Notes under the pieces: model-generated
Databases searched by the model: none
What the model was told of the DNA's origin: nothing
What the model saw: the letters and a program-made list of their open reading frames with translations, nothing else
Assembly (NCBI GenBank): GCA_964618055.1
Contig: CAZTWR010000001.1
Span: 1 to 26,047, forward strand
Length of the DNA stretch: 26,047 nucleotides
Reading direction: 5' to 3'
Source: an uncultured Pirellulales bacterium
GTDB lineage: Bacteria > Planctomycetota > Phycisphaerae > Sedimentisphaerales > Anaerobacaceae
In this document: positions 1 through 26,047 of the stretch, in pieces
Numbering within the stretch: position 1 is the stretch's first letter
How the letters are laid out: each line of letters begins with the position of its first letter
Translations under genes and position numbers: made by a program

Positions 1-1493
1 ACAATGCTGAAATCTAAAGAAAAAAAGATAGAAATTAAAATAAAACAAATAGAAATGATCCAAAAGCCAGTAGTGAAAAATAAAATAATAAAGAATAAAA
101 GATCAAATAAAAGAATAATATCAGCTGTCACCAAAAAAGATATAGCATTGATAACGTATCTAAATTGTGCATACTGAAACATAGCATGAACAGCCGAATA
201 TGCAAGGAAAAGTGCTGCCAATAATAGTCCTAACGAATGCGCTATCGGCACCTTTTCCTCCACAAGTCTCCTGCCCAAAATCGTGCGAACCGAAATGAGT
301 ATCAAAAGAACGCATACAGAAAAAGTATGAAAAACTGTAACCGGCTGCTTGAAAGAAAACTCTCCTGACCAGAGCCCCATAAACTGCCTGAATCTCCACC
401 ACCAGCCTCGAAGAGCCCGCACAGGATAACTTTTCCAGTAATCAATGACTTCCTTCATCACTATTCTGCGTCTTTCCTGCCAGCCTATGTCTGTCTTGTC
501 TTGGCCGAATGCAGCTTCCGCCCTTCGACTTACTAAAGCTGCCATCTTTGAAAACTCTTGGTGGTATTTATGCCGAACCATATATTTGCCTTCGGGTGGT
601 ACATATATATTATTTCCCACGTACAGAGCCCATGAACCATAGGTGCCCGTAACTAATCTGGGGTCTTTATACTTAATATTCGAATAAATGTAAGTTGAAA
701 GCATAATCAATTCAGCAGTTACAAGCAAAGTAAACCAGCCCTTTACAAAGCCGGCAGCGCCTCGCTTTCGGATATACTGGTATAAAATTATCACTAGGAA
801 AATGAAAAAGAAAAAATGTGTTGGAAATAAATACATCGGCCTAATCAAGAGATCCACCGCCAGCGCAACTCCAGCTATGACCGCTGGTAATGTGCTGAAC
901 TTACTTCTATAAAAATATGCAAGGCCCAAAAACAAAGCTACGTGACTAAAAACTATAGAAGATTCTACATTTCCAGAAAGCCATCTAGTATATGCGAAAA
1001 AACTCCCAAATAACCATAAAGCAAGAAGCACACAAGCATTACTCTTCGTATAAATCCTTACGCCCAGTCCTAAAAAAATAAATGAGGCAAAAAGAAAAAC
1101 CCACGAAAATTCGGCCGGTGATAATCCACCTATCACACAGCAAATTGCCAAAAGAAGCGGATGCCCTATAGATGGCATAACTTCCTTTTCCCGGTACGTA
1201 TCATAGTAGCCAGTGCCATCAACAATATTTTCGGCAAGACTATAGTATAGCCGGGCATCTGGATTCATATGTTTGATTTGGAACTGGGCCGGCCATTGTG
1301 TTTTCATGTTCAGTTCAATGTTGGTTCCAAAAGACAAAAATACTATAAGAACAATGATGAAGATAATAATATTTCGGTCAATTGCACTTAAAAACGCAAC
1401 AAGCCTGTGACGCGCAGATGACGAAGATTTAACATTAGTCACCTCTATTTTTTGCTTCGTCTTGATACTCCTTCCTCTTTTTTTCCGCTTCAT
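1..1493 (-). CDS. GT-C fold (ArnT/PMT, GT39-like) polytopic membrane glycosyltransferase, 3' end beyond the window edge
   Basis: Translated by hand and absent from the ORF track. ATG at 1493 opens a stop-free frame to base 1: MKRKKRGRSIKTKQK..., a first TM helix, then loop HMNPDARLYYSLAENIVDGTGYY and PSIGHPLLLA, then many hydrophobic segments. Confidence 0.75.
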   Translation of the reverse strand, partial: MKRKKRGRSIKTKQKIEVTNVKSSSSARHRLVAFLSAIDRNIIIFIIVLIVFLSFGTNIELNMKTQWPAQFQIKHMNPDARLYYSLAENIVDGTGYYDTYREKEVMPSIGHPLLLAICCVIGGLSPAEFSWVFLFASFIFLGLGVRIYTKSNACVLLALWLFGSFFAYTRWLSGNVESSIVFSHVALFLGLAYFYRSKFSTLPAVIAGVALAVDLLIRPMYLFPTHFFFFIFLVIILYQYIRKRGAAGFVKGWFTLLVTAELIMLSTYIYSNIKYKDPRLVTGTYGSWALYVGNNIYVPPEGKYMVRHKYHQEFSKMAALVSRRAEAAFGQDKTDIGWQERRRIVMKEVIDYWKSYPVRALRGWWWRFRQFMGLWSGEFSFKQPVTVFHTFSVCVLLILISVRTILGRRLVEEKVPIAHSLGLLLAALFLAYSAVHAMFQYAQFRYVINAISFLVTADIILLFDLLFFIILFFTTGFWIISICFILISIFFSLDFSI

Positions 1494-1538
1494 TTTTTTC
1501 TCTAATAAGATATTTTTCGATTTGCCGCAATTTGCTGG

Positions 1539-1567
1539 ATTATATATATTAATCTTGTGAGGAGCAA
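1539..1567 (-). promoter_or_regulatory. Putative sigma70 promoter for the minus-strand GT-C gene
   Basis: Minus strand TTGCTC (1567-1562), 17-nt spacer, TATAAT (1544-1539), about 45 nt upstream of ATG 1493. Confidence 0.55.
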
Positions 1568-1872
1568 GTTGTATTTGCACAATTTTTATACCTTCTCACC
1601 GCTGATTATTTCGGGGACTTGTAGCTTGGTAAGCTTTTGAATGAAAAATTATATAATTTATGGTTTTTGGCCTTAAGATTTAACCAGTTGGATGAGCTTT
1701 TTAGCCGATAATAAGAGGTGTAGATTATATCTAAAGAAATTTTTCGGCCAGTTTTATATGTCCATTACATAATCCTGTTGCCGGCTGGATATATTTTTTG
1801 ATATGATGACTTTAGAGCCTGGCAGGATATTTTAGATTAAACCTTTAATGTTAGTTTTTCAGGGCCATCAAA

Positions 1873-2865
1873 ATGAATCAGAAAAACCCGATTTCAGTGG
1901 TTGTGACTATTCCAGCCTACAACGAAGCTGCCACAGTGGCCCAGGTAATCAAGGCAGTGCCCAGGGACATTGACGAGGTAGAGAGTATTGATATTGCTGT
2001 AATAGATGACGGCAGCATAGATGATACAGCTGAATTATCAGCCCAGGCAGGGGCAAAAGTTGTCAGTTTCAGCAAAAACAGAGGCCTTGGAGTGGCTTTT
2101 GCCGAGGCCCTGCGCACAGCTCTTGGCCTTGGAGCGGATATTATCGTTAATATTGATGCCGATGGCCAGTTCAATCCACAAGACATCCCAAAGCTGCTCG
2201 GGCCTATTATCAGCGGTAAGGCCGATATGGTTACCGCCAGCCGGTTCGCTGACCCTGATTTGATTCCCAAAATGCCCTGGATAAAAAAGTGGGGCAACAA
2301 AAGAGCTGCCAATATCCTAAACAAAATCACCGGCCAGCAGCTGCACGATGTCTCATGCGGGTTCCGAGCTTATAACCGCGATGCCGCGCTTCGGGCAACT
2401 TTACTCGGGGGACACACCTACACGCACGAGGTTATACTTGATTTGGCATTTCGTGGCCTGAGGATTGTTGAAGTGCCCGTTAAGGTCATCGGCGTCCGTA
2501 AAACCGGCAAAAGCAGGGTCGCAGGGAATCTGTGGAAATATGGCTGGAACAGTTTGCTCATAATTCTAAGAGCATACCGTGACCACAGACCAATGCGTGT
2601 CTTTGGTGGAATAAGTTTAGTTTTTTGGGTGCTGTCTCTTTCTTGCGGGACCTTCGTTCTATACCATTATCTCAGAACAGGAACGTTCTCACCCTATATC
2701 TTTGTGGCATTTCTGGCCGGAGGATTCGGTTTCATTGCACTTATCTGTTATATAACCGCTCTGCTGGCAGGAATGATAAATCGCTTGAGGATCTTGCAGG
2801 ACGAACAACTATTCCTATTGCGTAAGCAAGAGTACAGCACCACAAGTGAAAACAGGTCAAAATGA
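1873..2865 (+). CDS. GT2 polyprenol-phosphate glycosyltransferase (DPM1/GtrB-like) with C-terminal TM hairpin
   Basis: TIPAYNEA, VIDDGSIDDT, NRGLGVAF, NIDADGQ (DxD), DVSCGFRAY; two hydrophobic helices near the C-terminus. Confidence 0.9.
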   Translation: MNQKNPISVVVTIPAYNEAATVAQVIKAVPRDIDEVESIDIAVIDDGSIDDTAELSAQAGAKVVSFSKNRGLGVAFAEALRTALGLGADIIVNIDADGQFNPQDIPKLLGPIISGKADMVTASRFADPDLIPKMPWIKKWGNKRAANILNKITGQQLHDVSCGFRAYNRDAALRATLLGGHTYTHEVILDLAFRGLRIVEVPVKVIGVRKTGKSRVAGNLWKYGWNSLLIILRAYRDHRPMRVFGGISLVFWVLSLSCGTFVLYHYLRTGTFSPYIFVAFLAGGFGFIALICYITALLAGMINRLRILQDEQLFLLRKQEYSTTSENRSK

Positions 2866-3938
2866 TTCACTTTTTTCTTGGTACCAAAGCCCAGTTTATA
2901 AAAATGGCTCCAGTTATGGTGGAGCTACAAAATCGTGGTGTTCCATTTCGCTACGTGGATTCGGGCCAACACGCTGAGTTGACAAGGATGTTACGACAGA
3001 GTTTCGGAATACCTGAGCCGGATGTGTGCCTTAGAAAAGGCGGTGACGTTGCTTCTATCGCCGCAGCAGTTATGTGGACTCTAAAACTGATTATGTTGTG
3101 TTTAAGAAGCAAGAAATGGCTCAGCAGGGATATTTTCCCAGGAGGTGGGGTATGTTTGATTCATGGTGATACGATGAGCACCTTGCTGGGAATGAAAATG
3201 GCCAGAGCTGCGGGACTACAAGTAGGGCATGTGGAGGCCGGTCTGCGAAGCTTTTGTATATGGCATCCGTTCCCTGAAGAGCTGATAAGAATATACTGTA
3301 TGAAACGATGCGATATACTGTTCGCACCTTCGGATGAGGCGTTCGGTAACCTTAACGCTATGAATGTTCGAGGGCGGGTATTTAAAGTCGATGGCAATAC
3401 AGTTGTTGATGCGCTGAGATTGAGCCAGAAGGTACCGGCAACGGTGAATATTCCGGCTGAGCCGTTTGCTTTGGCAACTTGCCACAGACTGGAGACCATA
3501 ACACGGCGCAAGAGACTTAAAAAGGTGGTTTCTCTACTCAATCATCTATCGAAGCAGATAAAGATTGTCTTTGTTATTCACGAACCGACGCAGAAATACC
3601 TGGAGCGTTTTTCACTGGCTGAAGAACTCAGCCCTGAAGTGGTTCTGCTTAATATGCAAAACTATACGAATTTTACAGCACTTTTGCGGTCAGCTAAGAT
3701 GGTCCTGACAGATGGAGGCAGTATTCAGGAAGAATGTGCCTATCTTAATAAACCGTGCCTTATATTGCGAAAGAAAACTGAGCGGCCGGATGGTTTGGGC
3801 AAGAATGCGATGCTGTGGGGCTTTGATGATTCTATCGTTGATGAGTTTCTATCCAAAGCTAAATCTCTTACTTTAAAGGACCCGAATGAATGGCCCAGCC
3901 CGTCAGCCAAGATTGTCGATAGCCTAGTTGGAACGTGA
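2862..3938 (+). CDS. wecB: UDP-N-acetylglucosamine 2-epimerase family protein (non-hydrolysing, WecB-like)
   Basis: GTKAQFIKMAPV, SGQH, HGDT, HVEAGLRS, PFPEE, CHR, TDGGSIQEE, TERP; ATGA overlap with the upstream GT2. Confidence 0.8.
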   Translation: MIHFFLGTKAQFIKMAPVMVELQNRGVPFRYVDSGQHAELTRMLRQSFGIPEPDVCLRKGGDVASIAAAVMWTLKLIMLCLRSKKWLSRDIFPGGGVCLIHGDTMSTLLGMKMARAAGLQVGHVEAGLRSFCIWHPFPEELIRIYCMKRCDILFAPSDEAFGNLNAMNVRGRVFKVDGNTVVDALRLSQKVPATVNIPAEPFALATCHRLETITRRKRLKKVVSLLNHLSKQIKIVFVIHEPTQKYLERFSLAEELSPEVVLLNMQNYTNFTALLRSAKMVLTDGGSIQEECAYLNKPCLILRKKTERPDGLGKNAMLWGFDDSIVDEFLSKAKSLTLKDPNEWPSPSAKIVDSLVGT

Positions 3939-4007
3939 TTTTGAAATATGAGGAGAATCATTTTTTGGTCACATTGATTTTCTAAGAAAATACCAAAGGG
4001 TCTTAAT

Positions 4008-5069
4008 TTGGCGAACTTTGAAAAAACAATTTTGAATTTCCTGCTGGACAAAGATGCTGACTGTGATGAATTAGAAAAATATTTGAGTAGGCGGGGACTG
4101 GATTTTATTTTAGAATACGCTAAAGCAAATCATGTGCTTTTTGCCCTTGCCTCAAAAATGGATAAAAAAAAGTGCTTAGAGCAAAGCGGTGTCCTCCGAA
4201 TAAAGCAAATCCTGGAGGATGAAAACAACCGATATTTAGAGCTGACTTCTCTTGCAAAACAAGCCCAGAGTATTTTTGACGAAAACAAATATCATGTAGT
4301 TCTTATGAAATGGTTTTTCCCTTTCCCCCATACCGATGACGACCTTGATTTTGTTGCGGTTCAAGAAGGTGGGTTTTCAAGATGCAAAAAAGCTCTCGAA
4401 GAAAACAATTTCGCGATGATAAAAAACAGAAGCTATCTTAGAGAACCACTTAAAAGATTCTTCTCGGTGCAGAGCAAGAACTGTTTTATTCACCTGCATT
4501 CGGCGTTCTCCTGGAATGGGGTAAGATATGTTGATTCGAAAACTGTCTGGGAAGATAAGGCAGTTAAAGAAATTGATGAAGTAGCCTTTTGTGTGCCCTC
4601 GCCGACCCATGACTTTCTGATAACTGCCGGCCATGCTTTATTTGAAAATAAGTGTATTTATATGTTGGACTTTATGAACATTATAGCTCTCGTCGAATCG
4701 GGACGAATAGATTGGGATAGGTTGCTGCAATTGGCAAATGAATTTAATTGGAAAGGCGGCTTGGTTTGCTTCCTGCTACAAATCGAAGCGTTGCATAGAA
4801 AAATGTTCGACAAGCCACTTTTGCCACACCATATTTTGAATAGCAAGGAAATTTACATCTCGGACGAATTTGTCTTTCCTTTCATTTTAAGAAAAGCTTT
4901 TCTTAGCTCTTTTGGGAAGTTCTTTTTGGATATTGCCAAACTCAGACTTCGTCAGGTTCCGAGACAGTTATTTTCTTATGCTATTGTAGATTATCTCCTT
5001 TATGAAAGAGTTGTTAAATCCAAAAATAATCTGGAGGTTTCGTATGCTAATTTCCTTCAGCGGGATTGA
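4008..5069 (+). CDS. Uncharacterised nucleotidyltransferase family protein (NTP_transf_5-like)
   Basis: TTG start; MKWFFPFPHTDDDLDF (DxD-type acidic motif), IHLH, PSPTHDFLITAGHALFE; size and glycan-locus context fit the family. Confidence 0.6.
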   Translation: MANFEKTILNFLLDKDADCDELEKYLSRRGLDFILEYAKANHVLFALASKMDKKKCLEQSGVLRIKQILEDENNRYLELTSLAKQAQSIFDENKYHVVLMKWFFPFPHTDDDLDFVAVQEGGFSRCKKALEENNFAMIKNRSYLREPLKRFFSVQSKNCFIHLHSAFSWNGVRYVDSKTVWEDKAVKEIDEVAFCVPSPTHDFLITAGHALFENKCIYMLDFMNIIALVESGRIDWDRLLQLANEFNWKGGLVCFLLQIEALHRKMFDKPLLPHHILNSKEIYISDEFVFPFILRKAFLSSFGKFFLDIAKLRLRQVPRQLFSYAIVDYLLYERVVKSKNNLEVSYANFLQRD

Positions 5070-5643
5070 TGGTTGTGGAAAAACGACCTTTGCTACTCAG
5101 GTTATAGAACTCCTTAAGACCAGAGGGCTTAAAGCGAAGTGCCTGAGGGTAACTGATACGGCTATTTCAAGGAAACTTGGCGAGCTATTTAAGAAAATCT
5201 CCGGTAAGAGAACCAAAAGCGCCGCATCTTCTTCAGGAAGCGTATTTGCGTTTTTTAGAAAGATGTTCCTTGTTTTTGACGTACTGTTGTTCTGGATTGT
5301 GCTTCTGCGTGCCAGAGTGACTGGAACGAACCTTGTATGCGACCGCTATTTCTTCGATTCAATCATACACCTTAAGTATCTTGGTATTTCCATTAATCTA
5401 TTTGAAAATTTTTTGTTTGCTCTTGCTCCAGAACCGGATATTGCGTTCTTGCTGATTGTTCCCGTAGAGGTTGCCAAGGGCCGCGACAAGGATTTCTCTA
5501 ACAACTTTTACAAGGAAAAGCATTCATATTATATAGAGGTTTTCGAAAAAATTAACGCTATTAAAATTGAAAATAATGACTTGGATTCTACTTCAATGCA
5601 GGTTAAGAAGATAGTTGTTGAACATCTGCGGGAGAAAAGGTGA
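5044..5643 (+). CDS. Thymidylate-kinase-like P-loop NMP kinase
   Basis: MLISFSGIDGCGKTT P-loop, CDRYFFDS (DR motif), PDIAFLL, lid region. Start moved from 5002 to ATG 5044, which has GGAGG (5033-5037) upstream. Confidence 0.75.
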   Translation: MLISFSGIDGCGKTTFATQVIELLKTRGLKAKCLRVTDTAISRKLGELFKKISGKRTKSAASSSGSVFAFFRKMFLVFDVLLFWIVLLRARVTGTNLVCDRYFFDSIIHLKYLGISINLFENFLFALAPEPDIAFLLIVPVEVAKGRDKDFSNNFYKEKHSYYIEVFEKINAIKIENNDLDSTSMQVKKIVVEHLREKR

Positions 5644-6749
5644 AAATCTTATTTGTAACAAGGCCGATTGTTCCTCCTTGGAACGAAGGCAGCAAGAACA
5701 CTGTTTTTGAGCTTGCCAAAAAAATACGAGGGCACCACGTCCACTTGCTTACCACAAAGGATTTTTCGTATGATGCGGAGAATATTGTTTGGGAAAGAGT
5801 TTACACCAAAGGCGGTCTTGTTTCAGGTCTTTCATTCGGGCAGAAACTACGGCTCTTTTTGAGACTTGTCAAAAAAGATGATATTGACATTTATCACTTT
5901 TTCTTCAAGCCTACCTCTTTAGTTGCAGTGGCTACAAAAATCGCGCTAAAATTCAACAAGAAAAAGACTGTTCAAACAGTTGTGTCGGTCCCTGCCGAAG
6001 GGGAGCAATTAAGGAAAGCTATTTTTGCGGATACAGTGGTGGTCGGCTCACAGTTTATGCAAAAAAGACTCGCTGAAGAGGGTATCGAAGCGAAACATAT
6101 CCCCTTTGCGGTAAATACCGAGGAATTAACCAGACCGTTTGATGTATCGGATGCTAAAAAAGCGTTTGGCATGGAAGCTTTGGCGGTGATTCTCTTCGCA
6201 GGAAATTTGCATCCCGGCAGGGGTATCAAGATTGTTGCGGAATCTATGGAAGACGTTGTGAAGCAGTTTCCAGAAGTGAAATTTATTTTTGCCTACCGAT
6301 TTTGGGGGACAAAGCTCGAAAAGCAAAATCTGGAGAGGATAAGAACAGAAATAAATGAGAAAAACTTGACAAAAAATGTAATGTTTTTAAGCACAGTTGG
6401 AAATATGAAACAATTAATCAGGGCCGCGGACATAGTTGTTTTCCCCCCAAATTCAATGGTTTTCAAGATGGATTACCCACTGATACTTTTAGAGGCGATG
6501 GCGATGGCTAAACCGGTAATTTTTTCAGACGTTTCTCCTTTGAATGAACTGTTTGAAAATCAGAGTAACATTATGATTGAAAGGAATAACCCAAAACAGC
6601 TTTCCACCGCGATTATCTCTTTACTTTCACACAAAGAAAAAATGTACGCTATAGGTGAAAATGCAAGAGCTTTGGCTGAAAAGAAATTTAACATCCGATC
6701 ATCTGCTCGCAAATACCTCGAGCTGTATGAAGAACTTATAAAGAAATAA
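5640..6749 (+). CDS. GT4 family glycosyltransferase
   Basis: GTGA overlap with the kinase; ILFAGNLHPGRG, ADIVVFP, MDYPLILLEAMAMAKPVIFSDV; GT-B C-terminal pattern. Confidence 0.85.
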   Translation: MKILFVTRPIVPPWNEGSKNTVFELAKKIRGHHVHLLTTKDFSYDAENIVWERVYTKGGLVSGLSFGQKLRLFLRLVKKDDIDIYHFFFKPTSLVAVATKIALKFNKKKTVQTVVSVPAEGEQLRKAIFADTVVVGSQFMQKRLAEEGIEAKHIPFAVNTEELTRPFDVSDAKKAFGMEALAVILFAGNLHPGRGIKIVAESMEDVVKQFPEVKFIFAYRFWGTKLEKQNLERIRTEINEKNLTKNVMFLSTVGNMKQLIRAADIVVFPPNSMVFKMDYPLILLEAMAMAKPVIFSDVSPLNELFENQSNIMIERNNPKQLSTAIISLLSHKEKMYAIGENARALAEKKFNIRSSARKYLELYEELIKK

Positions 6750-6776
6750 TTTTTTATCATTGGTGTCAATGAAAGT

Positions 6777-7742
6777 ATGAGTAAATGGCTTAAAAATATC
6801 CTAGGTCTGACAATACTGGTTTTCCTGCTGTGGTACCTAACCGGGCACTGGGGACAGCTAAAGGCACTGCTCCATTTGACTCCAAAACAGCTTGGCCTAA
6901 TGTATTTTTTGTACTTAGTGCCTACCCTAATCAACGCTCGTATTGTGCAATGTTTAGTAGAGGCCCTGAAAATTAGAACCCGTTTCTGGGACATGGCTTT
7001 GCTCAATAATGCCGCTTTGCTACTCAACTATGCCCCGATGAAATTTGGGACGATTTTCCGGGCGAATTATTTGAAGCGTCACTACGGCCTTACCTACTCA
7101 CGCTTTGCGACGTTTTTTTTGTATATCACGTTTTTGATGACAGCTACCGCAGCAACGATAGGCTTGGCTGTTTTGCTAACAATCTACGGGTTGGGTAAGT
7201 ATGAAAGCAAGATATTGGCTGGTGTCTTTGCTGGAACGATAATAGGCTCACTAATTTTCTTGCTGTTCCCCTTGCCTGAGCCAAAAGCAAAAGGAAGGTT
7301 AAGGACGGCGCTGCGAAATTTTCTTTCCAGCAGAAGACAGATTTCTAAAGAAAGAAAAACAGTTTTGGTTTCAGTCTCACTTTTAACTTTAAGCTTCTTG
7401 TTTACGGCTCTACGTATCGGAATTATCTACCATAGTATGGGTAAGAATATTCATCCATGTGGTTATCTTGTTTTAGGGGCCGTTGGTTTTGTGATTTTGT
7501 TTATTGGGCTTACGCCTGGTTCATTAGGAATTAGGGAACTTGTGCTTGGCTTTAGTGCTATAGCTCTTGGCATACCATTAGAAGTGGGTGTGTTAGCAGC
7601 AATGCTCGATAGAGCAATATCAATGAGTTATATATTTGTCGTAGGTGGCATTTGCACTTTATTGCTTTGGCATAAATCACCAGCTGATTTCAAGGAGCGA
7701 GAAAACAACTCCACAAATCAGCAGCACTACACTACTGTTTAA
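6777..7742 (+). CDS. UPF0104 / lysylphosphatidylglycerol-synthase-TM flippase-like membrane protein
   Basis: About 8 TM segments; LLLNYAPMKFGTIFRANYLKR, GLTPGSLGIRE, LLDR-like MLDRAIS motifs. Confidence 0.8.
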   Translation: MSKWLKNILGLTILVFLLWYLTGHWGQLKALLHLTPKQLGLMYFLYLVPTLINARIVQCLVEALKIRTRFWDMALLNNAALLLNYAPMKFGTIFRANYLKRHYGLTYSRFATFFLYITFLMTATAATIGLAVLLTIYGLGKYESKILAGVFAGTIIGSLIFLLFPLPEPKAKGRLRTALRNFLSSRRQISKERKTVLVSVSLLTLSFLFTALRIGIIYHSMGKNIHPCGYLVLGAVGFVILFIGLTPGSLGIRELVLGFSAIALGIPLEVGVLAAMLDRAISMSYIFVVGGICTLLLWHKSPADFKERENNSTNQQHYTTV

Positions 7743-9409
7743 TTAGTAGTGCTGCTTAAATCAAAAATCACATATGGATTCATGCCGGCTCTGTAGAATT
7801 TGCCGTTCTTTACCTCACCAGGGTCGCCAGGGATATATTCCTCGACCTTGTATCGCAGTTGTAGCTCCTTAATTAGCTGGGCCAGATAAATAGCCTGCTC
7901 CCTGTTATGATGCGTCGTCGGCATCAAGTAATATGGAAACCTTCCCGTTTTTGCCTTTTGTTCAATCTCTTCTACTGTCCGAGCAACCACAATATCTCTG
8001 TCAAGATGCCAGGCAATTTCCGGCCGGTAAAATGCGCCCTTCGCAGGATGCTGATTAACTATAAAATCCTCAAAGCTCAAAAGAGCCTTATCCGGGGGTA
8101 TCTTCTGCTGCAGCTTCTCAAACATTCTTATTTTCGCCGGTGACTGCCAGCGGATACCATAATAGAAATTGGTCCCCATCACGCTAAATACAAAAAACAG
8201 GCCTACAAGCAGCACCATAGCAGCGTTTGCAAGATATCTATTTGCTTTTCTGAGAATATCTCCCAGCAGCATCACCCCCAGTGCAGCAGATATCGCAGTA
8301 AAAAAGCAAAACGGTCGTTCCCATGTCTGATGCCTCCACAGACAACCCTTTAACAAGAAAAGCTGAAATACCGGCGGCATAAGAAAGAGCCAGAAGTGTG
8401 GAAAACGCCGCGATACAGTTGCTGTTGTATTTTTTGAAGTGTTTGACATAAAGACAAATAATTGGCCAAACGTCAGATAAACAATCACGGCAATCAGGAC
8501 CGGCAGCGTAAAATTATACACTGCAAATTCCCAGAATTTGGCAAACCACGCCGACCAGACGTGTTCTTTCATCTCGCCGGAACCAGCTCGCCACTTATAC
8601 AGGTCGATTATTTTTTGATAATTCCATCCATGTCCAGCTGTCATAATAATGAAATCCAAAGCCAAACTGCTCAATGGCGCAATAATCAAAATAGCGAGCA
8701 AAGACTTGTCTGGGAAAGTTTGGTGATAAATACAACGACAGAGGTAATGTACCCCAATTGCCAGTGCAAAGAAGAATCCCTCCCAGCTTAACTGCAGCAT
8801 CATAAATAGGCAAAAGCCCAAGAACATCTTGTGTGCTTTTTTAGGTTCCGGGCCGTCCCTCAAACCTCTAATTATCACAAGATAGTTCCAGATAGCCCAG
8901 AGTGTAAACGGATACAGCCACAAATTAACCCCGAAGTGGCCGATAATGGGAAACAAACAGAAAAAAAGACCCGCAAGTAATGCTGTCTTGTCGTCCAGTA
9001 ACCCCCGTAAAATCTTCAGAAAAATCAATAGCGTAATTACTGTTGCTGCCACATTTACCACTCGTAGAGACCACGTATGAATACCAAGAACGGCCATAGC
9101 AGCAGCATTGAGCAGAGCGCCAAGCTGCGGATGGTCAAGATATCGAAATGGTTTTCCAACCGGCGGATAACCTACAGCTCGTGTGGAAAACCCCTTCGTG
9201 TAACCAAGACCATATTTAACATGAACTCTGGCAGCCCAAGGACTATGAGCGTCGGCCCAGCTATGCAGCCCATAGAAAGGCCGGGCAATATCACGACTTA
9301 ATATAGAAGCCAGCAATATTGCAAGTAATCCCGCACAAAGCCAGAAACTGAAACCTCCATTTGAAATATTTAAATTGTCCACCCTTTTCATAGAGCGCTC
9401 CACTACCAT
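7739..9409 (-). CDS. GT-C fold (ArnT/PMT, GT39/GT83-like) membrane glycosyltransferase
   Basis: N-terminal TM, loop FYGLHSWADAH...YLDHPQLGALL, WSLRVV, many TM helices, soluble C-terminal domain. Alternative start at ATG 9391. Confidence 0.75.
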   Translation of the reverse strand: MVVERSMKRVDNLNISNGGFSFWLCAGLLAILLASILSRDIARPFYGLHSWADAHSPWAARVHVKYGLGYTKGFSTRAVGYPPVGKPFRYLDHPQLGALLNAAAMAVLGIHTWSLRVVNVAATVITLLIFLKILRGLLDDKTALLAGLFFCLFPIIGHFGVNLWLYPFTLWAIWNYLVIIRGLRDGPEPKKAHKMFLGFCLFMMLQLSWEGFFFALAIGVHYLCRCIYHQTFPDKSLLAILIIAPLSSLALDFIIMTAGHGWNYQKIIDLYKWRAGSGEMKEHVWSAWFAKFWEFAVYNFTLPVLIAVIVYLTFGQLFVFMSNTSKNTTATVSRRFPHFWLFLMPPVFQLFLLKGCLWRHQTWERPFCFFTAISAALGVMLLGDILRKANRYLANAAMVLLVGLFFVFSVMGTNFYYGIRWQSPAKIRMFEKLQQKIPPDKALLSFEDFIVNQHPAKGAFYRPEIAWHLDRDIVVARTVEEIEQKAKTGRFPYYLMPTTHHNREQAIYLAQLIKELQLRYKVEEYIPGDPGEVKNGKFYRAGMNPYVIFDLSSTTN

Positions 9410-9411
9410 CT

Positions 9412-9429
9412 CCTGAGCACAGTCGAAGG
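9412..9429. repeat. Possible remnant of an interspersed REP-like repeat (CCTGAGC-N3-GTCGAAGG type)
   Basis: CCTGAGCACAGTCGAAGG resembles an intergenic repeat word I recall from several bacterial phyla; only one copy in this window. Confidence 0.35.
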
Positions 9430-9452
9430 ACCATTTGCCCTAATTATAATAA

Positions 9453-9481
9453 ATTTTAATTGCAAAATGCCGTCGTAGCAA
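9453..9481 (-). promoter_or_regulatory. Putative sigma70 promoter for the second GT-C gene
   Basis: Minus strand TTGCTA (9481-9476), 17-nt spacer, TAAAAT (9458-9453). Confidence 0.5.
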
Positions 9482-9563
9482 ATGCTTTGTGGTATTACTA
9501 TCCACGTCCTTTGACGTCCGCCTACGCAGGTTAGAATCGAGCAAATCCAAAAACCTCATCTGA

Positions 9564-10847
9564 TTAAGACCGGCTTTTACTGCTCTCAACTATGCCTTTT
9601 ACATCCGAGACTGTAGGTATCTCGGGGATGATACTTTTATCTGGAAGACCTTTTATTATCAAAAAAGCAGTGTCCTGTGTGTGTTTGCCGGTGAAGATAC
9701 CTTTGTCAACCAGTTGTTTGGCTTTGACATTTGCCTTGAGGTTGAATCCTTTATTGCCGATGAGAACCATATCCGGCGCATTTTCAAGATATGGGCCGGA
9801 ATAAAGCTGCTCTTTTCTGTATATGTCCCTTATAACCTTTTTGCCGTCTATTTCCAGCGAATGAAAGAGACTCTCGAGTTGAGACAGAGGCTCTTCGGCC
9901 TCAGCCGGCTCGACAGTTCCGCAGGGGAACTTGCCTTTGAGGTTTAGATAAATCCTCGCAGGGTCAAGAACAAATGCTTTTGTACCATAACAGATGTTAT
10001 TCAAGTTAGTATCCTGGTCCTGTTTGAACCGGAGGAATCCATTTTGGATAAGCGGGTAACTGATGTAAACATCTTTCTCCAGCTTTTCAAAGCCGTGGTC
10101 TGAGTGCATAATCAGTAAATCATCATCTGTGCTTCTGTCGATGATTTCACCAACTGCTTGGTCAATTTTTCTGAAATGTTCGAGGAATAAATTGTGGTAC
10201 TTGTGGTTTTTATCCTCGACGGCATCCCATAAAAAGTGCATCAGTCTGTCGGTGCCGGTGAATACGAGCATGAAGGTTTGCCAGTCCTGGGTTTGCCAAA
10301 GATAACGGTATGCTTTAATCCTTGCCTCGAGGGTCTTATCCAAATCTGCTAAAAACAGCTCCATCGAACTATGCGCCTTCTGTGAATTGACATCAAGGCG
10401 ATAATCCAGGTTTTTTAGCTGCGGTATCAGGGACTTTGGATAAACACTTTTTTCAAAATCTATGGAGACAAAGCCCGAGATGAGGACGCCATTGGTTTCG
10501 CGGACAGGATAGGTAGAGGGGACGTTAATTATAACGGACTTTCCTTGCCACTGGTCCCAGAACGGTGGCGCTTTCAAATCGTTGAAGTTTGGGAATCTCA
10601 TCTTATAAGAATCAGGGAACAAATCCGTAAAGCCGAAGATTCCGTGCTGGCCGGGGTTTTTGCCGGTAATCAGTGAAGACCACGCTACGGAAGAGACCTC
10701 CGGGATAGAGGAGTGCATTTTTTTGAATATGCTCTGTGAAATTAACTGGTGGGTGTTGAGCATGACGCCGGTTTCGGCGAAGTTTTTAAGCATGCCGAAA
10801 GGCACGCCATCAAGGCCTATTATTACAGTTTTTGCGTTTTGAGTAAT
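9564..10847 (-). CDS. Alkaline-phosphatase superfamily protein (type I phosphodiesterase / nucleotide pyrophosphatase family), probable ATT start
   Basis: KTVIIGLDGVP (upstream of the track start at 10805), PEVSSVAWSSLITGKNPGQHGIFGF, TDRLMH, HSDHGF, FTGKH. The only start-like codons in frame upstream of IIGLDG are ATT/CTG. Confidence 0.8.
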   Translation of the reverse strand: MTQNAKTVIIGLDGVPFGMLKNFAETGVMLNTHQLISQSIFKKMHSSIPEVSSVAWSSLITGKNPGQHGIFGFTDLFPDSYKMRFPNFNDLKAPPFWDQWQGKSVIINVPSTYPVRETNGVLISGFVSIDFEKSVYPKSLIPQLKNLDYRLDVNSQKAHSSMELFLADLDKTLEARIKAYRYLWQTQDWQTFMLVFTGTDRLMHFLWDAVEDKNHKYHNLFLEHFRKIDQAVGEIIDRSTDDDLLIMHSDHGFEKLEKDVYISYPLIQNGFLRFKQDQDTNLNNICYGTKAFVLDPARIYLNLKGKFPCGTVEPAEAEEPLSQLESLFHSLEIDGKKVIRDIYRKEQLYSGPYLENAPDMVLIGNKGFNLKANVKAKQLVDKGIFTGKHTQDTAFLIIKGLPDKSIIPEIPTVSDVKGIVESSKSRS

Positions 10848-10851
10848 AATC

Positions 10852-12081
10852 TCAGTCCACCACAGTGATTATTCCGCCGGCACATATATTTTCATCCTGG
10901 ACAAGGACAAAACGCCCCAGCTCTTGAACGTCGTTGAAGTCTTTGATGACCACAGGCTTTTTGGTTTTGATAACGACTTCTGCCACTTCAAGATTTTTCA
11001 GTACTTTAGCATTCTGCTCGATAACTTCAAGGGTCGAGGAATTAATCCTTTTGTTAATGCTCTCTATTTTGCAGCTTGTCTGCTGGGTGGCACATCTTAT
11101 GTTCAATTTTTGGTCTTTGACAAAGTCCCTCTTGGTCATCCAGAATATATTCGCAGTAATTTTGTCGGTTAAGATAGGTTCTTTACCCGGCAAACATACT
11201 ATATTACCGCGCTCGAGAAAAACTGAATCGGTAGTTGTAATGCCGACGCATTCGCTAGCAACCGCTTTATCAGTTTTTTCGAGGAATTTCTCTATAGCAC
11301 CAATCCTTGTAACTTGGCCGGTTGGCAGAATCTTTACTTCGAGACCTTTCTCGATAACACCTGACTCAACTCTGCCAACGTTAATCCGCTTGTCTGCAAT
11401 CTTGTACACATCCTGGACAGGGAAAATCAAGGGTTTGTCTTCAGCAGGCAGCCTATTCTGCAAAATATCCATACTCTCCAGAAACGTCGGGCCGGTGTAC
11501 CAGTCCATATTTTCGGATTTTTTTGCAATGTTGTCACCTTTGATTGCGGAGATTGGGATGTAAAAAATGGGTTCGATATTTATAGATTTGAGCCATTCGG
11601 CTACGTCTTTTTTGACAGTGTTGAAATGCTCCTGAGCGAAATCCACCAGGTCCATTTTATTTAAAACGACTATAACCTGATGTAACCCCAACAGCGACAG
11701 CATATACGAATGTCGTTTGGTCTGCTCCCTGACGCCCTCGGCAACATCGACAATTACAACAGCTGTCTCTGCCTGGGAGGCACCGGTAATCATATTCTTG
11801 ACAAATTCCACATGGCCAGGAGCGTCAATTATTACATAACGCCTTTTGTCGGTTTTGAAGAAAACCTGTGTTGTATCAATGGTAATACCTTGCTTGCGTT
11901 CTTCTTCCAAATGGTCCAGCAGGTAGGCGAACTCGGTCTCTCTGCCAGCCTCTGCTGAAGCCTTTTTCACTTCCTCAATTTTGTCCGGGGCAAGCGAGTC
12001 AGTATCATAAAGCAGTCTTCCAATCAAGGTTGATTTCCCATGGTCAACGTGACCTACAATAACAAAACTCAGAACGTCCAT
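10852..12081 (-). CDS. cysN: Sulfate adenylyltransferase subunit 1 (GTPase), without a fused APS kinase domain
   Basis: GHVDHGKSTLIGRL, EERKQGITID, DAPGH, NMITGAS, NKMD, ISAIKGDN, GRFVL; two genes downstream of cysD. Confidence 0.93.
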   Translation of the reverse strand: MDVLSFVIVGHVDHGKSTLIGRLLYDTDSLAPDKIEEVKKASAEAGRETEFAYLLDHLEEERKQGITIDTTQVFFKTDKRRYVIIDAPGHVEFVKNMITGASQAETAVVIVDVAEGVREQTKRHSYMLSLLGLHQVIVVLNKMDLVDFAQEHFNTVKKDVAEWLKSINIEPIFYIPISAIKGDNIAKKSENMDWYTGPTFLESMDILQNRLPAEDKPLIFPVQDVYKIADKRINVGRVESGVIEKGLEVKILPTGQVTRIGAIEKFLEKTDKAVASECVGITTTDSVFLERGNIVCLPGKEPILTDKITANIFWMTKRDFVKDQKLNIRCATQQTSCKIESINKRINSSTLEVIEQNAKVLKNLEVAEVVIKTKKPVVIKDFNDVQELGRFVLVQDENICAGGIITVVD

Positions 12082-12082
12082 C

Positions 12083-12400
12083 TTAATCCTCGCTGAGATA
12101 CCCCAACTCTTTTAGTTTCTTCTTTATTTCCTCCATATCCTTTTCTTCCAAGGGCTTGCTTACAGGTAAAGAAGACAGCGGATGTTTTTTCTGGCCGAAT
12201 TTTATAAAAGACCAGAATCTTTCATGCATATAATAACAGAATATTTTCGCTACCGCTTCAACAGCGCCTACGCCGAGTGAAAGAACAATTTTGCGAGTAA
12301 AGACAAAGACTATCGTAGTGGTAACAATAGCAGCAAGTGACCGATAACTTACCGCCTTTATTATCGAGCGCAGGTGTGCCTCTTTGTTATAGTCAATCAT
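12083..12400 (-). CDS. DUF2061-like small membrane protein with a soluble C-terminal LxxLGY helix
   Basis: EAHLRSIIKAVSYR...YYMHERFW; tail KDMEEIKKKLKELGYLSED; lies 1 nt from each neighbour. Confidence 0.8.
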   Translation of the reverse strand: MIDYNKEAHLRSIIKAVSYRSLAAIVTTTIVFVFTRKIVLSLGVGAVEAVAKIFCYYMHERFWSFIKFGQKKHPLSSLPVSKPLEEKDMEEIKKKLKELGYLSED

Positions 12401-12401
12401 C

Positions 12402-13214
12402 CTACATATACCCCAGCGACCGCAATTTCTGCATCATATAGTCGTCTTCCTTGTCCTGTGCTCGTCCACTTCTCTCGGAGACTTTAGAGGTTTTCAACTC
12501 CTCGACAATCTTGTCTATGGTGTCAGCATCTGAATCGACCGGATTACAGCAGGTTTCACAGCCGATGCTTCTGTATCGTTTTCCATTTTTGGCAAAGTAG
12601 AGCTCGACGACGGGGATGTTTTCTCTTTTGACATATTCCCAGACGTCGATTTCGCGCCAGCCGAGTAATGGATGGACCCGAAGGTGCTCTTCCTCAGCGG
12701 CCTTGGTCTTATACTGGTCCCAGAGTTCCGGCGGCTGGTTCTTATAATCCCATTCAAAATCTTCGTCTCTTGGACTGAAGACCCTTTCTTTAGCGCGAAT
12801 ACCGTGCTCGTCCCTTCTGATTCCAAGATACAGCGCCTTAAAACCGTGTTTGGCGATAGCCTTTCTCAGTGCCACAGTCTTTAGTTCATTGCAGCACTGG
12901 AACTTTCCCTTATCTGGCCCGATGCCCTTACTAAGTGCTTCTTCGTTTTTGGCGACGATAAGATTTAAGCCCCACTCTTTGGTGTATTTTTCTCTGAAGT
13001 TGTAAATTTCCTTAAATTTGTAGGTAGTGTCGAGGTGAACAATCGGAAAGGGTATCTTACCAAAAAAGGCTTTTCTGATGAGCCAAAGCAGGGTCGTGGA
13101 GTCTTTGCCGATTGACCAGAGCATAGCCACATCCCTGAATTCGCTATAGGCTTCCCTGATGATGAAAATACTCTGATTTTCCAACTTATCCAGTTGACTG
13201 AGGCCGGAATTCAT
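12402..13214 (-). CDS. cysD: Sulfate adenylyltransferase subunit 2 retaining a CC...CxxC motif
   Basis: WSIGKDS PP-loop, HLDT, GIRRDE, RAKERVFS, QPPELW, RVHPLL, ERSGRAQD; C107-C108 and C219-x2-C222-C223. Confidence 0.93.
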   Translation of the reverse strand: MNSGLSQLDKLENQSIFIIREAYSEFRDVAMLWSIGKDSTTLLWLIRKAFFGKIPFPIVHLDTTYKFKEIYNFREKYTKEWGLNLIVAKNEEALSKGIGPDKGKFQCCNELKTVALRKAIAKHGFKALYLGIRRDEHGIRAKERVFSPRDEDFEWDYKNQPPELWDQYKTKAAEEEHLRVHPLLGWREIDVWEYVKRENIPVVELYFAKNGKRYRSIGCETCCNPVDSDADTIDKIVEELKTSKVSERSGRAQDKEDDYMMQKLRSLGYM

Positions 13215-13362
13215 ATTAAAGAGACTCCTTAAGTTAATCTCGAACAGTTTTAATTACCTAAACTAATCATTATAATGGAAATATGAGCAATATCCATTGA
13301 AAAAAGTGATTTTTTAGCTACAAACTTGATATACACGCCTCCAGATACGAGCTCTTTTTTCT

Positions 13363-13391
13363 TTGACTGTTCGGGGGTATTTTGCTATTCT
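13363..13391 (+). promoter_or_regulatory. Putative sigma70 promoter (extended -10) for the sqdB operon
   Basis: TTGACT (13363-13368), 17-nt spacer ending TGC, TATTCT (13386-13391). Confidence 0.55.
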
Positions 13392-13495
13392 TATCTATAG
13401 TTGGTGTAAAGTCTTAGCAATTGCTGGTCGATTTGGCTGGATGAAGTGTGTCTTTTCAAATAAAGCCGGTTCAGAGGTATTATTAAGGAGAGAAA

Positions 13496-15022
13496 ATGCA
13501 CAATGCTAAATGCACTTGTTGGAACTGCCCGGCCATCGATTTGGCAGGGAAGGTTGATTTCCGTGCCTGTGGCCAATCTGTAAAACAGTTCGATAAAACC
13601 GCAGATTTGACGGGTGAAACCCATGTTATGGCTGAGTGCAAACGCAGGCCCGAACTCGGCCTTTACGACCCAATGGGTATCAGCTTCGAGGAGTGCCCCC
13701 AATGGCAAGAAACGCCATACGGTTACATACTAAAAGATATGAGGGTGATGATTCTCGGCATCGACGGCTATCTCGGCTGGACACTTGCTCTCTGGCTGGG
13801 CAGTCTGGGCTGTAAGGTCAGCGGGGTAGATAACTACAATCGCCGAAACTGGGTGAAAGAAAGAGGCGCTCATACCATCGTGCCTATCGCGAGAATGAAT
13901 GAAAGACTTCGAGCAGCAAAAGAAATCCTCGGTATCGACATCAATTTCCGGCAGATAGACATCTACACGGAGCGCGAGCGCCTCAAGGAATTTATTGACG
14001 AAGTAAAACCCGAATCAATCGTTCACTATGCGGAAAACCCGTCTCCAGCTTTCAGCATGATTGATGTCGAGCATGCCATCGAAGTGCAAAAAAACAACGT
14101 CCTCGGAACCCTTGCATTGCTGTTTACAATGCGGGACACCGTCCCGGAATCGTCCCTGCTGAAGCTCGGAACGATGGGCGAATATGGAACGCCTTTAACC
14201 GGAAGGCCTCTCTTCGAGGGTATCTTCCCCGCCGAGGCAATACTTCAATGGGACGGCCGCGAATGGAGTCTCGGCGGCGAACTGACACCAAGAGACCCGG
14301 TGAGTTTCTACCACGTCAGCAAAGTCCAGGACACGTTCAACGTATACGAAGCCGGCAAATACTGGTGGCTGAGGTCCTATGACATTATGCAGGGTGTAAT
14401 CTTTGGCGTCCATACCGAGCAGGTGGCGGCAGAGGCTCGGCTTCGCACACGGCTCGATATCGACGAGTGGTTTGGAACAATAATAAACCGTTTCGTTGCC
14501 CAGGCGGTCATCGGCATTCCTTTAACGCTGTACGGACTCGGTAAACAGATAAGAGGTTTTATTGCGCTGCGAGATGCTATGGAATGCATGACAAGACTAA
14601 TCTGTTCACCGCCTGAACCAGGCCAGTATGCTGTTGTCAACCAAGTTTCGGGGATTTACAGTGCAAGACAGTTGGCTTACACGGTTGCAAAGGTCGGCAG
14701 AGAGCATTTTAAACTGCCTGTTCAAATCCAGCGAGTCGAAAACCCAAGGGTCGAAGCCGACGAACATCTATTCGAAGCGCTGTATGAAAAACTTCCGAGG
14801 GAATATGGCTTTGAACCAAAGGTCAGCGTGGAAGAAGAAATCTTCAGGATGTTTGAACTCTTTTTGACTGACGAGGTCAGAAGAAGGATTGAAGAAAGAA
14901 AGCACGTAATAATACCCAAGACCTGGTGGTCGGGCGTCAAAAAGGAAGTGGAAAGATTGGAACTGCTGGACCTTAAGGGAGAGATAGAAGAGGATGAGCG
15001 AGTGTTTAAGATTCACCGATAA
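13496..15022 (+). CDS. sqdB: UDP-sulfoquinovose synthase (SqdB/SQD1/Agl3 family) with an extra 81-aa Cys-rich N-terminal domain
   Basis: Core from M82: MRVMILGIDGYLGW, VDN, HYAENPSPAFSM, LKLGTMGEYGTP, FYHVSKVQD (YxxxK), DIMQGVIFG, NRFVAQAVIGIPLTLYG, NPRVE. Strong SD (AAGGAG) precedes ATG 13496. Confidence 0.9.
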   Translation: MHNAKCTCWNCPAIDLAGKVDFRACGQSVKQFDKTADLTGETHVMAECKRRPELGLYDPMGISFEECPQWQETPYGYILKDMRVMILGIDGYLGWTLALWLGSLGCKVSGVDNYNRRNWVKERGAHTIVPIARMNERLRAAKEILGIDINFRQIDIYTERERLKEFIDEVKPESIVHYAENPSPAFSMIDVEHAIEVQKNNVLGTLALLFTMRDTVPESSLLKLGTMGEYGTPLTGRPLFEGIFPAEAILQWDGREWSLGGELTPRDPVSFYHVSKVQDTFNVYEAGKYWWLRSYDIMQGVIFGVHTEQVAAEARLRTRLDIDEWFGTIINRFVAQAVIGIPLTLYGLGKQIRGFIALRDAMECMTRLICSPPEPGQYAVVNQVSGIYSARQLAYTVAKVGREHFKLPVQIQRVENPRVEADEHLFEALYEKLPREYGFEPKVSVEEEIFRMFELFLTDEVRRRIEERKHVIIPKTWWSGVKKEVERLELLDLKGEIEEDERVFKIHR

Positions 15023-15377
15023 GAACTTCAAGGAGGAAGTTCTCGGCAGCGAATTACCGGTTTTTGTGGACTTCTGGGGCTCATGGTGTCCGCCATGCAA
15101 AATGGTTGAACCGGTAATGGATAAGTTGGCAAAGCACTTCGATGGAAAAATAAAAGTTGGCAAGCTCAATGTCGACCAGAATCCTCAGACCCGCTCAATG
15201 TTTAATATTGGTGGTGCGCCAACCTTTATCCTATTCAAAGACAGCCAGGTTCTTGAGAGGATTGTAGGAGCTCGTTCAAAGAAACAGCTCCTGGAGTTGA
15301 TAGAAACCGCTCTCAAGTCCCAACCTTCGACGGCATCGAAAAGCTCAAAAACGCAAGAGTCAGAGCGGTCAGCGTAA
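14994..15377 (+). CDS. trxA: Thioredoxin
   Basis: VDFWGSWCPPCKM, KVGKLNVDQNP, APTFILFK; overlaps the end of sqdB by 29 nt. Confidence 0.9.
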   Translation: MSECLRFTDKNFKEEVLGSELPVFVDFWGSWCPPCKMVEPVMDKLAKHFDGKIKVGKLNVDQNPQTRSMFNIGGAPTFILFKDSQVLERIVGARSKKQLLELIETALKSQPSTASKSSKTQESERSA

Positions 15378-15400
15378 TAGGCAAGCCACGGTACTAATTT

Positions 15401-16396
15401 ATGGGAAAAACCCCCGACAAACAGCAAATCTTTATCACCGGCGGAGCAGGCTTTATTGGTGCCAACCTGACCAGGTATCTGCTGGAAAGGTCTGAATCTA
15501 ATATCACCGTATATGACAATCTCTCAACAGGTTCAAAGGCCAATCTCGACAAAGCCATAGGCGATTCTGGACAGAACGGCAGGGTCAAATTTATTCAAGG
15601 TGATATCCTTGACTTTGACGCAATGTTCCGAGTCGTTGCTGGTCATAATGCCGTAGTTCACCTTGCTGCACATACCCGCGTGCGCGAATCCATTGGGAAC
15701 CCCCGGGAAAATCTGATGATAAATTCGGTGGGCACCTTCAACGTCCTTGAAGCTGCGCGAAAGCAGGGTGTTGATAAATTTGTCTTCGCCTCATCAAATG
15801 CTGCTGTTGGCGAACAAAAACCCCCAATAAATGAGTCTATGATTGCCAACCCCCTTTCACCTTATGGTGCAGTAAAACTTTATGGCGAAGCACTTTGTTC
15901 GGCCTATTACCGTTGCTACGGGTTCAAAACTGTCTCCCTTCGTTTTGCAAATGCATACGGGCTTTACTCAGGGCACAAAACCTCTGTTATCGCCAAATTC
16001 CTAAGAAGGGTCAGAGAAGGTAAGAGTTTGGAAATATACGGCGATGGCAACCAAACCCGCGACTTCATCCACGCTCAGGACATCTGCCAGGCGATAGACC
16101 TTATCCTTAGGGACCCCGCAAGGCGGGAACCTCTTACACACCACAACGGCGGACCCAATTTCTGGGGTGAGGTTTTCCAAATCGCCACCGGAGAGGAAAC
16201 AGCAATAATCAATCTTGCCAAAATGCTCATCGATTTCACGAATTCTCCGGAACAGCTGATAACATTCACTTCCCCAATAAAAGGCGAGATAAGAAAAAAT
16301 TTCTCAGACATAACAAAAGCGAAAGAGATTCTTGGGTTTTCTCCACAAATGAAATTGGGAACCCAGTTGAAAGCATTGTGCACTGAGGTACAGTAA
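15401..16396 (+). CDS. NAD-dependent epimerase/dehydratase (extended SDR, GalE-like)
   Basis: ITGGAGFIG, YDNLSTG, HLAA, ASSNAAVG, YGAVK, RFANAYG, GDGNQTRDFIH. Confidence 0.9.
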   Translation: MGKTPDKQQIFITGGAGFIGANLTRYLLERSESNITVYDNLSTGSKANLDKAIGDSGQNGRVKFIQGDILDFDAMFRVVAGHNAVVHLAAHTRVRESIGNPRENLMINSVGTFNVLEAARKQGVDKFVFASSNAAVGEQKPPINESMIANPLSPYGAVKLYGEALCSAYYRCYGFKTVSLRFANAYGLYSGHKTSVIAKFLRRVREGKSLEIYGDGNQTRDFIHAQDICQAIDLILRDPARREPLTHHNGGPNFWGEVFQIATGEETAIINLAKMLIDFTNSPEQLITFTSPIKGEIRKNFSDITKAKEILGFSPQMKLGTQLKALCTEVQ

Positions 16397-16399
16397 AAA

Positions 16400-17443
16400 A
16401 TGTCAAATTTAAGAATTATCGGCTTAATCATAGGGATATTAGGATTAGTCCTGACTTTCAGAATTTATCGCGGCCCGCGGTGGAGAAGATTGAATTTTGT
16501 GCTTTCCGGATTTTTTAGTCTCTCCCTCATTGCCATCTCTGTTAACCCTAACTTAGTCAATAGAGCCACCGGAATGCTCGCTTTGCAGCAGGAAGAACGC
16601 GGACGGATACTTACACTCTTAATCTTATCGAGTATGGGCCTATGGTTTCTGCTAATACATCATAGGACCAAGTTAGACAAATATGGCCGCCAGTTTGACC
16701 TACTTGTTAGACACCTTGGCCGCGAAAAGGCCGAACCATTAATAGGTGCCGACACCTCTAAGGCCGAAATTATGGTCGTTATGCCTGCTTACAACGAGGC
16801 TGAAAACCTCAAAAGTCTCTTAAAGCAAATGCCATCAGAAATCCAGGACAAAAAAGTGGGCGTCATCGTCGTAGACGATGGCAGCACCGACGAGACCGTA
16901 AAAATCGTCGAACAGGCAGGATATTTAGCTGTTAGAAACAGCATCAGACGTGGCGGTGGAGCTGCCTTAAGACTCGGCTACGACCTTGCAAAAGACATCG
17001 GCGCTAAGATAGCCGTCACTATGGATGCCGACGGCCAGCATGACCCCAAGCAAATCCATCGCCTTATCGAGCCTATCCTGCAGGATAAATCCGATTTCGT
17101 AATCGGCTCCCGCATACTTGGTAGATGGGAAAAAGATAATAAACTTCGTTCCATCGGATTGTATTTCTTCAATCTCATAATAAACACCCTGACCAAAACT
17201 AAAATCACTGATTGCTCCAGCGGTTTTAGAGCTTTTAAAGTCGATGTTCTGGACTCTGTCATTCTGAAAGAAGACCAATTTCATACCAGTGAACTTATAA
17301 TCGACGCCGCTAAAAAAAGAGTAAGAATTGCTGAAGTGCCCATAACTATTAGGAGCCGAAAACACGGCCGAAGCAAAAAAGGCAAAGACTGGAAATATGG
17401 ACTAAGCTTTGCAAAAACTATTCTCAAAACCTGGTGGCGATAA
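16400..17443 (+). CDS. DUF2304-like membrane domain fused to a GT2 polyprenol-phosphate glycosyltransferase
   Basis: Residues about 1-110 form three hydrophobic helices ending FDLLVRHLG; then VMPAYNEA, VVDDGSTD, TMDADGQH, DCSSGFRAF. Confidence 0.85.
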   Translation: MSNLRIIGLIIGILGLVLTFRIYRGPRWRRLNFVLSGFFSLSLIAISVNPNLVNRATGMLALQQEERGRILTLLILSSMGLWFLLIHHRTKLDKYGRQFDLLVRHLGREKAEPLIGADTSKAEIMVVMPAYNEAENLKSLLKQMPSEIQDKKVGVIVVDDGSTDETVKIVEQAGYLAVRNSIRRGGGAALRLGYDLAKDIGAKIAVTMDADGQHDPKQIHRLIEPILQDKSDFVIGSRILGRWEKDNKLRSIGLYFFNLIINTLTKTKITDCSSGFRAFKVDVLDSVILKEDQFHTSELIIDAAKKRVRIAEVPITIRSRKHGRSKKGKDWKYGLSFAKTILKTWWR

Positions 17444-17491
17444 AAGCTGTTTGATAGTAATTCAAGGTAATAATATATTAAGCTACGGATA

Positions 17492-17725
17492 GTGGATAAG
17501 AAGAAGGTAATCAGAAATACACTGCTGCTTTTTATAGGGATATTAATATTCATCTTTTTGATAGTACTTAAACTCGACCTTTCAAGTTTTGTCTCGACAG
17601 TCTCTGAAAAGATTTCAGGGCAATTTTATATCCTCATATCTTTGTTGATTATACGCCAGCTTATTTTCCGCTCGTTTAGATTCAATCTGCTTCACAAAAA
17701 ACCCCAGCGATTATTCGCACCGTAA
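17492..17725 (+). pseudogene. Probable N-terminal fragment of a second UPF0104 flippase-like gene
   Basis: 77 aa: basic N-terminus, TM, LDLSSF, TM, FRSFRFNLL. This layout parallels the first ~55 aa of 6777..7742, then stops; no continuation seen downstream. Confidence 0.5.
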
Positions 17726-17828
17726 ATTCCATCCGGCTGACTTTATGGCCAAGAACGTTCAAGCTTTTCAAAAATTCCTTGCAAAATCAATATAAGCCCT
17801 GCCCTTGCGATATCTAACTGGAAATTTC

Positions 17829-17856
17829 TTGCTCAATGACGTTTTTCTGTTAAAAT
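17829..17856 (+). promoter_or_regulatory. Putative sigma70 promoter (extended -10) for the DUF1573-cytochrome-gspC unit
   Basis: TTGCTC (17829-17834), 16-nt spacer ending TGT, TAAAAT (17851-17856). Confidence 0.5.
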
Positions 17857-17912
17857 GAAGGCTTTTGTGAACGAACTATAAATTGTATCGTAATTTGATT
17901 GGAGATGAGAAT

Positions 17913-19019
17913 ATGAAACGCAATTGTTTGATTTTAACTGTCCTTATTGTTGCTTCTGCTTGCCTTTTGCAGATTGGCTGTGAAGAGCAGACTGTGGCGA
18001 CGGAGGGGGCTAAACCTGAGTTAACAGCAGCCGAGCCGGCGGCTGGTTCGGTAAAAGCTGAAACTGCCCCTGAAGCTGATGAACAGGGCCCGAAAATTGC
18101 GTTTGAAAAAGTGGTTCACGATTTCGGCGACATCGGGCCGGGAACAAAAAATGTCTGTGAGTTTAAATTTACAAACACAGGGGATAGTTTGTTGAAAATA
18201 ACAAAGGTTAGCAAGACCTGTGGCTGTACGCCATATACCCTGGCGAAAAAGGAATATGAAGCGGGCGAGAGCGGGACCTTGAAAGTGAAGTACAATGCGA
18301 GTAAACGGCCCGGCTCGATAAGGAAACATCTGTTTGTATCCAGCAACGATGAGGCGAAGTCCAGGGTTGAACTGGTCGTAAAGGCCAAGATTGTAGCGAA
18401 AATTGATTACCAGCCGAAGAGACTTGACCTTTCGCTTAGCAAGGAAAACGCCGGTTGTTCGGCGATTACGATTAGAAGTGTTGATGGCAAGCCATTTTCG
18501 ATAAAGCGGTTCAAGACAACTGGGCAGTCCAAATCGACAGAAAAGGCCATAACTGCTGATTATGATTCTTCAGTGGAAGCAACGGAATTTGTTCTTCAAC
18601 CGAAAGTCAATATAGAAAAACTGCGAAAAGGATTGAATGGGCGTATCGAAATTACTCTGACTCATCCAGAAAGTGGTGTAGTCGCTATCCCATTTAAAGT
18701 GCTGCCGAGATTTAAAATTACTCCACCGACCCTTATTATTTACAAGGCTGAACCGGAAAAGCCGGTAACAAAGGAGGTCTGGATACTCAGCAACTATGAT
18801 GAGGAGTTCGAGGTTGAGTCGACATCAACGCGAAAAGGTATTATAAAGGTTTTGAGCCAGGAAAAGATTGATAATCGTTGTAAGTTTGAGCTGGAGATAA
18901 CGCCTCCGGCTACTAAGGGAGGTCGAAGAAGCTTTTTCACAGATGTGTTTTTTGTGAATATAAAAGGCGGTGAGAAACTAAAGGTTACCTGCCGAGTATT
19001 CTATTTAAAAAAATCGTAG
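17913..19019 (+). CDS. DUF1573 (Ig-like) domain lipoprotein
   Basis: ATG 17913 with GGAG at 17901-17904; signal peptide with lipobox-like LQIGC; HDFG...FKFTNTGDSLLKITKVSKTCGCT...PG-like GESGTLKVKY; further beta-rich repeats. Confidence 0.8.
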   Translation: MKRNCLILTVLIVASACLLQIGCEEQTVATEGAKPELTAAEPAAGSVKAETAPEADEQGPKIAFEKVVHDFGDIGPGTKNVCEFKFTNTGDSLLKITKVSKTCGCTPYTLAKKEYEAGESGTLKVKYNASKRPGSIRKHLFVSSNDEAKSRVELVVKAKIVAKIDYQPKRLDLSLSKENAGCSAITIRSVDGKPFSIKRFKTTGQSKSTEKAITADYDSSVEATEFVLQPKVNIEKLRKGLNGRIEITLTHPESGVVAIPFKVLPRFKITPPTLIIYKAEPEKPVTKEVWILSNYDEEFEVESTSTRKGIIKVLSQEKIDNRCKFELEITPPATKGGRRSFFTDVFFVNIKGGEKLKVTCRVFYLKKS

Positions 19020-19090
19020 AAATCATCCCCGTACTAATATTGAGCTTGGGCTCACACATATATTGGTAGGGGATAAAGCTGACTTGGCAT

Positions 19091-20515
19091 ATGATGCGAT
19101 TAGTAAGTTGCGTTTGTGTGTTAGTGATGGGGGCTTTGTCTATATTGGTTATGTCGGCAAAGTCGGCCCATAAGACCACCCCTTCCTTTTGCAATAAGTC
19201 GCAAGATGGGAACCCGGCTGATGTTCTTACGGTTTTTCTAACCGGCAATGAACTTGGTGCATTGAAGCCCTGTGGCTGTTCCGGCGGACAACTTGGGGGA
19301 CTTGACAGACGTTCGGAGGTCTTCAATAGCGTGCCTGCGTCCAAACGGTTGATTGTGGATACGGGCTCGTTTGTAGAAGGTGATGGTGAGCAAGATTTAA
19401 TCAAGTTCAAAATATTAATTCAGGCGTTTAGTCTGCTCGATTACGATTTGGTCAACCTGAACGAAAAAGACATTGAGATAGCTGAAAATCTTGGACTGCT
19501 GGAGAGTATCGGCTCTGTTTTTAATGTTATAAGTTTTCAAAGCGGTGCTGAAGCGGATGTGCCCAGCCCCTTAGAGGGGCGGGACGTGCCAACAAAATTC
19601 ACAAAACAGTTTTCGCTAAAAGAAGGAATTGTAGCTGCGACAGTTGCGGCCTTTGATGCGGAATCCGCGGGGGACTCCAAAGCCGATAAATCGGCTTTGG
19701 AAACCTCGCTAATAGAGCAAATCGGTGGACTTTTTACCCCCAGGACCGATGTGCAAACGGTTAACATCCTCATCCTAAACCATTGTGATACTTCCGTTAT
19801 TGGTTCTGTTGCGGAGATGGGAATTGTGGATTGCCTGGTTTGTCCGGCTGAATCTGATGAGGCGGAGGTAATTGGCGACCCAAATAAAAAACCTTTGGTT
19901 GTCTCTGTAGGTAGATACGGGAAATATGTGGGCAAATTGGAAATAAGCTATACCGACATTTGGAGCAAGAGATTTCATTTTTCTGCTGTGCCGGTTACAG
20001 AAGAGCTGCCACAGGAAGAGTCTCTTGTTGAATTGTACAAGGTCTACCAGCAGCTTGTTAAAGAGGAGGACCTTTTGGAGAAACAGCTGCGTTTTTCTTT
20101 ACCGAATGGTTTGAAATATACCGGCTCGGAATCCTGTAAGCTCTGTCACGATTACGAATATGAAAAGTGGAGCGCCAAAGTCCATGCGCACGCTTATGCG
20201 ACGCTTGAAAAGGTCGGCTCCCAGTTCGACCCTGAGTGTATTGTATGCCATGTGGTTGGCTTTGAGTATGAAAGCGGTTTTATTTCCGAAGGGAAAACCG
20301 ACTATTTGAAAAACGTTGGCTGTGAGAGCTGCCATGGTCCAGGCTCAGAACATATCCGAACTTTGGGGAAAGCCGGGACTACTGGGCCGATGTTAGATTG
20401 CGGAGATTGCCACACACCCGAGCAAAGTGCCGACTACGCGGGGAATGAGCAACTTTATTTGGAAAAAATAGTTCATTGGAGGGAACCAAATGTTGTCGGT
20501 GATGTCAAAGAATAA
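19091..20515 (+). CDS. Exported tetraheme c-type cytochrome (c554-like) with an N-terminal degenerate 5'-nucleotidase/metallophosphoesterase-like domain
   Basis: N-terminal hydrophobic signal; TGNELGALKPCGCSGGQLGGL, VDTGSF; four CxxCH motifs: CKLCH (20135), CIVCH (20237), CESCH (20321), CGDCH (20399). Confidence 0.85.
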   Translation: MMRLVSCVCVLVMGALSILVMSAKSAHKTTPSFCNKSQDGNPADVLTVFLTGNELGALKPCGCSGGQLGGLDRRSEVFNSVPASKRLIVDTGSFVEGDGEQDLIKFKILIQAFSLLDYDLVNLNEKDIEIAENLGLLESIGSVFNVISFQSGAEADVPSPLEGRDVPTKFTKQFSLKEGIVAATVAAFDAESAGDSKADKSALETSLIEQIGGLFTPRTDVQTVNILILNHCDTSVIGSVAEMGIVDCLVCPAESDEAEVIGDPNKKPLVVSVGRYGKYVGKLEISYTDIWSKRFHFSAVPVTEELPQEESLVELYKVYQQLVKEEDLLEKQLRFSLPNGLKYTGSESCKLCHDYEYEKWSAKVHAHAYATLEKVGSQFDPECIVCHVVGFEYESGFISEGKTDYLKNVGCESCHGPGSEHIRTLGKAGTTGPMLDCGDCHTPEQSADYAGNEQLYLEKIVHWREPNVVGDVKE

Positions 20516-20534
20516 GGAGACCTGGAAGACTAAT

Positions 20535-21482
20535 ATGATAAAGACATTGCGGATAACAAGTATTATAGCGGTGATTTTAGCGGTTGTTTTTTTTGTTTTT
20601 CCTGCGGTTTTTGGTGTTCGTGGCGATGAACAGATCGAGCAATTTTTGAATTCTGCTGGCGTGATAGAGAAATTCAACGAGGCGCGGGGTGATAAAGTCA
20701 AGGATAGCCGCCAGGAAATCTCACCACTTGTGAAGCAGGCAGAGGCTTTTGCGTTGTATTTGAATCCACCCCCTAAGCCAAAGGCAAAATCTTCGGTGTC
20801 TCGTAGTAAACCCAGCCCCAGGGGGTCTGTTTCACCTAAATTTAAGCTTGTTGGTACCAGTCGTTATGCGTTACACCCGGAGTTGTCGCTGGCCTTGATT
20901 GACGAGCCTGGCAAGGGCTTGCGCTGGATAAGACAATTCAGCAAGGTGGGCCATTTAATTATTGAGCAGGTAAAAGACGGTCTTGTGGTTGTTCAAGACG
21001 GCAAAAGGACTTTCGAACTTGTTGCGGAAAGGCCGGAAAAAAGAAGTCTTCTTAAGAAGGACTCATCATCCGGTGCCAGCATTAGCAGCAGAAAGTCTCG
21101 GGGGATAGGCTCTGAAGTTCAGATGAACGCCGAAGAAAAAGCAGCGTTAGCGAAAGAGGCGGAAGCCGAGGGGAAAAAGGCCTTAGCTGAGCTGAATACC
21201 TTGCTACTTGAACTTGGAATGGAAGATTTTCAGATGGATGTTGAACCTGACGAAGCTAATTTGGCCCCTAAGGATGAGGAAATTGTGGCAGTGAGGAACC
21301 GTGAGACTATGCGTATAAGTGCCAGAGAAGCAGGGAGACTAGGCCGTTTGGGCCGAAGATTGAAGAACGTTCGGCGGCGGGCTCCTAATCGGGTCGAAGA
21401 CGATGGAACTGAAGGTGATGCAAACTTGATTGAACCAAGCTTGAATGTCATGGACTTGAATGATGTGAATAGTCCGGGATAA
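20535..21482 (+). CDS. Type II secretion GspC-like inner-membrane protein
   Basis: N-terminal TM, Pro/Ser/Lys linker, HR-like domain FKLVGT...LALIDEPGKG...IEQVKDGLVVV, charged tail; upstream of gspD. Start uncertain (20490, 20502 or 20535). Confidence 0.55.
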   Translation: MIKTLRITSIIAVILAVVFFVFPAVFGVRGDEQIEQFLNSAGVIEKFNEARGDKVKDSRQEISPLVKQAEAFALYLNPPPKPKAKSSVSRSKPSPRGSVSPKFKLVGTSRYALHPELSLALIDEPGKGLRWIRQFSKVGHLIIEQVKDGLVVVQDGKRTFELVAERPEKRSLLKKDSSSGASISSRKSRGIGSEVQMNAEEKAALAKEAEAEGKKALAELNTLLLELGMEDFQMDVEPDEANLAPKDEEIVAVRNRETMRISAREAGRLGRLGRRLKNVRRRAPNRVEDDGTEGDANLIEPSLNVMDLNDVNSPG

Positions 21483-22017
21483 GGATAGTCCCTGCTCGCC
21501 GCACGCAAAAAGGCCGATATTAGCTGTTAGCTCTCCGTAAGTCCGCTTGGGGACGCCTAAGAGCGGAGTCCCTATGACTGCCACAGGTAGCGGAGAAGAC
21601 AGTAGCCATTTAATTCCAGCCTCCCTAAAGACGTTACACCTGATTAAGGGGTACTGAGTCTTGCTTATTTGTTTTTATTGTGCTTTTATTATTTTTCTGG
21701 TTTTTGCCAATAGATAGCAGGTCCTATTTTGCGGGTTTCCAAACGCAAGAAGAGGTGGTTGAGCCCCCTGCAAAATAAGTCGCAAAATGGGAGTTCTCAG
21801 CAAATTCTTAGCTGAAAATAAGGAACTTTTTGACGTTTTCTGTGTCTGAATTAGTATGGTGGGTATTCGAGGTGGTCGAAGTTGGAGACTTAAGCGAGTA
21901 TTTACGTAAGGGCTTATGAAAAAAGGGCTTATTTTAGTAGCTTTCAGCACGATGTCCGATAAGTACTGAGACTTGTAGATATGTAGATTTTTAGATTGGT
22001 GAACTACGGAGTAAATT

Positions 22018-25000
22018 ATGGTGGTAGAGCGGCAATTTCAAAGCCGTGGTAAGGCAAAAGTTTTTATTTGGGCAGTAATTTTTGTTCTGAGCGGCAGTTG
22101 TCTTTTTGCTGTGGAGCGAGGGGCTGCTTCTGGGGCTGCGCGGTACAGGGTTTTTCCCTTAAAACACATATCAGCTGAGCAAGGCAAAAAATATCTTGCT
22201 GAGGCCGGGGTCGGCACGGTTTCGCAGCTTCCTGGTCTCGATACGCTTTTGGTAACGGCTCAACCTCAGGGGTTGATTAAAGCAAGCGCTATTTTGGAGC
22301 TTGTTGATGCTGAGGAGCTTTTTTGTATAAAAGCGGTTTTTCCTGCCTCAGAGGTCGAAAATCTTCCCCCTAATGAGCAAATAGCAACTGAGGTTGGTGA
22401 TATATCGATAGGGACCTTCTCTAATCCGCCAACCGGCGCTGCAAAGGCTAAAGCAATTATAGACGTTCACAATGATGCTGTAATAGCTGTTGCTCCAGCT
22501 GGGCAGCTTGAAAGGATTATTTCTGCTATTGAACAGTTGCGGAGCACTGAAGCGCAAGCTCTGCGAGACTCCGAGCCGGACAAATTAGTTGAGAGGGATG
22601 AGGCAAGTGAAGGGGAAGCGGAAATAGAAACAATCACAGAGGCTGAGATTAAAAGAGCAGAGGGGGAGGCAGAGGCAGAGCTTAAAAAGTTAGCCGCTTC
22701 TTTTGAACCTGGCGGTCAGGCCGATGAAGGAGACGACGAATCGGATAGGCTTTTCAATAAACTTCTCAGATCGATTGCCGATGCTGAGAAGGGTCCCATT
22801 TTGCAAAAAGAAGGCGAGATGGAGCCCCAAAGGAAGACGGCTGAGGCTCAACAACTGAGCCAACCAAATACTGTTGCAGCTGTACCGGATGCAAAGGGGC
22901 CGAATGAGCCTTCCGTTGGTTTGAAGCAAACAGAAGAATCAGCTCAGGCTACTAAAGAACCGCAGTCCGCAGTCCCAGGGACTCCTTACGGAGGACACCT
23001 TACGGTGGAACCGAATTTAGCTGACGAGGAATCGGAACCGAATCTTGAGCCGGTTTCGAAAATCCATTCATACGAGCCGCCACCAATTGCCGGTGGGAAT
23101 GCAATGCTTGAGCTGGATTTGCCCGAGAAGCTTAATATCATAGATTTGTTGGATTTGGTAGGTAAGTATTTACAACTGGACTATATGTATGATGAAACCG
23201 AGGTGAAAGGCGAAGTTGCACTGAGGCTTCAAGGACCTATCAAGATAAAGGATTTATATCCTCTGCTTGAATCTGTGCTGAAGTTCAAAGGCTTTGTGAT
23301 GACTCGCAGAGGCAATCTTGTAACCATTGTCCCTGCTGATGAAGCTGTGAGTATTGACCCTATTTTACACCCTGAAGCGGGTGAGATTCAGCTTGGGGAT
23401 GTAATTATAACCCGTGTCTTTAGGCTGAAGCATATAGACACAGCTAGTGCACAGAATCTTTTGGCTGGTATGGAGCTTGGCGCAGACGTCACGCCGATTC
23501 CCGAAACAGGAACGCTTATCGTTACTGGATACGCCTACCGTATGGCACGCGTAGAGGAACTTTTGCAAATGGTCGACAAGCCGGGTGAGCCGAGGCAATT
23601 CAGGTTCAGGCAGTTAAAATACACGATGGCCACAACGCTTGCTCCGAAAATTAAGACGCTTGCCGAGCAGTTAGGAACTGTATCAGTTACTATTGCAGCA
23701 CCTTCACCAGCGCCACCAGCTAGGCCTACCAGGAGGCGACCTATGCCTGGGGCACCCACACCATCTGCGCCGGCTAAACCGGCTGTGTACCTGGATGCCG
23801 ACGAAAGAACGAACCGCATCCTGATGATAGGGCTTGAGGAGCAATTGAGTATTGTTGATGCTTTGATAGATGCTCTTGATGTTGAACAGCAGGACCTTCG
23901 GTCTCTGCGATTATATGATATCCAGCATGTTGGAGCCGAGGAAGTGGTGGAAAAGCTGGGAGAGCTTGGCATAATTGGCGGTGGTGGTCGGATAACCAGG
24001 AGGACTTCTGCTGCGGCCAAGTCCGCCCCTGGGTCTGCAGTGGAGGCTCTTGTGGAAGAACCCCAAGTGGTGGTAATTGAGTCAACGAATTCGCTTTTGG
24101 TAAATGCCACGGCGGAGCAGCACATCCAGATAGCTACAATTATCAGCTATGTGGACAGTGTGACCCTCGAGCAGGCAATACCCTATGTAACTTATCCACT
24201 TGAAAACCAGGACCCAGCGAATTTGGCGGAAGTTCTGCAGAAACTTATTCATGAGACTGTCAAAGACAAAGAAGGCAAGATTGAAAGAACAATAAGGAGA
24301 ATAGAAGAAGACATCGTCATCGTTCCTGATGAAAGCACTTTTTCAATAATTGTTTATGCCAGCAAGAAAAATCAGGAGTGGATAGGGAATTTAATAAAGC
24401 AATTGGATAAGAGAAGACCGCAGGTCCTGATTGATGTCTCACTTGTCGAAATAACCAAAGAGGAAGAGTTTGAGTATGATTTGAGCCTTTTGGCTAATGC
24501 AACAGGAGACCTTGTAAGGGACAATATTGCCATAATGGGGGGGGGCTCACTGCCAGTGGATGCTGGTGGACGCAGCATAATCGAAGCCGGATTTGATCTG
24601 CTTGATAGTGAAGGGACTCCTACCAAGAGAGTCAAGGGTTTCTATAACGAGGGTCGAATCCAAGCACTTTTCGACGCTATAGATAAGAAAGGTTACGGCC
24701 GAATCCTCGCCCGGCCCAAAGTCCTGGTCAATGATAATGAAGAAGGGCTAATAAAAACTACCGAGAAAACCCATGTCTCTGAGAGTACTACAAGCTACAC
24801 AAGCGAAGGTATTCCAATTACCACGTCAAAGTTTGTTCCTTATGAAGCCAAGATTGAGTTAGCCATTACTCCAAATATCAGTGAAGGCGATTTGCTGCGT
24901 CTTGAAATTAATATGCTTCGTGAAGACTTTCAGAGAAAAGAAGAAGGCCCTCCTGATTATACAACAAGCAATGTAGCCACAATTGTTACTGTCCCTGATG

Positions 25001-25323
25001 GCAGTACTATCATTCTCGGCGGCCTGACAAAACTAAAGCAAGCAAAAGCTGGAAGCAAAGTGCCCTTGTTGGGTGATGTCCCGCTCGTCGGAGGATTATT
25101 CAGGACCGTTGCCAACAGTGATAAGGCAAGTAAGCTCTATATCTTTGTTAAAGCCAACATCCTGCGACCTGAGGAGACTGTTGGTCTTGCGCAACTTCAG
25201 CGAATCTCTGAGAGAAACAGGGCCGCTTTTGAGGAGGCTGAACGCCGTTTCCAGGAATACGAGAGTATTCCAGGGGCAGAGCCGGAGCCGATGGAACCGC
25301 TGCGTGTCCTTGAGGCAGAATAA
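22018..25323 (+). CDS. gspD: Type II secretion secretin GspD, enlarged (1101 aa)
   Basis: N0 (NIIDLLDLVGKYLQLDY), repeated N domains (TRVFRLKHID, FRQLKY, LYDIQH, TYPLENQDP), RRPQVLIDV, ITPNIS, IILGGL, KVPLLGDVPLVGGLFR, LYIFVKANIL. Confidence 0.93.
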   Translation: MVVERQFQSRGKAKVFIWAVIFVLSGSCLFAVERGAASGAARYRVFPLKHISAEQGKKYLAEAGVGTVSQLPGLDTLLVTAQPQGLIKASAILELVDAEELFCIKAVFPASEVENLPPNEQIATEVGDISIGTFSNPPTGAAKAKAIIDVHNDAVIAVAPAGQLERIISAIEQLRSTEAQALRDSEPDKLVERDEASEGEAEIETITEAEIKRAEGEAEAELKKLAASFEPGGQADEGDDESDRLFNKLLRSIADAEKGPILQKEGEMEPQRKTAEAQQLSQPNTVAAVPDAKGPNEPSVGLKQTEESAQATKEPQSAVPGTPYGGHLTVEPNLADEESEPNLEPVSKIHSYEPPPIAGGNAMLELDLPEKLNIIDLLDLVGKYLQLDYMYDETEVKGEVALRLQGPIKIKDLYPLLESVLKFKGFVMTRRGNLVTIVPADEAVSIDPILHPEAGEIQLGDVIITRVFRLKHIDTASAQNLLAGMELGADVTPIPETGTLIVTGYAYRMARVEELLQMVDKPGEPRQFRFRQLKYTMATTLAPKIKTLAEQLGTVSVTIAAPSPAPPARPTRRRPMPGAPTPSAPAKPAVYLDADERTNRILMIGLEEQLSIVDALIDALDVEQQDLRSLRLYDIQHVGAEEVVEKLGELGIIGGGGRITRRTSAAAKSAPGSAVEALVEEPQVVVIESTNSLLVNATAEQHIQIATIISYVDSVTLEQAIPYVTYPLENQDPANLAEVLQKLIHETVKDKEGKIERTIRRIEEDIVIVPDESTFSIIVYASKKNQEWIGNLIKQLDKRRPQVLIDVSLVEITKEEEFEYDLSLLANATGDLVRDNIAIMGGGSLPVDAGGRSIIEAGFDLLDSEGTPTKRVKGFYNEGRIQALFDAIDKKGYGRILARPKVLVNDNEEGLIKTTEKTHVSESTTSYTSEGIPITTSKFVPYEAKIELAITPNISEGDLLRLEINMLREDFQRKEEGPPDYTTSNVATIVTVPDGSTIILGGLTKLKQAKAGSKVPLLGDVPLVGGLFRTVANSDKASKLYIFVKANILRPEETVGLAQLQRISERNRAAFEEAERRFQEYESIPGAEPEPMEPLRVLEAE

Positions 25324-25334
25324 GAAAATAGGGC

Positions 25335-25404
25335 AGGGGCAACACTGTGTGGTTGCCCTAATTTCCGCGTTCCAAAAGGGCAGGCACATAAGCCTGCCCC
25401 TACA
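25335..25404. repeat. Inverted pair of GTAG-family REP-like palindromes (REPIN-like)
   Basis: Stem GGGCAAC/GTTGCCC (25337-25343/25352-25358), 18-nt spacer, stem GGGCAGGC/GCCTGCCC (25378-25385/25392-25399) followed by CTAC (GTAG on the minus strand). Confidence 0.7.
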
Positions 25405-25409
25405 ATGTT

Positions 25410-26047
25410 ATGAGAGATTTATTGATACAAACTGCTAAGCGGACGGGTCTGGTTGACGCTGAGCAATTGGCCAAGTTTCTGGAAGAAAACAGCGAAGAAA
25501 AATCCCGACTTGATGAGCTTTTGCTTGCCTGTCCGTACTTTACCGAGGAAGCGGTCTTGAAGCTGTTTGCCGCTGCGCTGGGGTGGGAATTTTTAGAGGA
25601 TATATCTGCCAAGGCTGTGCCAGCTGAATTCATAGAATCTGTTCCTGCGACCTATGCTCAGCAGCATTATCTTATCGGCGTAAGAACTAAGGCCGATGAC
25701 GGAGAACTTACCGTGGTTTTATCCAAGCCTTTAGACTCAAACGTTCTGGATAATGTTTCGAAGATGAGCGGTTTGTCCGTCAGGCCGGCAATATCCACTC
25801 GTGCTGCTATTACTGCTGTAATAGATGCTGCCTACGAGCAGAGGACGACAGTCATTGAGGAAGTGGCGGAAGAACTCGATTCGCAAAATCTCGACCGGCT
25901 CATTGACGAAGTGGCCGCTTCTGATGACCTTCTTGATGTTGTTAATCGTCCGCCGGTTATCAGATTAGTTAATGATATCCTTTTTCGTGCATTGCAATTG
26001 CGGGCCAGCGATATTCATGTCCACCCTTACGAGACAAAGATTCAGAT
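25410..26047 (+). CDS. gspE: Type II secretion / type IV pilus assembly ATPase GspE/PilB, 3' end beyond the window edge
   Basis: Translated by hand and absent from the ORF track: MRDLLIQTAKRTGLVDAEQL...RLDELLL...PPVIRLVNDILFRALQLRASDIHVHPYE; follows gspD. Confidence 0.9.
   Translation, partial: MRDLLIQTAKRTGLVDAEQLAKFLEENSEEKSRLDELLLACPYFTEEAVLKLFAAALGWEFLEDISAKAVPAEFIESVPATYAQQHYLIGVRTKADDGELTVVLSKPLDSNVLDNVSKMSGLSVRPAISTRAAITAVIDAAYEQRTTVIEEVAEELDSQNLDRLIDEVAASDDLLDVVNRPPVIRLVNDILFRALQLRASDIHVHPYETKIQ

Follow-up and report, generated by a model that had tools for sequence, protein, structure and literature searches.

The UDP-sulfoquinovose synthases SQD1 and Agl3 use free sulfite in vitro (PMC4388408; PMC13436972). 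In spinach, SQD1 forms a complex with FdGOGAT, cited in PMC4388408 as a case in which a protein partner presents the sulfur donor to the UDP-sulfoquinovose synthase. Here, we analyzed a DNA stretch of 26,047 nt from an uncultured Pirellulales bacterium (in the following called the window, contig C1). Its central locus may link sulfate activation to the synthesis of sulfoquinovose, with partners conserved across phyla, a Cys-rich SqdB, a thioredoxin (Trx) and an uncharacterised enzyme of the alkaline-phosphatase (AlkP) fold, providing a new route of sulfite supply.

The locus consists of two divergent operons, cysD–DUF2061–cysN–AlkP and sqdB–trx–epimerase–GT2, with a spacer of 281 bp between them (Table 1). 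An earlier note on this DNA had described this arrangement, and its gene order and coordinates hold for both arms and the spacer. It was also right that CysN has no kinase domain and that cysH and cysC are missing from the window; our search of the window for cysH, aprA and cysC found none.

Table 1 Features of the locus and its surroundings within the window.
Feature	Position	Strand	Evidence
LPG_synthase_TM membrane protein, candidate lipid-linked-sugar flippase	6777..7742	+	PF03706, 88 bits
GT-C glycosyltransferase (PMT_2/ArnT-like)	7739..9409	-	PF13231, 28.2 bits vs cut-off 26.1
AlkP superfamily, NPP/PhnA-like fold	9564..10850 (9564-10805 from GTG)	-	PF01663, 110 bits
CysN, GTPase subunit of sulfate adenylyltransferase, 409 aa	10852..12081	-	TIGR02034, 355.8 bits vs cut-off 336.1
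DUF2061 small membrane protein, between cysD and cysN	12083..12400	-	PF09834, 56.8 bits
Short CysD, 270 aa, CC...CxxCC	12402..13214	-	NF003587, 359.7 bits vs cut-off 195
Divergent spacer, 281 bp, promoter-like sites on both strands	13215..13495	.	
SqdB N-terminal domain, 81 residues, five conserved Cys	13496..13738	+	homologue alignment
UDP-sulfoquinovose synthase catalytic domain (SQD1-type)	13739..15022	+	E=1e-75 to SQD1 1i24
Thioredoxin (WCPPC)	14994..15377	+	TIGR01068, 105.6 bits vs cut-off 96.8
NAD-dependent sugar epimerase/dehydratase	15401..16396	+	PF01370, 204 bits
GT2 with N-terminal DUF2304 membrane part	16400..17443	+	PF00535, PF10066

The whole sqdB gene spans 13496-15022(+), and the start of trx overlaps its 3′ end by 29 nt. 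Within the spacer, a promoter-like site on the sqdB side (TTGACT-17-TATTCT, 13363-13391(+)) and the block TAAAGTCTTAG are both conserved in the loci L004 and L005, which also keep the position of the DUF2061 gene between cysD and cysN. An Rfam search of the window, spacer included, gave no match, and a literature search on DUF2061 returned nothing relevant. The real start of the AlkP gene is a non-canonical codon upstream of the GTG at 10805, abutting the cysN stop codon; it was placed there because the strand with the conserved metal-ligand motif GLDG lies upstream of this GTG.

Residues 82-479 of SqdB align with SQD1 (1i24, E=1e-75), and its fold matches 1qrr in Foldseek (E=1.7e-34, TM 0.87 by target). 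The motifs KLGTMGEYG and SFYHVSK (SFYHxSK) are conserved relative to 1i24, with the catalytic Thr145, Tyr182, His183 and Lys186 (SQD1 numbering) all present, indicating that SqdB retains the complete SQD1 active site. With 393.6 bits it does not reach the NF041015 equivalog cut-off of 575 bits; it is a divergent subfamily with extra domains. The N-terminal domain matches no Pfam family. Among 116 homologues, C8, C11, C48 and C67 are invariant, C25 is conserved in 98% and C6 is variable. In the structural model, residues 1-20 and 41-81 are confident, and confidence is low for the invariant loop 21-40, which contains C25. Searching the ESM Atlas with this domain gave matches at noise level (0.81), and among 1.84 billion representatives scanned with HMMER it was confined to long SqdB proteins, fragments and a few tiny stand-alone ORFs on short contigs, with no informative fusion. 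The thioredoxin passes the TIGR01068 cut-off and has WCPPC at the WCxxC site. Trx adjoins long SqdB in 13 of the 15 long-SqdB loci and the two genes overlap in most of them; in L092 the site reads CLPS, not CxxC. A literature search on SqdB with thioredoxin returned nothing relevant.

In the other arm, CysD passes NF003587, carries the PP-loop motif SIGKDS and has cysN in the same operon, and the 409-aa CysN passes TIGR02034 and has no PF01583 (APS-kinase) domain. The two are predicted to be a sulfate adenylyltransferase and would therefore form APS. The only cysteines of CysD (C107, C108, C219, C222 and C223) are invariant in 121/121 close homologues. In the alignment, C107/C108 correspond to the CC, and C219/C222 to the CxxC, of the APS reductase structures 2goy and 7lhr, and the ligand pattern CC...CxxC of the APS-reductase [4Fe-4S] cluster is thus present. 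The catalytic tail ECG(L/I)H is missing from CysD, which has the CysD-type end ...KLRSLGYM instead and failed both APS reductase models (61.8 bits for TIGR02055, cut-off 235; 76.7 bits for NF002537, cut-off 154). The fifth cysteine, C223 (CxxCC), is specific to the short CysD clade. CysDs encoded beside a canonical cysH (L047, L049, L081) also have CC..CxxC, and other long CysDs bear CxxC..CxxC. Two AlkP-linked short CysDs (G008, G097) have lost the cluster ligands with AlkP kept, and many genomes that lack SqdB have a short, Cys-bearing CysD. Cluster-type cysteines hence appear to be a general CysD trait, not one specific to the sulfoquinovose system. Their apparently wide distribution predicts oxygen-sensitive Fe-S ATP sulfurylases; the literature searched on Fe-S CysD contained no description of cluster-type cysteines in CysD.

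The last gene of this operon encodes the AlkP-fold enzyme, modeled with a pLDDT of 94. Its closest folds are phosphonoacetate hydrolase and Xac NPP (TM 0.66-0.70, identity 12-16%), and a sequence search against the PDB gave no match. The conserved motifs GLDG, EVSSVAW, TDRLMH, SDHG and GKHT contain the bimetal ligands (D, D..H, DH, H) and the Ser/Thr nucleophile, by which AlkP is predicted to be an intact bimetallo Ser-nucleophile enzyme. No conserved Cys was found in it, and it has neither a signal peptide nor a membrane anchor.

To follow these genes across taxa, we turned to loci found by homology, since SqdB occurred in 0 of 120 same-class genomes (≥90% complete) and within-class co-occurrence was therefore unusable. 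The triad of AlkP, long SqdB and Trx was present in 12 of the 15 long-SqdB loci, from at least seven phylum-level groups, and in 0/7 short-SqdB loci. It came from Planctomycetota, Auribacterota, Omnitrophota, Spirochaetaceae, Nitrospinae, Anaerolineales, Aminicenantes and Dehalococcoidia; the three genes are inherited together across phyla. CysDN adjoins sqdB in just 4/15 long-SqdB loci, and short CysD is missing from 7 of 14 long-SqdB genomes, which use Sat. Either CysD or Sat is encoded in 10/11 long-SqdB genomes holding AlkP. The three long-SqdB genomes without AlkP and Trx each have an obvious conventional sulfite source, namely CysH in G131, Sat and Dsr-like NIR_SIR genes in G133, and these together with AprA in G132. 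In the closed genome G134, the AlkP gene is partial, with its N-terminus missing, and there is no CysD; this lone AlkP is likely a remnant.

The AlkP subfamily tracks short CysDN also where SqdB is absent: among the 120 same-class genomes it occurs (E below 1e-60) in six of the seven with short CysD and in none of the rest. Operons of cysD-cysN-AlkP without SqdB were found in L095 (77% identity), L060, L061 and L063, in the last of which the LPG_synthase_TM family also adjoins AlkP. Two genomes (G130, G128) have two AlkP paralogues each, one with cysDN and the other with sqdB-trx. Both of these, as well as G019, possess a canonical cysH operon and a second short cysDN-AlkP set, which points to APS being used in a dedicated way outside assimilation. 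The earlier note had proposed to look for co-occurrence of Cys-domain SqdB, adjacent trx and CC/CxxC CysD. The first two do go together across phyla, usually with overlapping genes; CysD drops out as the third, given the seven long-SqdB genomes without its short form and the frequency of the latter where SqdB is missing. Its model had left out AlkP, the gene most tightly linked to both Cys-domain SqdB and short CysDN.

The reading we prefer, with a probability of roughly one in three, is that the locus turns sulfate into UDP-sulfoquinovose for an envelope glycoconjugate and that sulfur is delivered by AlkP, the SqdB Cys-domain and Trx, not by the CysD cluster. AlkP would act on APS and move the sulfuryl group onto a protein thiol, the acceptor being either Trx itself or the SqdB N-terminal domain with its invariant and mobile C25 loop. 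Thioredoxin would then free sulfite at the enone intermediate of SqdB. This would be APS-reductase chemistry performed by non-homologous parts and channelled to SqdB. Sulfuryl transfer by AlkP is a conjecture, as the enzyme has no conserved Cys and its closest folds hydrolyze P-O and P-C bonds. Tentatively, we propose that AlkP, the dedicated Trx and the five-Cys domain form a non-homologous APS reductase or APS:thiol sulfotransferase handing sulfite directly to the UDP-sulfoquinovose synthase, and that the same AlkP subfamily is the APS consumer in anaerobes with CysDN but no CysH, CysC or Apr.

The product of SqdB probably enters an Arn-like route of envelope glycosylation. After the epimerase, the GT2/DUF2304 protein would load the sugar onto polyprenyl phosphate. 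Its best NCBIfam resemblances are PpgS, AglJ and ArnC-like, all under cut-off, and suggest a sugar transferase of the polyprenyl-phosphate type. The LPG_synthase_TM protein would flip the lipid-linked sugar, and the GT-C glycosyltransferase, a candidate periplasmic transferase for such sugars, would pass it to an envelope acceptor.

It is possible, at clearly less than even odds, that SqdB is fed by conventional free sulfite, either imported or made by an ordinary APS reductase that is encoded at another site of the genome or in its unassembled part. The N-terminal domain would then be a module with zinc or Fe-S in a structural role, or a redox switch that the coupled thioredoxin keeps reduced, and AlkP an unrelated helper, e.g. 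a pyrophosphatase pulling the ATP-sulfurylase reaction, or a phosphatase. SQD1 and Agl3 do work on free sulfite in vitro (PMC4388408; PMC13436972), and the closest folds to AlkP are phosphoryl hydrolases. The genome of the window is a MAG of 72.9% completeness in 373 contigs, so our failure to find cysH in it, as the earlier note would have expected, proves little; the search did reveal a Sat-CysC fusion on contig C351. G122, the nearest relative with an identical locus, shares this fusion and encodes a conventional thioredoxin-dependent APS reductase (NF002537, 177 bits vs cut-off 154) beside a sulfite reductase, and given its incompleteness and the common fusion the genome of the window probably resembles G122. 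CysH-type APS reductases were found in five further long-SqdB genomes (G125, G127, G128, G130, G131), and thus the finding that the note itself had named as speaking against its model was made in G122 and these five. Conventional APS reductases able to supply free sulfite are encoded in 5/11 genomes with AlkP and Trx, so AlkP is not anti-correlated with CysH; tests for anti-correlation of CysH with AlkP and with C223 of CysD found none. Free sulfite leaves unexplained, however, why AlkP and Trx are tied to Cys-domain SqdB across phyla and absent from short-SqdB loci, why genomes with a full cysH operon have a second cysDN-AlkP set, and how the closed genomes G121, G111 and G118 consume their APS. 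Besides a small sulfite reductase, the sister genome G121 possesses CysDN, AlkP, SqdB and Trx, and we found no CysH, Apr (AprA), CysC or Sat in it. A weak second PAPS_reduct match in G121 (L025) was not accepted as an APS reductase, although it may still be one; only the P-loop matches (27 bits), and this PP-loop protein with a C-terminal ferredoxin-like Cys region is missing from four other genomes.

G111 and G118 have CysDN and AlkP; CysH, CysC, AprA and NIR_SIR were not found in them, and PAPS_reduct gave no second match that was strong. SqdB is also missing there, which fits equally well an APS-dependent O-sulfotransferase, that is, AlkP as a member of the sulfatase superfamily that runs in the transfer direction and sulfates a glycan or lipid of the envelope. 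At sqdB loci it would set sulfate esters on the same sulfoquinovose-bearing glycan, with Trx and the N-terminal domain serving SqdB independently. The surroundings of cysDN-AlkP clusters contain glycosyltransferases, sulfatases and larger exported PF01663 proteins, and no PAPS-type route is available in these settings. We nevertheless regard this function as unlikely: AlkP is highly conserved (57-77% identity) in or out of the SqdB context, lies directly upstream of sqdB also in loci with different glycosyltransferases, would have to act without signal peptide or membrane anchor, and in G111 neighbors a PatB C-S lyase and no glycan gene. The model of the earlier note, an APS reductase split over CysD ([4Fe-4S] ligands), the SqdB N-terminal domain (catalytic Cys) and the adjacent thioredoxin, or in a variant with C223 of CysD as the sulfonucleophile, has become very improbable. 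Its elements are real, as the invariant cysteines of CysD match the cluster positions exactly, C223 is confined to the short clade, and the SqdB Cys-domain and overlapping trx exist; moreover, CysH was not found in G000, G121, G111, G118 and G124. The ligands are, however, not specific to the system, occurring beside canonical cysH and being lost in G008 and G097 next to a retained AlkP, half of the long-SqdB genomes rely on Sat, cysDN adjoins sqdB in few of the long-SqdB loci, and CysH is encoded in G122 and five further long-SqdB genomes and in 7/12 genomes with CxxCC CysD.

To our knowledge, the plant SQD1-FdGOGAT complex is so far the only lead on the in vivo sulfite source of UDP-sulfoquinovose synthase. 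For very many uncultured anaerobes, a conserved delivery module whose parts are genetically fused and coupled would explain how this enzyme obtains toxic and scarce sulfite. It would also show that non-phototrophic sediment bacteria of many phyla make sulfoquinovose for their envelopes, an unrecognised source in the sulfoquinovose cycle. If AlkP uses APS, it would represent a new class of enzymes that transfer sulfuryl groups or reduce APS, and would close the pathway hole in closed genomes that activate sulfate without a known APS consumer.

Compared with SQD1, SqdB and Agl3 (1qrr, 1i24), SqdB of the window has the same SDR fold and catalytic Thr/Tyr/His/Lys, but adds the 81-residue five-Cys N-terminal domain and a C-terminal tail and is partnered with Trx and AlkP, and its context is probably envelope glycosylation, not sulfolipid synthesis with SqdX/SQD2. 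The SQD1-FdGOGAT complex is a precedent for partner-mediated sulfur supply, although its partner proteins are unrelated to those of the window and, unlike in our proposal, include no thioredoxin and no AlkP-fold enzyme. With proteobacterial CysDN (1zun), the window shares CysD residues 5-209 (E=2e-60), the conserved C-terminal tail and CysN as GTPase partner. Its CysD is ~30 residues shorter, missing the segment that matches 1zun residues 232-262, and its five invariant cysteines have no counterpart in proteobacterial CysD; cysD and cysN are separated by a DUF2061 gene, and AlkP takes the place of cysC at the end of the operon. CysD has the fold and the CC..CxxC positions of CysH (2goy, 7lhr), whereas no protein of the window has the ECG(L/I)H tail or scores above the CysH model cut-offs. 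The chemistry we propose resembles that of CysH, with the APS sulfuryl group going to a protein thiol and thioredoxin releasing sulfite, but the proposed catalyst AlkP is not homologous. AlkP itself has the superfamily core and bimetal ligands of NPP (2gsn) and phosphonoacetate hydrolase (1ei6), and its nucleophile stands where NPP has Thr; it differs in using Ser instead of Thr, in its low identity of 12-16%, in its cytoplasmic location and in its genomic partners CysDN and SqdB-Trx. Finally, as in lipid-carrier modification of the ArnC/ArnT type, a GT2 of the polyprenyl-phosphate type, a candidate flippase and a GT-C transferase lie beside nucleotide-sugar genes, whereas here sulfoquinovose or one of its epimers would be the sugar transferred, and all NCBIfam GT2 models score under cut-off.

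Profile matches recovered every gene that the earlier note had named, each in its place within the window. A dedicated sulfate-activation operon adjoins an operon for UDP-sulfoquinovose (UDP-SQ) formation, and the two diverge from a spacer of exactly 281 bp with promoter-like hexamers in both directions. The site on the sqdB side, TTGACT-17-TATTCT, is kept in two related genomes. An Rfam search of the window returned no element. An Arn-like modification of the envelope, not synthesis of the sulfolipid SQDG, is indicated by the GT2/DUF2304, LPG_synthase_TM and GT-C genes on the flanks.

Genes of the divergent sulfate-activation and UDP-SQ operons
Gene	Position	Strand	Details
AlkP-superfamily gene		-	PF01663
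cysN		-	TIGR02034 above cut-off; 409 aa; no kinase domain
DUF2061 membrane protein	12083-12400	-	between cysD and cysN
cysD		-	270 aa; NF003587 359.7 bits vs cut-off 195
sqdB		+	508 aa
thioredoxin gene		+	29-nt overlap with sqdB 3′ end
SDR epimerase		+	
GT2 with DUF2304 membrane part		+	

Residues 82–479 of SqdB match Arabidopsis SQD1 (E=1e-75) and keep its catalytic Thr, Tyr, His and Lys; the predicted model superposes on 1qrr, and the score lies below the NCBI equivalog cut-off. No Pfam family matched the N-terminal 81 residues, the domain that sets long SqdB apart. Across 116 full-length homologues, its cysteines C8, C11, C48 and C67 are invariant, C25 is 98% conserved, and the sequence around them is almost frozen. 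AlphaFold models residues 1–20 and 41–81 confidently and the invariant C25-bearing loop KVDFRACGQS with low confidence. Long SqdB is a very large family, 65–91% identical over Planctomycetota, Omnitrophota, Auribacterota, Spirochaetes, Nitrospinae, Chloroflexi and Aminicenantes. Because it is conserved across phyla and none of 120 near-complete genomes from the class to which the window belongs has it, it appears to be horizontally mobile. One homologue of 845 aa (P0372) carries an intein-like insertion of ~340 residues exactly within the catalytic KLG/TMGEYG motif. Stand-alone ORFs of 68–108 aa resemble the N-domain and retain all five cysteines (L103:514-777, P0387, P0398, P0399, P0403, P0404, P0406); their contigs are short, crowded with small genes and may be phage-like.

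We mapped the window's proteins onto the long-SqdB loci, counting the window and three loci cut by a contig end. AlkP, long SqdB and thioredoxin (Trx) lie side by side, in this order, at 12 of the 15 loci, spread over seven or more phylum-level groups, and the trx start mostly overlaps the sqdB end; just four of the loci have cysDN alongside. Both Trx and AlkP are missing from seven loci whose SqdB is short and has no N-domain. For the three AlkP-less long-SqdB genomes (G131, G132 and G133), searches of the whole genome gave no AlkP homologue either, and a conventional source of sulfite is evident in all three; in G132, Sat, AprA and two Dsr-like NIR_SIR genes lie on one contig. The Trx beside the Aminicenantes long SqdB (L092:6191-6523, +) reads WCLPS, its resolving cysteine replaced; at all other loci the motif is WCxxC, mostly WCPPC.

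The annotated GTG start of AlkP is too far downstream. A conserved GLDG metal-ligand strand is encoded upstream of it and homologues begin ~14 codons earlier; the true start is therefore an ATT or CTG immediately beside the cysN stop codon. Gene callers give a shortened protein of 413 aa, and the non-canonical start falls within 10805-10866 (-), the ATT at about 10847-10850. All bimetal ligands and the Ser nucleophile are conserved, and no cysteine is conserved among homologues. The confident model (pLDDT 94) has a fold like that of phosphonoacetate hydrolase and bacterial NPP, at 12–16% identity; a sequence search of the PDB gave no match.

The link of AlkP to sulfate activation does not depend on SqdB. 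Operons of cysD-cysN-AlkP occur without SqdB at four loci (L095, 77% identity; L060, L061 and L063), and two genomes (G130, G128) each have two AlkP paralogues, one with cysDN and one with SqdB. Within the class sample, six of the seven genomes with a short CysD have the subfamily, and no other genome does. Two closed genomes without SqdB from cultured members of the same order, G111 and G118, encode CysDN and AlkP together, and searches there found no APS kinase, AprA, sulfite reductase or strong second PAPS_reduct match, leaving APS without a known consumer. Several neighbourhoods are of note. In G111, AlkP overlaps the gene of a PatB-family C-S lyase (L096:9505-11936, +; TIGR04350, 383 bits vs cut-off 340), which is followed by three sulfatase genes on the opposite strand. 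At L095:1-7587, two PF01663 proteins of 677–732 aa and a sulfatase-TPR protein are divergent from the cysD-cysN-AlkP operon. Large AlkP-like proteins of this kind also border cysDN at L062 and L064, one of them with an N-terminus resembling a signal peptide.

In HMMER alignments to solved structures, the APS reductases of P. aeruginosa and M. tuberculosis carry their CC and CxxC where CysD has C107/C108 and C219/C222, respectively; the remainder of CysD, C-terminal tail included, is CysD-like. Because these cysteines occupy cluster positions, and the protein's only five cysteines are invariant in 121/121 close homologues, a metal cluster in CysD is a sound prediction. The ligands proposed by the earlier note match an APS reductase, but CysDs elsewhere share them: CC..CxxC also occurs in those whose gene directly adjoins canonical cysH (L047, L049, L081). 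Several 300-aa CysDs have CxxC..CxxC, and among the CysDs compared only the proteobacterial type misses the cysteines. A fifth cysteine, giving CxxCC, marks the short clade alone. The DUF2061 gene separates cysD from cysN in the window, its closed sister genome G121 and its nearest relative G122, and is not found in a spirochaete locus (L008); in G111 an MvaI/BcnI endonuclease and methylase (a restriction-modification pair) and a TauE/SafE permease lie between them (L058:5670-10626). The CysD tail KLRSLGYM is nearly invariant (102/121), and a similar motif, LKELGY, stands in the tail of DUF2061 (12083-12400, 12402-12450, -).

As proposed earlier, the window holds no APS reductase gene. In its genome, a 72.9% complete MAG and so not decisive on genome-level absence of that enzyme, CysD was the sole PF01507 match and no NIR_SIR or AprA was found. 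The claimed lack of cysC is true of the window, but a Sat-CysC (Sat-APS kinase) fusion lies on another, 1.7-kb contig (C351; L002:1-915), so PAPS synthesis exists beside the kinase-less CysDN. G122 shares this fusion (583-aa frame) and the identical locus (CysD 93%, AlkP 81% identical), and encodes a genuine APS reductase of the thioredoxin-dependent type (CC, CxxC, ECGIH; NF002537 above cut-off) adjoining sulfite reductase. CysH-type enzymes occur in five further long-SqdB genomes. The locus recurs in closed G121 (2.27 Mb) together with a sulfite reductase of 223 aa, and searches of that genome found neither CysH nor CysC, Sat or AprA. Its only PAPS_reduct-related protein besides CysD is a 386-aa PP-loop protein (STGKDS; L025:574-1734, -) with a C-terminal Cys-rich ferredoxin-like region, absent from four related genomes.

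Our best explanation, at a probability of about 0.35, is that AlkP would act on APS and, with Trx and the SqdB N-domain thiols, deliver sulfite to SqdB. The core of the proposed split APS reductase, a reductase-like relay channelled to SqdB, would be kept, with AlkP replacing the CysD cluster as the conserved third partner. The original version, built on CysD, is now very improbable, as its CC..CxxC is found elsewhere and the AlkP-adjacent short CysDs of two genomes (G008, G097) have lost the cysteines.

Delivery by AlkP is weakened by the co-occurrence of AlkP and Trx with conventional CysH in five genomes, and we know of no precedent for sulfuryl transfer by such an enzyme. That SqdB uses free sulfite from a conventional source is only slightly less probable, with G122 speaking for it and closed G121 against it. 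Delivery is further weakened in that AlkP, the enzyme tied to CysDN, may just as well be an APS-dependent O-sulfotransferase or pyrophosphatase; we consider the O-sulfotransferase reading unlikely.

Our literature search found nothing on Cys-domain SqdB, its Trx and AlkP partners, or Fe-S-type CysD. For SQD1 and Agl3, sulfite is the demonstrated donor in vitro (PMC4388408; PMC13436972), and plant SQD1, as cited in the first of these, co-purifies as a complex with FdGOGAT (PMC4388408).

Follow-up and report, generated by a model that had tools for sequence, protein, structure and literature searches.

The cysD gene studied here encodes a member of the CysD family in which four cysteines occupy the positions of the [4Fe-4S] ligands of assimilatory APS reductase, and four-Cys CysDs of this kind are the normal state of a large, mostly anaerobic CysD branch that has apparently gone undescribed. 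The gene lies in a stretch of 26,047 nucleotides (contig CAZTWR010000001.1 of an uncultured Pirellulales bacterium), the whole of which is called the window below (table 1). Comparison with related sequences makes an Fe-S ATP sulfurylase likely; C107, C108, C219 and C222 are the putative [4Fe-4S] ligands, and we infer cluster binding from their positions. Taken as a whole, the favored explanation is an Fe-S CysDN that makes APS, with an ancestral cluster at the substrate site and with the PF01663 enzyme encoded after cysN as the probable recipient of the APS, and we give it a probability of roughly 0.65.

Textbook biochemistry of CysDN rests on the enzymes of E. coli, Pseudomonas and Mycobacterium, which are not known to contain a metal cluster. 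Should a [4Fe-4S] cluster be part of the ancestral CysD, the form that is in the majority, sulfate activation in anaerobes and many archaea would be Fe-S-dependent and oxygen-sensitive. The cluster of APS reductase would also be older than the split between the APS-making and the APS-reducing enzymes, and this would bear on the long debate over the purpose of that non-redox cluster. No description of an Fe-S CysD was found in the literature searched on CysD with iron-sulfur, APS or sulfonucleotide reductase, and the ANME paper in which a CysD tree is built does not mention the cysteines (PMC6286981).

Table 1. Positions of the genes and residues of the window that are discussed in the text
Feature	Position	Strand	Remarks
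Alkaline-phosphatase-superfamily PF01663 enzyme	9564..10850	(-)	directly after cysN
cysN, GTPase subunit, 409 aa	10852..12081	(-)	TIGR02034 355.8 bits, cut-off 336.1
DUF2061 small membrane protein	12083..12400	(-)	PF09834 56.8 bits; overlaps cysD stop and cysN start
cysD (P0001)	12402..13214	(-)	270 aa; catalytic small subunit of CysDN ATP sulfurylase, short, putative Fe-S type
E247-R-S-G-R251	12462..12476	(-)	motif aligned to 1zun domain 2
C223	12546-12548	(-)	fifth Cys, in SIGCETCC
C222	12549-12551	(-)	CxxC pair with C219
C219	12558-12560	(-)	CxxC pair with C222, in SIGCETCC
K112	12879..12881	(-)	4 residues past the Cys pair; invariant in alignment A1
C108	12891-12893	(-)	tandem Cys pair with C107
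C107	12894-12896	(-)	tandem Cys pair with C108, in QCCNELK
PP-loop S34-I-G-K-D-S39	13098..13115	(-)	ATP pyrophosphatase motif; aligned on SIGKDS of 1zun
UDP-sulfoquinovose-synthase-like SDR	13496..15022	(+)	NF041015 393.6 bits, below the 575 cut-off; divergent from cysD
Thioredoxin (WCPPC)	14994..15377	(+)	TIGR01068 105.6 bits, cut-off 96.8; overlaps end of synthase-like gene
SDR epimerase/dehydratase	15401-16396	(+)	Pfam and NCBIfam matches
Polyprenyl-phosphate-type GT2 glycosyltransferase	16400-17443	(+)	Pfam and NCBIfam matches; downstream glycan gene

A CysD Outside the E. coli-Type Subgroup

The window gene encodes the CysD subunit of a CysDN ATP sulfurylase. Its identity rests on four observations: the score against the NCBIfam subfamily NF003587 (359.7 bits, cut-off 195) places the protein in the CysD family; the PP-loop is intact; the gene is translationally coupled to cysN by overlapping genes, through the DUF2061 gene; and the closest solved relative is the CysD of P. 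syringae (1zun_A, phmmer, E 1.5e-67). The PP-loop residues S34, G36, K37, D38 and S39 are invariant or nearly so in alignments A1 (17 sequences) and A2, Pfam PF01507 is matched with 144.8 bits, and CysN neighbors cysD in nearly all of the related loci, which were searched with a 6-sequence alignment. The AlphaFold2 model (pLDDT 88.8) also has 1zun_A as its top fold match (TM 0.89, target-normalised), followed by the APS reductases 4bwv and 2goy.

Within the CysD family the protein stands outside the E. coli-type subgroup, scoring 285.1 against the classical equivalog model NF009214 (cut-off 413) and 275.5 against the subfamily model TIGR02039 (cut-off 396.6). The matches to the classical model break into two stretches about an insert that the window protein is missing, and the match to 1zun_A likewise falls into two pieces owing to the absence of about 30 residues after position 209. 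Classical CysDs (P. syringae 1ZUN, E. coli, rhizobial NodP) share with the window protein the NF003587 family, the PP-loop, the QPPELW, ER.GR and GY-terminal motifs and the pairing with CysN; identity to 1ZUN chain A is 47% over the modelled core. They differ in having K-H (S-R in actinobacteria) in place of the Cys pair, in retaining at most one Cys of the CxxC, in carrying the insert of 28-30 residues after residue 209, and in the gene context, where an APS kinase stands in classical systems and an alkaline-phosphatase-fold gene follows the window cysN. The K-H and LGCYPLT of P. syringae CysD (1zun), where of the second motif the first Cys alone is retained, bear out the statement of the original prediction that proteobacterial CysD does not have the ligand set.

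The motifs on which that prediction was built were recovered exactly on re-translation, namely QCCNELK and SIGCETCC at their coordinates, the hallmarks QPPELW (residue 160) and ERSGRAQD (residue 247), and the absence of a C-terminal ECG(L/I)H. The open reading frame contains five Cys in total, all located at the two motif sites; over the whole 270 residues neither an ECG(L/I)H tail nor any Cys past residue 223 was found, and the protein ends in ...QKLRSLGYM. Mis-annotation of an APS reductase as CysD was rejected, considering the absent catalytic tail, the scores, which lie far under the thresholds of the APS and PAPS reductase models (TIGR02055 61.8, cut-off 235.3; NF002537 76.7, cut-off 154), and the pairing with CysN.

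Correspondence with the Cluster Ligands of APS Reductase

That this CysD keeps the ligand set of APS reductase at homologous positions, as had been proposed, is supported by pairwise and by joint alignment. With phmmer, C107/C108 align on the ECC pair of the APS reductases of P. aeruginosa (2goy) and M. tuberculosis (7lhr), C219/C222 align on SIGCEPCT and SIGCAPCT of the same two proteins, and the Lys of ECCGIRK in 2goy is matched by K112. When 148 CysD and 17 CysH sequences are aligned jointly with MAFFT, the same four columns are filled with Cys in 15 of the 17 CysH. When the position of C223 is counted as a fifth trait column, these 15 read CCCCT, and the remaining two, which are PAPS-reductase-like, read YNDST and YNDTS. 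Chance can be excluded, because all five Cys of the window protein are at two sites, the pattern CC...GCxxCC is kept in all 120 close homologues (database clusters of 80-90% identity), and the columns agree in 15/17 CysH. The few clusters among the 120 that name their source come from Phycisphaerae, Sedimentisphaerales or Planctomycetes.

The assimilatory [4Fe-4S] APS reductases (2GOY, 7LHR) and the window CysD have the fold in common, and the CC...CxxC columns, the Lys four residues past the pair and the ER.GR motif are alike in both; ERSGR of the window protein resembles ER(A/S)GR(W) of APS reductases, compared with ERQGR in classical CysD. The two proteins differ in the catalytic Cys of the C-terminal ECG(L/I)H, which APS reductase has and the window CysD does not, and in the intact PP-loop and the GTPase partner of the latter. 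The true CysH of relatives end in ...GGECGIH... and carry an ER.GR-type motif. The Lys after ECC in APS reductase bridges the cluster and the sulfate of the substrate. The tandem Cys pair is a marker of the APS reductase cluster, which has been proposed to serve substrate binding and which does not cycle during catalysis (PMC1175818).

In the mechanism that we propose, CysD would transfer the adenylyl group within the GTP-coupled ATP sulfurylase CysDN. A predicted [4Fe-4S] cluster on C107/C108/C219/C222 would adjoin the sulfate/APS pocket, in the manner of assimilatory APS reductase, with K112 placed between cluster and substrate. The likely job of the cluster would be to shape and polarise the sulfate site and not to carry out reduction. 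We infer both this role and the fate of APS that is discussed below. Two homologues carry inteins, one of them (P0126) inside the Cys pair, precisely at its second Cys, and the other (P0200) at the Cys that opens the CxxC; these positions would fit functionally central sites, and any Cys can serve as an intein site.

Distribution and Origin of the Cysteine Set

The original prediction had pointed to similar CysDs in anaerobes and supposed that the motif might not be rare, and the survey agrees with both points. All four Cys are present in 76 of 144 diverse CysDs (those of the tree set with all four columns filled), and when each 50% cluster is represented by one sequence, no other state is as frequent as the short form with CC...CxxC. 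Among archaea, four-Cys CysDs occur in Thermoplasmatota, Woesearchaeota and other DPANN, Bathyarchaeia, ANME-1 and Methanosarcinales. The bacterial carriers are Phycisphaerae, Clostridia (Lachnospiraceae, Clostridium), Thermodesulfobacteriota, Syntrophorhabdus, Smithella, Omnitrophota, Kiritimatiellae, Acidobacteriota and Chloroflexota. The set is missing from the short forms (RS..D.IT, VT..C.IT) of Acetobacteraceae, Xanthobacter and other Alphaproteobacteria, Chthoniobacterales, Methylacidiphilales and Fimbriimonadaceae. Going by record titles and the general physiology of these groups, we take the four-Cys taxa to be anaerobes and the taxa of the Cys-less short form to be aerobes. The cultured Sedimentisphaera salicampi has a CysD (P0107) that is 82% identical to that of the window, which makes the question of an Fe-S CysD directly testable.

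A joint CysD/CysH phylogeny with the motif mapped on it had been suggested as a check. Trees were computed with the five trait columns excluded and with CysH as root, by FastTree (165 rows) and by a quick IQ-TREE search (60 rows). In both, the basal CysD branches are CCCCT and the Cys-less groups are nested within Cys-bearing CysDs. Support reaches 100 for the nested Cys-less clades, i.e., the alphaproteobacterial clade, the verrucomicrobial clade (FastTree) and the clade of long-insert proteobacterial and actinobacterial forms; the deep nodes have supports of 62-89 in the IQ-TREE tree and some are below 20 in the FastTree tree. One long-insert CysD that is placed inside the long clade (P0257) is still CCCCS. 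At least 11 state changes are counted on the tree for the four-Cys set and at least seven for the fifth position. The four-Cys set is probably the ancestral state of CysD, mainly because the sister families CysD and CysH hold it at the same columns. The cluster would thus have been inherited from the common ancestor of CysD and CysH and would have been lost several times in lineages living with oxygen.

The fifth cysteine had been singled out as potentially reactive. Among the 165 aligned sequences the fifth position is Cys in 43 and Thr in 38, the latter including 15 of the 17 CysH; CysH and the basal CysDs thus have the Thr of CxxCT. C223 replaces that Thr, and judged from the alignment and trees the change from Thr to Cys is fixed throughout a large derived clade and is no peculiarity of the window gene; this placement of the fifth Cys at the level of a clade is new here. 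In the mechanism outlined above, C223 may make a second-shell contact or serve as a spare ligand.

The same distribution could be read in another way, with the cluster as an oxygen or redox sensor, on whose oxidation or loss sulfate activation would be shut down, and so with a regulatory role in place of one at the substrate site. Such a sensor would suit the occurrence of Cys-bearing forms in taxa known to be anaerobic and of Cys-less forms in Acetobacteraceae, Xanthobacter, Chthoniobacterales, Methylacidiphilales and Fimbriimonadaceae, as well as the losses, at least several of which are independent going by the 11 state changes. However, the same pattern is expected if an oxygen-labile structural cluster is merely a liability in air, and the sequence fits either reading equally. 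The APS reductase cluster does not cycle in catalysis (PMC1175818). We regard the sensor as unlikely. A purely structural site, in which the four Cys bind zinc or form disulfides and no iron-sulfur cluster is present, is quite improbable. Four-Cys sites can bind Zn, and heterologous preparations of such proteins often carry it; but these Cys are homologous in position to residues proven to ligate [4Fe-4S], two of them forming the unusual adjacent pair, and a Zn site gives no reason for preferential loss in aerobes. A cluster at the substrate site is the reading that we retain.

Probable Formation of APS and a Candidate Recipient

Several fusions and neighborhoods bear on what four-Cys CysDs produce. 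One protein (P0124) joins a complete Fe-S CysH, with its own ECGLH, to a four-Cys CysD; two others (P0133, P0137) are fusions of APS kinase with a four-Cys CysD; and a five-Cys CysD adjoins APS kinase in one locus (L022, genome G060). These arrangements give indirect support to the view that four-Cys CysDs make APS. The fusions with a complete CysH or with APS kinase also imply that the Cys set alone is no substitute for an APS reductase, and a reductase role for the window CysD is unlikely.

The genomes raise the question of which enzyme uses this APS. In the window's genome, which is 73% complete, no other PF01507 gene was found, and a Sat-APS kinase fusion is present on a 1.7-kb contig that may be mis-binned. 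A relative of the same family with a single-contig genome of 2.27 Mb (G017) has the same locus with 75-91% protein identity, and in that genome CysH, APS kinase and Sat were not found. It encodes a 220-aa sulfite-reductase-like protein; a search for AprA gave no match there and none in the control genomes either. The missing APS-to-sulfite step of G017 is real. In two further single-contig relatives with a four-Cys CysD (G037, G038), CysH and APS kinase were not found. In the assembled sequence of 41 other genomes with a four-Cys CysD, a second PF01507 gene was not found in 29, APS kinase was not found in 29, and neither was found in 23. The evidence from the closed genomes, which points to a consumer of APS different from CysH and CysC, is new here.

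The best candidate for this consumer, as judged by gene context, is the alkaline-phosphatase-fold enzyme encoded after cysN. With the first canonical start taken as the beginning of the gene, PF01663 is matched with 110.4 bits; with nt 10850 taken instead, the score is 124.2 bits and the match runs from model position 1 onward. The conserved metal-binding strand IIGLDG lies upstream of the first ATG/GTG/TTG, in frame with an ATT. The gene probably starts at this ATT, just past the cysN stop. A sequence search for the protein among solved structures gave no match, and no APS-kinase domain was found in the window CysN with Pfam and NCBIfam profiles.

Three lines of evidence point to the PF01663 enzyme as the best APS consumer: the locus counts, a fusion and a precedent in Halobacterium. 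A PF01663 homologue is located within 6 kb of cysD in 21 of 39 four-Cys loci versus none of 39 Cys-less loci, while APS kinase, usually fused to CysN, is found beside 32 of 39 Cys-less loci versus one of 39 four-Cys loci; this split in gene context between Cys-bearing and Cys-less cysD is new here. One protein (P0215) is a fusion of PF01663 and CysD. As for the precedent, N-glycan sulfation in Halobacterium salinarum requires the sulfatase-fold proteins VNG1056C and VNG1057C (PMC11980604). These two are the only relatives known to have been tested for modules that combine cysDN with alkaline-phosphatase-fold enzymes and have no APS kinase. Such modules and the window have in common cysD-cysN followed by PF01663, the setting in a glycan locus and closed relatives in which APS kinase was not found. 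The two Halobacterium proteins and the window PF01663 enzyme come from different branches of the superfamily, and the text consulted does not define the sulfate donor of the former; the window module has a further association, with a sulfoquinovose-synthase-like gene and a thioredoxin. In the explanation that we favor, APS would be made within the glycan locus and would probably be handed to the alkaline-phosphatase-fold enzyme and not to APS kinase or CysH. If the majority form does bind a cluster, pathway calls from genomes in which all CysDs are equated would overlook that this form usually occurs without CysH or APS kinase and is wired to alkaline-phosphatase-fold enzymes.

The Divergent Synthase-Like and Thioredoxin Genes

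The gene divergent from cysD encodes a UDP-sulfoquinovose-synthase-like SDR, in which a Thr and Tyr-His-x-x-Lys are present that we take to be the SQD1 residues. The protein has a conserved 81-aa Cys-rich N-terminal extension, the coding nature of which is indicated by a ribosome-binding site with ATG and by the comparison with G017, where changes within the extension are mostly at third positions (synonymous-looking) and divergence is heavy upstream of the ATG. In 116 homologues C8, C11, C25, C48 and C67 of the extension are 98-100% conserved.

The original prediction had implied a link between CysD and the neighboring thioredoxin, and this did not hold up. In 15 metagenomic loci the thioredoxin gene comes immediately 3' of the synthase-like gene, irrespective of a nearby cysD, and it was not found at the cysD loci of 11 relatives that do not have the synthase-like gene. 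Thioredoxin as a partner of CysD was rejected, since it follows the synthase-like gene. A general link between CysD and the synthase was rejected as well: the synthase-like gene is present in one of the 41 other four-Cys CysD genomes, being absent from 40 of them and from 39 of 40 relatives. PF01663 - synthase-like - thioredoxin is a recurrent gene order in metagenomes, with PF01663 directly upstream in at least 12 loci, and in one locus (L112) cysD-cysN stand ahead of these three genes in a single operon. In another (L121) a true Fe-S APS reductase gene is directly upstream of the synthase-like gene, and PF01663 and thioredoxin are absent.

These neighbors could be taken to mean that the five-Cys CysD is bifunctional, making APS and then attacking its sulfate group in the same pocket with C223, which would stand in for the absent ECG(L/I)H cysteine, after which thioredoxin would release sulfite for the sulfoquinovose synthase. 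APS-binding residues common with APS reductase are indeed present (K112, ER.GR, the cluster Cys), the locus couples cysDN to the synthase-like gene and thioredoxin, G017 has the same locus without CysH, APS kinase or Sat and with its small sulfite-reductase-like gene, and in L121 a true APS reductase takes the place of the other genes directly upstream of the synthase-like gene; yet a bifunctional CysD is highly improbable, as thioredoxin follows the synthase-like gene and not cysD, the rarity of the synthase-like gene among the 41 genomes uncouples the fifth Cys from sulfite demand, five-Cys CysDs occur alongside extra PF01507 genes that are CysH-like by length alone (G043, G044, G055, G057, G078) and adjoin APS kinase in G060, C223 directly follows a cluster ligand instead of being on a mobile tail, and for the missing step there is a better-linked candidate in the alkaline-phosphatase-fold enzyme.

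The preferred explanation, an Fe-S CysDN that passes APS to the PF01663 enzyme, leaves room for a speculative extension that we consider doubtful. It would be a path from sulfate to UDP-sulfoquinovose independent of CysH and APS kinase, in which the sulfo group of the APS made by the Fe-S CysDN is released as sulfite by an undescribed thiol route. The nucleophile of this route could be C223 of CysD in the same pocket, a variant that is highly improbable; alternatively, the alkaline-phosphatase-fold enzyme of the operon could pass the sulfo group to the dedicated thioredoxin or to the synthase, at its Cys-rich N-terminal domain.

A minor observation concerns the small membrane protein encoded between cysD and cysN: the C-terminal tail of this DUF2061 protein (...KKLKELGYLSED) resembles that of CysD.

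Gene order around the synthase-like gene

The order PF01663 gene, long sulfoquinovose-synthase-like gene and thioredoxin gene, in some cases followed by an SDR gene, recurs in metagenome loci (L104-L134). In one of these loci, L112, cysD and cysN stand ahead of this string in a single operon. L121 instead has a true Fe-S APS reductase gene upstream of the synthase-like gene and lacks both the PF01663 and the thioredoxin gene, which hints that PF01663 and thioredoxin may together substitute for CysH. The active site of the window thioredoxin is WCPPC, whereas WCGPC is usual.

Position 9564-10850 (-), the PF01663 gene, has its conserved IIGLDG strand ahead of the first ATG, GTG or TTG, and the ATT immediately past the cysN stop is probably its start codon. 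The Pfam score, 110.4 bits from the first canonical start, becomes 124.2 bits when translation begins at this ATT, with the alignment then starting at model position 1. A Ser of the protein (PEVSS) is predicted to be its nucleophile.

The 81-amino-acid N-terminal extension of the synthase-like protein is genuine coding sequence: a ribosome-binding site and an ATG are present at its start, and the differences between the window and the closed relative G017 fall chiefly at third codon positions. Within the extension, Cys8, Cys11, Cys25, Cys48 and Cys67 are kept in 98-100% of 116 homologues of about 509 amino acids. No Pfam family matched the extension.

Features discussed in the text
Feature	Location	Strand	Remark
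PF01663 gene	window 9564-10850	-	3' of cysN
DUF2061 membrane-protein gene	window 12083-12400	-	tail compared with that of adjacent enzyme
81-aa N-terminal extension, synthase-like protein	window 13496-13738	+	also L083, P0272-P0391
Thioredoxin gene	window 14994-15377	+	overlaps end of upstream gene by 29 nt
DUF1573 protein	within window 17883-26045	+	
Multihaem cytochrome c554-like protein	window 19091-20515	+	
Secretin, 1101 aa	window 22018-25323	+	
MshEN-domain protein	within window 17883-26045	+	
Sat (ATP sulfurylase)-APS kinase fusion, one frame	G000 (window's assembly) contig C351 (L002), 1-915		1.7-kb contig
Sulfite/nitrite-reductase-like protein, 220 aa	L101:5199-5861 (G017)		adjoins rubrerythrin gene

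The last four window entries lie 3' of the glycan genes.

DUF2061 proteins and APS reductases

The C-terminal tail of the DUF2061 protein copies that of the enzyme encoded by the adjacent gene (window and loci L083, L086, L090, L091, L011, L095, L098 and L099). Beside CysD, which itself ends in KLRSLGYM, the DUF2061 tail is KL(K/R)xLGY(I/L); beside the APS reductases of relatives, which end in LLDYQI, it is EYQI. A DUF2061 gene adjoins the Fe-S APS reductase gene in five of the six relatives' loci (L095-L100), the exception being L100, where the reductase gene is at the edge of the stretch.

These six reductases (genomes G040, G002, G008, G003, G006 and G039) carry CC...GCxPCT...GGECGIH. Their PP-loop, SLGKDS, is apparently intact, whereas that of the Pseudomonas aeruginosa APS reductase is degenerate.

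Other sulfur-metabolism genes and inteins

The GC content of contig C351, which carries the Sat-APS kinase fusion, is 46.6%, against 44.4% in the window. This contig may be mis-binned, because G017 has neither a Sat nor an APS kinase domain. G017, the carrier of the small sulfite/nitrite-reductase-like gene, is also without CysH.

Inteins interrupt CysD homologues at several sites (P0125, P0126, P0151, P0189 and P0200): within the CC pair, separating its two Cys, in P0126, at the first Cys of CxxC in P0200, and at the SPRD motif's Ser in P0125 and P0189.

Follow-up and report, generated by a model that had tools for sequence, protein, structure and literature searches.

A conserved five-cysteine domain fused to predicted UDP-sulfoquinovose synthases and encoded with a phosphodiesterase-like protein and a thioredoxin

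We describe a domain of 81 residues with five invariant cysteines that forms the N-terminus of a subfamily of SqdB proteins, predicted UDP-sulfoquinovose synthases, and that has SqdB as its exclusive fusion partner. In bacteria and archaea from more than 15 phyla, the fused gene is accompanied almost without exception by genes for a phosphodiesterase-like protein of the AlkP superfamily (PDE) and for a thioredoxin. Our reading is that the fused SqdB subfamily forms a three-protein unit with the AlkP-type PDE and the CxxC thioredoxin.

The starting point was a stretch of DNA of 26,047 nucleotides from an uncultured Pirellulales bacterium (contig CAZTWR010000001.1 of assembly GCA_964618055.1), which we refer to as the window and whose relevant features are collected in Table 1. 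UDP-sulfoquinovose synthases must obtain sulfite in vivo, where it is toxic and scarce in its free form; plants probably need a partner protein for this.

Table 1. Features of the window and confidence of the predicted structure along the N-terminal domain
Feature	Position	Strand	Remarks
Fused sqdB ORF	13496-15022	+	508 aa from ATG 13496
Shine-Dalgarno sequence AAGGAG	13484-13489	+	6 nt 5' of ATG 13496; read from the sequence
N-terminal five-Cys domain, residues 1-81	13496-13738	+	
Loop predicted to be disordered or mobile, residues 23-41, with R23-x-C25-G26-Q27	13562-13618	+	AlphaFold pLDDT <50
Predicted UDP-sulfoquinovose synthase core (residues 82-479), C-terminal extension (480-508) and stop	13739-15022	+	
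Thioredoxin (WCPPC)	14994-15377	+	PF00085, E 1e-28; TIGR01068; first 29 nt shared with the 3' end of sqdB
AlkP-superfamily phosphodiesterase-like protein (PDE)	9564-10847	-	PF01663, E 2e-31; last gene of the cysD-DUF2061-cysN operon
cysD	12402-13214	-	sulfate activation to APS; divergent from sqdB
DUF2061	12083-12400	-	between cysD and cysN
cysN	10852-12081	-	sulfate activation to APS; divergent from sqdB
Second AlphaFold2 model, residues 1-10			mean pLDDT 90
Second AlphaFold2 model, residues 11-20			mean pLDDT 77
Second AlphaFold2 model, residues 21-40			mean pLDDT about 43
Second AlphaFold2 model, residues 41-50			mean pLDDT 78
Second AlphaFold2 model, residues 51-60			mean pLDDT 89
Second AlphaFold2 model, residues 61-80			mean pLDDT 95-96

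The synthase core and its N-terminal extension

The core of the protein has the extended-SDR fold, with the N-terminal GxxGxxG motif of the Rossmann domain. In a phmmer search against the PDB it was matched by the SQD1 structures (1i24, 1qrr) with an E-value of 1e-75, and in the same comparison T226 in KLGTMGEYG and Y272-H273-V-S-K276 (SFYHVSK) aligned with the SQD1 motifs, whose catalytic residues we take to be numbered T145, Y182, H183 and K186. The catalytic threonine and the Tyr-His-x-x-Lys residues were invariant in 67 sequences. Judged by these signatures, residues 82-479 are a bona fide UDP-sulfoquinovose synthase of the SQD1/SqdB type. The score of the core against the NCBIfam model NF041015 (393.6 bits) is under the equivalog cut-off of 575 bits, which places the protein in a divergent subfamily and not among the equivalogs.

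The alignment to the SQD1 structures begins at residue 82-83, and that to NF041015 pairs positions 1-383 of the 384 in the model with residues 82-478. Residues 1-81 are therefore an addition to the characterized enzymes, in agreement with the initial annotation, which had described an SqdB extended ahead of the Rossmann start. Compared with SQD1 (1qrr, 1i24), SqdB and Agl3, the fused clade adds this five-cysteine domain and, in addition, a C-terminal extension of about 30 residues.

An extension of this kind could be an artefact, if translation in fact began with M82, leaving the 243 nt before it as an untranslated leader that is open by chance. M82 is indeed invariant in 111 close homologues and is the first residue of the Rossmann strand, but in bacteria and archaea alike the 81 codons ahead of it encode protein of 52-92% identity, in which Cys, Trp, Gly and Pro residues are invariant, and every related ORF opens at most 10 codons from the HN motif. 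The Shine-Dalgarno sequence that the initial annotation had read ahead of ATG 13496 is in place, whereas inspection of the sequence upstream of the M82 codon (ATG at 13739) revealed no GGAG-like site. The conservation of the upstream codons effectively refutes a start at M82, to which we assign next to no probability. The fusion, which had been judged real from the start-site signals, is also conserved in every homologue that we examined.

Distribution and conservation of the domain

A word-indexed search with residues 1-85 yielded 277 homologues from Omnitrophota, Planctomycetota, Dehalococcoidia and Ratteibacteria, 68-92% identical over this region and all of them SqdB fusions of about 500 residues. 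A scan in which each species was represented by one genome gave relatives in 126 species; we examined the best 80 of these loci, which span the more than 15 phyla mentioned above. Bacterial carriers among these 80 belong to Planctomycetota, Omnitrophota, Chloroflexota, Auribacterota, Aminicenantes, Spirochaetaceae, Desulfobacteraceae, Acetothermia, Nitrospinae and Armatimonadota, and archaeal carriers to Bathyarchaeia, Thermoplasmata, Promethearchaeota/Helarchaeota, Hadarchaeota, Altiarchaeales and Thermococci; most of these are lineages that we take to inhabit anoxic sediments. The closest relatives of the fused SqdB come from Pirellulales and Planctomycetota MAGs (90-91%), in keeping with a planctomycetal origin of the window.

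The domain had been annotated as carrying six cysteines, and all six are present in the window, at C6, C8, C11 (followed by proline), C25, C48 and C67 (in C-P-Q-W), with codons at 13511, 13517, 13526, 13568, 13637 and 13694, respectively. The family, however, keeps only five: C8, C11, C25, C48 and C67 are found in 111 of 111 close homologues and in 80 of 80 genome loci, whereas C6 is retained in 71 of the 111 homologues and in 30 of the 80 loci. Nineteen positions are invariant in bacteria and archaea (N3, T7, C8, W9, C11, P12, A13, D21, F22, C25, G26, Q27, C48, R50, G55, P59, C67, G76, L79). The pattern C-x2-C-P ... C-G-Q ... C-x-R ... C is present in all 80 loci, and in each of them the ORF opens 1-10 codons ahead of H-N-x3-T-C-W-N-C-P and continues into the Rossmann strand. 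On average, the domain is 70% identical among bacterial copies and 55% identical to the archaeal type; the catalytic core reaches 75% and 65%, respectively. Since the domain is nearly as conserved as the core, the conservation of its cysteines goes far beyond chance. Going by this conservation, residues 1-81 are a genuine, translated and ancient accessory domain that marks a distinct subfamily of UDP-sulfoquinovose synthases.

Residues 1-81 matched no Pfam-A family at E<=10 in hmmscan and no NCBIfam model, and a profile of the domain found no match among all PDB sequences beyond a chance hit to Argonaute (E 1.9), which places the domain outside the families described in these resources. The resemblance of its cysteine motif to DUF2769, raised in the initial annotation, was rejected on the strength of the empty Pfam-A search. 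A full-text literature search turned up no description of the domain or of its cassette. Members of the family are present in UniProt and AFDB without a name, and at NCBI they are labelled 'NAD-dependent epimerase/dehydratase family protein'.

Compared without a word index to 1.84 billion cluster representatives, the profile yielded 43 matches at E<=1e-3, and 41 of these were SqdB fusions, fragments thereof, or proteins of about 70-100 residues with the five cysteines. The two weakest matches (P0163 and P0164, E>1e-4), each aligned in 5-6 short pieces, resemble repeat proteins with no relation to the family and were taken as spurious. No fusion partner other than SqdB occurred among the remaining 41 matches. 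Long open frames at non-fused SqdB genes of high-GC Chloroflexota, which had the appearance of further fusions, were discarded as spurious overlapping ORFs.

A few of the short proteins are clearly separate, stand-alone copies, which occur in several contexts. One (P0135) lies directly 3' of an AlkP-type PDE gene, and another (P0150) in a cluster of glycan, methyltransferase and radical-SAM genes, with a non-fused SqdB-like gene 5.7 kb away; a third (P0152) is located beside UbiA, MCM and PDDEXK genes and a fourth (P0151) among very small genes. Searches of the ESM Atlas with residues 1-81 (features) and with P0150 (features and structure) led to unnamed small, mostly viral proteins with scores of 0.81-0.90; at an Atlas model pLDDT of 0.39, these matches carry no information.

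Predicted structure of the domain

In a first AlphaFold run, based on 56 close homologues, the N-terminal domain obtained pLDDT values of 35-65. A second run with AlphaFold2, based on 98 diverse sequences that included archaeal and stand-alone copies, gave a mean pLDDT of 81.8 and a pTM of 0.86, with large differences along the domain (Table 1). The modelled domain has little regular secondary structure except for a hairpin formed by residues 70-79, which runs into strand 1 of the Rossmann domain. C8, C11, C48 and C67 are located in confidently predicted segments, whereas C25 is in a predicted mobile loop together with R23, G26 and Q27. Three divergent copies (P0131, P0136 and P0125) have lost C25 alone and retain the other four cysteines, although they sit on very short contigs or, in the case of P0125, in a decayed cassette, contexts that are uninformative on selection. 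The low pLDDT of C25 (<50) and its loss in these copies lend indirect support to a '4 + 1' division, with C25 set apart from the other four cysteines.

With the full-length model as the query, structure searches (Foldseek against the PDB, VIA-align wide and AFDB clusters) gave matches to SDR proteins from residue 82 onward and to unnamed members of the fused family, and to nothing else. The cysteine spacing of ferredoxins and zinc ribbons (CxxCxxCxxxCP or two CxxC motifs) is absent, as the domain has a single CxxC and its other cysteines are 14, 23 and 19 residues apart; nor did hmmscan match residues 1-81 to any Fe-S or Zn-ribbon family in Pfam.

The domain could be a purely structural module resembling a zinc knuckle, which stabilizes or oligomerizes this clade of SqdB or docks its partners without being involved in sulfur chemistry; the thioredoxin and the PDE would then serve elsewhere in the pathway, for example in the turnover of nucleotide sugars or by-products. 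As is usual for small metal knots, the model is poor in regular secondary structure and the domain is rich in invariant Cys, Gly and Pro; residues 61-80 include the confident hairpin into Rossmann strand 1 (pLDDT 95), and distant stand-alone copies are found in unrelated contexts (MCM/PDDEXK, small-gene and methyltransferase clusters). Yet the invariant cysteines number five, not four, the fifth shares a mobile loop with R23, G26 and Q27, which are likewise invariant, and the co-occurrence with thioredoxin (see below) is hard to square with an inert domain. We consider this explanation unlikely, though it retains real weight.

The gene partnership

To obtain partner counts, we compared the proteins of the window by tblastn to the 80 fused loci and counted only loci with enough flanking sequence. 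In 67 of 68 loci an AlkP-type PDE gene lies no more than 6 kb away from the fused sqdB, in 63 of the 68 directly upstream and on the same strand, and a thioredoxin gene follows directly 3' of the fused sqdB in 65 of 67. The cysD and cysN genes, identified in the window by their NCBIfam matches (PRK05253, 360 bits, and TIGR02034, 356 bits), adjoin the cassette in 10 of the 80.

The control was a sample of SqdB homologues drawn from the genomes of 121 Planctomycetota, 251 Chloroflexota and 251 Thermoproteota. They fall into two classes: fused proteins, which match from residue 1-2 with at least 66% identity, and non-fused ones, which come from the same phyla, match from about residue 78-83 and are only 32-47% identical to the fused clade. 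In the 42 non-fused loci that were compared (three phyla, about ±7 kb each, related genomes not being independent), PDE, thioredoxin and cysDN genes were each found in 0 of 42. The contrast between fused and non-fused loci holds across two domains of life.

The window and its two closest relatives differ in arrangement: their PDE gene, instead of preceding sqdB, closes the divergent cysD-DUF2061-cysN operon. That it remained with sulfate activation after this rearrangement hints that the PDE draws its substrate from there.

PDE comes closest to the branch of the AlkP superfamily that contains NPP and phosphonoacetate hydrolase, with which it shares PF01663, the ligand set for two metals and the nucleophile (a serine at the position of the threonine). 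In its family, the metal ligands D13, D200, H204, D250, H251 and H389 and the nucleophile Ser52 are invariant (numbered from the codon at 10847), and the alignment contains no invariant cysteine; the GLDG motif sits 5' of the first canonical start codon. In contrast to the known members of this branch, it represents an uncharacterized subfamily, to which no NCBIfam model applies and whose nearest solved structures, PhnA and NPP1, match only in the motif regions with E-values of about 1e-5. The thioredoxin family conserves WCxPC, and the offset of its overlap with sqdB is kept in several relatives of the window. From these residues, both partners look catalytically competent.

The close coupling to thioredoxin would also suit a redox switch, in which a disulfide in the N-terminal domain gates SqdB, similar to the thioredoxin-regulated enzymes of chloroplasts. 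The domain offers the CxxC pair C8/C11 and further cysteines for this purpose, and the thioredoxin is translationally coupled to sqdB through the 29-nt overlap. Such a switch has a less obvious use in the carrier lineages, however, which are mostly those of anoxic sediments, and it leaves both the constant AlkP-type partner and the stand-alone domain after a PDE gene unexplained, which makes it improbable in our view.

Sulfur metabolism of the carriers

The genome from which the window derives, 73% complete, contains a single gene of the PAPS_reductase family, namely the cysD of the window, and yielded neither a CysH-type gene nor a NIR_SIR match. Among five large carrier assemblies, all five activate sulfate (CysD in 2, Sat in 4, APS kinase in 3), but sulfite reductase was present in only two, and a search with one Pfam model, in genomes of which some are incomplete, found no CysH-type PAPS_reduct gene in four. 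The CysH-negative carriers include a chromosome-level Planctomycetota relative, whose SqdB is 90% identical to that of the window, and a chromosome-level Bathyarchaeota assembly. According to this survey, carriers thus make APS or PAPS and possess an SqdB that needs sulfite, with no recognized enzyme connecting the two.

The sulfur might instead come from another donor, with the domain acting as a rhodanese-like relay on thiosulfate or persulfide, the thioredoxin regenerating the cysteine, and either sulfite being freed from thiosulfate or a reduced sulfur being incorporated, so that a thio-sugar is made in place of sulfoquinovose. The habitats are sulfidic, and 70 of the 80 cassettes have no adjacent cysDN. 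Furthermore, the thiosulfate:thioredoxin sulfurtransferase chemistry of GlpE-type rhodaneses, which frees sulfite with one cysteine and thioredoxin, offers a model for such a relay. On the other hand, all five carrier genomes activate sulfate, and any cysDN genes in the vicinity lie immediately beside the cassette; the catalytic residues of SQD1 are all retained, including the histidine beside the tyrosine, and there is no rhodanese-like signal in sequence or fold. We regard another donor as very improbable.

A possible route of sulfite delivery

A role of the domain in sulfur delivery fits these observations better than a purely structural one, given the near-universal pairing with thioredoxin and AlkP-type genes and the failure to find a CysH-type reductase in carriers. 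With a confidence that falls somewhat short of even, we propose that a metal knot of four cysteines and a mobile, reactive C25 act together with PDE and thioredoxin in supplying SqdB with sulfite derived from activated sulfate.

The domain would be a small, largely irregular cysteine knot, in which C8-x2-C11-P, C48 and C67-P may hold a metal, either zinc or an Fe-S cluster, and keep the knot packed onto the Rossmann domain. C25, in the R-x-C-G-Q motif on the mobile loop, would be the chemically active residue. Three steps can be envisaged. ATP sulfurylase, CysDN in the window and Sat elsewhere, would provide APS or PAPS; the AlkP-type enzyme would bind the nucleotide and assist the transfer of the sulfo group to the C25 thiolate, yielding Cys-S-SO3- as in CysH; and thioredoxin would reduce this adduct, thereby freeing sulfite beside the UDP-4-keto-glucose-5-ene intermediate of SqdB. 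We count in favour of this route that the stand-alone domain P0135 follows a PDE gene and that the PDE of the window stayed with cysN.

CysH offers the closest functional parallel. It is thioredoxin-dependent and forms Cys-S-SO3- on a mobile ECGLH tail, and its APS-type representatives carry a [4Fe-4S] cluster. The proposed system would share with it the activated sulfate, a flexible Cys-Gly, the thioredoxin partner, a possible metal site of four cysteines and sulfite as the product. In contrast to CysH, the domain has only 81 residues, with no signal of the PF01507/PP-loop PAPS_reductase fold and no sequence relationship, and nucleotide binding would fall to a separate AlkP-type protein. In plants, a complex of SQD1 with ferredoxin-glutamate synthase has reportedly been proposed to channel sulfite. 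The idea of a partner that supplies sulfite at low free concentration is common to both systems, but the partner and the chemistry differ and there is no homology.

Several points speak against the relay. AlkP and NPP enzymes usually attack phosphorus, which leads to the release of sulfate and not to a sulfo-thiol, and we know of no precedent for sulfo transfer to cysteine by an AlkP fold. The cysDN genes adjoin the cassette in just the 10 of 80 loci noted above, carriers living in sulfidic sediments might import sulfite from their surroundings, and the role of thioredoxin could be regulatory instead of catalytic. Confidence in the domain was also low in the first AlphaFold run.

PDE, the five-cysteine domain and thioredoxin could conceivably amount to a CysH-independent reductase that converts APS or PAPS to sulfite, built from unrelated folds, proceeding through a thiosulfonate on Cys25 and handing the sulfite to SqdB. 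We hold this to be possible but doubtful.

Conclusions

The window itself contributes the location of PDE inside the cysDN operon, the contingency between fused and non-fused loci (67/68 and 65/67 versus 0/42) and the separation of C25 based on pLDDT. The occurrence of a fused SqdB with two constant partners in more than 15 phyla of uncultured anaerobes makes the question of sulfite supply approachable with three small, soluble proteins. Should the domain prove merely structural, it would still be a clean marker of a new SqdB subfamily that is at present annotated just as 'NAD-dependent epimerase/dehydratase'. If the relay is correct, it would represent a new enzymatic route for the reduction of activated sulfate, and the domain would become a new family whose function is defined. 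Surface glycans bearing sulfoquinovose would then also be indicated as common among the bacteria and archaea of sediments. If, moreover, the three proteins are a CysH-independent reductase, uncultured anaerobes, including Asgard archaea, would have a sulfate reduction dedicated to the synthesis of sulfo-sugars.

Start of the AlkP-type gene

In the window, the gene for the AlkP-superfamily phosphodiesterase-like protein has no ATG, GTG or TTG ahead of GLDG, the essential metal-ligand motif. The first canonical start is GTG 10805, whose use would remove GLDG. Relatives begin M/V-A-K-x-A-K/R-T-V-I-I-G-L-D-G, and the window codon homologous to their start is ATT at 10847; there is also a CTG at 10865. 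A non-canonical start codon is one option. Translational coupling to cysN (stop TGA 10854-10852, minus strand) is a second, and a sequencing error a third.

Coordinates of the features discussed
Feature	Location	Strand	Size
AlkP-type gene start region	window 10805-10868	-	
cysD	window 12402-13214	-	
SqdB copies in G002	C1:1663541-1664998 and C1:587158-588339		
Intein-bearing fused SqdB	loci L019, L060, L067; proteins P0065, P0087, P0128		845-871 aa
Distant stand-alone five-Cys proteins	L090 548-790; L091 514-777; L005-L007		

Cysteines of CysD

The window CysD contains the motifs Q-C-C-N-E-L-K and S-I-G-C-E-T-C-C, which resemble the [4Fe-4S] ligands, CC...CxxC, found in APS reductases. E. coli CysD is not known to have such cysteines; the window protein nonetheless scores as CysD (PRK05253, 360 bits).

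Variation among SqdB proteins

Fused SqdB, which carries the five-Cys N-domain, also has a C-terminal extension throughout its clade (residues 480-508, window 14933-15019) that is absent from plant SQD1. A helix is predicted at 493-507, and the W478-S-G480 junction is conserved. An intein (LAGLIDADG, PF14528) interrupts several fused homologues around core residue ~150, at or adjoining the catalytic GTMGEYG region.

In the chromosome-level Bathyarchaeota genome G002, a fused SqdB (66% identical) coexists with a non-fused copy (46%), and an APS kinase gene (590066-590509) lies ~2 kb from the non-fused one. A0A353PH35 (682 aa), an AFDB cluster match, is SqdB-like and carries about 200 extra residues of another kind at its N-terminus.

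Decayed and stand-alone five-Cys domains

Locus L135 (994-2004) holds a decayed cassette: the AlkP-type gene is reduced to its last ~40 residues, in the same open frame and immediately upstream of the N-domain, in which Ser replaces C25, and the SqdB core match ends at core residue ~152.

Away from SqdB loci there are distant stand-alone five-Cys proteins of 80-87 aa. Their genes neighbour UbiA, MCM and PDDEXK genes, lie amid very small genes, or form part of a methyltransferase/B12-radical-SAM/glycosyltransferase cluster. The proteins' Atlas feature neighbours, with weak scores, are unnamed small proteins, for the most part viral.
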